From assembly GCA_033723415.1 (NCBI GenBank), contig JAWVXD010000006.1, positions 64,001 to 128,000 on the forward strand: DNA of 64,000 bases, read 5' to 3'. This DNA comes from Sulfurospirillaceae bacterium (GTDB lineage: Bacteria > Campylobacterota > Campylobacteria > Campylobacterales > Sulfurospirillaceae). Shown here piece by piece: positions 1 through 64,000 of this stretch. Within the stretch, counting starts at the first letter, position 1. Every line of letters begins with the position of its first letter. The translations under genes were made by a program, and so were the position numbers. The notes under the pieces were generated by a model that was not told the origin of the DNA, ran no database searches, and saw only the letters and a list, made by a program, of their open reading frames with translations.

Positions 1-936
1 TTCTCTTATAGCAGGCTCTATTGGTATTTCACCTAAGATCACAGTATTAAATTTATCTGCCAAAGGCTTCGTTGTACCTTTTCCAAAGATATCATATTCT
101 TTATTGGTTTCAGGACATATAAATCCACTCATATTTTCCATTATACCTGCAATTGGAATGTGAAGTTTTTTGAACATATCTAAACTTCTCTCAGTATCAT
201 CAAGTGCGACTTGTTGTGGCGTGGTAACACAGATTCCTGTGGTCACAGGTACACTTTGTGCCAAAGTAAGCTGTGCATCACCTGTTCCGGGAGGCATGTC
301 GATAAACAATACATCCAGATCACTCCAAAGTATATCACGAAGAAGTTGCTCGATCGCTTTCATGATCATAGCGCCTCTCCAGATAAGTGATTGACCTTCT
401 TCCATCAAACTTCCCATACTCATCATCTCTACGCCGTGAGCCAGGATAGGTTTTACTTTATTTCCTACTACTTCAGGATTTTTACCGACTGTTCCCATCA
501 TACGAGGTACATTTGGTCCGTAAATATCAGCATCAAGTAGTCCGACTTTTTTACCTTGGCTAGCCAATGCGATAGCAAGATTTACAGTTGTAGTAGTTTT
601 ACCTACTCCGCCTTTACCGGAACTTACCATGACAAAGTTTTTGACATGAGGAGCGATGTTTTTACCGCTTTGAGAATTGCTTTTTTGTGCCGGTGCTTTT
701 GGCTGCTTTATAGCTATATCAACTCTTTGGGCTCCGATAGAAGTCAATTTGGCATCTATATCTTTTTTCAACTCTTTTGCAACATCTTCACTTGATGAGA
801 CTATATCCAATTCTACATATACATTGTTATCTTTTATATCAATGTCTTTTACAAAACCAAAAGCTACTATATCTTTTTCAAATCCGGGGTAAATAACCTC
901 TTTTAGCTTTTCGTTTACACTGTTTTTATCTAACAT
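1..936 (-). CDS. mrp: Mrp/NBP35 (ApbC) Fe-S carrier ATPase, 3' end beyond window start
   Basis: Read by hand from ATG at 936: MLDKNSVNEKL..YPGFEKDIV..SSGKGGVGKTT..DADIYGPN..DMPPGTGD. Missing from the ORF track because it is truncated. Confidence 0.93.
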   Translation of the reverse strand, partial: MLDKNSVNEKLKEVIYPGFEKDIVAFGFVKDIDIKDNNVYVELDIVSSSEDVAKELKKDIDAKLTSIGAQRVDIAIKQPKAPAQKSNSQSGKNIAPHVKNFVMVSSGKGGVGKTTTTVNLAIALASQGKKVGLLDADIYGPNVPRMMGTVGKNPEVVGNKVKPILAHGVEMMSMGSLMEEGQSLIWRGAMIMKAIEQLLRDILWSDLDVLFIDMPPGTGDAQLTLAQSVPVTTGICVTTPQQVALDDTERSLDMFKKLHIPIAGIMENMSGFICPETNKEYDIFGKGTTKPLADKFNTVILGEIPIEPAIRE

Positions 937-1122
937 AAAAATTGCTCCTTGTTGTTTGTATTTTACTTTTTTATCCAATTTCCACATTTAGTCTGAATGA
1001 GTCAAACCAAATTTTCTCACTAAAACTTATATGCTTTAGTAGATGGAATTTATCACAAAAAAGATAAAAAAAAGCTTTTGTAGTGTATAATATCGTAACA
1101 CTTTATCTAAAAAGGACAAAAA

Positions 1123-2247
1123 TTGCCTGATTTGTCTCTTATTATGTTGGGAGCCGGAAATTCGTCAAGATTTGAGCATATTGTGAAAAAGCAATGGCTT
1201 CGTTTTGGGGAGATTCCTCTTTGGCTTTATTCAACAAACAATATAACCGAAAAACTTAAATTTGATAAAGTCATCATTGCCGGACATAAAGAAGAATTAA
1301 GCTATATGAAAAGATTTGATGATTCACACATATTTGTAGAAGGAGGAGATTCAAGACAAGAATCACTTAAAAATGCTCTTGCCTATGTAGATACTCCTTA
1401 TGTTTTGGTTAGCGACATAGCAAGGATATGTATAAGTGAGGATATGCTGCAAAGGATAAACTCTCAAAAAGGCAAAAGTGACATCATCGTACCATATCTT
1501 GAAGTAAGTGATACGGTCGTATATGATGATACTACTATTGATAGAGAAAAAGTAAAACTCATACAAACCCCGCAACTATCAAAAACTAAAATTTTAAGAT
1601 CTGCCCTCAATACGGATAAGACATATACTGATGACAGCAGTGCAATAAAAGCCGTAGGCGGAACAGTTTTATTTGTCAAAGGAGAAAATAAAGCAAAAAA
1701 ATTAACAAGGATTAGCGATCTTTCCGATATCATGTGCAAAAATGCTCCTTCAAAAAATATTTTTGTCGGAAATGGTTTTGACGTACATGAATTTGAAAAT
1801 GCAAAACCTATGATGCTTGGAGGCATAAAAGTTTGCGATGATCTGGGTTTTAAGGCACACTCCGATGGAGATGTTGCTATCCATGCCCTGATAGACTCAA
1901 TCCTTGGGGCAATAGGAGCAGGAGACATTGGAGAACTTTTTCCTGATGATGACGCAAAGTTTAAAAATATAGACTCCAAAGAGCTTTTAAAAAGAGTTTA
2001 CAAATTTATAACAAACGTCGGATTTGAGATTATCAATTGTGACATCACCATAATGGCACAAACTCCTAAAATAGGAGATTTAAAAAAAGAGATGGCAAAA
2101 ACAATAGCAAAGATATTAAATGTAAAAACTATATGCATAAATGTTAAAGCGACAACAACAGAAAAATTGGGTTTTATAGGCAGAAAAGAGGGAGTTGCCG
2201 TAAATGCAACTTCAACATTAAAATACATAGATTGGACGACCATATGA
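1123..2247 (+). CDS. ispDF: bifunctional IspD/IspF
   Basis: GAGNSSRF and QTPQ (IspD); GFDVH, HSDGDVAIHA, GDIG, KATTTEKLGFIGRKEG (IspF). Confidence 0.96.
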   Translation: MPDLSLIMLGAGNSSRFEHIVKKQWLRFGEIPLWLYSTNNITEKLKFDKVIIAGHKEELSYMKRFDDSHIFVEGGDSRQESLKNALAYVDTPYVLVSDIARICISEDMLQRINSQKGKSDIIVPYLEVSDTVVYDDTTIDREKVKLIQTPQLSKTKILRSALNTDKTYTDDSSAIKAVGGTVLFVKGENKAKKLTRISDLSDIMCKNAPSKNIFVGNGFDVHEFENAKPMMLGGIKVCDDLGFKAHSDGDVAIHALIDSILGAIGAGDIGELFPDDDAKFKNIDSKELLKRVYKFITNVGFEIINCDITIMAQTPKIGDLKKEMAKTIAKILNVKTICINVKATTTEKLGFIGRKEGVAVNATSTLKYIDWTTI

Positions 2248-3131
2248 AGATTCTCATAGTTGAAAATGAAATTTATCTAGCTCAAAGTATAGCTTCAAAG
2301 CTAACAACACTTGGATATTATTGTGATATAGCAACAACGATAAAGGATGCTATAACAGAAGAAAAATACGACTCTGTCCTACTCTCGACAAATGTTTCCG
2401 GACAAAACTTTTATCCCGTTATAAAAAAGCATCAATCCAGCATAATCATTCTCATGATATCTTATATCAGTAATGACACTGTCTCCAACCCAATAAAAGC
2501 CGGGGCTCATGATTACATCCAAAAACCTTTTATGATAGAGGAGTTAGTACGCAAATTAAAACATTTAAACGATCATGACACTCTCAAAAAAGAGAACGAA
2601 ACGTTCAAAGACTATCTTTCACATACTTTTGAAAGTACAAATCTGCCAAAGATAAACACAAAAGTCCACTTTCCTGCGATCATAAAAACAAACTCACAGA
2701 AAATGGCTGATGCTCTTGTTTTTGACTATTGCTCAAACATAGGAAAATCTTTTACATTTATTTCACTGACCAGTTCAAATGCCATAGAGCAAATATTGAG
2801 AGCAAAATCCGATGAGATAATCTATCTAGTTGAACTGCAAAAACTGAAAAAAAGTGAAAAAGCAAAGATCTTTAATGCTATAGAAGGTAAGAAGGTTTTT
2901 ATATCTACTACGGACACAACCGAGAATGCTCCGTATTTTTATATAGAAGTAAATAACAATAACAAAATATTAAACCAAGGCGAAATTTTATCTATAGATG
3001 ATTATGTCAAATATATAATATTAAATTTTCAAAATAAATTTCCTGATACGGAATTATCAAAAAAACTCGGAATTTCAAGAAAAAGCCTTTGGGAAAAAAG
3101 GAAAAAATATGGAATCAACAAAAAAGTATAG
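2244..3131 (+). CDS. atypical response regulator with C-terminal Fis-type HTH (HP1021/Cj1608-like)
   Basis: Receiver domain KILIVENE..LLST (phosphoacceptor Asp absent), KPF; C-terminal LSKKLGISRKSLWEK. Start moved to the ATG overlapping the ispDF stop. Confidence 0.8.
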   Translation: MKILIVENEIYLAQSIASKLTTLGYYCDIATTIKDAITEEKYDSVLLSTNVSGQNFYPVIKKHQSSIIILMISYISNDTVSNPIKAGAHDYIQKPFMIEELVRKLKHLNDHDTLKKENETFKDYLSHTFESTNLPKINTKVHFPAIIKTNSQKMADALVFDYCSNIGKSFTFISLTSSNAIEQILRAKSDEIIYLVELQKLKKSEKAKIFNAIEGKKVFISTTDTTENAPYFYIEVNNNNKILNQGEILSIDDYVKYIILNFQNKFPDTELSKKLGISRKSLWEKRKKYGINKKV

Positions 3132-4299
3132 AAGAATACAACTTGATAGGCAAGCACTTGCCACACTCTCTTTTGCGCAAGAGGGGATCTTCAAACCGGT
3201 AGATAGACTTATGAATAAAGATGAAGCTATAGAAGTGGACAATACCGGCTTCTATAAGGGGAAACCTTTCCCTTTTCCTTTTATCTTGGCACCGGCAGGA
3301 TTAAAAAATGAAGAAGTAATATCAAGTGTAACTCCAGGTGAGAGAATAGATATAGAGGTCAATGGCGAGATCAGAGGATACATCATAGCAGAAGGATTCT
3401 TTGAAGTCGACAGAAGACGAAGAATTGAGCAAATATTCGGAAATTACGATACAAATAACGAAGCAACTATAGAATTTTTGCACAGACTAGGCAAATACTC
3501 GATTTTTGGAGATTACAAGGTTGATTTTGAAGATATTAAAAATGTCAAAAATCAAATAAAGAAGGCAATAAAAGAATCAGCTGCCAAAAGCGTAGCAGCG
3601 ATCATGCTAAAAGCAAACCCTTTCCACAGAGCTCATGAGAGATTGTTACGTATAACCTTGGAAAAAAGTGATTTGCTGGTAGTCTTTTTATCAAAACCTG
3701 CAACAGAAGGCATACTTTCATACGAGCTAAGATACAAAGCTTTAAAATATTTTGCGGATAATTACTTTCCAAAGAATAAAGTTTTGATAGTTCCTTTTGA
3801 AAGTACATACTTATTTGCAGGGTATAATGATGCCATACTTGATTGTATTTGTGCAAATAATTTTGGATGTAACAAATTTATCATAGGTAAAAATCATACC
3901 GGTATAGGCATGTATTATGATAAGAACCAAATAAAATCTATTCTCAGTAAGTATGAATCACTTGATATTGAGATCGAGGTCATATCCAGATTTGTTTATT
4001 GTCAAGAGTGTAAGACCTTGGTAAATACGAATACCTGTCCTCATGGTTCTCACAAACATATCAAATATAATGCAAGGGCACTTTTGGAGTTTTTCAAAGC
4101 AGGGATTTTACCGCCTGCGATGCTCATGAGAACAAATATATCCTCTATGATACTGAGTGAGCTCATGCCAAACAGATTTAAAAATATCAGTCAATTATAT
4201 GATGATATTTTTCCAAATGAAGGCTTACTGGAAAATCACACTGAAGAAGAGTTTTATAAAAACCTGCTGAAGCTTCACCAAACAACATCTTTGACTTAG
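3109..4299 (+). CDS. sulfate adenylyltransferase-like protein (divergent Sat family)
   Basis: NPFHRAHE (HxxH), NFGCNKFIIGKNH, Zn-site-like CQEC..CPH. Confidence 0.75.
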   Translation: MESTKKYRRIQLDRQALATLSFAQEGIFKPVDRLMNKDEAIEVDNTGFYKGKPFPFPFILAPAGLKNEEVISSVTPGERIDIEVNGEIRGYIIAEGFFEVDRRRRIEQIFGNYDTNNEATIEFLHRLGKYSIFGDYKVDFEDIKNVKNQIKKAIKESAAKSVAAIMLKANPFHRAHERLLRITLEKSDLLVVFLSKPATEGILSYELRYKALKYFADNYFPKNKVLIVPFESTYLFAGYNDAILDCICANNFGCNKFIIGKNHTGIGMYYDKNQIKSILSKYESLDIEIEVISRFVYCQECKTLVNTNTCPHGSHKHIKYNARALLEFFKAGILPPAMLMRTNISSMILSELMPNRFKNISQLYDDIFPNEGLLENHTEEEFYKNLLKLHQTTSLT

Positions 4300-4307
4300 G
4301 CGATAAT

Positions 4308-4784
4308 ATGAGAAAATTATTTTTGACTTTTTTTTACAGTGGACTTTCTCCTTATGCCCCGGGTACTGCAGGAAGTATTGTTGCAAGCATCTTAGGATTT
4401 GCTATATTACAGTATTTTCCGATGCAAACGCTTTTTTTGCTTACTATTCTCTTTACTATAGTAGGGATAAGAGAGATCAACATATATGAAAAAATAACCG
4501 GCACTCATGATGACAAAAGCATCGTAATAGATGAAGTTGTAGGTGTCTGGCTTGCATTTGTTTTAAGCTCTGCGACTATGACTCAAATGATACTAAGTCT
4601 TGTGTATTTTAGGATATTTGACATCTGGAAACCTTCGATCATAGGAAAGATAGACAAAAACGTAAAAGGCGGTCTGGGAGTCATGGGAGATGATATCTTA
4701 GCAGGTATCTTGGCCGGCATTTGTAGTGCAGGAACATGGCAGTTTATCCTATATCTGTCTAAAACCATCCCGTTCAAACTGTAG
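4308..4784 (+). CDS. pgpA: phosphatidylglycerophosphatase A
   Basis: APGTAGS, IVIDEVVG, FRIFDIWKP, GVMGDDILAG. Confidence 0.95.
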   Translation: MRKLFLTFFYSGLSPYAPGTAGSIVASILGFAILQYFPMQTLFLLTILFTIVGIREINIYEKITGTHDDKSIVIDEVVGVWLAFVLSSATMTQMILSLVYFRIFDIWKPSIIGKIDKNVKGGLGVMGDDILAGILAGICSAGTWQFILYLSKTIPFKL

Positions 4785-5336
4785 AGCGAAATCCAAAAAG
4801 AGATCTTTTTCACTTTCGCTCAAGCTTACTTCCCACTCGATACCCTCACCAAGATATGCTCTTTTAGGAAACGATATATTTTCGTTTTCGAAAAAGTGCT
4901 CAAATCTTGAAACCAGATTGTAAACAGTATAAAATCTTACATTTTCCTTTTTTTCATAAGGTAAAAGTCTGGCGCTCTCTATAACATTTTTTGCAATACT
5001 TCCATAAGCCCTTACCAATCCTCCGGTTCCAAGCTTGATACCGCCAAAATATCTGACGATCAAAATCCCGCATTCTATGAGCTCAGCACCTCTCATAACA
5101 TTGAGTACGGGAGGTCCGGAGGTTCCTTTTGGCTCTCCATCATCGCTACTGTTTTCCACGATTTGATCAAATTCATTTAAATAGCGTTTTGCCCAAACTA
5201 TATGTCTGGCTTTTGGATGTTCAACTTTTAATCTTGCATGAATTGTTTCAAAGTCTGAGATAGGAATCAGATAGGCTATAAAAGATGACTTTTTAATTTC
5301 TATCTGTTCATTAAATTCATCTTTTACGCTTTGCAC
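4749..5336 (-). CDS. yigZ: YigZ/IMPACT family protein
   Basis: IKKSSFIA, SDDGEPKGTSG, RYFGGIKLGTGGLVRAY. Confidence 0.93.
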   Translation of the reverse strand: MQSVKDEFNEQIEIKKSSFIAYLIPISDFETIHARLKVEHPKARHIVWAKRYLNEFDQIVENSSDDGEPKGTSGPPVLNVMRGAELIECGILIVRYFGGIKLGTGGLVRAYGSIAKNVIESARLLPYEKKENVRFYTVYNLVSRFEHFFENENISFPKRAYLGEGIEWEVSLSESEKDLFLDFALQFERDGFRQI

Positions 5337-5372
5337 CTATCAATTCCTTTGTCATTTCTAATAAATACTGTT

Positions 5373-6221
5373 CTATCTCAATAACTGAATGTCAGCTTTT
5401 ATGTCTGCCGGTTTACCGAAATACAAAGAAGATGTCACAAGTAGATCAGCCCCACAAGCTGAGATCTCTTTTACATTCTGCATGTTTATACCGCCTGCAG
5501 CACTGATTCTTGTATTGGGAGATATCTCTTTTATCTGTTTTACTGCTGTTTTCAAATCTTCGATGCTAAATTTATCCAACTGTATGATATCTACATTTGC
5601 TTTAGCCAATTTTAGTGCATCTTCTATATTATGAGCCTCTACGGCTATCATCTTTTCACACGCTTTTTGCTTGAGCTCTTTTAAATTATCTATAAATTTG
5701 TCTAATCCACCGTAAAATCTCAAATGTTCTTCAAACACCAAAATACTCTCTCCAAGTCCTAATCTGTGTGGATACGCACCACCGACCAAGACTGCTTTTG
5801 TAGCTAGTTGCTTAGTGCCTGGAAAAATTTTTCTTGTTGTAACAATTTCGACTTTTGGATTGACGTCCTTTGCTGATTCAACGAATTTCTGGACTCTAGT
5901 GGCAACTCCTGAGGCATTTTCAAGTATATTTACACAAACCTTCCATACCAGATGTAAAGCATCTGCTCTGCCTTTTGCTTGCAGTAATACTTCGCCTTTT
6001 TTCAAAAAAGTTCCTGATCTTTTGTAGTTCAAAACTTCTAGATCATACTTGTCAAATATTTTTTTGACCTCTTCCGTACCGCAAACGCAAATATTTTCTC
6101 GTGCTATATAACTGATACTTCCACTTTGTTCTTCTATACCCAAGATATGGCTCGTTAAGTCAATATAAGGCACATCTTCGTCTATAAATCGCTCCAAAAC
6201 ACTATCGTTTATATTTACCAT
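5373..6221 (-). CDS. modD: ModD (NadC/ModD family) protein
   Basis: EDVPYIDLT, TTRKIFPG, HRLGLGESILVFEEH, QLDKF. Confidence 0.85.
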   Translation of the reverse strand: MVNINDSVLERFIDEDVPYIDLTSHILGIEEQSGSISYIARENICVCGTEEVKKIFDKYDLEVLNYKRSGTFLKKGEVLLQAKGRADALHLVWKVCVNILENASGVATRVQKFVESAKDVNPKVEIVTTRKIFPGTKQLATKAVLVGGAYPHRLGLGESILVFEEHLRFYGGLDKFIDNLKELKQKACEKMIAVEAHNIEDALKLAKANVDIIQLDKFSIEDLKTAVKQIKEISPNTRISAAGGINMQNVKEISACGADLLVTSSLYFGKPADIKADIQLLR

Positions 6222-6230
6222 GACCCCTCT

Positions 6231-6971
6231 TTACATCTTTCTTGCTTTTTCATATGATGCACGCATTGCTTTTATGAAACTATCGCGCACGGCTCCCTCT
6301 TCCAAAGCAGCAATACCTGCTATCGTAGTTCCGTTTGGTGATGTCACTTGATCTTTTAATATCGCAGGATGAACATCTTGCAGTGCAATACCTACACCTT
6401 CAAATAAAGCAGATATGAATTCATAGGTCACATCTCTTTTGAGTCCCAGATTTACAGCACCGTCACTCAGCGATTCTGCCACCATGGCAAGCCAAGCAGG
6501 AGCCGAACCGGCAAGAGCAGAAGCGATGTCCAGTTCATTTTCGCTTTTTAACCAAAAGCATTTACCTATAGAGCTTAAGATCTCCATAGCATCATCTTTC
6601 AACTCTTCATCACCGCACAGGGAAGTTGCTGATTTTTGTACAGCTGCTGCCATATTCGGCATAGCCCTTACATAAGATTGAGCTTTAACCTTGTTTTTCA
6701 ACTTTTCTATGCTAGTACCTGCCAATATAGAGATCAAACCTTTTGCATTTCCTTCTACCTCGAACTCATCTAAAGATTGTGGTTTTATAGCAAGTATCAC
6801 TATATAATCATCAATAGATGCAACAGCATTTATTATCTGTATATTTGGATATTTTTCTTGCAATTTATTTGCTCTTTGAGTTTTTCTCTCAACAACAGTG
6901 ATGTCATATTGAGACAAACCTTTCAACATGGCCTGCCCCATATTCCCTGCACCTATTAAAAGTAATTTCAT
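6231..6971 (-). CDS. proC: pyrroline-5-carboxylate reductase
   Basis: GAGNMG, AIKPQ, RAMPN, GSAPA, VTSPNGTT. Confidence 0.96.
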   Translation of the reverse strand: MKLLLIGAGNMGQAMLKGLSQYDITVVERKTQRANKLQEKYPNIQIINAVASIDDYIVILAIKPQSLDEFEVEGNAKGLISILAGTSIEKLKNKVKAQSYVRAMPNMAAAVQKSATSLCGDEELKDDAMEILSSIGKCFWLKSENELDIASALAGSAPAWLAMVAESLSDGAVNLGLKRDVTYEFISALFEGVGIALQDVHPAILKDQVTSPNGTTIAGIAALEEGAVRDSFIKAMRASYEKARKM

Positions 6972-7108
6972 AATCTTCCTTTTTTATGTTCAAATAGTTG
7001 TTTAAAAAACCTTTGTACTATGTTTTAGTCTTAAAGATTTTTCGACAAAAGTCTCAAAAATCGTATATTTAGACTTTAAAATTTGTGATTATTATACAAC
7101 ATTTTATC

Positions 7109-7141
7109 TGTAACCGTTTTGTAACAAACTTAATATATAAT
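7109..7141 (+). promoter_or_regulatory. Pho-box-like direct repeat plus -10 element upstream of phnC
   Basis: TGTAAC at 7109 and 7120 (11-bp period), TATAAT at 7136-7141. Confidence 0.6.
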
Positions 7142-7173
7142 TCTCAAAGCACAAAAACATAGGAAAAATACTT

Positions 7174-7917
7174 ATGATCAAAATGAAAAAACTCACACTC
7201 GGATATAAGAAAGAAAAGATTTTAAACAAATTGAATCTTGAGATCAAAAAAGGAGAATTTGTAGGTATCATAGGACCTAGCGGAGCCGGAAAATCAACGC
7301 TTATGATGTCCATAGTCGGTGGTATTAAAGTATTTGACGGTGATTTTGAAGTGCTTGGATTTGATATGCACAATATAAAAAAGAAAAATTTATTTAAACT
7401 TAGAGAACAAGTCGGCATCATCTTTCAAGGCTATAATCTGGTAGAGCGCTTAAGCGTTCTTGACAATGTCATCAGCGGCATGTTAAAAGATATACCTATG
7501 CCCAGAGCCATCATAAAATACTACAAACACAAAGAACTCAAAAAAGCAAAAGAGTACATGGAGATCGTTGATATTTTGAAATATTCTAAAAATAGATGCG
7601 ATGAATTAAGCGGCGGACAGAGACAAAGAGTCGCGATCGCTAGGGCCTTGGCAGGTGAGCCCAAAATCATCCTTGCAGATGAGCCGATATCCGCACTCGA
7701 TCCTAGCAGCGCTAAAAAGGTGATGGATATCTTAAAGAAAGTCAACGAAAAATACGGTGTTACGATTGTCACCAATCTGCATCATTTGGAAGTTGCCAAA
7801 GACTACTGCGAACGAATCATTGGCGTGAATAACGGCACAGTAATCTTTGATGGTAAAAGCGGTGAATTATCTCCCAAGATAGTTGAACAAATATACACTA
7901 CCAATACCAAAAAGTAG
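7174..7917 (+). CDS. phnC: phosphonate ABC transporter ATPase
   Basis: GPSGAGKST, LSGGQRQRVAIARAL, ILADEP; operon context. Confidence 0.92.
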   Translation: MIKMKKLTLGYKKEKILNKLNLEIKKGEFVGIIGPSGAGKSTLMMSIVGGIKVFDGDFEVLGFDMHNIKKKNLFKLREQVGIIFQGYNLVERLSVLDNVISGMLKDIPMPRAIIKYYKHKELKKAKEYMEIVDILKYSKNRCDELSGGQRQRVAIARALAGEPKIILADEPISALDPSSAKKVMDILKKVNEKYGVTIVTNLHHLEVAKDYCERIIGVNNGTVIFDGKSGELSPKIVEQIYTTNTKK

Positions 7918-7947
7918 TGTAGCAAAAAATTATTAAAGGGCATATAA

Positions 7948-8823
7948 ATGAGAAGAGCATTTTTGAAAAAAGCTGTAGTTGCTACATTGGCTTTAACTTT
8001 AGGCGTATCCGCTGCTAACGCAAAACAGGCTAACTGGCCAAGTGAAATCACATATGGTGTGATCCCGGTTGCAGGTGCACAGGGTTTACAAGATACATTT
8101 GGAAAAGTTGCTGCATATTTACAAAAAGAACTCGGCATAAAAGTAAAACTAGTAACTCCTAGTGATTATGCAGGCGTTATCGTAGGTATGGCACACAAAC
8201 ATATTGATGTAGCATACTTTGGACCGAAATCATACTGTGAAGCTGCAAAAAGAGCTGGTGCAGAAGCTCTAGTAGTAGAGATTGATGCAGAAGCTGGAAT
8301 TCCTGGATATTATGGTTATATTATCACAAAAAAAGGAAGCGGACTTAAAACTTTAGCTGATATAAAAGGCAAAAAATGGGCTTTTACAGATCCTAACTCT
8401 ACAAGCGGAACACTAGTTCCTACAGTTATGTTCGCAAACAAAGGTATAAACCCGCAAACATATTTTTCAAGAGTCGTATACTCAGGTAGTCATGAAGCTT
8501 CGATTCTTTCTGTAAAAAATGGGAAAGTAGATGCTGCTTCTACAAATAATCTTGATTTCAACAGAGGACTTGGCAGACAATGGGAAGAAAGCAATTTCAA
8601 TATCATCTGGAAATCAAAACTAATCCCTGGTTCTCCAATGGCTGTAAGACGTGACCTTCCGGAATCTCTTAAAATGGCTATAAAAGGTGCTTTTATCTCT
8701 TATAATGACAAAGCAAACTTAGCTAAGATGAAAATCTTGGGATATGCTCCTGCTACAGACAGTATGTTTGACGGCGTCAGAGATATGATCAAATTCAAAG
8801 AATCTCTAAAAAAGAAAAACTAG
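7948..8823 (+). CDS. phnD: phosphonate ABC transporter substrate-binding protein
   Basis: signal peptide, DYAGV, FTDPNSTSG, SGSHEAS. Confidence 0.93.
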   Translation: MRRAFLKKAVVATLALTLGVSAANAKQANWPSEITYGVIPVAGAQGLQDTFGKVAAYLQKELGIKVKLVTPSDYAGVIVGMAHKHIDVAYFGPKSYCEAAKRAGAEALVVEIDAEAGIPGYYGYIITKKGSGLKTLADIKGKKWAFTDPNSTSGTLVPTVMFANKGINPQTYFSRVVYSGSHEASILSVKNGKVDAASTNNLDFNRGLGRQWEESNFNIIWKSKLIPGSPMAVRRDLPESLKMAIKGAFISYNDKANLAKMKILGYAPATDSMFDGVRDMIKFKESLKKKN

Positions 8824-8840
8824 ACATAACACTTTCGTCA

Positions 8841-8876
8841 GTGTATTTGCGGCAATACTCTTTGTCGCAAATACAC
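8841..8876 (+). other. 15-bp stem-loop after phnD (mRNA stabiliser or partial terminator)
   Basis: gtgtatttgcggcaa-tactct-ttgtcgcaaatacac. Confidence 0.6.
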
Positions 8877-8939
8877 ATCACTTAAATTTAAAAAAACTAA
8901 TCATATATTGTTTTTTTTAAATTTAATCAGGGAGAGATA

Positions 8940-9809
8940 ATGTCTGAAATTTTATCTATTAATAAGCTAAAAAAACAATCTACGCCGTTTAAAATATATA
9001 ATTTTGTGATAATCGCAATAATTATGTTTATCGTAGTTCAAAGTTGGATATCCACGGAAATGAGCTTTACAACACTGGCTCAAGGATGGGGAGATATGGT
9101 TTCTTATATAGTAGGAAATCCAAAGATCGAGGGAAGTAGCTATTTCCCTCCTAGCATTTACAAAAGTAGCCTCATCACATATTTTTGGGCCATGTTAGAG
9201 ACCGTTGAGATGGCTATCATTGCTTTGGTACTCTCAGTTATTATAGCTATTCCGTTATCTTACATAACATCAAGAAATATTTTAGAAGTCTTGATACCAG
9301 GCAAAACGATCTATCACTTTGTAGCACGAAGAGCTTTGTATGCAATCGGCACTTTAGTTGCAAATATATTTAGATCTGTAAATGAGCTTGTCTGGGCTTT
9401 GATATTTGTCAGTGCGGTAGGACTTGGTCCTATGGCAGGGATCATGGCACTGGGTATTCATACAACCGGAGTTTTGAGTAAGCTATTGAGCGAGGGAAAC
9501 GAAGCGATTGATCCTGGTCCCGTTGAAGCTCTGACAAACAGTGGAGCAGGTTTTATAAAAGTTTTGATATTTGCAGTTATTCCGCAAACTATGCCGCATT
9601 TTATTTCCATGACGCTGTACCGCTTTGAAAGTGATGTTAGAAGCGCATCTATATTAGGTTTCGTAGGTGCAGGCGGTATAGGATTTTATCTTTTTGACAA
9701 GCTCAGAAGTTTTGAAAATTCGGAAGTATGTACTATTTTGATCTTTATCATACTGACTGTTTGGATACTGGACAATATCAGTGCAGCTATAAGAAAAAGA
9801 TTTATATAA
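8940..9809 (+). CDS. phnE: phosphonate ABC transporter permease
   Basis: GLGPMAGIMALGIHTTG, YRFESDVRSASILGFVGAGGIG. Confidence 0.93.
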   Translation: MSEILSINKLKKQSTPFKIYNFVIIAIIMFIVVQSWISTEMSFTTLAQGWGDMVSYIVGNPKIEGSSYFPPSIYKSSLITYFWAMLETVEMAIIALVLSVIIAIPLSYITSRNILEVLIPGKTIYHFVARRALYAIGTLVANIFRSVNELVWALIFVSAVGLGPMAGIMALGIHTTGVLSKLLSEGNEAIDPGPVEALTNSGAGFIKVLIFAVIPQTMPHFISMTLYRFESDVRSASILGFVGAGGIGFYLFDKLRSFENSEVCTILIFIILTVWILDNISAAIRKRFI

Positions 9810-9833
9810 AAACACTAAAAAGGAGCAGTTGAC

Positions 9834-10262
9834 ATGCGAAGAGAAGAGTTAAATTTTATACTACAAAAAACAGATCTTAGTGAGTTAAGAGAACTGTATA
9901 AAAACATCAAAAAAAAGCATGTTGTAACAATCTTACAATCGCCGACACAACAAACACTGCTACAGCCTGTATATGATCCAATAAGCAATGGAGAATTTTA
10001 CGGTGGGGAAATACTTGTAACCACAACCATAGTAACTGTCGGAAATCAATCAAACAAAGGATGGGCAATGGTCTTAGACGATCATGAAAAATTATCTTTG
10101 TATATCGCTGTTTGTGATGGTGCTTATGCAGCCGGTTATTTTAAAGATGAGATAATCAAACTAGTAAAAGATTCAAAACGTAAAATTCTGCTGTCTCAAC
10201 TTGAAGAAAATAAAAAAGTAAACTCGACAAAAGTCAGTTTTGATCTTATGGCACAAGGATAA
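9834..10262 (+). CDS. phnG: C-P lyase subunit PhnG
   Basis: FYGGEILVT, C-terminal TKVSF; position in operon. Confidence 0.85.
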   Translation: MRREELNFILQKTDLSELRELYKNIKKKHVVTILQSPTQQTLLQPVYDPISNGEFYGGEILVTTTIVTVGNQSNKGWAMVLDDHEKLSLYIAVCDGAYAAGYFKDEIIKLVKDSKRKILLSQLEENKKVNSTKVSFDLMAQG

Positions 10263-10265
10263 ACA

Positions 10266-10805
10266 ATGCAAAAAATAGATTTAGAAAAATTAAATAGAAA
10301 AAATTTCAAGGCTTTGATGAGCGCACTATCAATGCCAGGTAATATCAAAAAAATATCTCCTCTATACAAATCTGCAATGTTAGCACTGTCCAATGTACTT
10401 TTATACAACGAAGTAACGTATTTTTTTGCAGGAGATGACAATATAAGTCTTGTTGCCGACATAACTAATCCCAAGATTGAAACTGCCCAAAATGCCGATT
10501 ATATATTTAGTGATCAAATAGATAAAGACTTACTGGAGATAGCAAAAAAAGGTACTTTCTTGAATCCTGAGTTTTCTGCTACTTTGATATTTGCTTGTAA
10601 AGATTTCAACAAGACTAAAGCCAAGATAAGCGGTCCCGGGATAAAAGAGGAGAAGGAAATATATCTGCCATGTGAGCGTGAATTCATACAAACATTAACA
10701 GAGAAAAATTCCAACTATCCACTGGGGATTGAAGTATTTTTCATAAATGAAAAAAATGAACTTATGGCGCTTAGTCGAACAACCAAAATAGAAGTAGTTT
10801 CATAA
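10266..10805 (+). CDS. phnH: C-P lyase subunit PhnH
   Basis: ALSMPG, GTFLNPEFSATL, GPGI, YPLGIE, LSRTT. Confidence 0.9.
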   Translation: MQKIDLEKLNRKNFKALMSALSMPGNIKKISPLYKSAMLALSNVLLYNEVTYFFAGDDNISLVADITNPKIETAQNADYIFSDQIDKDLLEIAKKGTFLNPEFSATLIFACKDFNKTKAKISGPGIKEEKEIYLPCEREFIQTLTEKNSNYPLGIEVFFINEKNELMALSRTTKIEVVS

Positions 10806-11851
10806 TGGGTTACGTAGCAATAAAAGGCGGCGAAGAGGCTATCAAAAATTCTCTATCTTTTTATGATGATCTTATCAAAGAGAAAATAAAGACTAAAGAA
10901 ATCGAAGAATCTCTTGGATTTGCTGTTGATAAGGTGATGAGTGAAGGCAGTTTATATAGTAAAAAATTAGCAGCAATTGCGATAAAAAGAAGTGGCGGTG
11001 ATCTGCTTAATGCTGCATTTTTTCTAAGAGCACACAGAAGCAGTTGTGCAAGAGTCGGTATTGCCAAGACAATTAACACTGATGAGATGAGATTGATTCG
11101 GAGAATCTCTTCAGCATTCAAAGATATCAAAGGCGGACAGATACTAGGCCCTTCAAATGATTATCAAGTAAAACTTATACTGAAAAAATTACACCGTAAT
11201 ACGCTATGGGATGATTTTAGCGATCAAGATGTATATATAGAATCTGCCCTTAAACCGCTCAGAGATAAAAATCTAGTGAAAAAGCTTCCAAAAGATGCAA
11301 AAGTATCAGATATTACAAGGGTTTTCCCTACTCCTCCATATCCAAGAAGTGCCGTGATGCAGATCATGAGCAGAGGTGAGAGTGGTTCTATGCTTGGATT
11401 TGCATATACTTCTATGCGAGGATACGGTGATGTTCATCCTACTATCGGTGATTTAAGACTTGGCAGGTCAGATGTTATATTCAAACATCCTTTCACTGGA
11501 AATGACACAAAGATTGCAGAGATCGAACTAAGTGCTTGCGAAATAGCCGCTACATTTGAAAAACAAGATGACGGAGAGACAAAACTGACAACCGGTTTTG
11601 GTTTTTGTTTTGGATTTAACGAGACAAAAGTCATCAGTATGTCTATCTTGGATACCGCACTGTACAACACTTCGCATACTATAGGGGAAGGAAGCATCGC
11701 CAATAATTTTGAGATGATCGTCCATCATATAGACGGCATCGAATCGATGGGTTTTACTAATCACTATAAATTACCTCATTACGTAACATTTCAAACTGAT
11801 CTTCAAGTTTTTTCAAGTGCAAAAGAATATACAAAAAAGGATTCACAATGA
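10805..11851 (+). CDS. phnI: C-P lyase subunit PhnI
   Basis: YVAIKGGEEAI, RRISSAFKDIKGGQILG, RGYGDVHP, HYKLPHYVTFQ. Confidence 0.96.
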   Translation: MGYVAIKGGEEAIKNSLSFYDDLIKEKIKTKEIEESLGFAVDKVMSEGSLYSKKLAAIAIKRSGGDLLNAAFFLRAHRSSCARVGIAKTINTDEMRLIRRISSAFKDIKGGQILGPSNDYQVKLILKKLHRNTLWDDFSDQDVYIESALKPLRDKNLVKKLPKDAKVSDITRVFPTPPYPRSAVMQIMSRGESGSMLGFAYTSMRGYGDVHPTIGDLRLGRSDVIFKHPFTGNDTKIAEIELSACEIAATFEKQDDGETKLTTGFGFCFGFNETKVISMSILDTALYNTSHTIGEGSIANNFEMIVHHIDGIESMGFTNHYKLPHYVTFQTDLQVFSSAKEYTKKDSQ

Positions 11852-11964
11852 AATTGACAGAAACTTTTAGTTTCATCAAACATAGTGACGACGAGACGCA
11901 GCCCTTACAAGGGCTGGTAAATTTAGCTTGGAACGGGTTCCAAGCTAAAGGAGACAAAAAATGA
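11848..11964 (+). CDS. 38-aa bridging ORF carrying two hairpins between phnI and phnJ
   Basis: MKLTETFSFIKHSDDETQPLQGLVNLAWNGFQAKGDKK*; ATGA overlaps with both the phnI stop and the phnJ start. Confidence 0.4.
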   Translation: MKLTETFSFIKHSDDETQPLQGLVNLAWNGFQAKGDKK

Positions 11965-12788
11965 GATATGCTTTTTTAGACGAAGATGCGAAAAAAGAGA
12001 TAAGAAGGTCAATCCTAAAAGCCATAGCAATCCCCGGATATTTAGTTTCTTTTGCTTCCAGAGAGATGCCTATAGCCAGAGGCTGGGGAACAGGCGGACT
12101 TCAAGTAACCCTTTCTATCATAAATGAAAAAGACAGACTCAAAGTCATCGATCAAGGATGTGATGGAAGCGTAAATGCAGTCAATATAAGAAACTTTATA
12201 TGCTCTGTGACCAAAAATAAGACCACTAGTGAAATGGATAAGGCGACTCTTATTCAAAGTAGGCACAGAATTCCTGAGATTTCATTAGAAGAAGAACAGA
12301 TACTAGTGCTTCAAGTACCGGAACCGGAAGTCTTAACCAATGTTGAAGCAGACAGTCTCAAACAAAAGATCATGCACGCAAACAGCGACTATGCCAAACT
12401 TTGGGTACTTTTATACGAAGATACGGCTCAATTTGGAGACAGCAGGATCGGGAACAGATACCCTGTCCTCGTCAATCATAGATATGCGATGGATCCCTCT
12501 CCCATACCAAAGTATGATACGCCGAAATTAAACGATAACAAAGGGCTTATCCTGTTTGGAGCAGGTCGTGAAAAGAAAATTTATGCTATTCCTCCATACA
12601 CTCATGTAGAGCCGTTGAAATTTGAAGATAGAGAGTTTAAGGTCGAAAGTTTTTCGGATAAAAAATGTAAAAAGTGTGGTGCAAAAGGTATCTTTATGGA
12701 TGAGGTTTATGATGAAAAGGGACACATAGAATATTATTGTAACGACACAAGCTATTGCGACCAACAGCTAGAGATCAGGAGAAAATAA
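11961..12788 (+). CDS. phnJ: radical SAM C-P lyase PhnJ
   Basis: SREMPIARGWGTGG, GAGREKKIYA, CKKC-x21-C..C cluster motif. Confidence 0.97.
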   Translation: MRYAFLDEDAKKEIRRSILKAIAIPGYLVSFASREMPIARGWGTGGLQVTLSIINEKDRLKVIDQGCDGSVNAVNIRNFICSVTKNKTTSEMDKATLIQSRHRIPEISLEEEQILVLQVPEPEVLTNVEADSLKQKIMHANSDYAKLWVLLYEDTAQFGDSRIGNRYPVLVNHRYAMDPSPIPKYDTPKLNDNKGLILFGAGREKKIYAIPPYTHVEPLKFEDREFKVESFSDKKCKKCGAKGIFMDEVYDEKGHIEYYCNDTSYCDQQLEIRRK

Positions 12789-13624
12789 TGGTGATGGAAT
12801 TAAAAGACATATACAAGATATACGGCTCAGGCTGTGATGCATGCCTAAATTCGACCGGAGCAGAATTTGGAAGCTCTATATGCCCTCATTGCGGTAGTGT
12901 AGTTGCTGTAAATAACATAAACCTTCACCTAAAAAAAGGTGAGATCCTAGGTATCGTAGGAGAAAGCGGTAGTGGAAAATCCACGCTTCTAAGACTCATT
13001 TATCAAGACGAAAAGGCAAGTGGCGGAATATTGCATTTGGACAATCTCGTAGATGAACTTGGACTTTATATCAATCTTTTAGAAGCAGACGAGAACGTAC
13101 TGGCATTTGTACGAGATAAGATCATGTCCATGATATACCAAAATCCGATGCTTGGTCTAAACTATCAATTTAGTGCAGGCGGAAATATCGCTGAGAAGAT
13201 CATCATGAGCGGAGAAAAAAAATACGGTGAGATACGAGAGCGAGCGTTGTATTTTTTGGAGAAGACAGAGATACCTACTGAACGCATCGATGATTATCCA
13301 GATCGTTTTAGCGGAGGACAACAACAGCGTATCCAGATATCAAAAGCCCTATCTTGCAACCCAAAAATCCTTTTGCTGGATGAACCGACAACCGGACTTG
13401 ATCTCTCTGTTCAGGCCAAGATCCTTGATCTCATCAAAGTACTGCAAAAAGAGATCGGCTTTGCCATGATCATCGTTTCACATGATCTAGGCGTCATCAA
13501 ACACCTGACAGATATCTGTATCGTAATGAAGAACGGCGAGATAGTGGAGTACGGTTTGAGCGATCAAATACTGGAAGATCCCCAACACCCCTACACACAG
13601 ATCCTTGTATCCAGCGTTTTATAG
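12788..13624 (+). CDS. phnK: C-P lyase ABC-type ATPase PhnK
   Basis: GESGSGKST, FSGGQQQRIQI, DEPTTGLDLSVQA, EDPQHPYTQ; start at the ATG overlapping the phnJ stop. Confidence 0.92.
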   Translation: MVMELKDIYKIYGSGCDACLNSTGAEFGSSICPHCGSVVAVNNINLHLKKGEILGIVGESGSGKSTLLRLIYQDEKASGGILHLDNLVDELGLYINLLEADENVLAFVRDKIMSMIYQNPMLGLNYQFSAGGNIAEKIIMSGEKKYGEIRERALYFLEKTEIPTERIDDYPDRFSGGQQQRIQISKALSCNPKILLLDEPTTGLDLSVQAKILDLIKVLQKEIGFAMIIVSHDLGVIKHLTDICIVMKNGEIVEYGLSDQILEDPQHPYTQILVSSVL

Positions 13625-13632
13625 GAAAAAAA

Positions 13633-14343
13633 ATGTATAAAATCGAAATAAAAAATTTATCCAAAACATTTACGGTTCACACTCAAGGCGGCATAGAGAT
13701 CAGAGGATATGAAAATATAAATTTTGAAGTCAACAATGGTGAATTTATCTCTTTATTTGGCCCAAGCGGTATGGGGAAATCTTCTGTTCTCAAAGCACTC
13801 TATAGAACGTATACAACGACTAGTGGGGATATCTTGTTTAATTTTGACAATGGCGAACAGGTAAATATAGCAACCTGCGATGAAAGTACTATACTAAATA
13901 TAAGAAAAAATCACATCGGCTATGTTTCTCAATTTTTGCAAATCCTCCCACGTATCAGTGCAGTGAATATCGTCGCAAATCCGTTGATAGAGAAAGGTGA
14001 AAGTGAAACCGCTTCACAAGATAAAGCGAGAGAACTGCTCAGTTATCTCTCGATAAAAGAAGAGCTCTTTGATGTCTCCCCTTTGACTTTTAGCGGTGGG
14101 GAACAACAGAGAGTCAACATAGCCAAAGGAATCATCGCACCGAAATCCGTACTCCTTTTAGATGAACCGACGGCTTCTTTGGATAAGATAAATACGATGA
14201 AAGTCATAGAAAAATTACTAGAGATCAAAAAACAAGGCGTTGCGATGATAGGGATCTTCCATGACACAGAAGCGATGAATGCCATAAGCGATAAAATATA
14301 CGATATGAAAGAGCGATGTTATGCAAACGATAATCAGAAGTAA
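13633..14343 (+). CDS. phnL: C-P lyase ATPase PhnL
   Basis: KTFTVHTQGG, GYVSQFL, TFSGGEQQRVNIA. Confidence 0.93.
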   Translation: MYKIEIKNLSKTFTVHTQGGIEIRGYENINFEVNNGEFISLFGPSGMGKSSVLKALYRTYTTTSGDILFNFDNGEQVNIATCDESTILNIRKNHIGYVSQFLQILPRISAVNIVANPLIEKGESETASQDKARELLSYLSIKEELFDVSPLTFSGGEQQRVNIAKGIIAPKSVLLLDEPTASLDKINTMKVIEKLLEIKKQGVAMIGIFHDTEAMNAISDKIYDMKERCYANDNQK

Positions 14344-15466
14344 AAATGTCCTCCTAGATGGCAAATTTCAACCCTCAGACATAGCCATTCAAGGTAAATA
14401 CATCACTTCGGTAAAGCCTTACAAATCCATAGACGTAGCGATCGACTTGGGAGAGAGAAGGATCGTTCCTGGTTTTGTAGATCTGCACAGTGACGCTATC
14501 GAAAAAGAGATCGAACCACGTCCCGGAGCCAGATTTCCCGTAAAGATGGCTGTCATAGAACTTGATAAAAAACTCTCTATGGCTGGTATAACTACGATGT
14601 ATCATGCCATAGGCTTTAACGATGAAGAGCTTCAAAAAGGTAGAGGAACCGAGCAATCAAGCGAACTCATCGAAGAACTATTTGAGGCAAATAAATCCAA
14701 CCTTGAAGTAGATAATCTGATACACGCAAGATTTGAGATCACAAGTCATAGCTCTATAAATACTATAAAAAAGTTGATTAAAAGTAAAAAAGTAAATATG
14801 CTCTCTATCATGGATCACTCACCCGGTCAAGGGCAGTTCAAAACGATGGAGAGCTGGAAAAAGTACCATCTTAAATCATACCAGATAAGCGAAGATGAAG
14901 TAGAAGCATACATAAAAAGCAAAGCTGGCAAAGACAAGGTCGGTGTCGTGGAAGATCTGGTAAAGTTTGGACTTGATTTTGACCTGCCTATCTTAAGTCA
15001 TGATGACGACTGCGGTGAAAAACTGACTACTCTTAAAAATCTAGGAATCACTTTTTCTGAGTTTCCCCTCAGTGTCGAAACGGCAAAACTCGCCAAAGAG
15101 ATGGGTATCAGTACCGGTATGGGAGCCCCTAATGTCGTGCGCGGTGGAAGTCAAAGCGGAAATATCGCCGCTAAAGAGTTGGTTAAGGCGGGAGTCTGCG
15201 ATTATCTGTGCAGCGATTATCATCCCTCTTCCATGCTGTTAAGCCCATATCGACTCAAAGAAGATGTGAATCTGAGCCTAGAAGAAGGATTTGCGATGAT
15301 CAGTACCACTCCTGCAAAGCTAGCAGGTCTTAGTGATCGAGGTGAACTAAAAGAAAATATGCTCGCTGACATCGCAGTGATCGATGAATCACATTTCCCA
15401 AAAGTCGTGCTCACTTTTAAAAACGGCGAAGTGGTATACAATGGCATAAGGGGTTTCAATGTATGA
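14321..15466 (+). CDS. phnM: ribose 1-methylphosphonate 5-triphosphate diphosphatase
   Basis: PGFVDLHSD, MDHSPGQGQF, SHDDD, GAPNVVRGGS, SDYHP. Confidence 0.95.
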   Translation: MQTIIRSKNVLLDGKFQPSDIAIQGKYITSVKPYKSIDVAIDLGERRIVPGFVDLHSDAIEKEIEPRPGARFPVKMAVIELDKKLSMAGITTMYHAIGFNDEELQKGRGTEQSSELIEELFEANKSNLEVDNLIHARFEITSHSSINTIKKLIKSKKVNMLSIMDHSPGQGQFKTMESWKKYHLKSYQISEDEVEAYIKSKAGKDKVGVVEDLVKFGLDFDLPILSHDDDCGEKLTTLKNLGITFSEFPLSVETAKLAKEMGISTGMGAPNVVRGGSQSGNIAAKELVKAGVCDYLCSDYHPSSMLLSPYRLKEDVNLSLEEGFAMISTTPAKLAGLSDRGELKENMLADIAVIDESHFPKVVLTFKNGEVVYNGIRGFNV

Positions 15467-16097
15467 AATCAAAGCTATGAATCTAGCAGAGTCCAAAATA
15501 TTGAACAATGAACCAACCATACATAAGACTTCGATCATAAAAGATTGCTCTTTTGGTAGATTTGTAGAGATAGGCACCTACAATAATATCTGTGAATCGG
15601 TGATAGATGATTATAGTTATACCAGTGAAAATTGTCAGATCATCTACTCTCATATAGGCAAATTTGTAAATATCGCAAGCTATGTGAGACTAAACCCTGG
15701 ACAGCACCCGATGCACAGAGTCTCACAACACCACATGTTATATCGCAAAGAGATGTTCGGTTTTGGAGAAGACGATAGCAAATTTTTTGAGGAGAGAAGA
15801 AAGAAAAGAGTCAAGATAGGTCATGATGTCTGGATCGGTCACAATGTCACCGTCATGGGCGGAGTGAGCATAGAAAACGGCGCGGTCATAGGAAGCGGGG
15901 CCATCGTCACAAGAGACATACCAGCTTATGCCATAGCCGTCGGAAATCCGGCTCGTGTCATCAAATATCGGTTTGATCCTTATATAGTAGAGGAACTAGA
16001 AAAGATCAAATGGTGGCACTGGGATCATGATAAAATAGCACAATCATTGAAAGATTTTGATGATATAGACGAATTTATAAAAAGATACAAGGTATAA
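15459..16097 (+). CDS. phosphonate-cluster hexapeptide-repeat acetyltransferase
   Basis: NPGQHPM, IGHDVWIGH, GAVIGSGAIVTRD, GNPARVIK. Confidence 0.88.
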   Translation: MYEIKAMNLAESKILNNEPTIHKTSIIKDCSFGRFVEIGTYNNICESVIDDYSYTSENCQIIYSHIGKFVNIASYVRLNPGQHPMHRVSQHHMLYRKEMFGFGEDDSKFFEERRKKRVKIGHDVWIGHNVTVMGGVSIENGAVIGSGAIVTRDIPAYAIAVGNPARVIKYRFDPYIVEELEKIKWWHWDHDKIAQSLKDFDDIDEFIKRYKV

Positions 16098-16099
16098 GA

Positions 16100-16615
16100 T
16101 TGGTTAAGATAGTTTTGATAGTAGGTCCTAGCGGTGTCGGGAAAGATACTCTCATAAACAGTGTTAAGGGCAAGATCGATGCAAATTTTGTCAAAAGGTA
16201 TATCACTAGAGTACCTGATTCTCACGAGCAGAACTATTTTGTAGAAAACTCTGAATTCGAAAAATTAAAAAAGGAGGGCTTTTTTGTCTCTTCGTGGGAT
16301 GCACACTCAAACCAATACGGCATAGCACTAGATGAGATAAAAGAAGGATTAAACATTATATCCGTATCAAGAAGTGCTATTAAAGATTTTGAAAAAGTAT
16401 TTGATGATGTAGTGACGATCAATATATCTCTCTCAAAAGATGCTCTTTATAAAAGACTGAAAAACAGGAATAGAGAGAGTGAAAACGAGATACAAGAGAG
16501 ATTGGCAAGCTCGGATCAGGACATAAAAGCAAAAAAATTGATACAATTTTCAAATGATCTACCACTAGATATATCATCTGCAAAGTTTTTGGAGTTATTA
16601 GGAGAGATCAAATGA
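16100..16615 (+). CDS. phnN: ribose 1,5-bisphosphokinase
   Basis: GPSGVGKDTL, RYITR, WDAHSNQYG; TTG start. Confidence 0.9.
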   Translation: MVKIVLIVGPSGVGKDTLINSVKGKIDANFVKRYITRVPDSHEQNYFVENSEFEKLKKEGFFVSSWDAHSNQYGIALDEIKEGLNIISVSRSAIKDFEKVFDDVVTINISLSKDALYKRLKNRNRESENEIQERLASSDQDIKAKKLIQFSNDLPLDISSAKFLELLGEIK

Positions 16616-17349
16616 AACTAAAGTTTTTAGGAACTGCCGACAGCGGTGGAATTCCCTCTCACAACTGCATCTGTGAGATCTGCCGAGAATACAGATCAAA
16701 AGGTCACATAAATCTAGCAACATCGGCTTACATAGAGTGTGATAACGGTGAGATTATTTTGCTTGATGCCGGAGTCGAAAATATCGCTTCGCAATTTGAC
16801 GGCAGTATCATAAAAGCAGTTTTTTTGACTCATTTTCACGCAGATCATGTCATGGGTCTTTTGAGACTCAGATACAGTCACAATCCTATCCTTTGCTACC
16901 ATCCTAAAGATGACAACGGCTTTGCAGATCTGTTTAAAAATAAAAAATCTATCGAATATATAGAGAATGTGGCATTTGAAGAGATCATAGTAAATGATTT
17001 AAAATTTATCCCGATACCTCTTTTTCACTCCAAAAATACGACCGGATACCTCATCCGATCAAAAAACAAAACAGTAGCATATCTGACTGATTGTGCAGGA
17101 CTCGACGTGGAGTCGATGAAGTTTCTAAAATCATTTTCGATTGATGCCTGCTATCTAGATGCTTGTTTAGCACCGAATTTTAGCAATGGTAACCATCTCA
17201 ATTACGAACAGGCAATAAGAGTATTGGATGAAATTGGAGCCAAGACATCACATCTGATGCACAGTAGTCATTATACGCTAGCGTATATAAGGCAAAATAA
17301 GATCGATCTCAAATATGACTATATTTTGCCTGATCATCTTGATCTCTAG
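16612..17349 (+). CDS. phnP: cyclic phosphodiesterase PhnP
   Basis: GIPSHNCICEIC, THFHADH, HSKNTTGY, NHL. Confidence 0.92.
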   Translation: MKLKFLGTADSGGIPSHNCICEICREYRSKGHINLATSAYIECDNGEIILLDAGVENIASQFDGSIIKAVFLTHFHADHVMGLLRLRYSHNPILCYHPKDDNGFADLFKNKKSIEYIENVAFEEIIVNDLKFIPIPLFHSKNTTGYLIRSKNKTVAYLTDCAGLDVESMKFLKSFSIDACYLDACLAPNFSNGNHLNYEQAIRVLDEIGAKTSHLMHSSHYTLAYIRQNKIDLKYDYILPDHLDL

Positions 17350-17699
17350 ATTATAGTACCGCTTGCTGCTAGGATATCTTTACCCTCTTCGCTGATCTTT
17401 GATACATCCCAAGGCGGATCAAATACGAGATTGACGTAAGCTTCATCGATAGAATCCATGGATTTCACTATGAATCTGACTTGATCTACTAGCATATCAG
17501 AAACTGAACATCCCGGTGCCGTCAAGGTCATGTCTATTAGACAATATGTGTAATTATTCTCAACATCTATCTTAATATCATAGATCAATCCAAGATCATA
17601 CAGATTTATAGGGATTTCAGGGTCATAGATCGTTTTTATATTTTCGATGACTTCTTTTATAATTTTTTCTTTTTGTTCTTCATTCATGATTTGCCTCAA
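17346..17699 (-). CDS. sufT: SufT/DUF59 Fe-S maturation protein
   Basis: DPEIPINLYDLGLIY, MTLTAPGC, FDPPW. Confidence 0.9.
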   Translation of the reverse strand: MRQIMNEEQKEKIIKEVIENIKTIYDPEIPINLYDLGLIYDIKIDVENNYTYCLIDMTLTAPGCSVSDMLVDQVRFIVKSMDSIDEAYVNLVFDPPWDVSKISEEGKDILAASGTII

Positions 17700-18105
17700 T
17701 TGCGTAATTTTTTATTCTCTCTATCATACTTTTTAAGCCATTTTGCCTATTTGGCGTAATGATCTCTGAGAGTCCTAGAGAATTTAGTTTTGTAAAATCA
17801 AATGCTACTATCTCTTTTGGAGTGAGATTCGAAAATATTTTTATGATCAAAGCAACTAATCCTTTGACTATGACAGTGTTGCTATCTCCTCTAAAGATAA
17901 GTTTGTCTTCTTTTTTTTCACAGATCAGCCAGACTTGAGAAGTACAGCCTTGGATCAAGTATTCATCTTTTTTTTCACTCTCACTGAGAGCTTTAAGCTC
18001 TTTACCCGAATCTACAAGGTACTCGTATTTTTCAAGCTCATCTTCAAAAAATGACAACTCTTCTGCTATTTCATTCACTCTGGTTTCTATTGTACTCATC
18101 ATCAT
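17680..18105 (-). CDS. sufE: SufE sulfur acceptor
   Basis: IQGCTSQVW, DSNTVIVKGL, PNRQNGL. Confidence 0.93.
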   Translation of the reverse strand: MMMSTIETRVNEIAEELSFFEDELEKYEYLVDSGKELKALSESEKKDEYLIQGCTSQVWLICEKKEDKLIFRGDSNTVIVKGLVALIIKIFSNLTPKEIVAFDFTKLNSLGLSEIITPNRQNGLKSMIERIKNYAIEANHE

Positions 18106-19289
18106 CCTTTTAGTATTTTCACGGCTCTTCGTATATTTTTTAGCAACATATCAGCATCTTCCATATTGTTGTAAATTCCAAGACTAACTCTTGCCGTGCC
18201 ATTGATCCCGAGCTTCTTCATGATCGGCTGGGCACAATGATGCCCATAGCGAATACTTACATTCATCTTATCCAATAAAACCCCGACATCATCAGCCATA
18301 ACGCCCTCGATATTGAAACTAAGACTTCCGATGCAGTTGATACTATCCGTATACAATATGATACCTTCGATCTCGCTCAGCTTTTCATACATGTATTCAT
18401 ATACTTGAGCTTCATAATCGATGATATTTTCGTATTTTTGCTCTTGTATAAATTTGAGAGCCTGTCCAAATCCTATAACTCCTGAGATATTTTGCGTGCC
18501 TGCTTCAAACTTAAAAGGCGAATCCAATAAAATACTTCTATCATATGTCACATCACTGATAGTCGCACCTCCGACTTGATAAGGAGCAACATCTTCTAAG
18601 TGTTCTTGTTTTATATAAATAGCTCCAACCCCTGTAGGACCGTAGGTCTTATGAGAAGAGACGGCATAAAAATCTACATCTAGGTCTTGAACGTCGACAT
18701 TAAAATGAGCCAGACTCTGAGCCCCGTCTATCATGACAAGCGCGCCATATTTATGCGCGATATGTATGATGTTTTTGACGGGATGTATCCTTCCAAAAGC
18801 ATTTGAAACATGCGTGATACTTACAAAAGCATTTTTGTTCTCTTGCAGCAGTTTTTCAAAATGTTCGATATCAAAAGAGAGGTTTTCATCACAATCCACT
18901 ACTTCAAGTCCATTGTGCAAACTTCTTCCTTGCATATGCCAAGGAACGATGTTTGAATGATGCTCCAAAGATGAGATGATAACGGTATCAAACCGATCTT
19001 TTACAAACGATGATGCGATGAAGTTCAGAGATTCCGTTACTCCTTTGGTGAAGATGATCTCTTTTTCATCACGTGCATTGATGAAAGTTTTCAGAGTTTC
19101 TCTGGCATTTTCAAATTCAGTTGTCGCTCTATTTGCATTTCCAAAGTTGCTTCTGTGTGTATTGGAGCAGTACTTTGTATAATATTCATTGATAGCATCG
19201 ATGACTACTTTTGGCTTTTGAGTCGTCGAAGCACTATCAAGATAGGTGTTTTTATTGTCCTTAAAATATTCAAAATATTTCTTGTACAC
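18102..19289 (-). CDS. sufS: SufS-type cysteine desulfurase
   Basis: YLDSASTTQKP, EHHSN, SSHKTYGP, RYGHHCAQP. Confidence 0.95.
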   Translation of the reverse strand: MYKKYFEYFKDNKNTYLDSASTTQKPKVVIDAINEYYTKYCSNTHRSNFGNANRATTEFENARETLKTFINARDEKEIIFTKGVTESLNFIASSFVKDRFDTVIISSLEHHSNIVPWHMQGRSLHNGLEVVDCDENLSFDIEHFEKLLQENKNAFVSITHVSNAFGRIHPVKNIIHIAHKYGALVMIDGAQSLAHFNVDVQDLDVDFYAVSSHKTYGPTGVGAIYIKQEHLEDVAPYQVGGATISDVTYDRSILLDSPFKFEAGTQNISGVIGFGQALKFIQEQKYENIIDYEAQVYEYMYEKLSEIEGIILYTDSINCIGSLSFNIEGVMADDVGVLLDKMNVSIRYGHHCAQPIMKKLGINGTARVSLGIYNNMEDADMLLKNIRRAVKILKG

Positions 19290-19292
19290 TGA

Positions 19293-20468
19293 TCAATCCT
19301 CTATAAAACTAAGTGCGAGCTTTTCTATTGACTCGTTTCCAATTTTTTCTATTACTTGTAATTCTATCGCATTTATGAGCATTTTCTCTGCTTTTGGAAG
19401 TTCAATCCCTCTACTTTGCATATAATAAAGTGCTTCTTCATCCAAAGAACCGCTTGTAGCTCCATGCGCTGCTTCTAATTCATCGGTATGCAGTATCAGC
19501 TTAGGATTTGCATTTATCCTTGCGCCGTTTTTTAAAAGTATGGTTTGTGAATTTTGGAAAGTTTTTGAAAACTTCGCTTCATGATTAACCGTAGTTTTTA
19601 CCTCAAAAAGAGCTTGTGATTCACCATCTAAAAGATGCTTACACACCATGTTACTCTCTGTAAATTCTGCGTCATGTACGATAGAGATTATATTTCCACT
19701 TTTATTTTTTTTACCGAGTTTGATAATACTCTCAAAAGAAAAATTCGAGTGATCACAGGAAAGTGTTGAGTTTACTATATTTAAAGCTCTCTTTGAATCC
19801 AGATCAATCGCGATCAAACTGCATTTTGCATTTTTTGAGATTATAGGTTCTATATTTGATATAAAGCTGTTATTTGTAGTTGAACTTTGAAGTTTTGTGT
19901 AATTCAGCGATGCATTATCCTTGATAATGAGCTTCTTATTTGCATTTACAAAAGAGTTCCTAAGATGGTTGCTGATGTTTAGCTCCACTATATCTACTTT
20001 ACAATTTTCTTCTATAACGACACTTTCGGATGTCGGTACAAACGAGTCATCGCCGCTATATATATTTAAGATCATCAAAGGCTTTTCTAAATCTTTTTTT
20101 ATAGCTATCTCGTTTTCTTTTTCAACAAAAGCTTCACTAAGAAAATATAAAGAGTTCGGACTTCTATGCAGGTTTTTTTCTTTTTTAGAGAACACTACGC
20201 TATCTGGCAATATCGAATTTTTGATATCGACTTCTCCATCAAATATAATAACAGTATAAAAATCTTGATTTGCAGGATATTTAGACCCGCCGTTTAGCTT
20301 CACTTCATCGCTATGCAGCAAAAGATTCTTTGAAAAAATATCACTTATATCAAATTGCCTAAACTCTTCTGTACTCTTTGTAGGCAGCCCCATTTCACTC
20401 AATAGATCAAAAGATTTAGTATCTTTTATCCCCTCAAGCTGGCTTAGATCATTTAGCAACATGGTCAA
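19293..20468 (-). CDS. sufD: SufD
   Basis: LPTKSTEEFR, PKLILHTDELEAAHGAT, YMQSRGI. Confidence 0.9.
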   Translation of the reverse strand: MTMLLNDLSQLEGIKDTKSFDLLSEMGLPTKSTEEFRQFDISDIFSKNLLLHSDEVKLNGGSKYPANQDFYTVIIFDGEVDIKNSILPDSVVFSKKEKNLHRSPNSLYFLSEAFVEKENEIAIKKDLEKPLMILNIYSGDDSFVPTSESVVIEENCKVDIVELNISNHLRNSFVNANKKLIIKDNASLNYTKLQSSTTNNSFISNIEPIISKNAKCSLIAIDLDSKRALNIVNSTLSCDHSNFSFESIIKLGKKNKSGNIISIVHDAEFTESNMVCKHLLDGESQALFEVKTTVNHEAKFSKTFQNSQTILLKNGARINANPKLILHTDELEAAHGATSGSLDEEALYYMQSRGIELPKAEKMLINAIELQVIEKIGNESIEKLALSFIED

Positions 20469-21204
20469 TTCCTATACCCTCGTAACCTTGCTCGTCTATT
20501 TCCAAAGCTAGAGTATAATCACCGCTTTTTACGATCTTACCGCCACTTAACACGTGTACGAAATCAGGCTTTATAAGCTCTAACAATCTATCATAATGAG
20601 TGATCATAAGGACAGATCTTTTTCCATCCAACATAGATTTTACTCCATTTGCTATCATCTTAATCGCATCGACATCCAACCCTGAGTCTATCTCGTCTAA
20701 AAGTATAAGATCCGGTTCAAGAACGAGCATTTGAAGCAGTTCATTTTTCTTCTTTTCTCCACCTGAAAAACCGTCATTTACATTTCGTTTCAGCATCTTC
20801 TCATCCAAACCAAACTCTTGAGCTTTGGTCTTTATGAATTTTAAAAATTTAGCGACATTCATCTCATCTTCGCCATGATAAGCTCGTTTTGCATTAAGTG
20901 CCGTTTTTAGAAAGTACATATTGTTGACACCCGGTATCTCTGTGGGGTTTTGAAAACTCATAAAGATACCTTCATTTGCCCTATCGCTCACGCTTAGATC
21001 CATCAGATTCTTCTTTTTATACGTCATCTTCCCACTTGTCACTTCGCAGTCATAATGAGCACTCAAAGTCTTGACCAAGGTCGATTTCCCTGCACCGTTC
21101 GTGCCCATGAGAACATGAACTTCACCTGGATTTATAGTCAAATCCAAACCTTTTAAAATCTCTTTTTCTTTTATTGTTACACTTAAATTTTTTATTTCTA
21201 ACAT
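20449..21204 (-). CDS. sufC: SufC ATPase
   Basis: GTNGAGKST, FSGGEKKKNE, LDEIDSGLD, ITHY. Confidence 0.96.
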   Translation of the reverse strand: MLEIKNLSVTIKEKEILKGLDLTINPGEVHVLMGTNGAGKSTLVKTLSAHYDCEVTSGKMTYKKKNLMDLSVSDRANEGIFMSFQNPTEIPGVNNMYFLKTALNAKRAYHGEDEMNVAKFLKFIKTKAQEFGLDEKMLKRNVNDGFSGGEKKKNELLQMLVLEPDLILLDEIDSGLDVDAIKMIANGVKSMLDGKRSVLMITHYDRLLELIKPDFVHVLSGGKIVKSGDYTLALEIDEQGYEGIGIDHVAK

Positions 21205-21212
21205 ATGGTTTC

Positions 21213-22646
21213 CTATCCTACGCTGCCTTCCAATGATATGCTAAGAAGCGCTCTTGCTTCCACTGCAAATTCCATCGGCAATTCTTCTAAAATCTCTTTA
21301 CAAAATCCATTGACTATAAGAGAAACCGCATTTTCTTGTTCGATTCCGCGCTGACCTATATAAAATAGTTGTTCATCGCTTATCTTTGAAGTCGTCGCTT
21401 CATGTTCTATCTTTGCACTTTTATTTCTAACGTCTTGATAAGGGTATGTATTTGCTGAACAATCTCCGCCGATGAGCAGTGAATCACACTGTGAAAAATT
21501 TCTGGCATTTTCCGCATCTTTTCCTACCTTGACCAGACCTCTATATGCATTGATTCCTTTGAGAGCCGATACTCCTTTTGATATGATCGTTGATTTTGTA
21601 TTTTTACCAAGATGAATCATCTTAGTTCCGGTATCTGCCTGCTGAGATAGAGAAGTCAGAGCTACTGAGTAAAATTCTCCGACACTGTCATCACCTTTAA
21701 GTATACAACTTGGGTATTTCCAAGTAAGCGCAGAACCAGTTTCAACCTGTGTCCAAGATATTTTGGATCGATCTCCTTTGCAGATGCCACGCTTTGTCAC
21801 AAAGTTATAGATGCCGCCTTTTCCATTTTCATCACCTGGATACCAGTTTTGGATCGTCGAGTACTTGATCTGTGCATCTTTAAGCGCCACAAGTTCCACA
21901 ACAGCCGCGTGGAGTTGGTTCTCATCTCTCATAGGAGCCGAACAGCCTTCATTATAAGAAACGTAACTTCCTTCATCCGCGATGATCAGAGTCCTCTCAA
22001 ACTGACCAGTGTTTAGGGCATTGATCCTAAAATAAGTAGATAATTCCATAGGACATCTTGTGTTTTTAGGAATATATACAAAAGAACCATCAGTAAATAC
22101 GGCACAGTTAAGAGTTGCAAAATAGTTATCGTTATAAGGCACGACTGATGCCAGATATTTTTTCAAAAGTTCAGGATGTTCCTGTGCTGCTTCACTGATA
22201 GAGCAAAATATAATGCCTTTTTCACTAAGCTCTTTTTGGAATGTCGTCTTGACAGACACTGAGTCAAATACGGCATCAACCGCGATTCCTGCCAATGCTT
22301 TTTGTTCTTCCAGCGGAATTCCGAGCTTATTATATGTTTCCAATATCTGAGGGTCTATCTCATCCAAAGAATCCGGTGCCTTTTTGGGAGCAGAAAAATA
22401 GCTGATATTTTGGTAATCAATCTTCTCATGTGTTAAACCTGCCCAATCAGGTTCTTCCATAGTTAACCATTTTCTATATGCTTTTAATCTAAATTCCAGT
22501 AACCATTCAGGTTCATTTTTCTTTACGGAGATTGCTTTAATAACATCTTCATTTAAACCTGGAGGAAAAGTATCGGATTGGATGATCGTCTCAAATCCTA
22601 GAGCATAATCATTTGCGATTATGTCTTTTACAATTTTATTTTCCAT
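21213..22646 (-). CDS. sufB: SufB
   Basis: [38 protein letters not shown]. Confidence 0.97.
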
Positions 22647-22665
22647 TTTTTTATTCTCCTAATGT

Positions 22666-22688
22666 AATAGGATAAATTTTATCCTATT
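22666..22688. promoter_or_regulatory. perfect 11-1-11 palindrome upstream of sufB (candidate Rrf2/IscR-type operator)
   Basis: AATAGGATAAA-T-TTTATCCTATT, about 20 nt upstream of the sufB start. Confidence 0.6.
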
Positions 22689-22829
22689 TAGAAATTTAGT
22701 ATACCACAAAAAAATTAAAAATACATTTTATATAATACAATATAAAAATTTTAAGAAAAAAGAGATTAAATATTTGATTTAATATGAAATTGGGTTAAAA
22801 TATCAAAATCATATAAATAAGGACAAAAC

Positions 22830-23456
22830 TTGCAAAAAAAGCTAAAAGGTCTGTATGCGATCACGGATGAAAAATTAACACCGCAAAATATTATAGTGGA
22901 TCGATGTATGGAAGCTTTGGATTGCGGAGTGAGAATCATACAGCACCGAGATAAGAACAGCACGGATAATGAAGTAGAAAAAATCTGTATAGAACTTCAA
23001 GAGCTTTGTAGACGATATGATGCTGTTTTTATCATCAATGATCGTCCGCACTTAGCACAGAAAATAGGAGCAGACGGTCTTCATATCGGCAAAGACGATA
23101 TGCCTTTTTCTGAGACAAGAAAGATATATACAGAAGGTATCATAGGAGTTTCATGCTATGGAAGTCTTGATATAGCAAAAGAAGCACAGATCAACGGTGC
23201 CGCATATGTTGCATTTGGCGCTTTTTTCCCGACTCCGACAAAACCGGATTCCGGTGTATTTCCAATGGATGTATTAGGGAAGGCTAAAAAGAGTTTAAAT
23301 CTTCCAGTCTGCGCGATAGGCGGCATAAACTCTTCAAATATAGATATCATCGATCAACACAAACCAGATATGCTTTGTTGTGTCAGCGCCATATTTGATG
23401 GCAACATAAAAGAAAATATAAGATTACTAAATCAAAAGATAAAAGAGAGATATTAG
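22830..23456 (+). CDS. thiE: thiamine-phosphate synthase
   Basis: LYAITD, QHRDK, INDR, GLHIGKDD, FPTPTKP, AIGGIN. Confidence 0.95.
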   Translation: MQKKLKGLYAITDEKLTPQNIIVDRCMEALDCGVRIIQHRDKNSTDNEVEKICIELQELCRRYDAVFIINDRPHLAQKIGADGLHIGKDDMPFSETRKIYTEGIIGVSCYGSLDIAKEAQINGAAYVAFGAFFPTPTKPDSGVFPMDVLGKAKKSLNLPVCAIGGINSSNIDIIDQHKPDMLCCVSAIFDGNIKENIRLLNQKIKERY

Positions 23457-23477
23457 GGATGAATTAAATTCATCCCT
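23455..23477. terminator. hairpin between convergent thiE and dat
   Basis: agggatgaatt-a-aattcatccct followed by tctcttt. Confidence 0.7.
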
Positions 23478-23485
23478 TCTCTTTG

Positions 23486-24340
23486 TTAGTTATTTGCTTC
23501 GTTTAATGCAGCTTCAACATATAGTCGGCGTAATTTTTTAACCATGGGACCAGGTTTACCATCGCCTATCTTTTTTCCGTCTATCTCAACGATAGGCAAT
23601 ACAAATACAGTAGCGCTAGACATAAAAGCTTCATCGGCTTCCATTGCTTCTTCAAGCGTGAAAAGTCTCTCTTCCACTTTGATGCCGTGATCTTTTGTCA
23701 ATGACATTAGTACCTTGCGTCTGATACCGGGCAATATAAGATTTGAAAGAGGACGCGTTATGATCACACCGTCTTTTACGATATAAGCAGATGACGACGT
23801 ACCCTCCGTCACAAAACCGTCTTCTATCATCCAACCTTCATAAGCACCTTTTTGATGCACTTCTTCTTTGGCAAGGACTTGTCCTAAAAGCGAGATGGAC
23901 TTGATATCTCTTCGCTTCCATCTTATATCTTCCACGCTTGAGACTTTAACGCCGGATTCTGCCAAAGGCGTATTGATGATCTCTTTTTTGAAGATAAATG
24001 CCATAAACGTAGAAGGCGTGTTACTTGGAAAGTAAAACTCCCTTGGTGCCACTCCACGTGTGACTTGCATATAAATGCCACCCTCAACCAAATCGTTTTT
24101 CTCGATAAGCTGATTTAATATCTCTACCACTTCTTCTCTACTATACGGCGATTTAAGTCCGATCTTGCTAAGACTTCCATCAAAACGCTCAAAAAACGGT
24201 TCTTTATCAATAACCTTTGAATTTATGACAGGAACTACTTCATATATACCGTCACCAAAAAGAAATCCTCTATCAAAGATCGATACTTTGGCATCTTCTT
24301 TGTTTAAGTAATCTCCGTTTAAAAATACAATTTCACTCAT
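23486..24340 (-). CDS. dat: D-amino-acid transaminase
   Basis: DRGFLFGDGIYEV, RWKRRDIKS, EGTSSS, ILPGIRR. Confidence 0.9.
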   Translation of the reverse strand: MSEIVFLNGDYLNKEDAKVSIFDRGFLFGDGIYEVVPVINSKVIDKEPFFERFDGSLSKIGLKSPYSREEVVEILNQLIEKNDLVEGGIYMQVTRGVAPREFYFPSNTPSTFMAFIFKKEIINTPLAESGVKVSSVEDIRWKRRDIKSISLLGQVLAKEEVHQKGAYEGWMIEDGFVTEGTSSSAYIVKDGVIITRPLSNLILPGIRRKVLMSLTKDHGIKVEERLFTLEEAMEADEAFMSSATVFVLPIVEIDGKKIGDGKPGPMVKKLRRLYVEAALNEANN

Positions 24341-24419
24341 CTTTACTCCATTTTAAAATAAACTCGATTTTAATGATATATTATCTAAAATAATATTAGA
24401 AATGTATAGAAATCAAGTC

Positions 24420-25370
24420 TTAATTTTCTATTTTTACATCTACATGTTCTTGTATAAATCTTTTGTCTTCTCTGCCTTTTTTTATTATATCCATAGCGCT
24501 TATACCGGTACTGTCTTTACTGCTAAGAAGAAAGCTTATCTTATCCTTCTTCCCATTTAGAATATTTTCAACCGAATCAAAAAGGTGCAGATCAAGTTTG
24601 TTCTTTGAAAGTGCCTTCTTTTTTTCTATATTCGCAAGTGCTACTTGCAAAAACTTATTCCATTTTTCATCTATTTTGGCATCAGTTATATTTTGATCAG
24701 GTGAGACTATTTTTAAAATTTTTCCAAAAGTCTCTTTTTTATTTTTTAGGTTTAGATCAAACTTTATGTTTGTAAACAATATATTTCTAGGATCTTCTTT
24801 GACACTGTTTGAATTTGATCCGGTTAGAAAAAGCTTGAAAGGGAATATTGCATTGTTGTATGAAAATCCAAAATTTTTAAACTTTTCTAGTTTTCTGCCT
24901 TGAAATTCCAAATTTCCCTTGATAACCATATCTCCTTGAACAAATAATCTAATTATCTTGTCTATCTTTTCATAATCGGATTTTTTCAATATTCTACCTG
25001 ACATGATAGAAAAAAGCATAATTCTATTTTTAAGATCAACCCCGTTTGCGTCTATACCGAGAAGGGAAATGTTTAGATCAATATTGGATGTTTTTCCTTT
25101 TTTGATTTTTGCAAACTGTTCAAAATTATTAAACACGATCTTTTTGACTCTGGTTCCATCACGTAAAAAAGCATTATTAACAACGCACTGCATAGAAAAC
25201 AACCCTTGACAGTCAACTTTGGTATACAAAAAACCTGCTTTTTGTAATGAGTTTGTCAACTCATGAGTAGCCTTTTGCGTAGTCTGCATAATAAAGTAAT
25301 AACCTGCACCTACGATTACGACAATCGCTACTATAATTGATATCAACCATCTTGATTTTTTGTTTTCCAT
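24420..25370 (-). CDS. hypothetical membrane-anchored periplasmic protein
   Basis: 316 aa, single N-terminal TM; carries DLNIS and DQNIT sequons. Confidence 0.75.
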   Translation of the reverse strand: MENKKSRWLISIIVAIVVIVGAGYYFIMQTTQKATHELTNSLQKAGFLYTKVDCQGLFSMQCVVNNAFLRDGTRVKKIVFNNFEQFAKIKKGKTSNIDLNISLLGIDANGVDLKNRIMLFSIMSGRILKKSDYEKIDKIIRLFVQGDMVIKGNLEFQGRKLEKFKNFGFSYNNAIFPFKLFLTGSNSNSVKEDPRNILFTNIKFDLNLKNKKETFGKILKIVSPDQNITDAKIDEKWNKFLQVALANIEKKKALSKNKLDLHLFDSVENILNGKKDKISFLLSSKDSTGISAMDIIKKGREDKRFIQEHVDVKIEN

Positions 25371-25505
25371 TTATAACGCCCACAGCCTTTAATTTTTAAT
25401 ATTATGCCATATTTTGGAAACAATTTGATATAGGGATTTGTATAGTTTTGCCTCAAATTTAGTATAAACACGCTAAAATATAATTATAAATAATCAAGGA
25501 ATAAA

Positions 25506-25727
25506 ATGGGAAATATTACAAACAATAGTGTTAAGATGGAAAATGGCTATAAACTGGCAGAGCTTTATAAACAACAAAAGAACTCTTTTATAGCATCTCA
25601 AAAACAAAAAGACAAGGAAGCAGGAGGAGTCAATTCAAATATCGCAAAGATGAAAAGTGATGCTAAAAAAGCCAAAGAAAAGGCCAAAGCTAAAAAAGCT
25701 AAAAAAGACAGAAAAAGAAACAAATAA
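25506..25727 (+). CDS. small Lys-rich hypothetical protein
   Basis: AAGGA SD; stop overlaps the next ATG. Confidence 0.65.
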   Translation: MGNITNNSVKMENGYKLAELYKQQKNSFIASQKQKDKEAGGVNSNIAKMKSDAKKAKEKAKAKKAKKDRKRNK

Positions 25728-26353
25728 TGCCATTATCTATTTGGACCTTCCTCATAGCTATAACGCTTCTTACTATGACTCCCGGTGTTGATACTATGAT
25801 AGTGTTGAGAAATACACTAAGAGGCGGTACGAAAGATGGACTCGTTTCAAGTTTGGGGATCTGTTCAGGACTTTTCGTTCATGCATTTTTATCAGCAGTC
25901 GGAATTTCGGCAATCCTGCTCTACTCTGCCGCTGCTTTTACGATACTAAAAACGATAGGCGCACTCTACCTTATCTGGTTGGGATTTGTAAATCTTAAAG
26001 CTTTTTTTGATAATGATGAACAAAAAAAGCTTAAAACAATAAAACGACAATTTTCTTTTGTTCGCTCGCTTCGTGAGGGATTTCTCTCAAACGTGCTAAA
26101 TCCAAAAGCAATCGTGTTTTATATGGCGTTTCTGCCGCAGTTCATATCACCCAATCACTCTGCACTGGCACAATCTATGTTCTTGGCTTCCCTACATTTT
26201 GGCATCGCCATGATTTGGCAAGGACTTCTCATCTATACTATAGGTTCTGCAAACAACTTTATCATGAAAAAAAACGTGCGAAAAAGTCTGGATGTGATTT
26301 CAGGATCCGTCATGATCGGGCTTGGTATCAAACTTTTTTTAGTTCAAAAGTAA
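25727..26353 (+). CDS. LysE/RhtB family translocator
   Basis: TPGVD, GALYLIWLG, GFLSNVLNPKA. Confidence 0.92.
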   Translation: MPLSIWTFLIAITLLTMTPGVDTMIVLRNTLRGGTKDGLVSSLGICSGLFVHAFLSAVGISAILLYSAAAFTILKTIGALYLIWLGFVNLKAFFDNDEQKKLKTIKRQFSFVRSLREGFLSNVLNPKAIVFYMAFLPQFISPNHSALAQSMFLASLHFGIAMIWQGLLIYTIGSANNFIMKKNVRKSLDVISGSVMIGLGIKLFLVQK

Positions 26354-26367
26354 ATCAAAGCCAAACA

Positions 26368-27591
26368 TCAAGAATCCACTCTAGGGTCTAGCTGAGATAG
26401 TTCAGCTCCGGATGCTACAGGCATCGTCACAAAGATACTCAAGTCATCATCTGCAACTCTTTTTTTAGATAATGCATAAAAAGTCAAAAAGATTCCTAAT
26501 GACCCAAAGATCACAAAGATGACACCGTGAAAATATTCCATCAAAAATCCCATGATTGCAGGAGCAGTAAAGGAACCGACTCCATAAACAAACAAAAGTG
26601 CCCTACTGATCTCTACGATATTTTTGTTTTCATCAACAACATCATTGGCTCTGGCAACTCCTAATGGATAGATCGAGAACATAGCAAATCCGAATAAAAA
26701 CCCTAAAATATAGATCATGTTAGGATTTGTGCCGACCAGCAGAAATAATATTGATACTAAGGCGGTAAAAGATCCGCATATCGCTATCAATTTCCTTCTT
26801 CCGAATTTATCAGATAAGATTCCTATAGGCCATTGAGAAAGTAATCCTCCGATTAATGTCATCATCATAAAGTACGACACCACGTGAACTGATCCAAATT
26901 GCGTCAATATATAAACAGGAACCATTGTAAACAATCCACCTACAAAAATACCTGCCAAGAAACAAGAAACAAGAGCCAAAGGGACAATAGAATAAATTTT
27001 TGGAAAACTATAATTTGTCAATGGCTCCAGTATCGGCTCTTTTATCTTCGTTAAGGCAATTGCCACAACAGAGAACAAAACCAGGACCGATCCTGCAATA
27101 AAAATAGTCTTACTTAGTGAGATATCTAAAGATAAGAAAAGCTGTCCTACCGCCAAAAATAAAGAAAAGATCACCGTATAGGTAGCAAGGATCACTCCTC
27201 TATCATCGGAGGTACTTTTTTCATTTAGCCAACTCTCGATGATGATCAACAAACCATAATAAGCAAAACCGGCAACAAATCTCAGCACTCCCCAAAGCAC
27301 TTCATTAAAAAATATAGATTGCAATAAAAAAGTCACGACCATTACTGAAGCAAATGCAGAAAAGCTTCGAATATGCCCGACTCTAGAGATAATACTTTGG
27401 CTAAAAATTGACGATGCGATCGAACCTAAGAAGAAAGCGGCATTGATCATCCCGATCGCCGTATTGCTGATATGTTCTCCTTTGAGATATACTCCGATAT
27501 AGGTAAAGATCATACCGTATCCAAGTGCCAAAAAAGCAATTGCAACAAAAAGTGAAGATATCTGAATAATAGAGAGTGTATTTCGTGTCAT
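26368..27591 (-). CDS. MFS transporter (YcaD-like)
   Basis: about 12 TM; RVGHIRSF, IESWLN, QWPIGILSDKFGRR. Confidence 0.9.
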   Translation of the reverse strand: MTRNTLSIIQISSLFVAIAFLALGYGMIFTYIGVYLKGEHISNTAIGMINAAFFLGSIASSIFSQSIISRVGHIRSFSAFASVMVVTFLLQSIFFNEVLWGVLRFVAGFAYYGLLIIIESWLNEKSTSDDRGVILATYTVIFSLFLAVGQLFLSLDISLSKTIFIAGSVLVLFSVVAIALTKIKEPILEPLTNYSFPKIYSIVPLALVSCFLAGIFVGGLFTMVPVYILTQFGSVHVVSYFMMMTLIGGLLSQWPIGILSDKFGRRKLIAICGSFTALVSILFLLVGTNPNMIYILGFLFGFAMFSIYPLGVARANDVVDENKNIVEISRALLFVYGVGSFTAPAIMGFLMEYFHGVIFVIFGSLGIFLTFYALSKKRVADDDLSIFVTMPVASGAELSQLDPRVDS

Positions 27592-27666
27592 ATATTGCGT
27601 CTGCCTTTTGCTATGTAACTGTTTTTCCGTATTGTATCAAACTTGCCAAGATTTTTATACAATTAT

Positions 27667-28962
27667 TTAATATTTTCTATTAAAAAAATGTCCACGCACA
27701 AATCTTCCATAACAAAATTCAAACAAAAATGAGAAGATGACAAATATCAAAAATACGAAAACAGCATTTGAATCTTTTGCATATGTGTATATCAAAAGTG
27801 TGAACAAAGACACCGTACTGATTATGGATGAAAACAACAGAACTTTTTTGTCTGCTTTAATATCACTAACAAGTCTATATGCACTGATATTCACAATAGA
27901 AAATATCAACAAGAATCCTGCACTTCCGATGATAGCTATCTCAGTCAAATTTATAGAATTTGCAATTAAAAGACTTATAATAGATGTAATTATTACGCCA
28001 AATACCGGAATATCCCTCTTCTCTTTGTCCAATATTTTAGGCAATTTACCTTCCTTGGCTATGATGTAGCCAAGCCTTGCATTTCCATAGATTGTCGCAT
28101 TTATAGCAGAAAAAGTTGCTAAAAGAGCGGCAACGGATACGATAACAAAACCAACATGACCTAAAGTCGGCTGTGCAGCTATAGCCAAAGCATAATCTTT
28201 TGCGATTATTAGTTTGCTTTGGGAAACGGAACCTACAGTTATAAGAGCTATTAGCATATATAAGACAATAACAAATATAACTGAACCATAAAATGCCCTT
28301 GGGAGATTTTTTTCAGGATCTTTTATCTCTTCAGCCGTATTTGCTATCAATTCAAAGCCCTCATATGCTACGAATATGATCATGCCTGCTACGATTATAG
28401 AAAAGGCAGGTTCCCAATTACTTGGAGACAATCTTGACATATCTACATGTGAAGAACCGAACACTATTATCACCATAAGCAAGATTATTTTTATAGCGAC
28501 TATGAACGATTCTGATTTACTTACAAATGATGCCTTTAGCAAATTTATAGCAGCAGGAAGGATAATAGCAAAACTTATAAGAGCATGTCTCAGCCATATC
28601 TCATTCGTATTTTTAAAGAAAGTCAGACCATATGATGCAAAAGCTGTCGCATACAGCGATATTGTCACTAGATAGCTCAGCCAAAGAAGCAGATTTATAC
28701 TTCCAGATAGAAGATTATGTTTAAAAGCATTGTCGATAAAGACAACAGTGCCTCCTCTATTTTGATACCTGACAGAAAGTTTTGCATACGAATATGATGT
28801 AAGAAGCGCTACTATTCCGGCTACAAAAAAAGAGATGGCAGTAGCACCTTTTGCCAAAGATACAGCTTCACCCAAAACTGCAAAAATTCCTCCGCCGACC
28901 ATGCCTCCCACTCCGATAGCTATCGCACCAAAAAGTCCTATGTCTTTATCTTTCGTATTCAT
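27667..28962 (-). CDS. APC family amino acid permease
   Basis: GGMVGGGIF, AYEGFELIAN. Confidence 0.9.
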   Translation of the reverse strand: MNTKDKDIGLFGAIAIGVGGMVGGGIFAVLGEAVSLAKGATAISFFVAGIVALLTSYSYAKLSVRYQNRGGTVVFIDNAFKHNLLSGSINLLLWLSYLVTISLYATAFASYGLTFFKNTNEIWLRHALISFAIILPAAINLLKASFVSKSESFIVAIKIILLMVIIVFGSSHVDMSRLSPSNWEPAFSIIVAGMIIFVAYEGFELIANTAEEIKDPEKNLPRAFYGSVIFVIVLYMLIALITVGSVSQSKLIIAKDYALAIAAQPTLGHVGFVIVSVAALLATFSAINATIYGNARLGYIIAKEGKLPKILDKEKRDIPVFGVIITSIISLLIANSINLTEIAIIGSAGFLLIFSIVNISAYRLVSDIKADKKVLLFSSIISTVSLFTLLIYTYAKDSNAVFVFLIFVIFSFLFEFCYGRFVRGHFFNRKY

Positions 28963-28979
28963 GATCTGATTTTTACAGC

Positions 28980-29264
28980 CTAAGATATCTTAGTATTTTC
29001 TTCCCAAAGTATATAGCCTCTCACTCCGTTTGACTTCCAGACTCCACCTGCAAGTTTGCCTTGCTTAGTTAGATCAAAATTTTTACCTTTTTTTTCTAGA
29101 TATCCCATCTCGACAAATTTTTTGTTAAGTTCATTGGTCTTTAGTCCAAGTTTTAAAGCCAATTTTGAAGTAGTGAGTTTTGTTGACTCTTTTATCTTTT
29201 TTAAACTTTTTTCAGGCTTGATGTCCTTTTTTTCTATAGTTTTTTCACTCTTTTTTTCTTTCAT
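28980..29264 (-). CDS. hypothetical basic protein, possible winged helix
   Basis: TTSKLALKLG..GYL..LTKQGK pattern; GAGG SD. Confidence 0.6.
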   Translation of the reverse strand: MKEKKSEKTIEKKDIKPEKSLKKIKESTKLTTSKLALKLGLKTNELNKKFVEMGYLEKKGKNFDLTKQGKLAGGVWKSNGVRGYILWEENTKIS

Positions 29265-29327
29265 ACGATACCTCGTTATTTTTTATGTATTGTATCTAAT
29301 CCAACCGTTTTTGCGGTTATTTTCATA

Positions 29328-29903
29328 CTATTTTTTATCGTAAGCTGCTTCAAGTTTTTTGTGTATATAAAAATAAAAAAGCCCAAATACTGCCAATGCC
29401 AAAGGCAAAGCAATATACCAATAAGGCTTTAACAAAGAAAACAAAGCGATGATATGCTTGCCAAAATATGCGACAGGAGACATTATAACCGTGCTCCAGC
29501 ACAAAGCTGAAAAGATATTTATAAGAGCAAAACGTTTGATGCTAAATCCGCTCAAACCGATGGATAACGGTATGATCGTTCTCATTCCGTATATATAGCG
29601 TTGTAAAAATATAAGATGCCAATCATACTTTTGCAGTAAACGCTTGGCAAGGGCTATTTTACGTCGTTGTTTGACAAATTTGCGATAAACAAAATTTTTC
29701 TTGGAATGGCCTAGATAAAAATAAAATTGATCTCCACAAAAAGCTCCGGCAGTGGCAAAACCTATGGCGATAAAAAGATTCATATGCCCCGTATGTACCA
29801 GCAATCCTGCCATAAACAAGGCCGTTTCTCCCTCTAAGATGCACCAGACAAATAAAATCACATAACCATATGTTTTCATGAGTTCTAATAAATATGCTTC
29901 CAT
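29328..29903 (-). CDS. DedA family protein
   Basis: LEGE, GDQFYFYLG, QRYIYGMRT. Confidence 0.92.
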   Translation of the reverse strand: MEAYLLELMKTYGYVILFVWCILEGETALFMAGLLVHTGHMNLFIAIGFATAGAFCGDQFYFYLGHSKKNFVYRKFVKQRRKIALAKRLLQKYDWHLIFLQRYIYGMRTIIPLSIGLSGFSIKRFALINIFSALCWSTVIMSPVAYFGKHIIALFSLLKPYWYIALPLALAVFGLFYFYIHKKLEAAYDKK

Positions 29904-29967
29904 ATGTCTCCATATCTTTTTGTTTTATGATTAGTCTTGGTTTATAAAATGATATCTTTCTATTAGG

Positions 29968-30189
29968 TTAAAAAGTTTTAAGATACAATTTTTCCACTTT
30001 TTCTCTGGCCCATTGGGTTCTTCTTAAAAATTTCAAGCTTGATTTTACTGATGGATCGTTATTGAAACAATTGATATTGATAAGCTTGCCCAACTCTTCC
30101 CATCCATAGTATTCTACAAGCTTGATGAGCATCTGTTCTAATGTTATTCCGTGTAAGGGATTATTTGGTTGTTTGTTCATAATTTGCAT
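29968..30189 (-). CDS. VF530/DUF2132 family protein
   Basis: [36 protein letters not shown]. Confidence 0.92.
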
Positions 30190-30265
30190 TATAACTTTTT
30201 TTAGTTTATTGGAAAATTATCTTGGCAAAAAACATTCTTGACTTTATGGCTATATCTTTGATACT

Positions 30266-31606
30266 ATGGATATAGTAAGTTTTTATATACCATTGAATAA
30301 TTTTAATATTAGGAGTATGGTTATGACAAAATTAATCTTTTTACTTTCTATTATTTTCTCCTCACTCTTTGCCACCTCTTCTATTGTCGTTCAATTGGAT
30401 ATAAAAGGGGCAATCGGCCCTGCTAGCAGTGCTTATCTAAAAAACGGCTTTGACATGGCAATACGTAAAAAAGCTCAGATAGTACTTGTCAAGCTTGACA
30501 CTCCGGGAGGTCTATCCTCGTCTATGAGGGAGATGATTCAAGAGATCACAAATACTAAAATACCCGTTGTCATGTATGTTTATCCGGAGGGAGCTAGGGC
30601 GGCAAGTGCAGGAACCTACCTAATGTACGCTTCCAATGTAGCAGCTATGGCACAAGGCACGAATATAGGTGCAGCAACGCCTATAAACTTATTGCCCACT
30701 AGATCTACTGCGAACAAACCTTCCACACATGAAGCAAAGGCCATAAACGATGCTGCGGCATATATTCAAAGTTTGGCTGAATTGCGTGACAGGAACGCTT
30801 CATGGGCGATTGATGCCGTGCGAAATGCAAAAAGTATCTCCGCAAAAAAAGCCTTACGTTTGGGAGTGATAGATTTGATAGCTAATAATACACAGGAATT
30901 ACTACAAAAGCTTGATGGAAGAATCGTCCAAGTATCTGATAAAAATATTGTTTTAAATACAAAAAACGCACTCATCATAAGCTATCAGGTAGATTGGAAA
31001 ACCAAACTCTTATATATAATCACAAATCCAAATATTATATATATTCTTTTGCTCATTGCTCTATATGGCATATTTTTCGAGCTAATGAATCCAGGCGGAG
31101 TTTTACCTGGTGTCATAGGAGCTATTTGCGGTATAATCGTGCTTTATTCATTAAATTTACTTCCTTTTAATTATGCCGGATTACTTTTGATCATGCTAGG
31201 TGTCGGTTTTATGATAGCTGAGATATTTGTGTCAGGATTTGGAGTTTTAGGTATCGGTGGGGTTGTTGCATTTATATTCGGTTCTGTTTTATTATTTGAT
31301 GCGAATACATTAGGCAATAGTATATCTATCCCTTTGATTATAGCCTTTGCACTTGTAAGTATTTCGTTCTTTATTATAATTGCCAGGATGTTTATACGAT
31401 CACGATCTGCTAAAGTAGTGAGTGGAGTAGAAGATTTGATAGGCTCGATAGGACAAGTGATAGATGTACATGAAACAAATTATCGTGTTATGTGCCAAGG
31501 AGAGATATGGAATGCCATCAGCCAGGAGAAGTTGACAGTTGGCGAGAGTATTAAAGTCGTAGGATTAAATGGTCTTACGCTGGATATTAAACCAAATAAG
31601 GAGTAA
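30266..31606 (+). CDS. nfeD: NfeD membrane-bound serine protease
   Basis: LDTPGG, AASAG, IGAATP, TM cluster, GEIWNA OB-fold; true start probably near 30317-30323. Confidence 0.92.
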   Translation: MDIVSFYIPLNNFNIRSMVMTKLIFLLSIIFSSLFATSSIVVQLDIKGAIGPASSAYLKNGFDMAIRKKAQIVLVKLDTPGGLSSSMREMIQEITNTKIPVVMYVYPEGARAASAGTYLMYASNVAAMAQGTNIGAATPINLLPTRSTANKPSTHEAKAINDAAAYIQSLAELRDRNASWAIDAVRNAKSISAKKALRLGVIDLIANNTQELLQKLDGRIVQVSDKNIVLNTKNALIISYQVDWKTKLLYIITNPNIIYILLLIALYGIFFELMNPGGVLPGVIGAICGIIVLYSLNLLPFNYAGLLLIMLGVGFMIAEIFVSGFGVLGIGGVVAFIFGSVLLFDANTLGNSISIPLIIAFALVSISFFIIIARMFIRSRSAKVVSGVEDLIGSIGQVIDVHETNYRVMCQGEIWNAISQEKLTVGESIKVVGLNGLTLDIKPNKE

Positions 31607-31609
31607 ATC

Positions 31610-32377
31610 ATGTTTTTAAACCTACCTATGATCATATTATATGTTTTTATTTTAATCGTTCTTTTACTCGCAATGTCGATCAGAATATTACGAGAATATC
31701 AACGTGGAGTTATCTTTACGCTCGGACGTTTTAGCGGGGTCAAGGGTCCAGGATTGATAATTCTGATACCTTTTATCCAGCAGATGGTAAAAGTCGATCT
31801 TCGCATAGTGGTGCTTGATGTCCCTACGCAAGATGTTATCTCTCATGACAATGTTTCTGTACATGTCAATGCAGTAGTATATTTTCGTGTGATAGATCCT
31901 CAAAAAGCGATCATTCAAGTTGAAGATTTTCTCTCTGCGACAAGTCAGTTGGCACAGACAACGCTTCGTTCCGTTCTAGGTGGTCATGAACTTGATGAAA
32001 TGCTTGCTGAGAGAGAGCGATTGAACTCTGATATTCAAGATATATTGGATAAAAGAACTGATGCTTGGGGAATCAAGATCTCAAATGTAGAGATAAAACA
32101 TATAGACCTGGACGAAAGTATGATTCGAGCTATAGCTAAGCAGGCAGAAGCTGAAAGAGAACGAAGATCTAAGGTCATCAACGCCAAAGGAGAGCTAGAA
32201 GCGAGTAAAAACATCCTTGCAGCAGCAGAGAACCTCAGTAAAAATGATCTGGGCATACAACTACGTTATCTTCAAACAATGAGTGATATATCAAATGATA
32301 AAACAAACACTTTGATCTTTCCTTTTCCTATGGAGATTGCAAATCTTTTCAAAAAAAGTGTGGAAAAATTGTCTTGA
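31610..32377 (+). CDS. SPFH/stomatin-like (slipin) protein
   Basis: [31 protein letters not shown]; paired with nfeD. Confidence 0.95.
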
Positions 32378-32426
32378 CATAAATAAGCGAAGACCATAAT
32401 CGTAACGCAAAAAGGAGGGAACGATT

Positions 32427-33848
32427 ATGAAACATAATAACTTTGGAGTACTCATACTAGGATTGTTTTCCTTTATGATCTTAACACAAGAAGCTGCAGC
32501 TCTACCAATGTTTACAACGCAAACCGGTATTGACTGTAAAGGATGCCATTTACAAGCGTTACCAAAATTAAATAAATTTGGTAGGGAATTTTTAATTTCA
32601 GGGATGACACTCAGTAAAACTATAGCCGATTTAAATTCTAGAGCAATGCCTCTTGATCATTCAACTACTAAGCTTAATTGCACAAATTGCCATTTACCGC
32701 AAATTCCAAAATTAAATCAAAAAGGGAAAGAGCTTGTAAGTGCAACAGCATCACAACAAAAAACATTGGCTTCAAATTTTAGTGATATGAATATCAATGC
32801 TTCTCTTATGTTTAAATCAAGATATGAAAAAACTTGGGACAAACCGGGTGGATCAGGTATTGTTGCTAATACAGATACTGCAGATGGAGAACTTTCGATT
32901 CCTAGGACAGTAAGTGTATTTTTGGGTGGTAGAATAAACGAGCATTTTAGTACACTTTTTAACTTTTCGTATAAAAAAATAAACAAAGGATCTATTTCTG
33001 GTAAAGTAGCTTATTCAAAAAAAACAGATGATGGATATTTTGGCTCTGTCCTTTACTCAGCATCCAATTTCGGTCCATTTTCCGGCATAGAATTATATAA
33101 TACCGGATTATATAAACCTCTGAGAAGTTTTGACATTAGAACCTATTCTAACGCACTTCAAATGACAAATATAGGAACAGGTGCAGCGACCGGATTACAA
33201 GTGTATTATGCCAAAAACGCAGTATTTAATGATGTTGATAATATTTTTGTTACTGTTGGGTTTTATGCGCCTGGACAGGATAATCTGTATATGGATCTTA
33301 TAGATAATCTATTGCCCATTGCAAGAGTTGCATATGAATATCCTTTCGGTGATTTCAATGTGATGTTTGGAGCTTTTGGAATTTCCGGCGAGGGAACATC
33401 TAGCAGCATAGACTCCCTCAAAGTCAAAAGGCAAACTTATGGTCTTGATCTACAAGTCAATGGTGCAATCTTAGAAAAACAAGTACAGTTTACGGCAAGT
33501 AGGGTGTTTAAAAATGAAGTCACTTTTACGGGTGCTAATGCCGGATTGATCAGCGATTTGGATAATCGTTTAAATAAAGCATTTTCTATAGAAGGCACTG
33601 TCGATTTAACATCAAATTTGGGAGCTAAAATCGCTTATTTGACATACGATGATCTATATAATTATCCGGGGCATAAAAAGAATATTGACGTAAAAGATAT
33701 TAAAGGTGCTGTTACTATAGGTCTTGATTATTCCTTTAAGTTTTATACTCCGATGCAAGTTGGGATTGAGTATAGCTGGATAACCCCGGGATTAGATAGA
33801 GTCAAAGACTATAGAAATTTTGTTGTAACATTTAACATCTTGCTATAA
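32427..33848 (+). CDS. Cyc2-like outer-membrane cytochrome c-porin fusion with two CxxCH motifs
   Basis: signal peptide, then ALPMFTTQTGIDCKGCH..PKLNKFGREF..G; second CTNCH..PKLN; amphipathic beta-strand C-terminal region. Confidence 0.75.
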   Translation: MKHNNFGVLILGLFSFMILTQEAAALPMFTTQTGIDCKGCHLQALPKLNKFGREFLISGMTLSKTIADLNSRAMPLDHSTTKLNCTNCHLPQIPKLNQKGKELVSATASQQKTLASNFSDMNINASLMFKSRYEKTWDKPGGSGIVANTDTADGELSIPRTVSVFLGGRINEHFSTLFNFSYKKINKGSISGKVAYSKKTDDGYFGSVLYSASNFGPFSGIELYNTGLYKPLRSFDIRTYSNALQMTNIGTGAATGLQVYYAKNAVFNDVDNIFVTVGFYAPGQDNLYMDLIDNLLPIARVAYEYPFGDFNVMFGAFGISGEGTSSSIDSLKVKRQTYGLDLQVNGAILEKQVQFTASRVFKNEVTFTGANAGLISDLDNRLNKAFSIEGTVDLTSNLGAKIAYLTYDDLYNYPGHKKNIDVKDIKGAVTIGLDYSFKFYTPMQVGIEYSWITPGLDRVKDYRNFVVTFNILL

Positions 33849-33905
33849 AGGAAATATCCGTTCTATGCCGATATGGCTACATAGAAGCAATTTAAACAGA
33901 TGGGC

Positions 33906-36044
33906 TTATACTAAACTAAGCCCGACTTTTCCTTTTTCATATTCAACTGATACGACTTCGATTTTGGGTAAGTATTGATTTAACGCTAATACCTCAAGTG
34001 GATGTGCTATTCTCTTTTCACTCATCTTTGAGATGTGGATCATCCCGTCATTTTTCAACCCTATATCCACAAATGCTCCAAAATCCGTGATATTTCTCAC
34101 AATACCCGATACAAAGCTGCCCTCTTTTAACATTTTGATATCCGTGATGTCATTTTTAAACGGGATCGGCGGGAGTTCCACTCTGGGGTCAAAACCCGGT
34201 TTTTTCAGCTCAAAGATGATGTCTTTGAGCGTCGCTTCGCCGATGCCTAGAGCTTGCGCACTCTCACTAACACTCAGGTGATCCAAATCCATCGTTTCTA
34301 GTTTCTTGGCCACTTCATAGCTTTCAGGGTGAATCCCACTGTTGTCAAACAGATTCTTGCCCTCTTTGATGCGAATAAATCCAGCGGCTTGTTCGTACGC
34401 TTTTTTACCCAAGCCTTTAACGTTTAAGAGGTCTGATTTGGTGTGAAAATTCCCCTTTTCATTGCGATATTGTAAGATATTGGCTGCGAGACCTGAGCTG
34501 ATGCCTGCCACATAAGAAAGAAGCGACAAAGAAGCCGAGTTGATATCGACACCCACGCGATTGACCAAGTCTGTTGTAACATCGCCTAGCTTTTTTTCTA
34601 AAAGTTTTTGATTCACGTCATGTTGATACTGACCGATGCCTAGTGACTTTGGATCGATCTTGACAAAAGTAGCCATAGGGTCTCTTAATCTCTGAGCTAT
34701 AGAGATCGCTCCTCTTATGGTCACATCAAGTTTGGGATATTCATCTTGAGCAAGCTTGGAAGCAGAATAAACCGAAGCCCCCGCTTCTGAGACAACCGTA
34801 TAATCAAGCTTGATGCCCTCTTGATTGAGCTTTGCAAAAAACTCCTGCGTTTCCCTTGAAGCGGTACCGTTGCCGATGGCAACAGCCGTGATGTGGTACT
34901 TTTTGGTTAATTCAATGATTTTATTTTTAGAATTTTCATACTCATTTTTCGGCTGTGTCGGATAGATCACGGCGTGCTCTAAATAATTGCCGTTTTCATC
35001 GATAACGGCTAGCTTACATCCGCTCACAAATGCGGGATCTACGCCTAAGATCACTCTTTTGGTCACAGGCGGCGTCATGAGAAGCTGAGCGAGATTTTTA
35101 CCAAAAACACTCACGGCAGACTCATCGGCACGCTCTTTCAAGATATGGTGCACTTCACGCTCGATGGAAGGGAAAAGCAATCTTTTAAAGCCGTCCATAT
35201 ACGCATCAAAGAGCAACTCTTTGGAAGTGGAAGCATTTTGAGGGATATTGTGTCGTTTGATGTCTTGTTCAACTCGCTCAATATCTATAGATATTTTAAC
35301 ACTCAACTCTTTTTCATTGACTCCTCGCATGATCGCTAAGTAGCGATGTGAGGGAATGGTTGCTACTTTTTCACTTTTATCTACAAAATTTTTAAAGAGT
35401 CCATTTTCTTGAAAATTTTTCGTTTTTTTGATCTCTAAAATTCCAACACGTTGCAAACTCTCTCTTAAAGCTTCCCTGGTACTTGGCTCTTCGGCATATC
35501 TTTGTGCCAAAATATCCTTGGCTCCGGTGATAGCATCATCAATCGAAGTGATGTGATCATTTAAAAAATCTTTGGCTTTTGATCTAAACTCTGCCGTACT
35601 GAGTTTTGCACTTTGCAGGATATTCGCCAATCCTTCCAAGCCATGCGCGATCGCAACTCCGGCACGTGAGGTTTTGTTTTCCTTGAACGGTCTGTAGATG
35701 TCCTCTAAAACTCTCAGATTGTCCGCCTCATCGATGCTTTTTTGTATCGCAGCACTCAAGTTCGCTCGTTCGCTGATGAGCCTTGCGATCTCCTCTTTTT
35801 TTTCCAAAAGTCTTTTACTGCTTATGTAGATCGTCTCGAACTCACGAAGCGTCTCATCACTCGCTCCTCCGGTCATCTCTTTGCGATACCGTGCGATAAA
35901 GGGGATGGTGGAGCCCTCTTCTAAAAGTTTTAAGATATTTTGGATCTGCTCTTTGGTCAGTTTTGTTTTTTTTACGAGATGGGTGATCAACTTGTTCATG
36001 AATAATCTCTTTAACATATATTTTTTTGTTTGCAATAGTATCAT
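33906..36044 (-). CDS. tex: Tex family RNA-binding protein
   Basis: TIPFIARYRKE, GNGTASRET, SEAGASVYSAS, GIGQYQHDV, S1 domain; start probably 35999. Confidence 0.95.
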   Translation of the reverse strand: MILLQTKKYMLKRLFMNKLITHLVKKTKLTKEQIQNILKLLEEGSTIPFIARYRKEMTGGASDETLREFETIYISSKRLLEKKEEIARLISERANLSAAIQKSIDEADNLRVLEDIYRPFKENKTSRAGVAIAHGLEGLANILQSAKLSTAEFRSKAKDFLNDHITSIDDAITGAKDILAQRYAEEPSTREALRESLQRVGILEIKKTKNFQENGLFKNFVDKSEKVATIPSHRYLAIMRGVNEKELSVKISIDIERVEQDIKRHNIPQNASTSKELLFDAYMDGFKRLLFPSIEREVHHILKERADESAVSVFGKNLAQLLMTPPVTKRVILGVDPAFVSGCKLAVIDENGNYLEHAVIYPTQPKNEYENSKNKIIELTKKYHITAVAIGNGTASRETQEFFAKLNQEGIKLDYTVVSEAGASVYSASKLAQDEYPKLDVTIRGAISIAQRLRDPMATFVKIDPKSLGIGQYQHDVNQKLLEKKLGDVTTDLVNRVGVDINSASLSLLSYVAGISSGLAANILQYRNEKGNFHTKSDLLNVKGLGKKAYEQAAGFIRIKEGKNLFDNSGIHPESYEVAKKLETMDLDHLSVSESAQALGIGEATLKDIIFELKKPGFDPRVELPPIPFKNDITDIKMLKEGSFVSGIVRNITDFGAFVDIGLKNDGMIHISKMSEKRIAHPLEVLALNQYLPKIEVVSVEYEKGKVGLSLV

Positions 36045-36164
36045 TTCAACTATAAAAGTTGAGAATTAAAGTAATAAAACTAGTAATAAAGGTATTTGCC
36101 TCTTTACATTTCATGTGAAAACCATATAGATCTACAAAAATGTGATAAAATATATAAATAAACT

Positions 36165-38264
36165 ATGGATGTATCTAATAAAATGAAAAAAAATATAAAA
36201 AATCAAGAAGATATCAAAAGTAATATGTCATATAAAGATAGAATTGCATATCGTTATAATGCTATTATAGAAACTACCAGTGATGGATTTTGGGTTACTG
36301 ATATTGAAGGGAATTTTTTAGAAGTAAATAATTCATTTTGCAAACTATCAGGCTATAGCAAAGAAGAACTACTGAGTATGAATATCTCATATATCGAAGC
36401 TGCAGAATCTGCCAAAGATACAAAAGAACATATAGAAAAGATTATTCAGTCCACTTTCAGCGATAGGTTTGAAACAAAACATCGCAAAAAAAACGGTGAT
36501 ATCTATAATGCAGAGATCACGACTACATTCTCTATGATAAATGGAGGAAGATTTTTCGTTTTTATTAGAGATATTAGTGAACGTAAAAAAAGTGAAAAAG
36601 AGCTGATCCTTGCAGCAAAAGTCTTTTCTACTATGACAAACGGCGTCGTCATAACAGATGCATCTCAAAAGATCATAAATGCAAATAAAGCTTTTTGTGA
36701 CAATATGGGATATACAAAAGAAGAGGTATTGGGGCAGAAACCTTCATTCTTGAGTTCTGGATGGCATGATGCTTATTTTTATAAAGAAATGTGGAAAGAG
36801 ATAAATAAGAAAGGAAGATGGCAAGGAGAGATCATTGATCGTAAAAAAAACGGTGAACTTTACATATCAGAAACCTCTATAGTCTCTCTTGAGGACAAAG
36901 ACGGGAACATTACCAATTATATAGCAGTCTCAAGCGATATAACGCTTAAGAAAGAACAAGAAAAGGTCATCAACAATCTGGCATATTATGATGGACTTAC
37001 AAAACTGCCGAATAGAATCTTTTTCGAAGATAGATTTAACAGAAAAATAAATCTTGCAAAAAAGAAAAAGAGAAATCTTGCTCTTCTTTTCATAGATTTG
37101 GATAATTTTAAGAACATAAACAATACTTTTGGTCATCTTATAGGTGACAAATTTTTGCAAAATGCAGCAAAAAGGCTACAGGAGATCACTAGAGAAGAAG
37201 ATGTTATAGGACGTTTTGGCGGTGATGAATTCATAATATTGATTGAAGATTTTGTAGAGCTATCTGACTTGGCAATACTTGCAAATAAGATAGTAGAAGC
37301 TTTTAACCAACCTTTTCAAGTGGACAGAAATAAGTTTTTTTCAGGTGCGAGTATAGGCATAAGCGTTTTCCCTGATAATGGAGCTTCATATCATGAGCTT
37401 ATGAAAGCTGCCGATACTGCTATGTACTATGTTAAGTCATCAGGCAAAAGTGGTTATGAATTTTACTCTAAGATTATGAGTGAAACCGTATCCGCTCGTA
37501 TGAAACTTAGCAACAATCTGCGCAATGCTTTGGAAAATGAAGAATTTACTCTATTTTATCAACCTAAAATTGATCTTTCGACAAATACTATTTATGGCAT
37601 GGAGTCGCTTTTGCGTTGGAACAATGCAAACCTAGGTGCTGTTTCTCCAGATCAGTTTATACCTGTATTAGAAGAAAGCGGACAGATATACAGTGTAGGA
37701 TTATGGGTCATAAGACAAGCTCTAAATGATACAAAAATACTACACAGTTTAGGTTTCTCTGATTTGATCGTTTCTATCAATGTCTCCTACTTTCAAATAC
37801 AAAATGATAATTTTTTAGCAGACCTTAAAAATATCGTAACCGAAATAGGAATAAAAAAAACTCATATAGAGCTTGAGATCACTGAAACTCAGATCATGAA
37901 TAATATTGAATCAGCCTTGGTAAAACTCAACGAGATTACGAGTTATGGCATCAAGATTTCTATTGATGATTTTGGGACAGGTTATTCATCACTAAGCTAT
38001 CTAAAGCAACTTCCTGCCGATACTATAAAGATAGATAAGAGTTTTGTTTTGGATATAGACAAAGATGAAGATGACAAATCTATCGTAAAAGCCATCATAG
38101 CTCTCTCTGAGTCACTAAATAAAAATGTGATAGCAGAAGGCTCTGAGACACAAGCTCATATAGATACTCTAAAGGAATTAGGATGTAAAAGAGTACAAGG
38201 GTTCTTTTATTCTAAACCTCTTCCATATGATGCTTTTTTGATATATCTTAAAAATTTTAAATAA
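36165..38264 (+). CDS. PAS-PAS-GGDEF-EAL protein
   Basis: two PAS domains, RFGGDEF, YQPK..ESLLRW, DDFGTGYSS. Confidence 0.95.
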   Translation: MDVSNKMKKNIKNQEDIKSNMSYKDRIAYRYNAIIETTSDGFWVTDIEGNFLEVNNSFCKLSGYSKEELLSMNISYIEAAESAKDTKEHIEKIIQSTFSDRFETKHRKKNGDIYNAEITTTFSMINGGRFFVFIRDISERKKSEKELILAAKVFSTMTNGVVITDASQKIINANKAFCDNMGYTKEEVLGQKPSFLSSGWHDAYFYKEMWKEINKKGRWQGEIIDRKKNGELYISETSIVSLEDKDGNITNYIAVSSDITLKKEQEKVINNLAYYDGLTKLPNRIFFEDRFNRKINLAKKKKRNLALLFIDLDNFKNINNTFGHLIGDKFLQNAAKRLQEITREEDVIGRFGGDEFIILIEDFVELSDLAILANKIVEAFNQPFQVDRNKFFSGASIGISVFPDNGASYHELMKAADTAMYYVKSSGKSGYEFYSKIMSETVSARMKLSNNLRNALENEEFTLFYQPKIDLSTNTIYGMESLLRWNNANLGAVSPDQFIPVLEESGQIYSVGLWVIRQALNDTKILHSLGFSDLIVSINVSYFQIQNDNFLADLKNIVTEIGIKKTHIELEITETQIMNNIESALVKLNEITSYGIKISIDDFGTGYSSLSYLKQLPADTIKIDKSFVLDIDKDEDDKSIVKAIIALSESLNKNVIAEGSETQAHIDTLKELGCKRVQGFFYSKPLPYDAFLIYLKNFK

Positions 38265-38311
38265 AGAATTTTTAGCTTGATTCTTATATTCACGCGCAAT
38301 TAAGTGCTATT

Positions 38312-39250
38312 TTGTTACACTTTGTTATGAAAAAAAATAGAACTTATTTTGCCTCAAACATCAATGAAAATGAAATAGGCATGATCCTTATGTGTATTGC
38401 CGTGTTGACCATACCCTTTAGTGATGCACTCGCAAAATGGCTCTCACAATGGCTCTCACCTATCGTTATAACATGGGGACGTTACGCTTTTCACATATTG
38501 ATTTTATTACCTTTTTTCCTTAAAAAAGATAAACATAAAAGAGTTTTTAACCCTAAGTTTATTTTACTCGGCGGTTTGATAGCAACTTCAACCGTACTTT
38601 TATACTTTGGCGTGATGCACCTGCCTTTGGCAAACAACATCGCACTTTTTTTTATAGAACCTTTATTACTGACCATCATATCGGTATTTTGGCTCAAAGA
38701 GAAGATCATAACAAAACAGTGGTTAGCCTTGATCGCAGGTTTTATAGGGGTATTGATAGTTTTACGTCCAAACTGGTCGGCTTATGGTATATACTCTTTT
38801 TATCCCATCGGTGCAGCTATCTGTTATGCTGTATACTTGTCCCTGGTTCGAGAGATTAAAGAAAAAGATGCTGTTCTACTGCAGTTTTACTCCTCTTTTG
38901 TAGCATTTTGCCTCTTAAGTATTCTTGTCCTTTTAGGGAGTTTTGATATTTTATCACTTGATATAACACTCCCAAATCTAAGAGAATGGGGCTGGATAGC
39001 AATACTCGGAGTTTCAACAACTATTGTATATCTTCTCTTTATTACGGCTTTTCACCATAGCAATGCAAGTACTTTAGCTCCTTTCCAATATATGGAGATT
39101 ATAACAGCCTCACTTCTTGGCTGGTTGATCTTTGAACATATCCCAGATATTTTTACACTGATCGGCACTATTGTCATCGTTGGCGCAGGATTATATATCT
39201 TCAAAACTCAAAGAAGGTTTGCAACTGATGCTGCAAAACCCATGGAGTAA
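38312..39250 (+). CDS. DMT/EamA transporter
   Basis: about 10 TM, GFIGVLIVLRP, LAPFQY. Confidence 0.9.
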   Translation: MLHFVMKKNRTYFASNINENEIGMILMCIAVLTIPFSDALAKWLSQWLSPIVITWGRYAFHILILLPFFLKKDKHKRVFNPKFILLGGLIATSTVLLYFGVMHLPLANNIALFFIEPLLLTIISVFWLKEKIITKQWLALIAGFIGVLIVLRPNWSAYGIYSFYPIGAAICYAVYLSLVREIKEKDAVLLQFYSSFVAFCLLSILVLLGSFDILSLDITLPNLREWGWIAILGVSTTIVYLLFITAFHHSNASTLAPFQYMEIITASLLGWLIFEHIPDIFTLIGTIVIVGAGLYIFKTQRRFATDAAKPME

Positions 39251-39342
39251 ACGATACACCAACACATATATAATAAAAAGCTTGCCTACTAAATATCAAA
39301 AAATTTAGATAAAATTAAAAAAATATATCAAGAGGGTCAGTC

Positions 39343-39891
39343 ATGATAAAGATGTTGTTAATATGCACGTTAGTTGTTTCAAGTTTTGCAAGCGGATTAA
39401 TAAATGAAAATATTTTGATGGGGATGCCACAAAATTTCAAGGTCGGATACAAAGCATACAATCCCAAAACTCATCTATCTGTCGCCGAACTCATACCTAA
39501 AAACGAAAGTGTGCAAGATTGGTCTCAAATGATCACCTTGGACATCTACCACAAAAATTTACCGCTGAATGCTAAAAAATACACTCTCATGATGAAAGAT
39601 TTATGGAAACGAAGTTGTGCAAAAAGTTATACAAAAGACATAGCGCATGGAAAAGAAAATGGATACGATTTTTCTCTTTTGATGCTCTTTTGTCCAAAAA
39701 GCAAAGTCACGAATAAAAGTGAATATACTTGGCTAAAGGCCATAAAAGGCAAAGACAGTTTTTACGTAGTCCAAAAAGCTTTCACCATACCACCAAACAA
39801 AAGCCAAATCATAAAGACTATGCAATATCTAAGAAGAGTACAAGTTTGCGACTCAAGACTTGGGAATTGTCCTAAGATAGGAAAACATTAG
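39343..39891 (+). CDS. hypothetical exported protein
   Basis: signal peptide, four Cys. Confidence 0.75.
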   Translation: MIKMLLICTLVVSSFASGLINENILMGMPQNFKVGYKAYNPKTHLSVAELIPKNESVQDWSQMITLDIYHKNLPLNAKKYTLMMKDLWKRSCAKSYTKDIAHGKENGYDFSLLMLFCPKSKVTNKSEYTWLKAIKGKDSFYVVQKAFTIPPNKSQIIKTMQYLRRVQVCDSRLGNCPKIGKH

Positions 39892-39925
39892 GATATAAAT
39901 AACATATAAAATGATCGATATGTTC

Positions 39926-40282
39926 TTATCTCTTTTCTAAAATTTCCTTTTTTTCTTCATACTCTTTTTTATCTATTTCACCATTGGCAAATCTCTGATC
40001 AAGTATATCTCTTGCTGAGGGGGCATGTTTATCATTCTCATCTTGATTGTTTTTTTTATTGAACATATAGTATACGACTACACCTATCAAAATCAGTACC
40101 ACCCAACTAAAGCCCATGCCGATTCCTCCTTTCATCATCCAATATCCAATCATACCCTCTTCGTCATTTGTACTTCCACTTTGTGCAAATACATTTGTCA
40201 CGAGCGAACTAATTAAAAATACCTCCATGATAAACTTATTTTTCATAGTAGCTCCTTTTTGTAACTTACAGTTGACCATCAT
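39926..40282 (-). CDS. SHOCT-domain membrane protein
   Basis: GxxM-rich segment, TM, ARDILDQRFANGEIDKKEYEE; start probably at MKNKF. Confidence 0.85.
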   Translation of the reverse strand: MMVNCKLQKGATMKNKFIMEVFLISSLVTNVFAQSGSTNDEEGMIGYWMMKGGIGMGFSWVVLILIGVVVYYMFNKKNNQDENDKHAPSARDILDQRFANGEIDKKEYEEKKEILEKR

Positions 40283-40357
40283 ATCAGCGTCTTCTTGTTC
40301 AATAATATGACAATTTTAAGCTTATTGTATTTCATAAATCAGACTCACTTATGTATA

Positions 40358-40741
40358 TCATATCCAAGTATTGATAATGGCCTGTACTTTATGAAAAATT
40401 GTTTGCATATACGTTTTCATTTCACTATCTAATTCAAAATTTTTCAATATGCCGTCTATACGAATCGTGCTCAATGTTGTTTTACCGTCTTCTTCATACA
40501 AAGAAATACGACAAGGTAAGAAAACTGAAACTTCTGGATATTTATCTAAAATTGTGTGCGCAGCAGATGGATTGCAAATTTCAAATACTGTTATGTCTTT
40601 TTCTATTGGATAGCCTTTTGATTGAAGAATTTCTTTAAAATGATACTCTTTTAAGATGCCAAATCCCTGTTCTTCAACACGCATGGCTATATCTTTTTTC
40701 ACACTCTCAATGCTACTTTTTGTGTTGATCGTATAAAGCAT
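40358..40741 (-). CDS. DUF302 family protein
   Basis: GFGIL, EICNP, LPCRISLYE. Confidence 0.88.
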   Translation of the reverse strand: MLYTINTKSSIESVKKDIAMRVEEQGFGILKEYHFKEILQSKGYPIEKDITVFEICNPSAAHTILDKYPEVSVFLPCRISLYEEDGKTTLSTIRIDGILKNFELDSEMKTYMQTIFHKVQAIINTWI

Positions 40742-41030
40742 TTTTTATATCCTTTTTTTCAATTATTATACCAATCAAAAGTGTACTCTGTGTGTAACAA
40801 TAGACTTATCAGCATCAATTATATAGGAAAATGGTTTTTCTTACGAAAATAACTAAACCTAAATTAAATCAATATATAAAATCTTTTATTTCACATTTTT
40901 TGCTTATTTATTAGGTAAAAATTGTTGACTTTGTAAATACAATAATAGTATAATCATTTGGCATTATAATTATAATTAATAAAAGTCCTAATATCAAAAT
41001 ATCATTCGTTTTAATAAGGAGAGTCGTTAC

Positions 41031-42722
41031 ATGTCCGATCAATTTGAAAATAATTCTTCAATTCGTAATCAGTACCCGGATGCCCCGGCATTATTTGTAG
41101 CAATACTTAGTTATATTTTTGGTTTTTTTATCGTTTTCGTTTTGCAAAATGCAAGGCTCAATGCTTATACTATGGCTTTCATCCTTATCAGTATGGTGTT
41201 GGCAATCATTTGGGCACTGGTTCACTACCGTATCGTGGTACCTTTTTCAAAAATTTCTACTATGAATATCGAGGCAGAAAATTTACAAGAAAATGCTCTT
41301 TTTAAACACAAAATCTTAGGACCTGTTATAAAGAAAACCATAAAAAGCACTCAGTCTTTTTTAGAGGTTATTTTATCTATAAGCCATATTGTTGATGAAA
41401 ATGCCATCTCTTTGGCACAGACCTCTTTTCATACAGATCAACTAAACCAGCAGATGAAGACCCTAGCCGATAAAGGCACAAAGATCACAGCCTCTTCTCA
41501 TATCATTGCCGAAACGTCTACACAAGTAAGCTCAAGTGCAGTACTGGCGGCGAAATCTGCAAAACAAGCTCAAGATGACTCACGTATGGGACAAGATGCT
41601 CTCAAAAAGATCATCGAAGAGATGCGCAACATGACCGAACAAACACAAGTAACCTCAACTTCAATTGACAAACTTAAAGGCAGTTCAAAACAGATCGAAG
41701 ATATCATCCAAGTTATCGCAGACATTGCTGACCAGACAAATCTCCTCTCTCTTAACGCAGCCATAGAAGCAGCCCGTGCAGGAGAACATGGACGTGGATT
41801 TGCAGTGGTTGCCGATGAAGTAAGAAACCTTGCAGACAAAACATCTTCTGCCACAAATGAAATATACAGTAACGTTAGGGTGATTATGGGACAAACCGAT
41901 GATGCCGTCAAAAGGATGGGTGAATTGCTCGGTTATGTACAAAAAAGTGAAGATATGATCGAAAACGTAGGTCAAAGATTAGAGGGGATTTTAAACTTTT
42001 CAGGCGTTCTCTCAGATCAAATGCAAGGTATTGTGAAACTTGCCGAACAATCATCAGAAGAAGTAAGTTCAATATCTACAAGTTTAGTGGATATGCAGGA
42101 TAATTTGGAAGACTTTGCGCAGCAAATGAACGCTATCTCAGATCAATCCATGGAACTATGCGAATTAGGAGAAGGTATGCACGAAAAGTTGGCAAATCTT
42201 CATCTTGACACCATTCACAGCCGCTTTTTTAAAGTTGCAAAAACTGCCGCAGACACCTTAGGAAAAACTTTTGAAGATGCTATATCAAGTGGACAAATAG
42301 GAACAGAGGATCTCTTCGATCACGATTATCGTCCGGTTCCAAATACAAATCCACAAAAATACACTTCACGTTTTGATGCCATAGCCCAAAAACTACTGCC
42401 ACCTGTTCAGGAAGGAACTCTCAAATCAAATCCGGAACTACTTTATGCAGTGAGTGTAGATACAAAGGGTTACGTGCCTAGACACAATGATAAGTATTCA
42501 AAACCGCATACGAGTAACTACAACGACAACCTGCTATACAGCCGTAGCAATCAAGTATATACCGATCGTGCCGCTACTAGAAGTAGTCAAAACACTAAGA
42601 GTATGCTTCTGCAAACTTACAAACGCAACACCGGTGAAGTCACACATGATCTCTCAGTGCCTATTTACGTAAAAGGTCGCCACTGGGGTACTTTCCGTGT
42701 GGGATATACAAGTAATTCTTAG
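41031..42722 (+). CDS. methyl-accepting chemotaxis protein with C-terminal Cache-like domain
   Basis: two N-terminal [34 protein letters not shown]-terminal [21 protein letters not shown]. Confidence 0.93.
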
Positions 42723-42770
42723 TAAGTAATTGGATTATATTTTTAGTTTGAATCTTTAGATTAAAAACAC

Positions 42771-42795
42771 AATGGCGGACAGAGAGGGATTCGAA
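42771..42795 (-). repeat. att copy 1: 3' end of tRNA-Ser (T-arm half and acceptor with CCA)
   Basis: aatggcggacagagagggattcgaa; reverse complement TTCGAATCCCTCTCTGTCCGCCA has a G discriminator; identical to 55681-55705. Confidence 0.9.
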
Positions 42796-42935
42796 AAAAG
42801 TGTACCCTATTCTAACCTTAAAATTCTATTATAGACATATTTATATTATTTTATTTTTTATCGTTAAATATTGAAATTTTTAAGTAAAAATTTGGTATGA
42901 TTTTACTTTCGCAAAAGAAACTAAAAGAAGACCAA

Positions 42936-44324
42936 ATGGAAAATTATATAACATCAAAAAATGCTTCAAAAGAATTAAATGTAACAGAACAATATATACG
43001 GTTACTATGCAGAGAAAATAAAATTCATGCTGAGAAGGTTGGTAATTCTTGGTTAATAGAAAAAAATAGTTTTTTAAATTACAAAGAGCATACTATTGTA
43101 ATGGATCAAGATAATGGATTATTAAATAATAAATCTAAGCCTAAAATATTGAGTTTTTTTAGTGGTGCAATGGGACTTGATATTGGGTTAGAAAAAGCAG
43201 GTTTTAAAACAATTTTAGCTTGTGAAGTAGACAAATATTGTAGACAAACAATTCAAAAAAATAAACCCAATATTGCACTTATTGGCGATATAAGAGATTA
43301 TACAGCAAAAGACATATTAAAAGCGGCACGACTTTCAGAAAATGAAGATATAGAATTGATTGTAGGGGGACCTCCTTGTCAAGCTTTTAGTACAGCAGGA
43401 AAAAGACAAGGCTTTGAAGATGAAAGAGGAAATGTATTTTTAACGTTTATTGACAGAGCGATAAAATTAAATCCGAAGTTTCTAGTAATAGAAAATGTAA
43501 GAGGTTTATTATCCGCTCCTTATAAACCTCAAAAGTATTTAAAAAAAGGCATTGGATTGCCACCTAAAACACCAATAGATGAAAAAGGTGGAGCTCTTTT
43601 CTATATTATAAAAAAACTAGAAGATGCAGGATTTGGGGTATCTTTCGAACTTTATAATTCAGCAAATTTTGGTACACCTCAAAAAAGAGAAAGAGTTATA
43701 ATGATATGTAATAGAGATGGTAAAAAGATGCCTTATCTCACTCCTACACATTCTGAAAATGGTGAATTTGGTTTGCCTAAGTGGAAAACATTTAAAGAGG
43801 CTATTAAAAACCTAAAAGTTGATACTCATTCTTATGTTCCTTTCTCTAAAAAGAGGTTATCTTATTATAACTATCTAAAACCAGGTGAATATTGGAAACA
43901 TTTACCAGAAGAAATAAGAGAAGAGGCTATGGGTAAATCTTATTTTCTTGGAGGTGGCAAAACTGGTTTTTACAGACGACTTGATTGGAATAGCCCATCT
44001 CCTACATTAGTAACCCATCCAGCTATGCCTGCAACTTCATTAGCACATCCAAATGAAAATAGACCTATAAGCGTTGAAGAATATAAAAGGATACAAGAAT
44101 TTCCTGACAATTGGGAAATTTGTGGTAATATACTTCAACAGTATAAGCAAATTGGAAATGCTGTTCCTATAGGGGTCGGAAAAGCAATAGGAAAACTAAT
44201 TTTGAACGAACTTAATGGTATAGAACATAAACAATATAAAGGTTTTAAATATTCTAGATATAAAAATACCTGTGATATTTTATGGAGAGAATCCTACTTA
44301 AAAAAGATTCAATCATCACTCTAG
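42936..44324 (+). CDS. C5-cytosine DNA methyltransferase with N-terminal HTH
   Basis: FFSGAMG, GGPPCQAFS, ENVRG, QKRER, IGNAV; N-terminal excisionase-like HTH. The upstream ATG at 42897 lies inside a TGnTATGAT -10, so 42936 is preferred. Confidence 0.93.
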   Translation: MENYITSKNASKELNVTEQYIRLLCRENKIHAEKVGNSWLIEKNSFLNYKEHTIVMDQDNGLLNNKSKPKILSFFSGAMGLDIGLEKAGFKTILACEVDKYCRQTIQKNKPNIALIGDIRDYTAKDILKAARLSENEDIELIVGGPPCQAFSTAGKRQGFEDERGNVFLTFIDRAIKLNPKFLVIENVRGLLSAPYKPQKYLKKGIGLPPKTPIDEKGGALFYIIKKLEDAGFGVSFELYNSANFGTPQKRERVIMICNRDGKKMPYLTPTHSENGEFGLPKWKTFKEAIKNLKVDTHSYVPFSKKRLSYYNYLKPGEYWKHLPEEIREEAMGKSYFLGGGKTGFYRRLDWNSPSPTLVTHPAMPATSLAHPNENRPISVEEYKRIQEFPDNWEICGNILQQYKQIGNAVPIGVGKAIGKLILNELNGIEHKQYKGFKYSRYKNTCDILWRESYLKKIQSSL

Positions 44325-45095
44325 AAAAGAGACAAATTCTCTTTCTAAGTCTAATATTAAATTCCTGGCTTGATCACAAATAATATTGTAAGGAATAGCT
44401 ATTCTATTCCAAAAATCTTCTCCCGCTACTCTTGGTATGTTAGTATTTGAAAATGTCCAACTACTGTTATTGTTGAAGGCCGCACAAAAAACCGGATTCT
44501 GATGAATGCTAAGTTCTTGAACACTTCTAGATACTTGAGAACCAGTTAAAGTATTTTTTTGAGTTTTCAATTGAATATACTCTATAATATTTGTATTTAT
44601 ATTTAAAATTATTACGTCTATTCCTTTTATTTTTATATTGAATTCACTTTCTGGATTAATTGCATATGGACTTATATTAGCTATTGTTTCCCATAATGCT
44701 CCTGCGTCAGTACTGATAGTTCTAGTAACCTTATTTGAAAATGTTAATTTTACAGCACCTGCCATTTCATATATATTCTTTGAAGAATTCACTAATTCAG
44801 TTGTCACTGGAAAACTATTTTTTAACTTAATTACTTCTTTTTCTTTAAAAATGTCTATTTTAGTGATAATTTCATTTGTTAAATTTTGAGTTTCTAAAAT
44901 ACTACCATTGGTCAAATTTGTATCTTCTACAACTTTTCTATTTATATAATCTACAATAAAAGTATTTATTACATTTGATTTTGCACGTGCTTTTTCAATT
45001 TCATCAACTATAGTGTCATAATTTTGTATTTCTTGTAAAATTAATTCTTTTTTTCTTTGACGCGTTTCATTTATAAAACTATTTACATTAATCAC
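44316..45095 (-). CDS. probable type II restriction endonuclease (PD-(D/E)xK)
   Basis: convergent with the MTase; GALWE..GID..QLKTQKNT catalytic pattern. Confidence 0.75.
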   Translation of the reverse strand: MINVNSFINETRQRKKELILQEIQNYDTIVDEIEKARAKSNVINTFIVDYINRKVVEDTNLTNGSILETQNLTNEIITKIDIFKEKEVIKLKNSFPVTTELVNSSKNIYEMAGAVKLTFSNKVTRTISTDAGALWETIANISPYAINPESEFNIKIKGIDVIILNINTNIIEYIQLKTQKNTLTGSQVSRSVQELSIHQNPVFCAAFNNNSSWTFSNTNIPRVAGEDFWNRIAIPYNIICDQARNLILDLEREFVSFLE

Positions 45096-45134
45096 TAATC
45101 ATCCTTTTTTTCCTTTTTTTCTTTTATAATGTTT

Positions 45135-45827
45135 TTAAGAAAATCTAACTTTTTCTACTTTTTTTCTGATTACAACTGTTCCCGCTATCTTATCATGCCA
45201 AGCTTGTTTTTTATCGTCAAATGCTATCCAAATAAATCCCATAAATGCACATATTGTTGATACAAAATAGCCTATATATCTTATAAATGATTGTGTAGCT
45301 GTTAGATATTCTCCTGTATTTTCGTCTACTACATACATTTTCATTATAAGTTTTCCTGGTGTTCCTCCTAGTTTCATCCAAAATATTATTGTTATAAATA
45401 TTGGTAAGACCCATTCAAAAAATATATTGTTTATTATGCTTTTATTTAACATCATTGCTATTGCTTCTGCTATTGAAATTGGAACTATGACTATCAATAT
45501 GTCCATCATTGTTGCTAAAAATCTATCTAAAAATGTTGCATATTCAAAATCATCATTTTTATATTGCTTCTTATTTTCTGCTTTTTCTTTTGATCTTTCA
45601 ATTTTGATTTTTTGATTTTCGACAGTTTGTGGTTCATGATTTTTTAAAAGCTCTTGTTTTGTTTTTTCTATCTCTTCTAATCTTTTGTGTTTTTCTTCAA
45701 CTTGTTTTTCAAATGCTTGTAAATCTTCTTTATTTTGATTTGGATTATTTATGAAGTTTTTATAATTTCTAAGATTACCGTCTTCTACATTCAATAAATC
45801 TAGCGTGTTATCTTTTTTGAAAAACAT
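45135..45827 (-). CDS. RDD-family membrane protein with N-terminal coiled coil
   Basis: ATFLDRFLATMMD, GTPGKLIM, QAWHDKIAGTVV. Confidence 0.88.
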   Translation of the reverse strand: MFFKKDNTLDLLNVEDGNLRNYKNFINNPNQNKEDLQAFEKQVEEKHKRLEEIEKTKQELLKNHEPQTVENQKIKIERSKEKAENKKQYKNDDFEYATFLDRFLATMMDILIVIVPISIAEAIAMMLNKSIINNIFFEWVLPIFITIIFWMKLGGTPGKLIMKMYVVDENTGEYLTATQSFIRYIGYFVSTICAFMGFIWIAFDDKKQAWHDKIAGTVVIRKKVEKVRFS

Positions 45828-45855
45828 ATAGCACCCTTTATATGTGAGCTTTTAT

Positions 45856-46056
45856 TTACTTCAATTTTAATTTACTTGATTTTGCTTTGTCTTTGATTGC
45901 TTCTAATTTTTCTAAATGTCTTTTTACTTCGTCTATTTGTTCATCAAGAGCTAGACCTTGATTTATTAGTCTGATAAGTTCTGGTTTTTCTTTTTCCCAG
46001 TTTGTAAGTGTATTTCTTGTTACATTTAGCATTTCTGCTAATTCTTGTCTATTCAT
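45856..46056 (-). CDS. HTH repressor of the inovirus
   Basis: MNRQELAEMLNVTRNTLTNWEK; AGAGG SD before ATG 46056; divergent from the structural operon. Confidence 0.8.
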   Translation of the reverse strand: MNRQELAEMLNVTRNTLTNWEKEKPELIRLINQGLALDEQIDEVKRHLEKLEAIKDKAKSSKLKLK

Positions 46057-46066
46057 TTTTCCTCTT

Positions 46067-46152
46067 TTTGCATAATTATTGTGCAAATTAATATACTTTT
46101 AAGTTTTATTTGTTTATCATTTCAATATGTATTTGCACAATTATTGTGCAAA
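46067..46152. promoter_or_regulatory. two 21-bp palindromic operators
   Basis: TTTGCATAATTATTGTGCAAA (46067-46087) and TTTGCACAATTATTGTGCAAA (46132-46152). Confidence 0.8.
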
Positions 46153-46287
46153 GTTCTTTTTCTCTTTTGTATTGTAAAAATCAATACATTAATTATATCC
46201 AAAAACGCATTTTTATCCAGTTTTAAACTGGGCGAAATTGTATTTTTCTTAATAAACGGTTTCTTGGCTGAGTATCCATAACTGCTT

Positions 46288-46335
46288 CGAGAGGGCAAAG
46301 GTAGCACTCCCTCTCGTTCTTGTTAAATGTGCTAC
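46288..46335 (+). ncRNA. H-type pseudoknot in the leader of the inovirus core operon
   Basis: S1 cgagaggg/ccctctcg; S2 gtagcac (in the loop)/gtgctac. Confidence 0.55.
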
Positions 46336-46357
46336 ATACTTTTAAAAAGGTGCTCCA

Positions 46358-47176
46358 ATGCAAAATATCATCAAACAAGCTTATCAAGCTGAAGTCCTCA
46401 TCCGTAAAGTCGAAATGTGTACCGTTGGTACTCGTTATCCGTTTAAAGACCAAGTCGTCATCACTTGTGAAAATACATATCAAGTTCCTGACTTTGACTT
46501 CTTTACCTATTCGCAACGCATAGATATCTGCGTATTGTGTGAAAACCGTATCGAAGCTTTGAAACTCTCACGCTCTCTTAACGACTATTTCAAACAAGAG
46601 TATATGCTTCCTCTTCATGTTGGCGTTTTTCAAAAGCCTTTCACAAAAGATAACCAAAAATCTCGTAAACATTTCGCTTATGCGACTGTCTCTGCAAAAG
46701 ATTTGCTTTCTTATCTTCCTGAACTGTTGAAAGACAAAAAGAATGCTTATGTTGCTGGTGCAACAAATGTTGAATCTAGCTCTTTGTTCAATGGTTTTGA
46801 CCTTACATATCAAATAGCAGATTATCGAATGGAGCATTTCTTTATGGAAGAAGATTTTGACGGTAAACCTCTCGATACTCCTTTCTATAGATTGTCTCTT
46901 TATACATCAACGATCATTGAAAATATAGACGATAAAACGCAAGATGTCACGCAAAATGAGGAATTGCTTGTTTTTGAGATTATGGGTGAGTCTAAAAGTG
47001 AAATTATCTCTCTAGCCCAAAAATTGAATCAACAACTTAAAGAGAAAAAGGACATTTTTACATGTAAAGGTGCGTTTCCACGTCTAGAGCGTGATTTCTA
47101 CCGTGTGAAACTCGATAAATCAGCAAGTCAGCTTTTAGAGCTTTTCAATAAAACAGATATCAAAAAGGCTTCATGA
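46358..47176 (+). CDS. inovirus soluble protein with two repeated domains, in the position of ssDNA-binding pV
   Basis: first gene of the core operon, no TM; internal repeat visible by eye; function inferred from position only. Confidence 0.6.
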   Translation: MQNIIKQAYQAEVLIRKVEMCTVGTRYPFKDQVVITCENTYQVPDFDFFTYSQRIDICVLCENRIEALKLSRSLNDYFKQEYMLPLHVGVFQKPFTKDNQKSRKHFAYATVSAKDLLSYLPELLKDKKNAYVAGATNVESSSLFNGFDLTYQIADYRMEHFFMEEDFDGKPLDTPFYRLSLYTSTIIENIDDKTQDVTQNEELLVFEIMGESKSEIISLAQKLNQQLKEKKDIFTCKGAFPRLERDFYRVKLDKSASQLLELFNKTDIKKAS

Positions 47177-47334
47177 TGACAACTCCTCAATTTGCTGAAC
47201 TCATCAGAACTGTTGCTTATATCTTTGCAGGTATTGGCTTTGTTTCTGGTTTTGTCTTTTATCAAATGGGCGAAATGGTTGCTATTTTAGTTAATCGTAA
47301 GAAAAAAGAAAAGCTCGACAATTCGGCTTCATAA
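47173..47334 (+). CDS. 53-aa single-TM protein (minor coat candidate)
   Basis: MMTTPQFAELIRTVAYIFAGIGFVSGFVFYQ..; ATGA-coupled to the previous gene. Confidence 0.65.
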   Translation: MMTTPQFAELIRTVAYIFAGIGFVSGFVFYQMGEMVAILVNRKKKEKLDNSAS

Positions 47335-47410
47335 CTCCTACAAAAGGCATTTTTATAAGTGCCTTTGATAGGGGCTAGGTTAGCCCACTTCTTTAAAAAG
47401 GGGGTTTGAT

Positions 47411-47710
47411 ATGGGTTTATTAACTTCTGTCAAATCTGGTGTTTCTAAATGTGTTGGAGCTGTTGTTAAAGCTTCTCATGAGTTGAAAGTTCAAACTCTT
47501 GGTCTTATGGCTGGTCTTGCTGTAATGTTTTCTAGTTCTCCCGTCAAAGCGGATGATGTTACTGACTTTTTGACAGCAATGCAAACGTACATTACAACCA
47601 CAGTTTCTGCGATTTCGGTTTCTTTGACGACTATTCTTACATCGTCTTTTGGTTTGATTATGATCGGTATTGCTTTTGGCTGGCTTGTTCACGCTATCAA
47701 GAAAAAATAG
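47411..47710 (+). CDS. major coat protein precursor (pVIII-like)
   Basis: leader ending PVKA, acidic DDVTD, hydrophobic helix, basic IKKK C-terminus; terminator follows. Confidence 0.85.
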   Translation: MGLLTSVKSGVSKCVGAVVKASHELKVQTLGLMAGLAVMFSSSPVKADDVTDFLTAMQTYITTTVSAISVSLTTILTSSFGLIMIGIAFGWLVHAIKKK

Positions 47711-47714
47711 CATT

Positions 47715-47739
47715 GAAGCCCTTAATTGGGCTTCCTTTT
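47715..47739 (+). terminator. intrinsic terminator after the major coat gene
   Basis: gaagccc-ttaatt-gggcttc-ctttt. Confidence 0.75.
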
Positions 47740-47752
47740 AAGGGGTTTTATT

Positions 47753-47857
47753 ATGATTGATTTGTCTTTGGCTTTTACTGTTGTTTCTAGCCTTTTTGCT
47801 CTTAGTCTGCTTTATATTGCTTTTGGTGATATGGTTGACGGTATTCGTAGAAAATAA
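47753..47857 (+). CDS. 34-aa single-TM protein (pVII/pIX-like)
   Basis: MIDLSLAFTVVSSLFALSLLYIAFGDMVDGIRRK*; AAGGGG SD. Confidence 0.65.
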   Translation: MIDLSLAFTVVSSLFALSLLYIAFGDMVDGIRRK

Positions 47858-47861
47858 TATT

Positions 47862-48017
47862 ATGAAAACTTTAGTTCTTATAATATTGTCTTTTACTTCT
47901 TTGTTTGCTACTTCTGCAAGCGATGTTGGTTTGACTGTCAATGATTTTAATTTTCTTTATGGTTTGTTAGGTATTTTTGCTTCTTATTGCCTTTTTTGGA
48001 TTGTACCGAAGTCATGA
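47862..48017 (+). CDS. 51-aa signal peptide plus TM protein (minor coat candidate)
   Basis: MKTLVLIILSFTSLFA..FNFLYGLLGIFASYCLFW. Confidence 0.65.
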   Translation: MKTLVLIILSFTSLFATSASDVGLTVNDFNFLYGLLGIFASYCLFWIVPKS

Positions 48018-48223
48018 AAAAAGTAATCCTTTCTCTTCTTATTTTTGTATCTCTTGCTAATGCTTCTTTAGTGACTGTTCCAATCATTGCTATAAGCGAT
48101 AATTCTGCTTGTAATTATTTCTTTTCTCTTGGTTTCTTTTTATTCTTGTTTTTTGCTCCTGTAAAAATGGTACTTCAAATCTTGTGGGATTATGCATCAC
48201 ATCGTAAAACAAAAGGTCGTTAA
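48014..48223 (+). CDS. 69-aa signal peptide plus TM protein (minor coat candidate)
   Basis: MKKVILSLLIFVSLANA..YFFSLGFFLFLFFAP; ATGA-coupled. Confidence 0.65.
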   Translation: MKKVILSLLIFVSLANASLVTVPIIAISDNSACNYFFSLGFFLFLFFAPVKMVLQILWDYASHRKTKGR

Positions 48224-48224
48224 A

Positions 48225-49397
48225 ATGAAAAGTGCTATCTTCTTATTATGTTTCTTGTCTGTCTTTGTATCTGCTAAAGATATCTATTTTCAAGGTGGTA
48301 AAATGAGCCTTGATGAACTTGCAACTACTGTTTCAATCGAAACAAAAAAAGATATTATTATCTCTCAATCTCTTAAAGATAAAATCGTTATTTTGCGTGT
48401 TAATAAGATCATACCTACTTCCAAACTGTTTTCTTATTTTAAAGCTCTTATTCAAGCCAATGGATTTGCATTAAATAAAGACCATAATTTCTATATTGTG
48501 TCTCTGGTTACTGACCTTGTTTATTATTCGCATCGTTTTAAATATCGTAATGCTGTAGATTTTACCGTTTTTGCTAAAAAGTTCAAAGAGAGTTGTTCTC
48601 TTGGTAAAAATTTACTTGTTTGTGATTTATTGCCTAAAGATTATAAAATCGTTTCAAAAATGGTTGCTTCTTTTGATATCCCAAAACCGATAAATCCTTT
48701 TTTAAATAAAACTGTTCAGATTGATATGAAAATTCTTGAGAGTAATTATGATGATCTTCTTACTCTTCAATCTTCTTTGACTTCTTCTGTTCAAAATTCA
48801 AATGTTCAAAACACACTTACTTTAAACAATAGTTTGAATTTTGCTCTTAATCTTTTTTTACATGGTGCAACGGTTGCAAATACTGCATCACTCAATTATG
48901 TTTTTGATTATCTTCAAAAGCATGGTTTTTCAACTGTTACAAATGAGCCAAATATTATTGTCACAAATGGTTATACGACTTCTATCGTTACTGGTGGGAA
49001 TCAACGTGTAATCGCTTCTCAAACAAAAAGTTCAGATTTGACTGCAACAACAACAACTTACACCGATTTTACGAGTGGTTTACAACTTCGTGTTAAAGCA
49101 ACTATCCTTGATGCTAATTCAACAAAACTTGATATTTCTTTTCAAAATAATGACGTTGTTGGCGGTACTGCTGAACTTCCTATCTCTTCGACTCAATCTT
49201 ATCAAACGTCTATTGTTGTTAAAACGAATCAAACTATTGTCCTTGGTGGTGTTCTTTATAACAAAATTTCTAAACAAAAATATAAAGTTCCTTTTCTTGG
49301 TGATATTCCAATTATCGGACTTCCTTTCAATGGTGTTTCAAATGAAAAAACAAAAAAGGTATTGACTATTTTTTTAACGCTAAAGGCTTTCAAATGA
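48225..49397 (+). CDS. phage secretin (pIV/GspD-like)
   Basis: signal peptide, EPNIIVTNG, SGLQLRV, QTIVLGG, KVPFLGDIPIIGLPF. Confidence 0.9.
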   Translation: MKSAIFLLCFLSVFVSAKDIYFQGGKMSLDELATTVSIETKKDIIISQSLKDKIVILRVNKIIPTSKLFSYFKALIQANGFALNKDHNFYIVSLVTDLVYYSHRFKYRNAVDFTVFAKKFKESCSLGKNLLVCDLLPKDYKIVSKMVASFDIPKPINPFLNKTVQIDMKILESNYDDLLTLQSSLTSSVQNSNVQNTLTLNNSLNFALNLFLHGATVANTASLNYVFDYLQKHGFSTVTNEPNIIVTNGYTTSIVTGGNQRVIASQTKSSDLTATTTTYTDFTSGLQLRVKATILDANSTKLDISFQNNDVVGGTAELPISSTQSYQTSIVVKTNQTIVLGGVLYNKISKQKYKVPFLGDIPIIGLPFNGVSNEKTKKVLTIFLTLKAFK

Positions 49398-49461
49398 TCT
49401 ATTGTCTTTATTCAGATGATTTCATCAAATTTGCAATCAATATAAAAATTGAGATAAAAAA

Positions 49462-51111
49462 ATGAAAAAAATAATATTACTATTATTAACTGTTTATTCT
49501 TTTTCTTCTGCTACTACTGTTGTAATCAATGGTGCTACTTTTACAACAACTTCAGCAACTTCTCTCAGCCAGGGCGATGTTATTCAGCTGTCTGACGGTC
49601 GTTATAAAACTGTTGGTGTTGTTACCCCTCAGTACCCTTCTTCTCGGGGGGATTATTGTGCTTATGTTCCTTATATAAATCAAGTCCTTTTTAACGATAA
49701 CACGGGTAATTTTTCCGTTACAACTTACATTGAATTGGGTGCTCAGCCGTGTTCTTGGTCTTATTCTCATTATTCTTATGCTCCTGGTACTTCTACTACT
49801 GGCTGTCCTTCTGGTCAGACTGTTATAAATGGTGTTTGTTCTGCTCCCCCTACTCCTACCTGTGATGCTGTCAATACTTATCCTGACGGTAATGGTGGTT
49901 GTGTTGATTGTAGCTCTTTTACTTCTTTGACTTCTGTTGCAAATTGTATGTGTCAACATAGTATCCTTGACGGTTCTGGTGGTTATACTCAAACTCCTTC
50001 TGTCACTACTTTACAAACAATAAACAATATTAAGTATGAGGTTGCAACGGTTTCATGTGATAATTCTGCTCTTCAAGTGACTGCTTATAGTGAAGTAAAT
50101 GCTAGTAAACCTCCTATAAATGAATGTTTTATCCAAAATGTGTATTATAAATATCAACCTAGTGGTTATGTATATGTTGGTGTTGTTAGTAATGACGCTG
50201 AATGTCAACAATATAAAGACGGTGTTAATTATCTAAATGCTCAAACTCATCCCGTTTTTGATAATTGTCCGACTGATAAAACACTTTTTTGTTATTTAAA
50301 ACCTGCTTTGGACAACAATAATACTGGTATTACTCCCGTTTCTGATATGAATTTCTCTAATGGTACGGTTTTGGCAGATACAAATTTAAGTGCTGTTGAT
50401 TCTTCTACTATTTCTCATAATAATTATGATTTTAACTCAACTTCTCAAACAAATGCTGTTGCAACTGCAATGGCTGATGATGTTAAAAATTTTGTCTTGA
50501 CTGCTAAACAACAACTCGACGCTTCAAATGGTTTTCACCAATGGTATAAAGATGCACATGGTAATTGGGTTGCCTATAAGACTCAAGCTGATTCAAATCA
50601 ACTCTCTGCAACTCAAGCAACGACTAGTGCTGTCAATTCTGTAAAGTCTAGTGTTGATTCATTACATACTGATGTCAATAATTTAATTAATCATACTCCA
50701 GTTGATTCTTCTGGTGCTGATCTTTCTAATGTTGCTAATATCATAAATTCTTTGCATGATTTTAACGTTTCTACTTCTCAGGATGACGGTAATCTTTCAA
50801 AGCCTATGTCTACTGACGATCAAAAGTCTTTTGTTGCTTCTGCTTATAATGATTTTGGAACTCGTGCTACTGATGCTTTGACTTCTGCTTTTAACAGTAT
50901 AAATTATAGTTTTATTAGTGATTATTCCATTCCTAGTTATGATTTTGTTGATTATGATTTGCCCACTATTAGTTTGCTTGGTATGACTTTTAGTGGACAT
51001 TTGATGAATGCTTCATTTCTTAATTCTCTTGATTTTTCACTTGCTAGATTTGCTCTTTTGATTGCTTGTCTTCTCTGGTGTTTATCATATATTATGCATA
51101 AGGCTTTCTAA
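49462..51111 (+). CDS. pIII-like adsorption protein
   Basis: signal peptide, Cys-rich N-terminal domains, S/T/D/N-rich stalk, C-terminal TM; precedes pVI and zot. Confidence 0.8.
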   Translation: MKKIILLLLTVYSFSSATTVVINGATFTTTSATSLSQGDVIQLSDGRYKTVGVVTPQYPSSRGDYCAYVPYINQVLFNDNTGNFSVTTYIELGAQPCSWSYSHYSYAPGTSTTGCPSGQTVINGVCSAPPTPTCDAVNTYPDGNGGCVDCSSFTSLTSVANCMCQHSILDGSGGYTQTPSVTTLQTINNIKYEVATVSCDNSALQVTAYSEVNASKPPINECFIQNVYYKYQPSGYVYVGVVSNDAECQQYKDGVNYLNAQTHPVFDNCPTDKTLFCYLKPALDNNNTGITPVSDMNFSNGTVLADTNLSAVDSSTISHNNYDFNSTSQTNAVATAMADDVKNFVLTAKQQLDASNGFHQWYKDAHGNWVAYKTQADSNQLSATQATTSAVNSVKSSVDSLHTDVNNLINHTPVDSSGADLSNVANIINSLHDFNVSTSQDDGNLSKPMSTDDQKSFVASAYNDFGTRATDALTSAFNSINYSFISDYSIPSYDFVDYDLPTISLLGMTFSGHLMNASFLNSLDFSLARFALLIACLLWCLSYIMHKAF

Positions 51112-51596
51112 TGGCTCTTTTAATTGATGCTCTTATCTCTTTTGTAGGTCTTTTTCGAGGTCTTTTTATCGGCGGTGGTCTTGTAGCTCGTATTTTCACT
51201 TGGCTTACTTCTGGTATTGGTGGAATAATTACTTTATTGACAACAATCGGTGCTAAGATTTTCGGTGGTTGGCAACTCTTTGGCATGATGTGGTCTTTGG
51301 TTTCTTCTTATGCTGCCATTGAGCTTATACGTCGTATTCTTCTTGTTTCTTTTGTTTCTGTAGTTATGGGTGCTGTTATTAATTATGCATTAACTCATGT
51401 CATCATTTATCAGGGCGAAACTGTTCATTCTCTCTTTATTTCTTTGATCTCGTCTGTTGATGCTCTTGGTCCTTTAGGTCATAACTTCCTAGTTTTTTGT
51501 TATAAATTTGGTATCTTTACTGATCTCCAAATTATTATTACTGTGATGTTTTACACTCTTATTGCTCGTATTACATTACATATACTTTTTAAGTAG
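51111..51596 (+). CDS. pVI-like hydrophobic protein
   Basis: multi-TM, between pIII and zot. Confidence 0.7.
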   Translation: MALLIDALISFVGLFRGLFIGGGLVARIFTWLTSGIGGIITLLTTIGAKIFGGWQLFGMMWSLVSSYAAIELIRRILLVSFVSVVMGAVINYALTHVIIYQGETVHSLFISLISSVDALGPLGHNFLVFCYKFGIFTDLQIIITVMFYTLIARITLHILFK

Positions 51597-51602
51597 TTTG
51601 TC

Positions 51603-52736
51603 ATGATATTTGGTTTTGTTGGTCCTGGCGGTTCTGGTAAATCTGCTGTTGCTACTTCTCTTGTGATAGAAAATCTTTCTTCTTATGATATTATTATTAC
51701 GAATGTCTATAAATTTAATAAAGACAATTCTATTCTTGATATTGCTAAACAAAAACAAACTGAAATTGAGATTATACATTTCGATTCTACACATGAAGAT
51801 TTTATCCAAGTTCTTAATGATATTGAAATTCGTAACGCTGATTTGCCTATGGATGAAAAATTCAAAATCCTTGTTGTTTATGATGAGTGTCATAAGGCTC
51901 TTAGGCGTTATTCTAACGCTCAAGACGATGATATCTATTTGAGTGATTTTCTCTCTGAATCTAGGCATTTGCATTGTGATTTCTTTCTTATTACTCAAGG
52001 TATTAAAAAAATTTCTGATATGTATAAGGGTGAGTTCAAAGCTTGGTATGTTGCTGTAGATGATCAGTTCAAAGTATCTGCTAATACTATTGAATTTAGA
52101 AAAATGGATCAAGAAAATAAAGTTAAAATTGGTATAAAACGATTTAAAAAATCCACTAAGTGGCGTGGTGCTTCTGGTGCTTATTATAAAGTTTTCGATC
52201 TCTATGACAGTGAAGATGACGGGGATGAGCGTATTAAAGACGGGATGTCCTTTCTTGCTAAAAAGAAATATATTTTTATTCTTGCTGTTTTATTTACATT
52301 GACTATGTTTTATTTTGCTTTTAAAAGTGTTCATAGTCTCATTTCTTCAAAAGATTCTAAATTGACGCATCCAAACTCTAAAATTGTTTCTCATTCTTCA
52401 GATAAAAATATTAAATTTGTGTCTGATAAAAATACAACTATTGTTTACAGTTCTCGTTTTGATGTTCTATCCAAAAATCTTTCTGCTAATAAAATTGTTG
52501 GTTCTTATGTTTCTATTACTTGTCTGTATGACTCTTTAAATCACTTATATATATTTCCGAATAGAACACTTACTGAAAAGAACTTTGATGATTTAAACAA
52601 GCTTTTCTTACTTGAAATTATCAATATTCAAATTATTTCTGAAAATGTTTATAGATATGAATATTTGGTCTCATCTGACTTGTTACCTATTCTTCAAAAT
52701 GTTGGTGTTGTTGCCAAGAAAAAAGGAGCTATCTAA
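51603..52736 (+). CDS. zot: Zot/pI assembly ATPase
   Basis: GPGGSGKS, VVYDECH, ESRH, LITQ, FDLYDS, followed by a TM. Confidence 0.92.
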   Translation: MIFGFVGPGGSGKSAVATSLVIENLSSYDIIITNVYKFNKDNSILDIAKQKQTEIEIIHFDSTHEDFIQVLNDIEIRNADLPMDEKFKILVVYDECHKALRRYSNAQDDDIYLSDFLSESRHLHCDFFLITQGIKKISDMYKGEFKAWYVAVDDQFKVSANTIEFRKMDQENKVKIGIKRFKKSTKWRGASGAYYKVFDLYDSEDDGDERIKDGMSFLAKKKYIFILAVLFTLTMFYFAFKSVHSLISSKDSKLTHPNSKIVSHSSDKNIKFVSDKNTTIVYSSRFDVLSKNLSANKIVGSYVSITCLYDSLNHLYIFPNRTLTEKNFDDLNKLFLLEIINIQIISENVYRYEYLVSSDLLPILQNVGVVAKKKGAI

Positions 52737-52943
52737 ACTTTAGCTCGACTTTTGTATTTCCAAAAGTGAGCATCCAAACGATTAGTGCGGAAGGGATTTC
52801 TAGTTGCGTTTAACAGCGTTAAAAATATTTGATAAGACTTGTACGAATTTACCGATGAGCACCCACTGGAGCGGAAGAGGTCAATTCGTAAAGAGTCCCT
52901 TGTCAACTTAACAAAACTTGTTCTACAAAAGGAAGGTGCTACG

Positions 52944-54311
52944 ATGTCAAAATATGGTTTGAATTTAGAAGATAAAAAAACTTCTCAATTAAAGATTGAT
53001 ACTCAAAAAAAATATCTTGCTTCTCAGGGTTTCTTAACTCAAAATGGTGAGTTTAAAACTTTTGCGGATATTTCTATGTCTGCAAATATATCCGAGCGTT
53101 ATTATGCACAGCTTGTTAATAAGGTCAATACTATGCAACAATCAATGTCTTATTTAGGACTTAGCCCCGTTTTTATGACAATTACTCTTGACGGAGCATA
53201 TCAACGCCTTTTAACAGGTGATTATTCTAAGTTCACCGATAAGCATTTAAATAAGCTTCCTAATAATGACCGCTTCGGCTATTTGCAAGATTTAGCAAAT
53301 GAAAAACTTCCTTTTACCGTTAAAGATTTGTATAAATTACTTCGTTATCAATGGAATCATTTTCAAAAAGACCGTCTGTATCTTAAAATTAAATCCTCTC
53401 ATGATATTGGTTATCTCTTTGAAGTTGAACCTCATGAATCTGGTGTTCCTCATGCACATGTACTTTTTTATGCTCCTAGTTCTTATTTTAATGATTTAAA
53501 GGAACTTTTTAAATCATGTTTTCCTGCCCGTCAAAACAAACGTACAAATAAAATCACTTTTTTCCAAAAGAAAAATGGTGAAATAAATGGCTTTCAATGG
53601 ACTCTCAAAAATCCCGTTGGATATATTCTTAAATATTGCACGAAGTCATTTATGGATATTAAAAATAATAAAGAAATTGATTATTTGCAATCTTGGTATA
53701 TCACACATAAAATTGTCCGTTTGACTACTTCTAGAAGTCTCATACCTCAATGGGTTTATCAAAAAATGTACCCTCTTAATGATGATTGGTTGTATCAATC
53801 TATTCTCAAATATCGTTCTTCTTGTGAGTGGTCTCGCGAAAATGATTACTTCATATTTGAAGATGAAGTAAACGGCAAAGTTTTTAAATATGAACGAGGT
53901 TTATATCAAGTATTTATTAATAATAAACTTGTTCGTGAGTTTGGCTCACAAAAAGAAAAAATAGATACATCTTTTCGTGTTGAACAAAAACCTATCATAC
54001 GAAAAAAGAAAAATCATTGTTCTGTAAAAATTGTTATTGACGGTCAATACTTTGATTTTTATGAAAAGCCAATATCTAAGAAAAGTGATTTTGAGTTATA
54101 TACATATTATCATAATCTTGACATTGAAACTTGTAATTTACACCATTTTGGTTTAGTCCAAAATCAGTTATCAAAAAGAGGTTTGATTGATGTTCCAATT
54201 CAACCTATCAATAATTTCAATTTGGAAATGACAATTTCCAATTATTCAAAAAATGCTGACGAGATCTCGTCACAAAAAAATCGTATTTTTCCCAATCCAT
54301 TAGGAGCTTAA
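52944..54311 (+). CDS. HUH rolling-circle replication initiator (P2 gpA-type motifs)
   Basis: FMTIT, EPHESGVPHAH, GYILKYCTK (two Tyr); AAGGAAGG SD before ATG 52944. Confidence 0.88.
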   Translation: MSKYGLNLEDKKTSQLKIDTQKKYLASQGFLTQNGEFKTFADISMSANISERYYAQLVNKVNTMQQSMSYLGLSPVFMTITLDGAYQRLLTGDYSKFTDKHLNKLPNNDRFGYLQDLANEKLPFTVKDLYKLLRYQWNHFQKDRLYLKIKSSHDIGYLFEVEPHESGVPHAHVLFYAPSSYFNDLKELFKSCFPARQNKRTNKITFFQKKNGEINGFQWTLKNPVGYILKYCTKSFMDIKNNKEIDYLQSWYITHKIVRLTTSRSLIPQWVYQKMYPLNDDWLYQSILKYRSSCEWSRENDYFIFEDEVNGKVFKYERGLYQVFINNKLVREFGSQKEKIDTSFRVEQKPIIRKKKNHCSVKIVIDGQYFDFYEKPISKKSDFELYTYYHNLDIETCNLHHFGLVQNQLSKRGLIDVPIQPINNFNLEMTISNYSKNADEISSQKNRIFPNPLGA

Positions 54312-54312
54312 A

Positions 54313-54423
54313 ATGACTGGTTTTTATATATTTTGTTTTATTTTGTTTATTTGTATTTGTTTTCTTGGTTTTATGTGTATATGGTTGAAATGTACACTTT
54401 ACGATGAAGAAATTAAAAATTAA
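54313..54423 (+). CDS. 36-aa Cys/Phe-rich single-TM peptide
   Basis: AGGAG SD; MTGFYIFCFILFICICFLGFMCIWLKCTLYDEEIKN*. Confidence 0.5.
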   Translation: MTGFYIFCFILFICICFLGFMCIWLKCTLYDEEIKN

Positions 54424-54461
54424 ATGTGGTGAAGATCTTCACCACTTAGAGGGAGCTTAAA

Positions 54462-54731
54462 ATGAATTGTTTTGTATGTGGTAATCCTATTATTTCAAAT
54501 GGCAAAGGTTATCGTTGTTCTCTTGGTCGTCCAAAAAATTATTGTTCTGATACTTGTAAGGATTTTCAGAAATATTTTAATGCTATGCAGAAAAAATTAT
54601 CTGAAATCAATCTTGATGATGTTCATAAGAGACTTATAAGAGGTGAATTGTTTCGTGTGGCTAATTCCTTGAAGTTATCTGTTCCCGGGAATATTGGTAC
54701 CAAAAAGCCTCGAGATAATAATGAATTTTAA
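54462..54731 (+). CDS. small Zn-finger protein upstream of the integrase
   Basis: CFVC..GRPKNYCSDTC; GGGAG SD. Confidence 0.75.
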   Translation: MNCFVCGNPIISNGKGYRCSLGRPKNYCSDTCKDFQKYFNAMQKKLSEINLDDVHKRLIRGELFRVANSLKLSVPGNIGTKKPRDNNEF

Positions 54732-55602
54732 AAAGTATTCTGATCTATATTTACAACTTAATGAGGATGAATGGAAGCCTTCATATCTTGAAAAAAATAG
54801 ACGTATATGTGAATTAAGACTAAACTTTTTTAATGATAAGAATATTGAAGATATAAGAGCTAGTGAGATAAAGTTATGGCTTAAAAATATAACTGATGTA
54901 AGCAATAAATCAAAACGTAATTATCTATCTGTTTTAAATGGTATTTTACAACTTGCCTTAGAAGATGAAATTATCAATAAAAATCCTATCATACATGTTA
55001 AACGTCCTCACTATAAAGCACCTAAAATCAAGCCTTTTACTTCTGATGAAGTTAGTAAAATACTTGAACATTGCAAAGATTATAATTTTAATTTTGTGTA
55101 CTTTCTGGCTATGGGGTTTTATACGGGTATGAGAACTGGTGAAATACTATCTCTTAAAAGAATTGAGGTTGATTTTGAGAATAAAGTCTTACATGTAAAT
55201 TCTACTCGTAGTAGATTTGGCGAAGGTACTCCTAAAACATATGGAAGCAAAAGAACGATACCTATTATTAACTCACTTATGCCTTATATACAAAAAATGT
55301 ATGAACAAAACAATACTCATTATGTTTTGACTAATCAATATGACAGACCATATATTGACTCAAAAGTGTTTCATTTTAGGTGGTGGCAACCAATATTTAA
55401 AGATTTAAATTTAGAGTATAGAAGACCGTATAATATGCGTCATACTTATGCAACAAATATGCTTTATAATGATTTAGTTACTCCTTTACAGCTTGCACAA
55501 CTTCTTGGACATTCAAATACTCAAATGATTTATGATGTTTATGTTACTTATTTAGACAGAAATTTAGATGACTTTGACCGCTCAATATCTGTATATAGTT
55601 AA
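54721..55602 (+). CDS. int: tyrosine integrase
   Basis: TGMRTGE, TPKT, YNMRHTYAT, LGHS, VY; adjacent to att. Confidence 0.95.
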   Translation: MNFKKYSDLYLQLNEDEWKPSYLEKNRRICELRLNFFNDKNIEDIRASEIKLWLKNITDVSNKSKRNYLSVLNGILQLALEDEIINKNPIIHVKRPHYKAPKIKPFTSDEVSKILEHCKDYNFNFVYFLAMGFYTGMRTGEILSLKRIEVDFENKVLHVNSTRSRFGEGTPKTYGSKRTIPIINSLMPYIQKMYEQNNTHYVLTNQYDRPYIDSKVFHFRWWQPIFKDLNLEYRRPYNMRHTYATNMLYNDLVTPLQLAQLLGHSNTQMIYDVYVTYLDRNLDDFDRSISVYS

Positions 55603-55680
55603 GTTTAAATTCAATTTGGGGTACGCTAGGGATTTTGTGGTTTTCTTAAAGTGCTTCGGAAGCCCCTATTTTAGGGGGTA

Positions 55681-55709
55681 AATGGCGGACAGAGAGGGAT
55701 TCGAACCCT
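55681..55709 (-). repeat. att copy 2 (tRNA-Ser 3' end), junction of the two prophages
   Basis: same 25 bp as 42771-42795, extended by ccct that completes the T-arm; no D or anticodon arm follows. Confidence 0.9.
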
Positions 55710-55867
55710 TTTGCAAAAACACTAAATGCCCTAAACTAGGGTATTTAATTATAAAATAGTCAGTCATTGGCATATAAAAGACTAACTAAATTGGCACACT
55801 CTGCCAACTATAATATAGAAAAAAAATGAAACTTTAATTTTATTATGTACCTAAAACTAGGTGCATA

Positions 55868-57595
55868 ATGAAAAAGACAATTATTTCAATCGCAGCGGTT
55901 ATGGCATTGGCTATGACAAGCCCTGCTAATATTTATAATCCATCTACAGAACATCTACCAAAAGTACAAAATGCAAATTTTAAGCATCGTCAATCTACTC
56001 ACTATCAATTAAAATTTGTAAAAGATATAGCCCCGGAAATATTTGAAAATGCTACTCCAAAATTTCATGTAGATCTTCTAAATTTTATTAACGGTCCCGA
56101 ACAATTTAAGGCTGCAGCTGTTTTTCGTGGAGCATCAAAATCAACTCTTTTAAATAAAGTTACTGTACTAAATAGAATTTTCTTTGAGTATGAAGTTTTT
56201 ACAATGATCGTATCAAGTGATAAAGAAAAAGCTCAAGCCTTTTTAGCAGATATCAAAGAGTTAATTACCAAAGCACAAGCAAAAGGTTACTCCCTCAGTA
56301 AAGGAGATATCTGGACACAATCTAAAATAGAAGTCATAGTCAATAAAGGGTTAAAAAATAAAGACGGAAAATCTATAGAACACAAATGCTTTATCTCAGT
56401 ATTTGGAGCAGGACAAGACCCAAGAGGCTATACATATAAAAATGTACGTCCTACTCTTATAATTGCCGATGACCTGGAATCTAAGAATGGTCAATATGCA
56501 ATAAGTAACAAACGAAATAGACAAAAACTTAAAGAATGGTTTTATGCAGATCTTATGCCGGCTCTGCATCCAACTAAAGGACAGATGATAATAATTGGAA
56601 CTATCCTGCATGAAGATAGCATCTTAAATAATATCATCATGGAAAAAGAAAATGAGAAGATAAAAATAGAAGATGGAGATGATATCGATGAGTTTGAATC
56701 ACATAGGAGTGAATGGCATACTAAAATAATTCCAATCATGCAAAATGGCATAGCATCATGGCCGTCACGTTTCCCTATCAAAAAAATAAAATCTCTCAAA
56801 GCCAGGCTTTCAAGAATTGGACTCATTAATGAGTTTTACCAGGAATATATGTGTAAAGCTATGGCCCCGGAAAAACAACTTTTCAAAAAAGAAAATTTTA
56901 ATTATTTTTCACATCTAAAATATGATATTGCACCTATGCCAAAGATTGTAATCAAAGATGCTAAGTCAGAGGGGATAATAGAAGCAGCTCGACCAACGCA
57001 TATCGTAAAAACAAATGGAGAAGAAATACCTCTATCCTCTTGTCAAGTTTATACGACTATGGATCTTGCATCCTATGATGGAGCAGATAGAACGGCAATC
57101 GTTACATTCGCAGTAGATCCACAAGGTTATATATATATTTTAGATATATCAGCCGGTCATTGGACTCCTTTTGAAAAATCTTTGCAGGCAGTTAGAGTCC
57201 AAGTGATGTTTAACTCGAAAAGATTTGGGATTGAAAAAGCAAGTGCTCAAAACGACTTCTTTTATACTATCGATGAAGTCCAAAAACAAACAGGTATTAG
57301 TATCCCGGTTGAGCCACTATCTCATCATTCTAAAGCTAAAAACTTACGGATCAGTTTGTTGCACCCTCTTTTTATCACCGGTAGAATTTTCTTTAACCAA
57401 AAACAATCATCTACAACAGAGCTTGAATCAGAACTATTGGGATTTGATCCTGGAGTAGAAAGTAAACATGATGATCTTATGGATGCTTTGGCCTATATAA
57501 TGGAATTTATAGCACATAGAACATTTGATGAAGTAATTGAAGATGAAGAATACTTCGAGGACGAGGACATCCCTGACGATGATGACTGGGCATAA
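55868..57595 (+). CDS. terL: terminase large subunit
   Basis: FRGASKST (Walker A), LIIADDLE (Walker B), IGTILH, MDLA..DRTA, HDDLMDAL. Confidence 0.9.
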   Translation: MKKTIISIAAVMALAMTSPANIYNPSTEHLPKVQNANFKHRQSTHYQLKFVKDIAPEIFENATPKFHVDLLNFINGPEQFKAAAVFRGASKSTLLNKVTVLNRIFFEYEVFTMIVSSDKEKAQAFLADIKELITKAQAKGYSLSKGDIWTQSKIEVIVNKGLKNKDGKSIEHKCFISVFGAGQDPRGYTYKNVRPTLIIADDLESKNGQYAISNKRNRQKLKEWFYADLMPALHPTKGQMIIIGTILHEDSILNNIIMEKENEKIKIEDGDDIDEFESHRSEWHTKIIPIMQNGIASWPSRFPIKKIKSLKARLSRIGLINEFYQEYMCKAMAPEKQLFKKENFNYFSHLKYDIAPMPKIVIKDAKSEGIIEAARPTHIVKTNGEEIPLSSCQVYTTMDLASYDGADRTAIVTFAVDPQGYIYILDISAGHWTPFEKSLQAVRVQVMFNSKRFGIEKASAQNDFFYTIDEVQKQTGISIPVEPLSHHSKAKNLRISLLHPLFITGRIFFNQKQSSTTELESELLGFDPGVESKHDDLMDALAYIMEFIAHRTFDEVIEDEEYFEDEDIPDDDDWA

Positions 57596-57781
57596 GCCCC
57601 AACACATTGTTGAGAACTCGCACAAATTCCAAAAATCAGGACACTTAAAAAATAGGTTTTTATTTTAGCCGTGACAATATGATAAATGAAGTTATATATT
57701 TTTTGAAAAAAATAAAATTTTATAGTGTACCTACATATCTGAGAGAGGAACCGAATGGGTACATACCCCCCTCTTTTTTAT

Positions 57782-58002
57782 TTAAGGTTACCTCTCTCTT
57801 CACTGCTAAGATATACTCCAAAAGATCAAACCTTAAGCCATTTTGCCCTCTAACCTTAAAGAAGTAGCAAACCTTAACAATATCACTTCGTAGCTTAATG
57901 ATAATGTATTAAATTATTCTATTTTAATACATTATAGACACTTTATCCCACTTTTTGAGAGGAATACTCCCGTTTAAGGTTTAAGCTTCATTCTAACCTT
58001 AA
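57782..58002. repeat. six copies of AACCTTAA in both orientations around a 13-bp inverted repeat
   Basis: 57782(-), 57829, 57852, 57870, 57974(-), 57995; inverted repeat 57901-57913/57923-57935. Confidence 0.75.
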
Positions 58003-58272
58003 AAATATCATCGGGGTGGGGTGGATTTTTTGCAAAACCCCATTGACTACCCCGCCCCATCGTTCATTTCTGATTATCTGCGTTTCCCCTCCTATGTCTT
58101 GGTGCTTAGCGCTTATTTAAAGGTAAAAGAGATAAAAAACCGCGCCGGAGTTTGCCCTACGGGCATGGTAGCGCGGGCAAGATACAACAAGATGATAGAG
58201 GGGATATGATAGGAAGTGCGGTGTGTCTGATGACACCGCACTTGAATCACTTAAAGGCTATTTGGTTTGGAA

Positions 58273-60960
58273 CTAGAATTTGCTAAGATCTAAGTTAATG
58301 CTAGAGTTAGCACTTCTAATCTTATCGAGGCTGAGATTGTATTGAGCATCTGCTTTTCTTGCAATGGCAGAGTTATTTTCCGCTTTCGCCTTTTTATACT
58401 CGTGTTTTTTAAGGTTTCTGGCTGCACGTGCTTTCTGTAGCAATTCTTTTTTTGCATTAAAATGTCTTACACCGGCCCCTCGTAAAAGCATTTCTTCATA
58501 ACTCATAGGCTCATTATAATAGTTTTTAGGATCTGCAAGTCCTGTAGCCTTACGGATAAATTGTTGCCCATATCTACCAAAAGTAATCGGAGGCATATAG
58601 TTTTTTGCCATTTCCAACACTCTTTTAGCAATCTTGCTGCTAGTGCTGTCATATTTTGTATCAATCTTATAACCTAAAGGTGTTTCGCCATTGATCATAC
58701 GATAAGCACCTCCAACAAAACCACCGGCAAATTCTAGCGTATCAAAACCATCAAATCTCATACCAGGAACCAATCGTCCTGCATTAAGCTGCCAACCTCC
58801 GCCAAGTTGTACCCAACTCTTCGCACCGAATGCGTTTGCAGCCCAACCACTAGCCGCCCAACTTGGTTTATACATATTTGCCTTATCATTATCACCAAGC
58901 CAAGCACTTGCACCTGTTCCCATGAGAGCTGCCTGCAGCATAGCAAATTTAAAAGGATGCTTTGCAACTGCTTTCAAGACCATTGGAGTTGCTTTATAAG
59001 AGTAATGAACAAAAGGCATTATTCCCATTTTATCCATGACTCTAAAAGAACCAGGTATCGGAGTCGTATAATCTACATATGCTTCTTGTGATATCTTAAA
59101 AGCCGTCTTTTCATCAACTCCCTCAGAGATCTGGCGATAAAAGGAAGCAAGTTTAAAGATCTTATCTTCCCAATCATATATATGCCTCAAAGCATCGCCA
59201 CTCTTTGATCCCTTAGAGAAGTAAGCATTTTTCAAGATTGACATGATGATCGGCTCTTTTTTGTTATCAAACGGCTGCATCTTCTCCATCATATCTAAAC
59301 TTGAATTTAGCCCGTACTTATTTGCTTTTTGAACAAGAGCATCAAATTTACTCCTATCTGTACTCAGCATAGATAATACTTTGGCTAAAGCGGTCATATC
59401 ACCATGTAAAAAAGAGAGCATTACATTGCTGCCAACATTATAAAGATGCGTAAAAGGGTTTTTAACCGTTAGATTGACTTTAATGTGATCGATAAGAGGA
59501 TACCAATAGGTCTCAAAAAGCCCCATATTCTCTTTGACAATCCCTGCACCTTTAACAGCATCTGCGACCTCTTTTGGTACATATTTACCTGCTAAAGCAC
59601 CATATTTTTTGATTCCACCGCCTACTGTTTCATCACTCATCCTTACAAACCCGTCTTTTTCTACATCACTTCCAAATGTATCAGCGACATTTTTGAGGGT
59701 TTGCGCTTTAAGCAGCTGCACTCTTTGTTCTGCAAGTGTCTTTGGTATCACAAAATTTGCATCTTCGATCATCCCAAGTGCAATCCGTTCATCATGCGTT
59801 AGATCTTTCCTCGCACGGAAACGCTGATCAAAATAAAACTTCTTGATCAGTCCCCCTTCTTTGATGCTATCAATATAGTATCGCTTAAGATAATCTTGTA
59901 TCTTGTTTTTTTCCTGCAGTGCACCGGCCTTGACTAGAGCATCAGCATTCGTATCGATGAGATCTCTAATCTTAGTATAAGTCTCTCTCAAATGCTCCGG
60001 CAGAGTTGAGGGTTGTTTATCTCCTGTCAAAGCCTGGTGTATAAGGACCGATTCATCTGGACTTAGGTGCGTATCTAAAAAGTCTTTGACTTGTGCTGCT
60101 TGCTCATGTACTTGAGACATAGCGATCCTAAAGTCTTGTGTAATCTCTCCGACTTTTTTTGTGATATCGCTAACGGTAGCGAGCCTTTTTATCCTACCAC
60201 CGCTTATCCTCGTAGTGATCGCTTCATCTACCTTACCAATGATTTGTGCTGCTTTAGCAAAAGCTTTATCGACAGCAGATCCGTCAATATTTGAGATCTT
60301 ATCTGCACCAGGAAAGACCATGCTATTTATTTTTTTACCGTTTTTAGCTATACTTTCACTAGATGCAGGAGGGTGAGGGATGACTATGTTGTCCCGGGCG
60401 GTCTTATTGACTGCTTCGTTGAGGGCATTGGACACCTGGGCGCTCTCCTGTTTCTTATAAAAGGTAATAACCGAATGCCTCCCCTTTACTCCACGAGTTC
60501 CAACGATCGCATAATATAAATCTCCATCGATCACCTTCTCATAAAGATGATTTACTCTTCCTGTTTGAACACTTTTAGATAAAGAAACTTTCCCCTCTCT
60601 TATCACCCGGCCTAGATGTAAAAGTTCATTGAGAGATAAATCATTACCAAGATGACCTTTTACTATATGTTTTGCACCCATATTTTCAGTGCCCTTGTGT
60701 AACCAAACATGATCGACATACTTTCCAAGAGCATCAAGATCTTCTCGTCTTATTTTCACAGAGTCTTGTACCCCGGAAGCTACTCCAAGCACACCACTCT
60801 CTTCTTTTGTCAGATCTCTGCCTAAATAGTTCTTTAATGCCTCTGCTGCTTGCGCGTATTCTTTAGGATCAAGGTTTTTAGCTTTGATCATATCTGTTAT
60901 GTCGGCTAAAACTTCTTTTTGTTTTTTTAAGCCGTCTTTACCTTTGCAATCCATTAGCAT
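58273..60960 (-). CDS. large polyvalent/ejection-type phage protein with an N-terminal BECR-like (Barnase/EndoU/colicin D-E5/RelE) nuclease domain
   Basis: aa ~80-170 GAKHIVKGH..GRVIREG..VITFYK; helical C-terminal region (NPFTHLYN, VDYT, PFVHYSYK) like podovirus DNA-transfer proteins; AGGAG SD. Confidence 0.65.
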   Translation of the reverse strand: MLMDCKGKDGLKKQKEVLADITDMIKAKNLDPKEYAQAAEALKNYLGRDLTKEESGVLGVASGVQDSVKIRREDLDALGKYVDHVWLHKGTENMGAKHIVKGHLGNDLSLNELLHLGRVIREGKVSLSKSVQTGRVNHLYEKVIDGDLYYAIVGTRGVKGRHSVITFYKKQESAQVSNALNEAVNKTARDNIVIPHPPASSESIAKNGKKINSMVFPGADKISNIDGSAVDKAFAKAAQIIGKVDEAITTRISGGRIKRLATVSDITKKVGEITQDFRIAMSQVHEQAAQVKDFLDTHLSPDESVLIHQALTGDKQPSTLPEHLRETYTKIRDLIDTNADALVKAGALQEKNKIQDYLKRYYIDSIKEGGLIKKFYFDQRFRARKDLTHDERIALGMIEDANFVIPKTLAEQRVQLLKAQTLKNVADTFGSDVEKDGFVRMSDETVGGGIKKYGALAGKYVPKEVADAVKGAGIVKENMGLFETYWYPLIDHIKVNLTVKNPFTHLYNVGSNVMLSFLHGDMTALAKVLSMLSTDRSKFDALVQKANKYGLNSSLDMMEKMQPFDNKKEPIIMSILKNAYFSKGSKSGDALRHIYDWEDKIFKLASFYRQISEGVDEKTAFKISQEAYVDYTTPIPGSFRVMDKMGIMPFVHYSYKATPMVLKAVAKHPFKFAMLQAALMGTGASAWLGDNDKANMYKPSWAASGWAANAFGAKSWVQLGGGWQLNAGRLVPGMRFDGFDTLEFAGGFVGGAYRMINGETPLGYKIDTKYDSTSSKIAKRVLEMAKNYMPPITFGRYGQQFIRKATGLADPKNYYNEPMSYEEMLLRGAGVRHFNAKKELLQKARAARNLKKHEYKKAKAENNSAIARKADAQYNLSLDKIRSANSSINLDLSKF
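60361..60455 (+). ncRNA. candidate structured antisense RNA inside the polyvalent-protein gene
   Basis: -10 gcTATACT at 60347-60354; closing stem and two hairpins with many G-U pairs that form only on the + strand. Confidence 0.55.
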
Positions 60961-63900
60961 ATCTCCTCTACAATTTCTGGTTTGATTTTTCCATTTTGTC
61001 CGACATGTTTATCTTCAAAAGAAGCCAACTTATTCCCTGCATCTTTTCCATCGATCTGATTATTTTCGATATCTTTTAAAGTCTTTTGATAAAAAGCTTC
61101 CTGATCTAATATCCTTCTATTCTTTGCATCGATCATCTTTTGGATATTTGCTTTAGCATTGACGATTTTCTTCTCGTAATCTGCCTTATAGAGTTGTTTC
61201 TTTTTGGGATCTTTTGTTTTTGCTATTTTTTCTAAGAGATCTCCAAGATATTGATTCGGACGATCACTTTTCAGCCTTGTTCCTAAAGTAGATATCTCTT
61301 TTTTAGTAGTTGCGATGCCTCTTGTGATAGCATCTCTGCGTGATTTTAGAAAATACCCCTCTTCATTGACCGCCTGCAGCTCGTTTTCTAACCTGTTATA
61401 CTCGATTTGTAGCTCTAGCTCTTTACGTTTCACTGGGTCCTTTTCCATCTGCAACATAAACTCTTCTTCTGTAGGCATCGCGCTAGCACCATCTACGATT
61501 TCGATTCGATCCTTTGGTTTCGCATCCCAAAGCGCCTCATTCCATCCTCTCTTATTTGCGACCGTTTTATACATCAATTCATCAAAAGTACCGGCTTGAA
61601 AGAAGTAATGAACATTGACAGAATCATTAATATTGCCAAAGCGAATACCTCTGCCGCCTCTTTGTTTTAGTTCTGCAGGAGTCCAGGGGATATCCACGTT
61701 GTAGATATCTTTTGTATATTTTTGGATATTCATCCCCTCGCCTGCCCCTTTTGTCGTACCGATCACGACTTTGACTTTGCCTTTATCATAAGCATCAACA
61801 ATCGCTTGTTTTAACTCTACAGCCTTGCGTCCACTTGCTCCTCTGATTTCTTTTCCTGTGGTAGGGTCTGTTATCTCTTTACCTGAGATGATTGCGATCT
61901 CTTGAGGTTTGTATTTTTTTGAAGCTAAGAGTTTTTGTTTCATCTCTTGATGTAAGTTTTGATCTAAAGTGGCATCAAAGATATTGCCGTCCTTATTTAG
62001 ATCTCTTGGGACTTGTTGTTCATGCCCTGCATTATCGAGAAAGATGATCTGCCCGGCATTTTTATCTTTACTTCTTCTCTCCAAAACTTTTTGGATCGTC
62101 GATTCTAGTTTATTATTATCAGGGGTAGGATCGATAAAGTCTCTCACCCCAGCTCTTTGATATGCTCTTGGATCTGTACTAGCACTCACACCCTCCGAGA
62201 ATATCCCCATCATTTTATTACGCTTTGAACTGTCACTTTTAGCTTCTAGAAGTCTTTTTTTTATATCACTAAATACGATATCACTCTCATGACTGCCATC
62301 GAGATAATGAGTATTTACTTTTTCATCCGGCAATGTGATGATCCCCTTAGATTTAAAATCTTCCATTGAGATACGCTCAACATATCTATCCATGATCGCT
62401 CTTAAATCATAAGCATTTTTAATCGCATTCAAGCCATATTCAATACCGCCTCTTTTGTTCATATTTGCACCAAAATCAAAGAAACGATCTGCAAAATCTC
62501 TATCTGTGTAGATACCGTATTCATTAAAAATACTGTTATCTAAATGTTTCAGCATCGTATATATTTCCATAGGTTTATTTGGTGTAGGAGTTGCATCAAA
62601 CATAAAAATGTTTTTACCGTTATTCTTTTCACTGATATAACGAGTTTTAAATCTAAAATCATAAGCCAAAGCACTATCAAGTGTTACGACATGAGTATTT
62701 TTATCAAGCGTGAGACTAAAAGGTTTACCAAGCTTAAAGTTCACCAATTTACTATTGATGCCTATATTTTTAAAAGCCCTGGCTTCATCGGCAAATATCG
62801 CATCGATCCCTAGATTATCTATCGTGATACGTTTATCAAGGTTTTCTCTACGAAGCAGCTCTTTATACTTCTTGATCTTCTCTGTTTGCAAAGCAAGTGC
62901 CCTGCCTTTTAGATCTTCTGTTTTTAGATTTTCGTTCAATAATTCATCGACATATCTCATTTCAATATCATGAGGAAGTTTCAGTTGTGAAAATCCCTCA
63001 TGAGAGATCAAGATATAATCAGCTGAATTATTCCCAAGTTCGTATAGCTTCTTGCTCCTGGTACTTTTTTCAAGATTAAAGAGATTCACAATCTTGGCAT
63101 CCGGGAATGCTCTCTTTATCTCTTTTTCCCAATTCCCTATAACTTTGGAAGGGACTACAAACAAAGGCTTCTTGGCAGCACCTTTATTTTTCAAAGCCCG
63201 TGCGAGTATAACAGCCGATAGCGTTTTACCCCCACCGACATCATGTGCGTTGATCCCTTTCCCCTCATATAAACTTTTAGTAACCCACTGTATTTGATTA
63301 TCACGAGAGATCAACGTCGGTTCGATTTCTTTTAAAGTATCTTGGATCAGATAACTTGCTTTTCCGTAATCAGGGGAGACATACCCGTTAAATTTACGAT
63401 TATATATAGATTCTATTTTTTTTGTTAATTTTGGATCAGAGAGGATCTTCTCTTTGATCTTGGCTAAAGTACTTTGGACTTCATCATTCGCTTCTCTTAA
63501 TCTTCTACGATATGAAGACATCGTTTCATCTTTTTTGATAGATATCAATGCTTTTGAATTGATATAATTATCAAAGATCGGACCAAAGCCGGTGTCATAC
63601 TCTCTTATCTTTTGTTCGCCCTTTTGTATTGTTCTCTCGACCTTACGCAGAGGGTATATCTCTATACCTTTTTCTAACAACCAAGGTTCATCACCTCTTA
63701 GAGAAATATTTTCGATAGTTTTTTTCTCCGGCAATAATTCTTCCAAAGCTGCTTTTTGTTTTTCTAATTTTGCAAAAACGACACCATCATCTTTATACTT
63801 TTCAAATGCAATATTGAGATTATCAAGCTTATCGTAAAGTTTCCCACTATAGTACAAGATATCATTTTGAAGTTTCCCTGGGGCAATGACACTATATCCC

Positions 63901-64000
63901 TCTTTGAGAGCATTATGGAAATCTTCTTTTTTTATATATTCCCCACCTTGAGAGATATCAACGATTCCTTTATTGTCCTCATGATATAAAAGACGAGATT
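60954..64000 (-). CDS. DarB-like SNF2 helicase polyvalent protein, 5' end beyond window
   Basis: AHDVGGGKT, DEARAFKN, ATPTPN, GEGMNIQ, PWTPAELKQRGGRGIRFGN; frame checked open from 63857 to the window edge. Confidence 0.85.
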   Translation of the reverse strand, partial: SRLLYHEDNKGIVDISQGGEYIKKEDFHNALKEGYSVIAPGKLQNDILYYSGKLYDKLDNLNIAFEKYKDDGVVFAKLEKQKAALEELLPEKKTIENISLRGDEPWLLEKGIEIYPLRKVERTIQKGEQKIREYDTGFGPIFDNYINSKALISIKKDETMSSYRRRLREANDEVQSTLAKIKEKILSDPKLTKKIESIYNRKFNGYVSPDYGKASYLIQDTLKEIEPTLISRDNQIQWVTKSLYEGKGINAHDVGGGKTLSAVILARALKNKGAAKKPLFVVPSKVIGNWEKEIKRAFPDAKIVNLFNLEKSTRSKKLYELGNNSADYILISHEGFSQLKLPHDIEMRYVDELLNENLKTEDLKGRALALQTEKIKKYKELLRRENLDKRITIDNLGIDAIFADEARAFKNIGINSKLVNFKLGKPFSLTLDKNTHVVTLDSALAYDFRFKTRYISEKNNGKNIFMFDATPTPNKPMEIYTMLKHLDNSIFNEYGIYTDRDFADRFFDFGANMNKRGGIEYGLNAIKNAYDLRAIMDRYVERISMEDFKSKGIITLPDEKVNTHYLDGSHESDIVFSDIKKRLLEAKSDSSKRNKMMGIFSEGVSASTDPRAYQRAGVRDFIDPTPDNNKLESTIQKVLERRSKDKNAGQIIFLDNAGHEQQVPRDLNKDGNIFDATLDQNLHQEMKQKLLASKKYKPQEIAIISGKEITDPTTGKEIRGASGRKAVELKQAIVDAYDKGKVKVVIGTTKGAGEGMNIQKYTKDIYNVDIPWTPAELKQRGGRGIRFGNINDSVNVHYFFQAGTFDELMYKTVANKRGWNEALWDAKPKDRIEIVDGASAMPTEEEFMLQMEKDPVKRKELELQIEYNRLENELQAVNEEGYFLKSRRDAITRGIATTKKEISTLGTRLKSDRPNQYLGDLLEKIAKTKDPKKKQLYKADYEKKIVNAKANIQKMIDAKNRRILDQEAFYQKTLKDIENNQIDGKDAGNKLASFEDKHVGQNGKIKPEIVEEIC

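Follow-up and report, generated by a model that had tools for sequence, protein, structure and literature searches.

In type I toxin–antitoxin (TA) systems such as aapA/IsoA of H. pylori and hok/Sok, a small, structured and constitutive cis-antisense RNA lies opposite a harmful gene, whose product is a small hydrophobic membrane peptide with a masked translation start, and the RNA duplex is expected to decay by an RNase III-type route. Type III systems, exemplified by ToxIN, consist of an endoribonuclease with an adjacent RNA antidote, the tandem-repeat ToxI, in a terminator-separated operon. In polymorphic toxins, the VENN motif of CdiA demarcates the pre-toxin. To our knowledge, the nuclease modules of polyvalent phage proteins are widely shuffled and have no known immunity partner; nor do we know of a reported function for four H. 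pylori antisense RNAs (asRNAs), HPnc5970, HPnc6000, HPnc2240 and HPnc2250, for which Rfam holds no family.

RNase III-type duplex decay is described for IsoA1 in the review PMC8322730. Table 1 of that review lists as Northern-validated two asRNAs opposite HP1116 (HPnc5970 and HPnc6000) and two opposite HP0488 (HPnc2240 and HPnc2250), giving Sharma et al. 2010 (dRNA-seq and Northern blot) as their origin. According to PMC549213, HP1116 is jhp1044, which appears in the available text of Iyer et al. 2017 (PMC5512222) as a mosaic PBECR polyvalent protein whose group has up to 50 domain combinations; HP0488 probably carries the same domain as HP1116. The words 'antisense' and 'linker' do not occur in the text of PMC5512222 available to us, so that an embedded element appears to be undescribed there, and the HPnc names are absent from the supplement of PMC8035401 (12 of its 13 files).

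Here we describe a locus, found in a 64,000-nt stretch of DNA (the window), that shares features with each of these systems. As in type I TA, a candidate small structured RNA with a similar 5' stem-loop architecture lies opposite a potentially harmful gene, but the predicted toxic part is an RNase domain of a protein of 895 aa, and what the RNA overlaps is the linker behind this domain rather than the start region; the RNA gene lies wholly inside the coding sequence, in frame. As in type III TA, a predicted endoribonuclease has a putative RNA antidote as its neighbour, yet tandem repeats are lacking, nuclease and RNA are encoded on opposite strands and no terminator-separated operon is formed. 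Like VENN, a short conserved motif in the linker marks where a variable, swappable nuclease module meets a conserved body; unlike VENN, it comes after an N-terminal module, fits a full opposite-strand sigma-70 promoter and is conserved beyond the peptide. As in the PBECR polyvalent proteins of PMC5512222, a BECR-fold domain forms part of a multidomain phage protein that is virion-associated and encoded next to a DarB-like SNF2/methylase polyvalent gene, and it takes part in mosaic swapping, although it matches no Pfam PBECR model. The HPnc asRNAs, as far as the sources above describe them, are likewise antisense inside a Campylobacterota prophage-type PBECR polyvalent gene with a domain homologous to the window's; their Helicobacter host, however, is of a different family, the linker promoter there is weaker, and the likeness is one at the level of genes.

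A predicted BECR-fold nuclease module in a prophage gene

The 895-aa open reading frame (ORF) spans 58273..60960 on the minus strand, in agreement with the preliminary description of this DNA, and belongs to a prophage, adjoining a polyvalent gene and a terminase gene. Its product starts with a conserved N-terminus (MLMDCKGK), which leads into a BECR-fold RNase-like module, a linker and a conserved body of ~680 aa. Upstream lies a gene for a SNF2-helicase, DarB-like polyvalent protein (60954..63998, minus strand, running past the window edge); its stop and the start of the 895-aa ORF overlap. It matched SNF2-rel_dom (E 2.2e-14) and Helicase_C in Pfam, and DNA methyltransferase / DarB-like antirestriction families in PHROG (E 3.7e-89 and 1.4e-60). 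The terminase gene is convergent with the 895-aa ORF. A protein immunity gene, which had been said to be missing, was indeed not recognisable among the neighbours in the ORF list, Pfam or PHROG, that is, by sequence families alone.

Contigs from four sequencing runs covered the stretch in the likely source run only and showed no variants in it, and no RNA run covering 59000-62000 was found. Searched at curated level, Pfam and PHROG returned no family for the 895-aa ORF itself, and both leave its body unassigned. Five homologues (P0002-P0006) share 58-65% identity with it over the first 260 aa, and a scan of viral contigs with alignment A1 gave 94 pattern matches and no relatives. Among relatives of the body, other N-terminal modules (PBECR1, PBECR2, PBECR3, window-type, or none) are joined at the linker. 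The window's domain also matched Helicobacter phage FrB58M (E 7e-5) and genomes of genus g54.

The nuclease-like module covers ~aa 63-171 (60448..60774, minus strand), with the motif GAKHIVKGH inside it and VITFYKK at its end. An AlphaFold model of the N-terminal domain (mean pLDDT 83.4) found its best structural match in the CdiA-CT toxin 7m5f_C (Foldseek E 4.8e-4; Z 8.2, rmsd 3.4, 95 residues aligned), followed by BrnT (Z 5.5), the RelE, ParE and HigB toxins (Z 3-5, with RelE-type toxins at 4-5), the colicin D tRNase (4.4) and EndoU (3.1), bearing out the BECR-like domain for which a structure search had been proposed. In a 13-row alignment (A2), the His in G-A-K-H-I-V-K-G-H is invariant, and most rows end the domain with (I/V)(T/S)FY (VITFY in the window). 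The PBECR signature as given in PMC5512222, a conserved His in an N-terminal helix and a Thr/Ser near the C-terminal strand, is therefore present in the window's domain. Against the Pfam families PBECR1-5, the window's N-terminus had no match even at E up to 10, and that of a relative, L022, matched PBECR3 (E 2.6e-4) and PBECR1 (E 0.0061), both below the curated cut-off; the domain thus represents a related family outside those of Pfam. Altogether, the domain preceding the linker has, as modelled, a BECR RNase fold, and its role as a nuclease is predicted.

A plus-strand fold opposite the linker

Behind the module follows a linker of GC3-rich and rare codons (aa 170-213, KQESAQVS...PHPPASSESIAKNGKKINS; 60322..60453, minus strand), which ends in the peptide S-I-A-K-N and whose start, comprising the last residues modelled, has a pLDDT below 50. 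Its reported GC-richness proved to be the maximum of the gene over 100 nt (0.54, vs about 0.35-0.45 elsewhere). The 32 codons beneath the fold described below have a GC3 of 0.66, vs 0.33 for the whole gene, and the rare codons of the linker include CGG, TCC and CTC, which make up 2%, 7% and 10% of their synonymous sets.

In the minimum free energy (MFE) structure of a predicted 95-nt antisense RNA on the plus strand (60361..60455), a closing helix of 13 bp is joined by hairpin A (60377-60395), hairpin B (60396-60416) and a third, weak arm; the closing stem and the two hairpins are exactly those of the preliminary description. A U-rich tail, UUUCUUAU (60451..60458), the antisense of Y-K-K codons, stands directly 3' of the closing helix. 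With an MFE of -44.4 kcal/mol and a z of -4.76, the fold was matched in stability by none of 200 dinucleotide shuffles, and it ranked lowest among 12,782 segments of 95 nt drawn from the two strands of the 64 kb, followed by one at -38.7. This second segment, at 34161, lies within a 712-aa ORF and has a z of -1.86, and was rejected as a comparable structured element. The sense strand of the same stretch folded poorly (-22.5, z -1.40), as did the plus strand folded as DNA (-13.2, z -1.72). Of the 35 pairs in the MFE structure 10 are G-U, rather than the eight given in the preliminary description. The predicted RNA overlaps codons 169-200 of the ORF, far from its start, and the fold does stop where the nuclease coding sequence stops, at codon K169, immediately after VITFYKK. 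Within a longer stretch of 206 nt, both hairpins were retained and the closing helix re-paired. A simple terminator scan found no canonical terminator in the window or in the linker stems of the relatives L035, L010 and L012.

Controls that preserve the encoded peptide differed in outcome: synonymous resampling by local codon usage gave a z of -5.6 with 0 of 1000 sequences as stable, GC3-matched synonymous recoding gave 8 of 1500, while permutation of codons within amino acids gave a z of only -1.8, with 36 of 1000 as stable. The first two results support a codon choice in the linker that is bent towards the plus-strand fold. The fold is real, strand-specific and RNA-specific in the window, and the observation made in the preliminary description is, as a whole, confirmed.

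A reading that requires no functional RNA takes the linker for a disordered peptide whose conserved tail (E-S/T-I-P-Q-K..K-S-Q) works at the protein level, for instance in docking or as a site of proteolysis; its GC-rich rare codons would slow the ribosome behind the domain, and the fold and the promoter-like letters would be by-products. We regard this as unlikely. The rare-codon cluster lies 2-30 codons past the domain end, where a pause would aid folding, and the within-amino-acid permutation is consistent with it; the fold of the window, on the other hand, is an extreme outlier that surpasses nearly all GC3-matched recodings.

The preliminary description had further compared the RNA to a tRNA mimic and to the antidote of a type III system. 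tRNA mimicry found no support, ARAGORN detecting no tRNA or tmRNA gene in the window and Rfam giving, over 58000-62000, a best E of 1.4 and no tRNA-clan match at E up to 10. Resemblance to type III TA fared no better: across 59800-61200 there were no ToxI-like tandem repeats at a score of at least 30, the only repeat being one weak 20-nt direct pair.

It is also conceivable that the plus-strand transcript is an mRNA, as an SD-like AGGAGG precedes, by a 7-nt gap, an ATG at 60380 that opens a 26-codon hydrophobic ORF ending at 60460 and resembling a type I toxin peptide. This is highly improbable, since no comparable ORF with an SD exists in the linkers of 13 of 17 relatives, the SD is buried in the closing helix, and hydrophobic ORFs are the default of G/U-rich antisense strands; the small ORF was set aside as unconserved.

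The start of the RNA was said to be preceded by a promoter. The T-tracts and gcTATACT (60347-60354, plus strand) are indeed there, and a promoter-like element can be drawn at 60326..60354 on the plus strand, consisting of TTTATT (60326-60331), a 17-nt T-rich spacer and TATACT (60349-60354). It lacks, however, a TGn and a proper -35 box, matching the latter at 3 of 6 positions, which makes it the poorest of the set. Its score of 8 out of 13 points, reached by 75% of 407 control windows, is at background level, as a by-product would have it, and an independent scan tool did not call it.

Promoter-like motif and linker structure in relatives

The antisense strand of post-domain linkers in Campylobacterota prophages carries a far better match, TTGACT-N17/18-TGnTATAnT, found after PBECR1, PBECR2, PBECR3 and window-type domains and, in this set, after no other domain type. 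The window's element occupies the position equivalent to TTGATT-17-TGaTATACT of the relative L026 and to the motif of the others. An amino-acid-based search, deduplicated at 80% identity, returned 10 instances of [ST]I[PSAT][QK][NKL], all within such linkers, in which Ile was encoded by ATA in 10/10 cases (background 0.43), Ser by AGT in 6/6 (0.26) and Thr by ACT in 4/4 (0.36). A DNA-based search found AAT and ATT at the Ser/Thr codon as well, which leaves the fifth letter of the -10 as the sole variable one: a single residue varies among S, T, N and I, with the A and T letters fixed. A -35 box (at least 5/6 matches, at 17-18 nt) accompanied 9 of 26 anchored instances and was read in two frames, one of which gives S-Q and the other K-V-K, K-V-N, L-V-K, N-I-K or S-G-K. 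In L035, L010 and L012, the same scan tool that passed over the window's element ranked the linker promoter as the best or sole promoter-like site per kb. These instances are not independent, as some share kinship or one genome.

The motif is not universal. Helicobacter has a weaker version of the linker promoter (TTGACT or TTGATC, 17 nt, then TAGGAT or TAAGAT), with the second hexamer falling in N-(L/P)-T-(Q/P)-K codons, and that of an H. pylori phage, TTGACT-17-TAGGAT, scored no better than many chance sites. No such promoter was found at 10 of 34 domain ends, which were of Campylobacter-type and solo forms, indicating that the nuclease has no strict need of the element.

The choice of ATA, AGT and ACT codons, together with a -35 box maintained in two frames, shows selection on the DNA beyond the peptide. 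A linker that merely serves the protein would account for the conservation of the tail peptide over very distant domains; it leaves unexplained the restriction to ANT and ATA codons, the alternation of S, T, N and I around fixed letters, and a -35 hexamer kept in two frames that encode different peptides. The comparison thus shows that related phages keep a putative antisense promoter at the nucleotide level behind four kinds of PBECR domain, and its conservation as DNA points to a possible hidden RNA gene tied to the nuclease. The earlier proposal that the promoter, the RNA and the domain move as one in-frame cassette is substantially strengthened by the presence of the motif after four domain kinds and by its DNA-level conservation.

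In the relatives, fixed 100-nt segments downstream of the -10 had a mean z of only -1.4 on both strands, and so the linkers were delimited by the domain end and the -10. In this set (n=17) the mean z was -2.32 for the antisense and -2.34 for the sense strand (Wilcoxon p 0.59), and so fold stability across relatives has no antisense-strand specificity, as expected of a by-product. A 5' closing stem was found in 15 of the 17 delimited linkers, vs 7.0 expected from shuffles; the stems differ in sequence from locus to locus and are followed, as in the window, by U-rich tails. In all six loci that have a nuclease module at the N-terminus, the lowest antisense MFE within the first 1500 nt fell in the post-domain linker. 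A search of Rfam with 12 relatives' loci identified only tRNAs, located elsewhere.

Hairpin-prone linkers on both strands could also reflect a role as DNA. The conserved 30-nt motif and the inverted repeat would then mark the 3' border of a nuclease cassette for in-frame swaps, as VENN does in CdiA or, loosely, attC in integrons. Such a recombination joint would explain the mosaic architectures, that is, the differing N-terminal modules joined at the linker in body relatives and the many domain combinations of the jhp1044 group (PMC5512222). We nonetheless consider it very unlikely, as a joint has no need to match both sigma-70 hexamers, a TGn and a 17-18 nt spacing, the spacer and stems are unconserved in sequence and hence offer little homology, and the fold of the window relies on G-U pairs and is weak as DNA. 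A role as a joint and a role as a promoter with its RNA could coexist.

A candidate cis-antisense brake

The reading we favour, with modest confidence, is that the linker behind the BECR-fold module doubles as an opposite-strand small RNA gene that acts as a cis-antisense brake. The codons for the last residues of the linker would contain the promoter, as T-tracts and TATACT in the window and as a near-consensus TTGACT-N17/18-TGnTATAnT in relatives, and the RNA would start at ~60361. Its 5' end would be locked at once into a long helix spanning the linker, which in the window takes the form of a 95-nt three-way junction. Such an RNA would be complementary, base for base, to the linker portion of the mRNA for the polyvalent protein, and pairing with this mRNA, or head-on transcription, would silence the harmful RNase module in the lysogen in a type I-like manner. 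We infer, accordingly with the same reserve, that the antisense RNA is made and acts in this way on the nuclease-bearing gene.

Direct binding of the RNA to the nuclease would be another possibility, and in the form given in the preliminary description, where the RNA is a type III-like antitoxin, substrate mimic, tRNA-like decoy or guide that works without antisense pairing, we find it quite improbable. The element is tied to four RNase domain families and to no other domain type seen here, each linker has its own stem sequence, as expected of a cognate inhibitor, and no protein immunity gene is evident, all of which would suit such a mechanism. The searches for tRNAs, known RNA families and ToxI-type repeats, however, found no match, solo and Campylobacter-type domains do without the element, and polyvalent proteins are thought, in the available text of PMC5512222, to act after injection into a new host, where RNA from the producer cell is not obviously present. 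The earlier interpretation is thus partly supported.

The most far-reaching reading would give each PBECR RNase module of these Campylobacterota phage polyvalent proteins an opposite-strand antidote gene of its own, made up of a sigma-70 promoter and a hairpin RNA, on the linker codons; we regard this generalization as doubtful. If true, a toxin module and its RNA antidote would form a two-stranded in-frame cassette that is kept together through domain shuffling, a TA unit nested in one coding stretch, and modular proteins would have a novel means of bringing regulation along with each module.

If the linkers do encode such RNAs, they would be a clear instance of dual coding, in which one strand encodes a peptide while its opposite holds a complete RNA gene, and the linker promoter and its RNA would offer a compact way of keeping nuclease modules harmless or regulated. 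They would also provide a function and a family for the Northern-validated, so far unexplained H. pylori asRNAs opposite HP1116 and HP0488.

A strand-specific RNA fold opposite the linker codons

The linker lies in an 895-aa ORF (58273..60960, minus strand), directly after an N-terminal BECR-like nuclease domain. The sequence features listed for this region in the preliminary description were all found in place, and the closing helix and hairpins A and B claimed there were likewise predicted for the + strand at 60361-60455. Folded as RNA, these 95 nt reached an MFE of -44.4 kcal/mol (z -4.76; 0/200 dinucleotide shuffles equally stable), the lowest among 12,782 95-nt windows taken in 10-nt steps on both strands of the whole window. 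The sense strand of the same 95 nt reached -22.5 kcal/mol (z -1.40), and the + strand folded as DNA only -13.2 kcal/mol (z -1.72), indicating that the signal is that of an RNA of the + strand. G-U pairs contribute to the computed structure, though as 10 of 35 pairs rather than the eight counted earlier. The second-lowest 95-nt window (-38.7; 34140-34280, within a 712-aa minus-strand ORF) gave just z -1.86 when tested separately and is thus probably unremarkable. In a 206-nt context hairpins A and B remained and the closing helix re-paired, so the three-way junction would require an RNA ending near 60455-60460.

The 32 codons beneath the fold have a GC3 of 0.66, the gene's maximum (0.33 overall), and include codons that are rare within their synonymous sets (CGG 2%, TCC 7%, CTC 10%). 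Codon-preserving shuffles had been named as a decisive comparison, and the fold beat most recodings: with the peptide unchanged, none of 1000 recodings that followed local codon usage was equally stable (mean -22.1), nor were more than 8 of 1500 with matched GC3 (mean -30.8) or 36 of 1000 when permutation was restricted to codons of the same amino acid, a scheme that permits few changes. The fold therefore exceeds the demands of peptide and GC content, though not overwhelmingly, and it is against this excess that a rival explanation, a by-product of the peptide plus a translational pause, has to be weighed. Another rival is a small protein: inside the fold, at 60380-60460 (+), an AGGAGG is followed after a 7-nt gap by ATG and a hydrophobic ORF of 26 codons, but no comparable ORF was present in 13 of 17 relatives' linkers.

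The nuclease domain and its exchangeable position

Aligning the window's domain with its relatives (13 rows) yielded a model (pLDDT 83.4) that had as its top PDB match the CdiA-CT toxin 7m5f_C (Foldseek E 4.8e-4; Z 8.2, rmsd 3.4, 95 residues), followed by BrnT, RelE-type toxins, another CdiA-CT, colicin D and EndoU. These matches identify a BECR fold, bearing out the earlier assignment. A His is invariant in the helix motif GAKHIVKGH of the alignment, and the window's domain ends in VITFY. It matched none of the Pfam PBECR models, and one relative matched PBECR3 with a score beneath the cut-off; the domain lies outside the Pfam PBECR families and is PBECR-like in its predicted function.

The window is prophage DNA from a 2.43-Mb genome in 17 contigs, and its relatives put it in the Campylobacterota, close to Sulfurospirillum. 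Pfam and PHROG searches assigned the 895-aa protein to no family. The start of its ORF (60940-60960, minus) overlaps by 7 nt the stop of an upstream SNF2-helicase gene, whose PHROG matches are DNA methyltransferase and DarB-like antirestriction polyvalent proteins; the ORF's downstream neighbour is a convergent terminase gene. The intergenic stretch that separates the terminase gene from the 895-aa gene (57980-58270) is GC-rich and hairpin-prone: G/C-run arms lie at ~58006-58062, and a hairpin just beyond the stop codon of the 895-aa gene occupies 58215-58245. Neither Rfam nor tRNA searches gave a match there.

Over its first 260 residues, the 895-aa protein is 58-65% identical to five proteins of 871-889 aa. 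Loci related to its ~680-aa body number 8 in genomes and 5 in metagenomes (handles L0xx); of the order's 401 genomes, 19 carry a relative of the body, and 37 were positive for the window-type domain profile. The module preceding the body is PBECR3 (L019/L033, L030), PBECR2 (L024), two copies of PBECR1 (L036), the window-type domain (L022, L026) or none (L023, L027, L028). This swapping agrees with the mosaicism of the Helicobacter jhp1044 group, as described by Iyer et al. (PMC5512222); a recombination joint at the linker is a further rival explanation. An N-terminal M-x-C (MLMDCKGK in the window) retains its Cys in all body relatives (L019, L022-L028), irrespective of the module after it. Elsewhere, a row of five tRNA genes (L010, 400-842) adjoins a polyvalent gene bearing the window-type domain, and one 1.6-Mb genome holds two identical copies of a ~960-1000-aa gene with this domain, 630 kb apart (L006, L017), reminiscent of the HP0488/HP1116 pair.

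An antisense promoter and a hairpin in the relatives' linkers

The relatives' linkers are low-complexity stretches of 25-45 residues ending, for example, in E-S/T-I-P-Q-K/N, often then K-S-Q, and on the opposite strand this peptide reads as a T-tract, TGn and TATAnT, with TTGACT 17-18 nt upstream. When only the peptide pattern was searched for, 10 instances remained after deduplication at 80% identity, all in post-domain linkers. Ile was ATA in all 10 (ATA share 0.43 across these ORFs), Ser was AGT in 6/6 (share 0.26) and Thr ACT in 4/4 (share 0.36). A DNA-based search added Asn (AAT) and Ile (ATT) at the Ser/Thr codon of the -10, so that the residue varies among S/T/N/I and the sole -10 letter changed is the fifth (TATAAT in L003). 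Of 26 anchored instances, 9 also had a -35 hexamer (at least 5/6 matches, 17-18 nt spacing). The hexamer falls in two codon phases: in one it encodes S-Q (L030, L035, L025, L012), in the other K-V-N, K-V-K, L-V-K, N-I-K or S-G-K (L024, L010, L047b, L031, L047a). Codon choice, the single free letter and the two reading frames together demonstrate that the DNA is kept, beyond the peptide.

The preliminary description had called for a test for an equivalent antisense element in homologues, and the promoter motif is present behind four kinds of domain: PBECR1, PBECR2 (also L025, L031), PBECR3 (also L042) and the window type. The linker site was the best or only promoter call per kb in L035, L010 and L012 (0.4-0.6 expected). 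In Helicobacter it reads TTGACT or TTGATC, 17 nt, TAGGAT or TAAGAT; in the phage FrB58M gene it could not be told apart by score from chance sites. No such promoter was found in ten Campylobacter-type or solo forms of ~200 aa (L038, L041, L072, L074, L075, L077-L081), which end in NLKEPMxFxNPK; the solo forms (listed among L041, L072-L081) might have adjoining protein partners. We also scored, without bias, the best antisense promoter within 240 nt after 34 non-identical domain ends against 407 control windows: at least 11 points were reached by 6/34 versus 2.2% of controls, and at least 10 by 11/34 versus 13.5% (Mann-Whitney p 7e-6, the instances not being independent). The window's own promoter (TTTATT-17-TATACT, +, no TGn) scored 8 points, reached by 75% of controls, and matches in position TTGATT-17-TGaTATACT of L026, a locus with the window-type domain; this weaker version may fire.

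In 6/6 loci with an N-terminal module, the lowest antisense MFE within the first 1500 nt lay in the linker. Energy-optimised windows in relatives gave z from -0.7 to -4.5, and fixed 100-nt windows a mean of -1.4 on either strand. With linkers delimited from 7 nt past the -10 through the domain end (n=17), mean z was -2.32 antisense and -2.34 sense (Wilcoxon p 0.59). A closing stem (at least 8 of the first 15 nt paired across at least 30 nt) occurred in 15/17, with 7.0 expected from shuffles (P about 5e-5, the 17 including close kin: three Helicobacter rows and two others). The stems differ in sequence from locus to locus, and after them comes a U-rich tail, the antisense of R-N/K codons; a scan of the window and the relatives' linkers found no canonical terminator. 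A linker-spanning hairpin is thus common among the relatives, and the strong strand asymmetry is peculiar to the window.

A proposed antisense RNA gene in the linker of the nuclease module

Taken together, these data best support a small antisense RNA gene that is encoded within the linker codons and goes with the nuclease module. The RNA had earlier been taken to neutralise or guide the nuclease itself; direct binding is a less likely mode of action, for which no result spoke. Rfam and tRNA gene searches lent no support to a tRNA mimic, nor did a tandem-repeat search to a ToxI-like repeat RNA of the type III TA kind.

Antisense RNAs against such genes have probable precedents in H. pylori, where, according to Table 1 of a review (PMC8322730, available part) that credits Sharma et al. 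2010, Northern-validated HPnc5970 and HPnc6000 target HP1116, and HPnc2240 and HPnc2250 target HP0488, each at gene level; in strain 26695, the gene that corresponds to jhp1044 is HP1116 (PMC549213, PMC3221604). Literature on PBECR, jhp1044, HP1116 and the HPnc names held no link between these RNAs and PBECR linkers, although supplements may bear on this; 'antisense' and 'linker' are absent from the available text of PMC5512222, and 'antisense' from a 2026 BECR preprint. We favour a role for the linker RNA as an antisense brake acting in cis on the gene that carries the nuclease, since it would be perfectly complementary to the mRNA and such a brake would need no further assumption.
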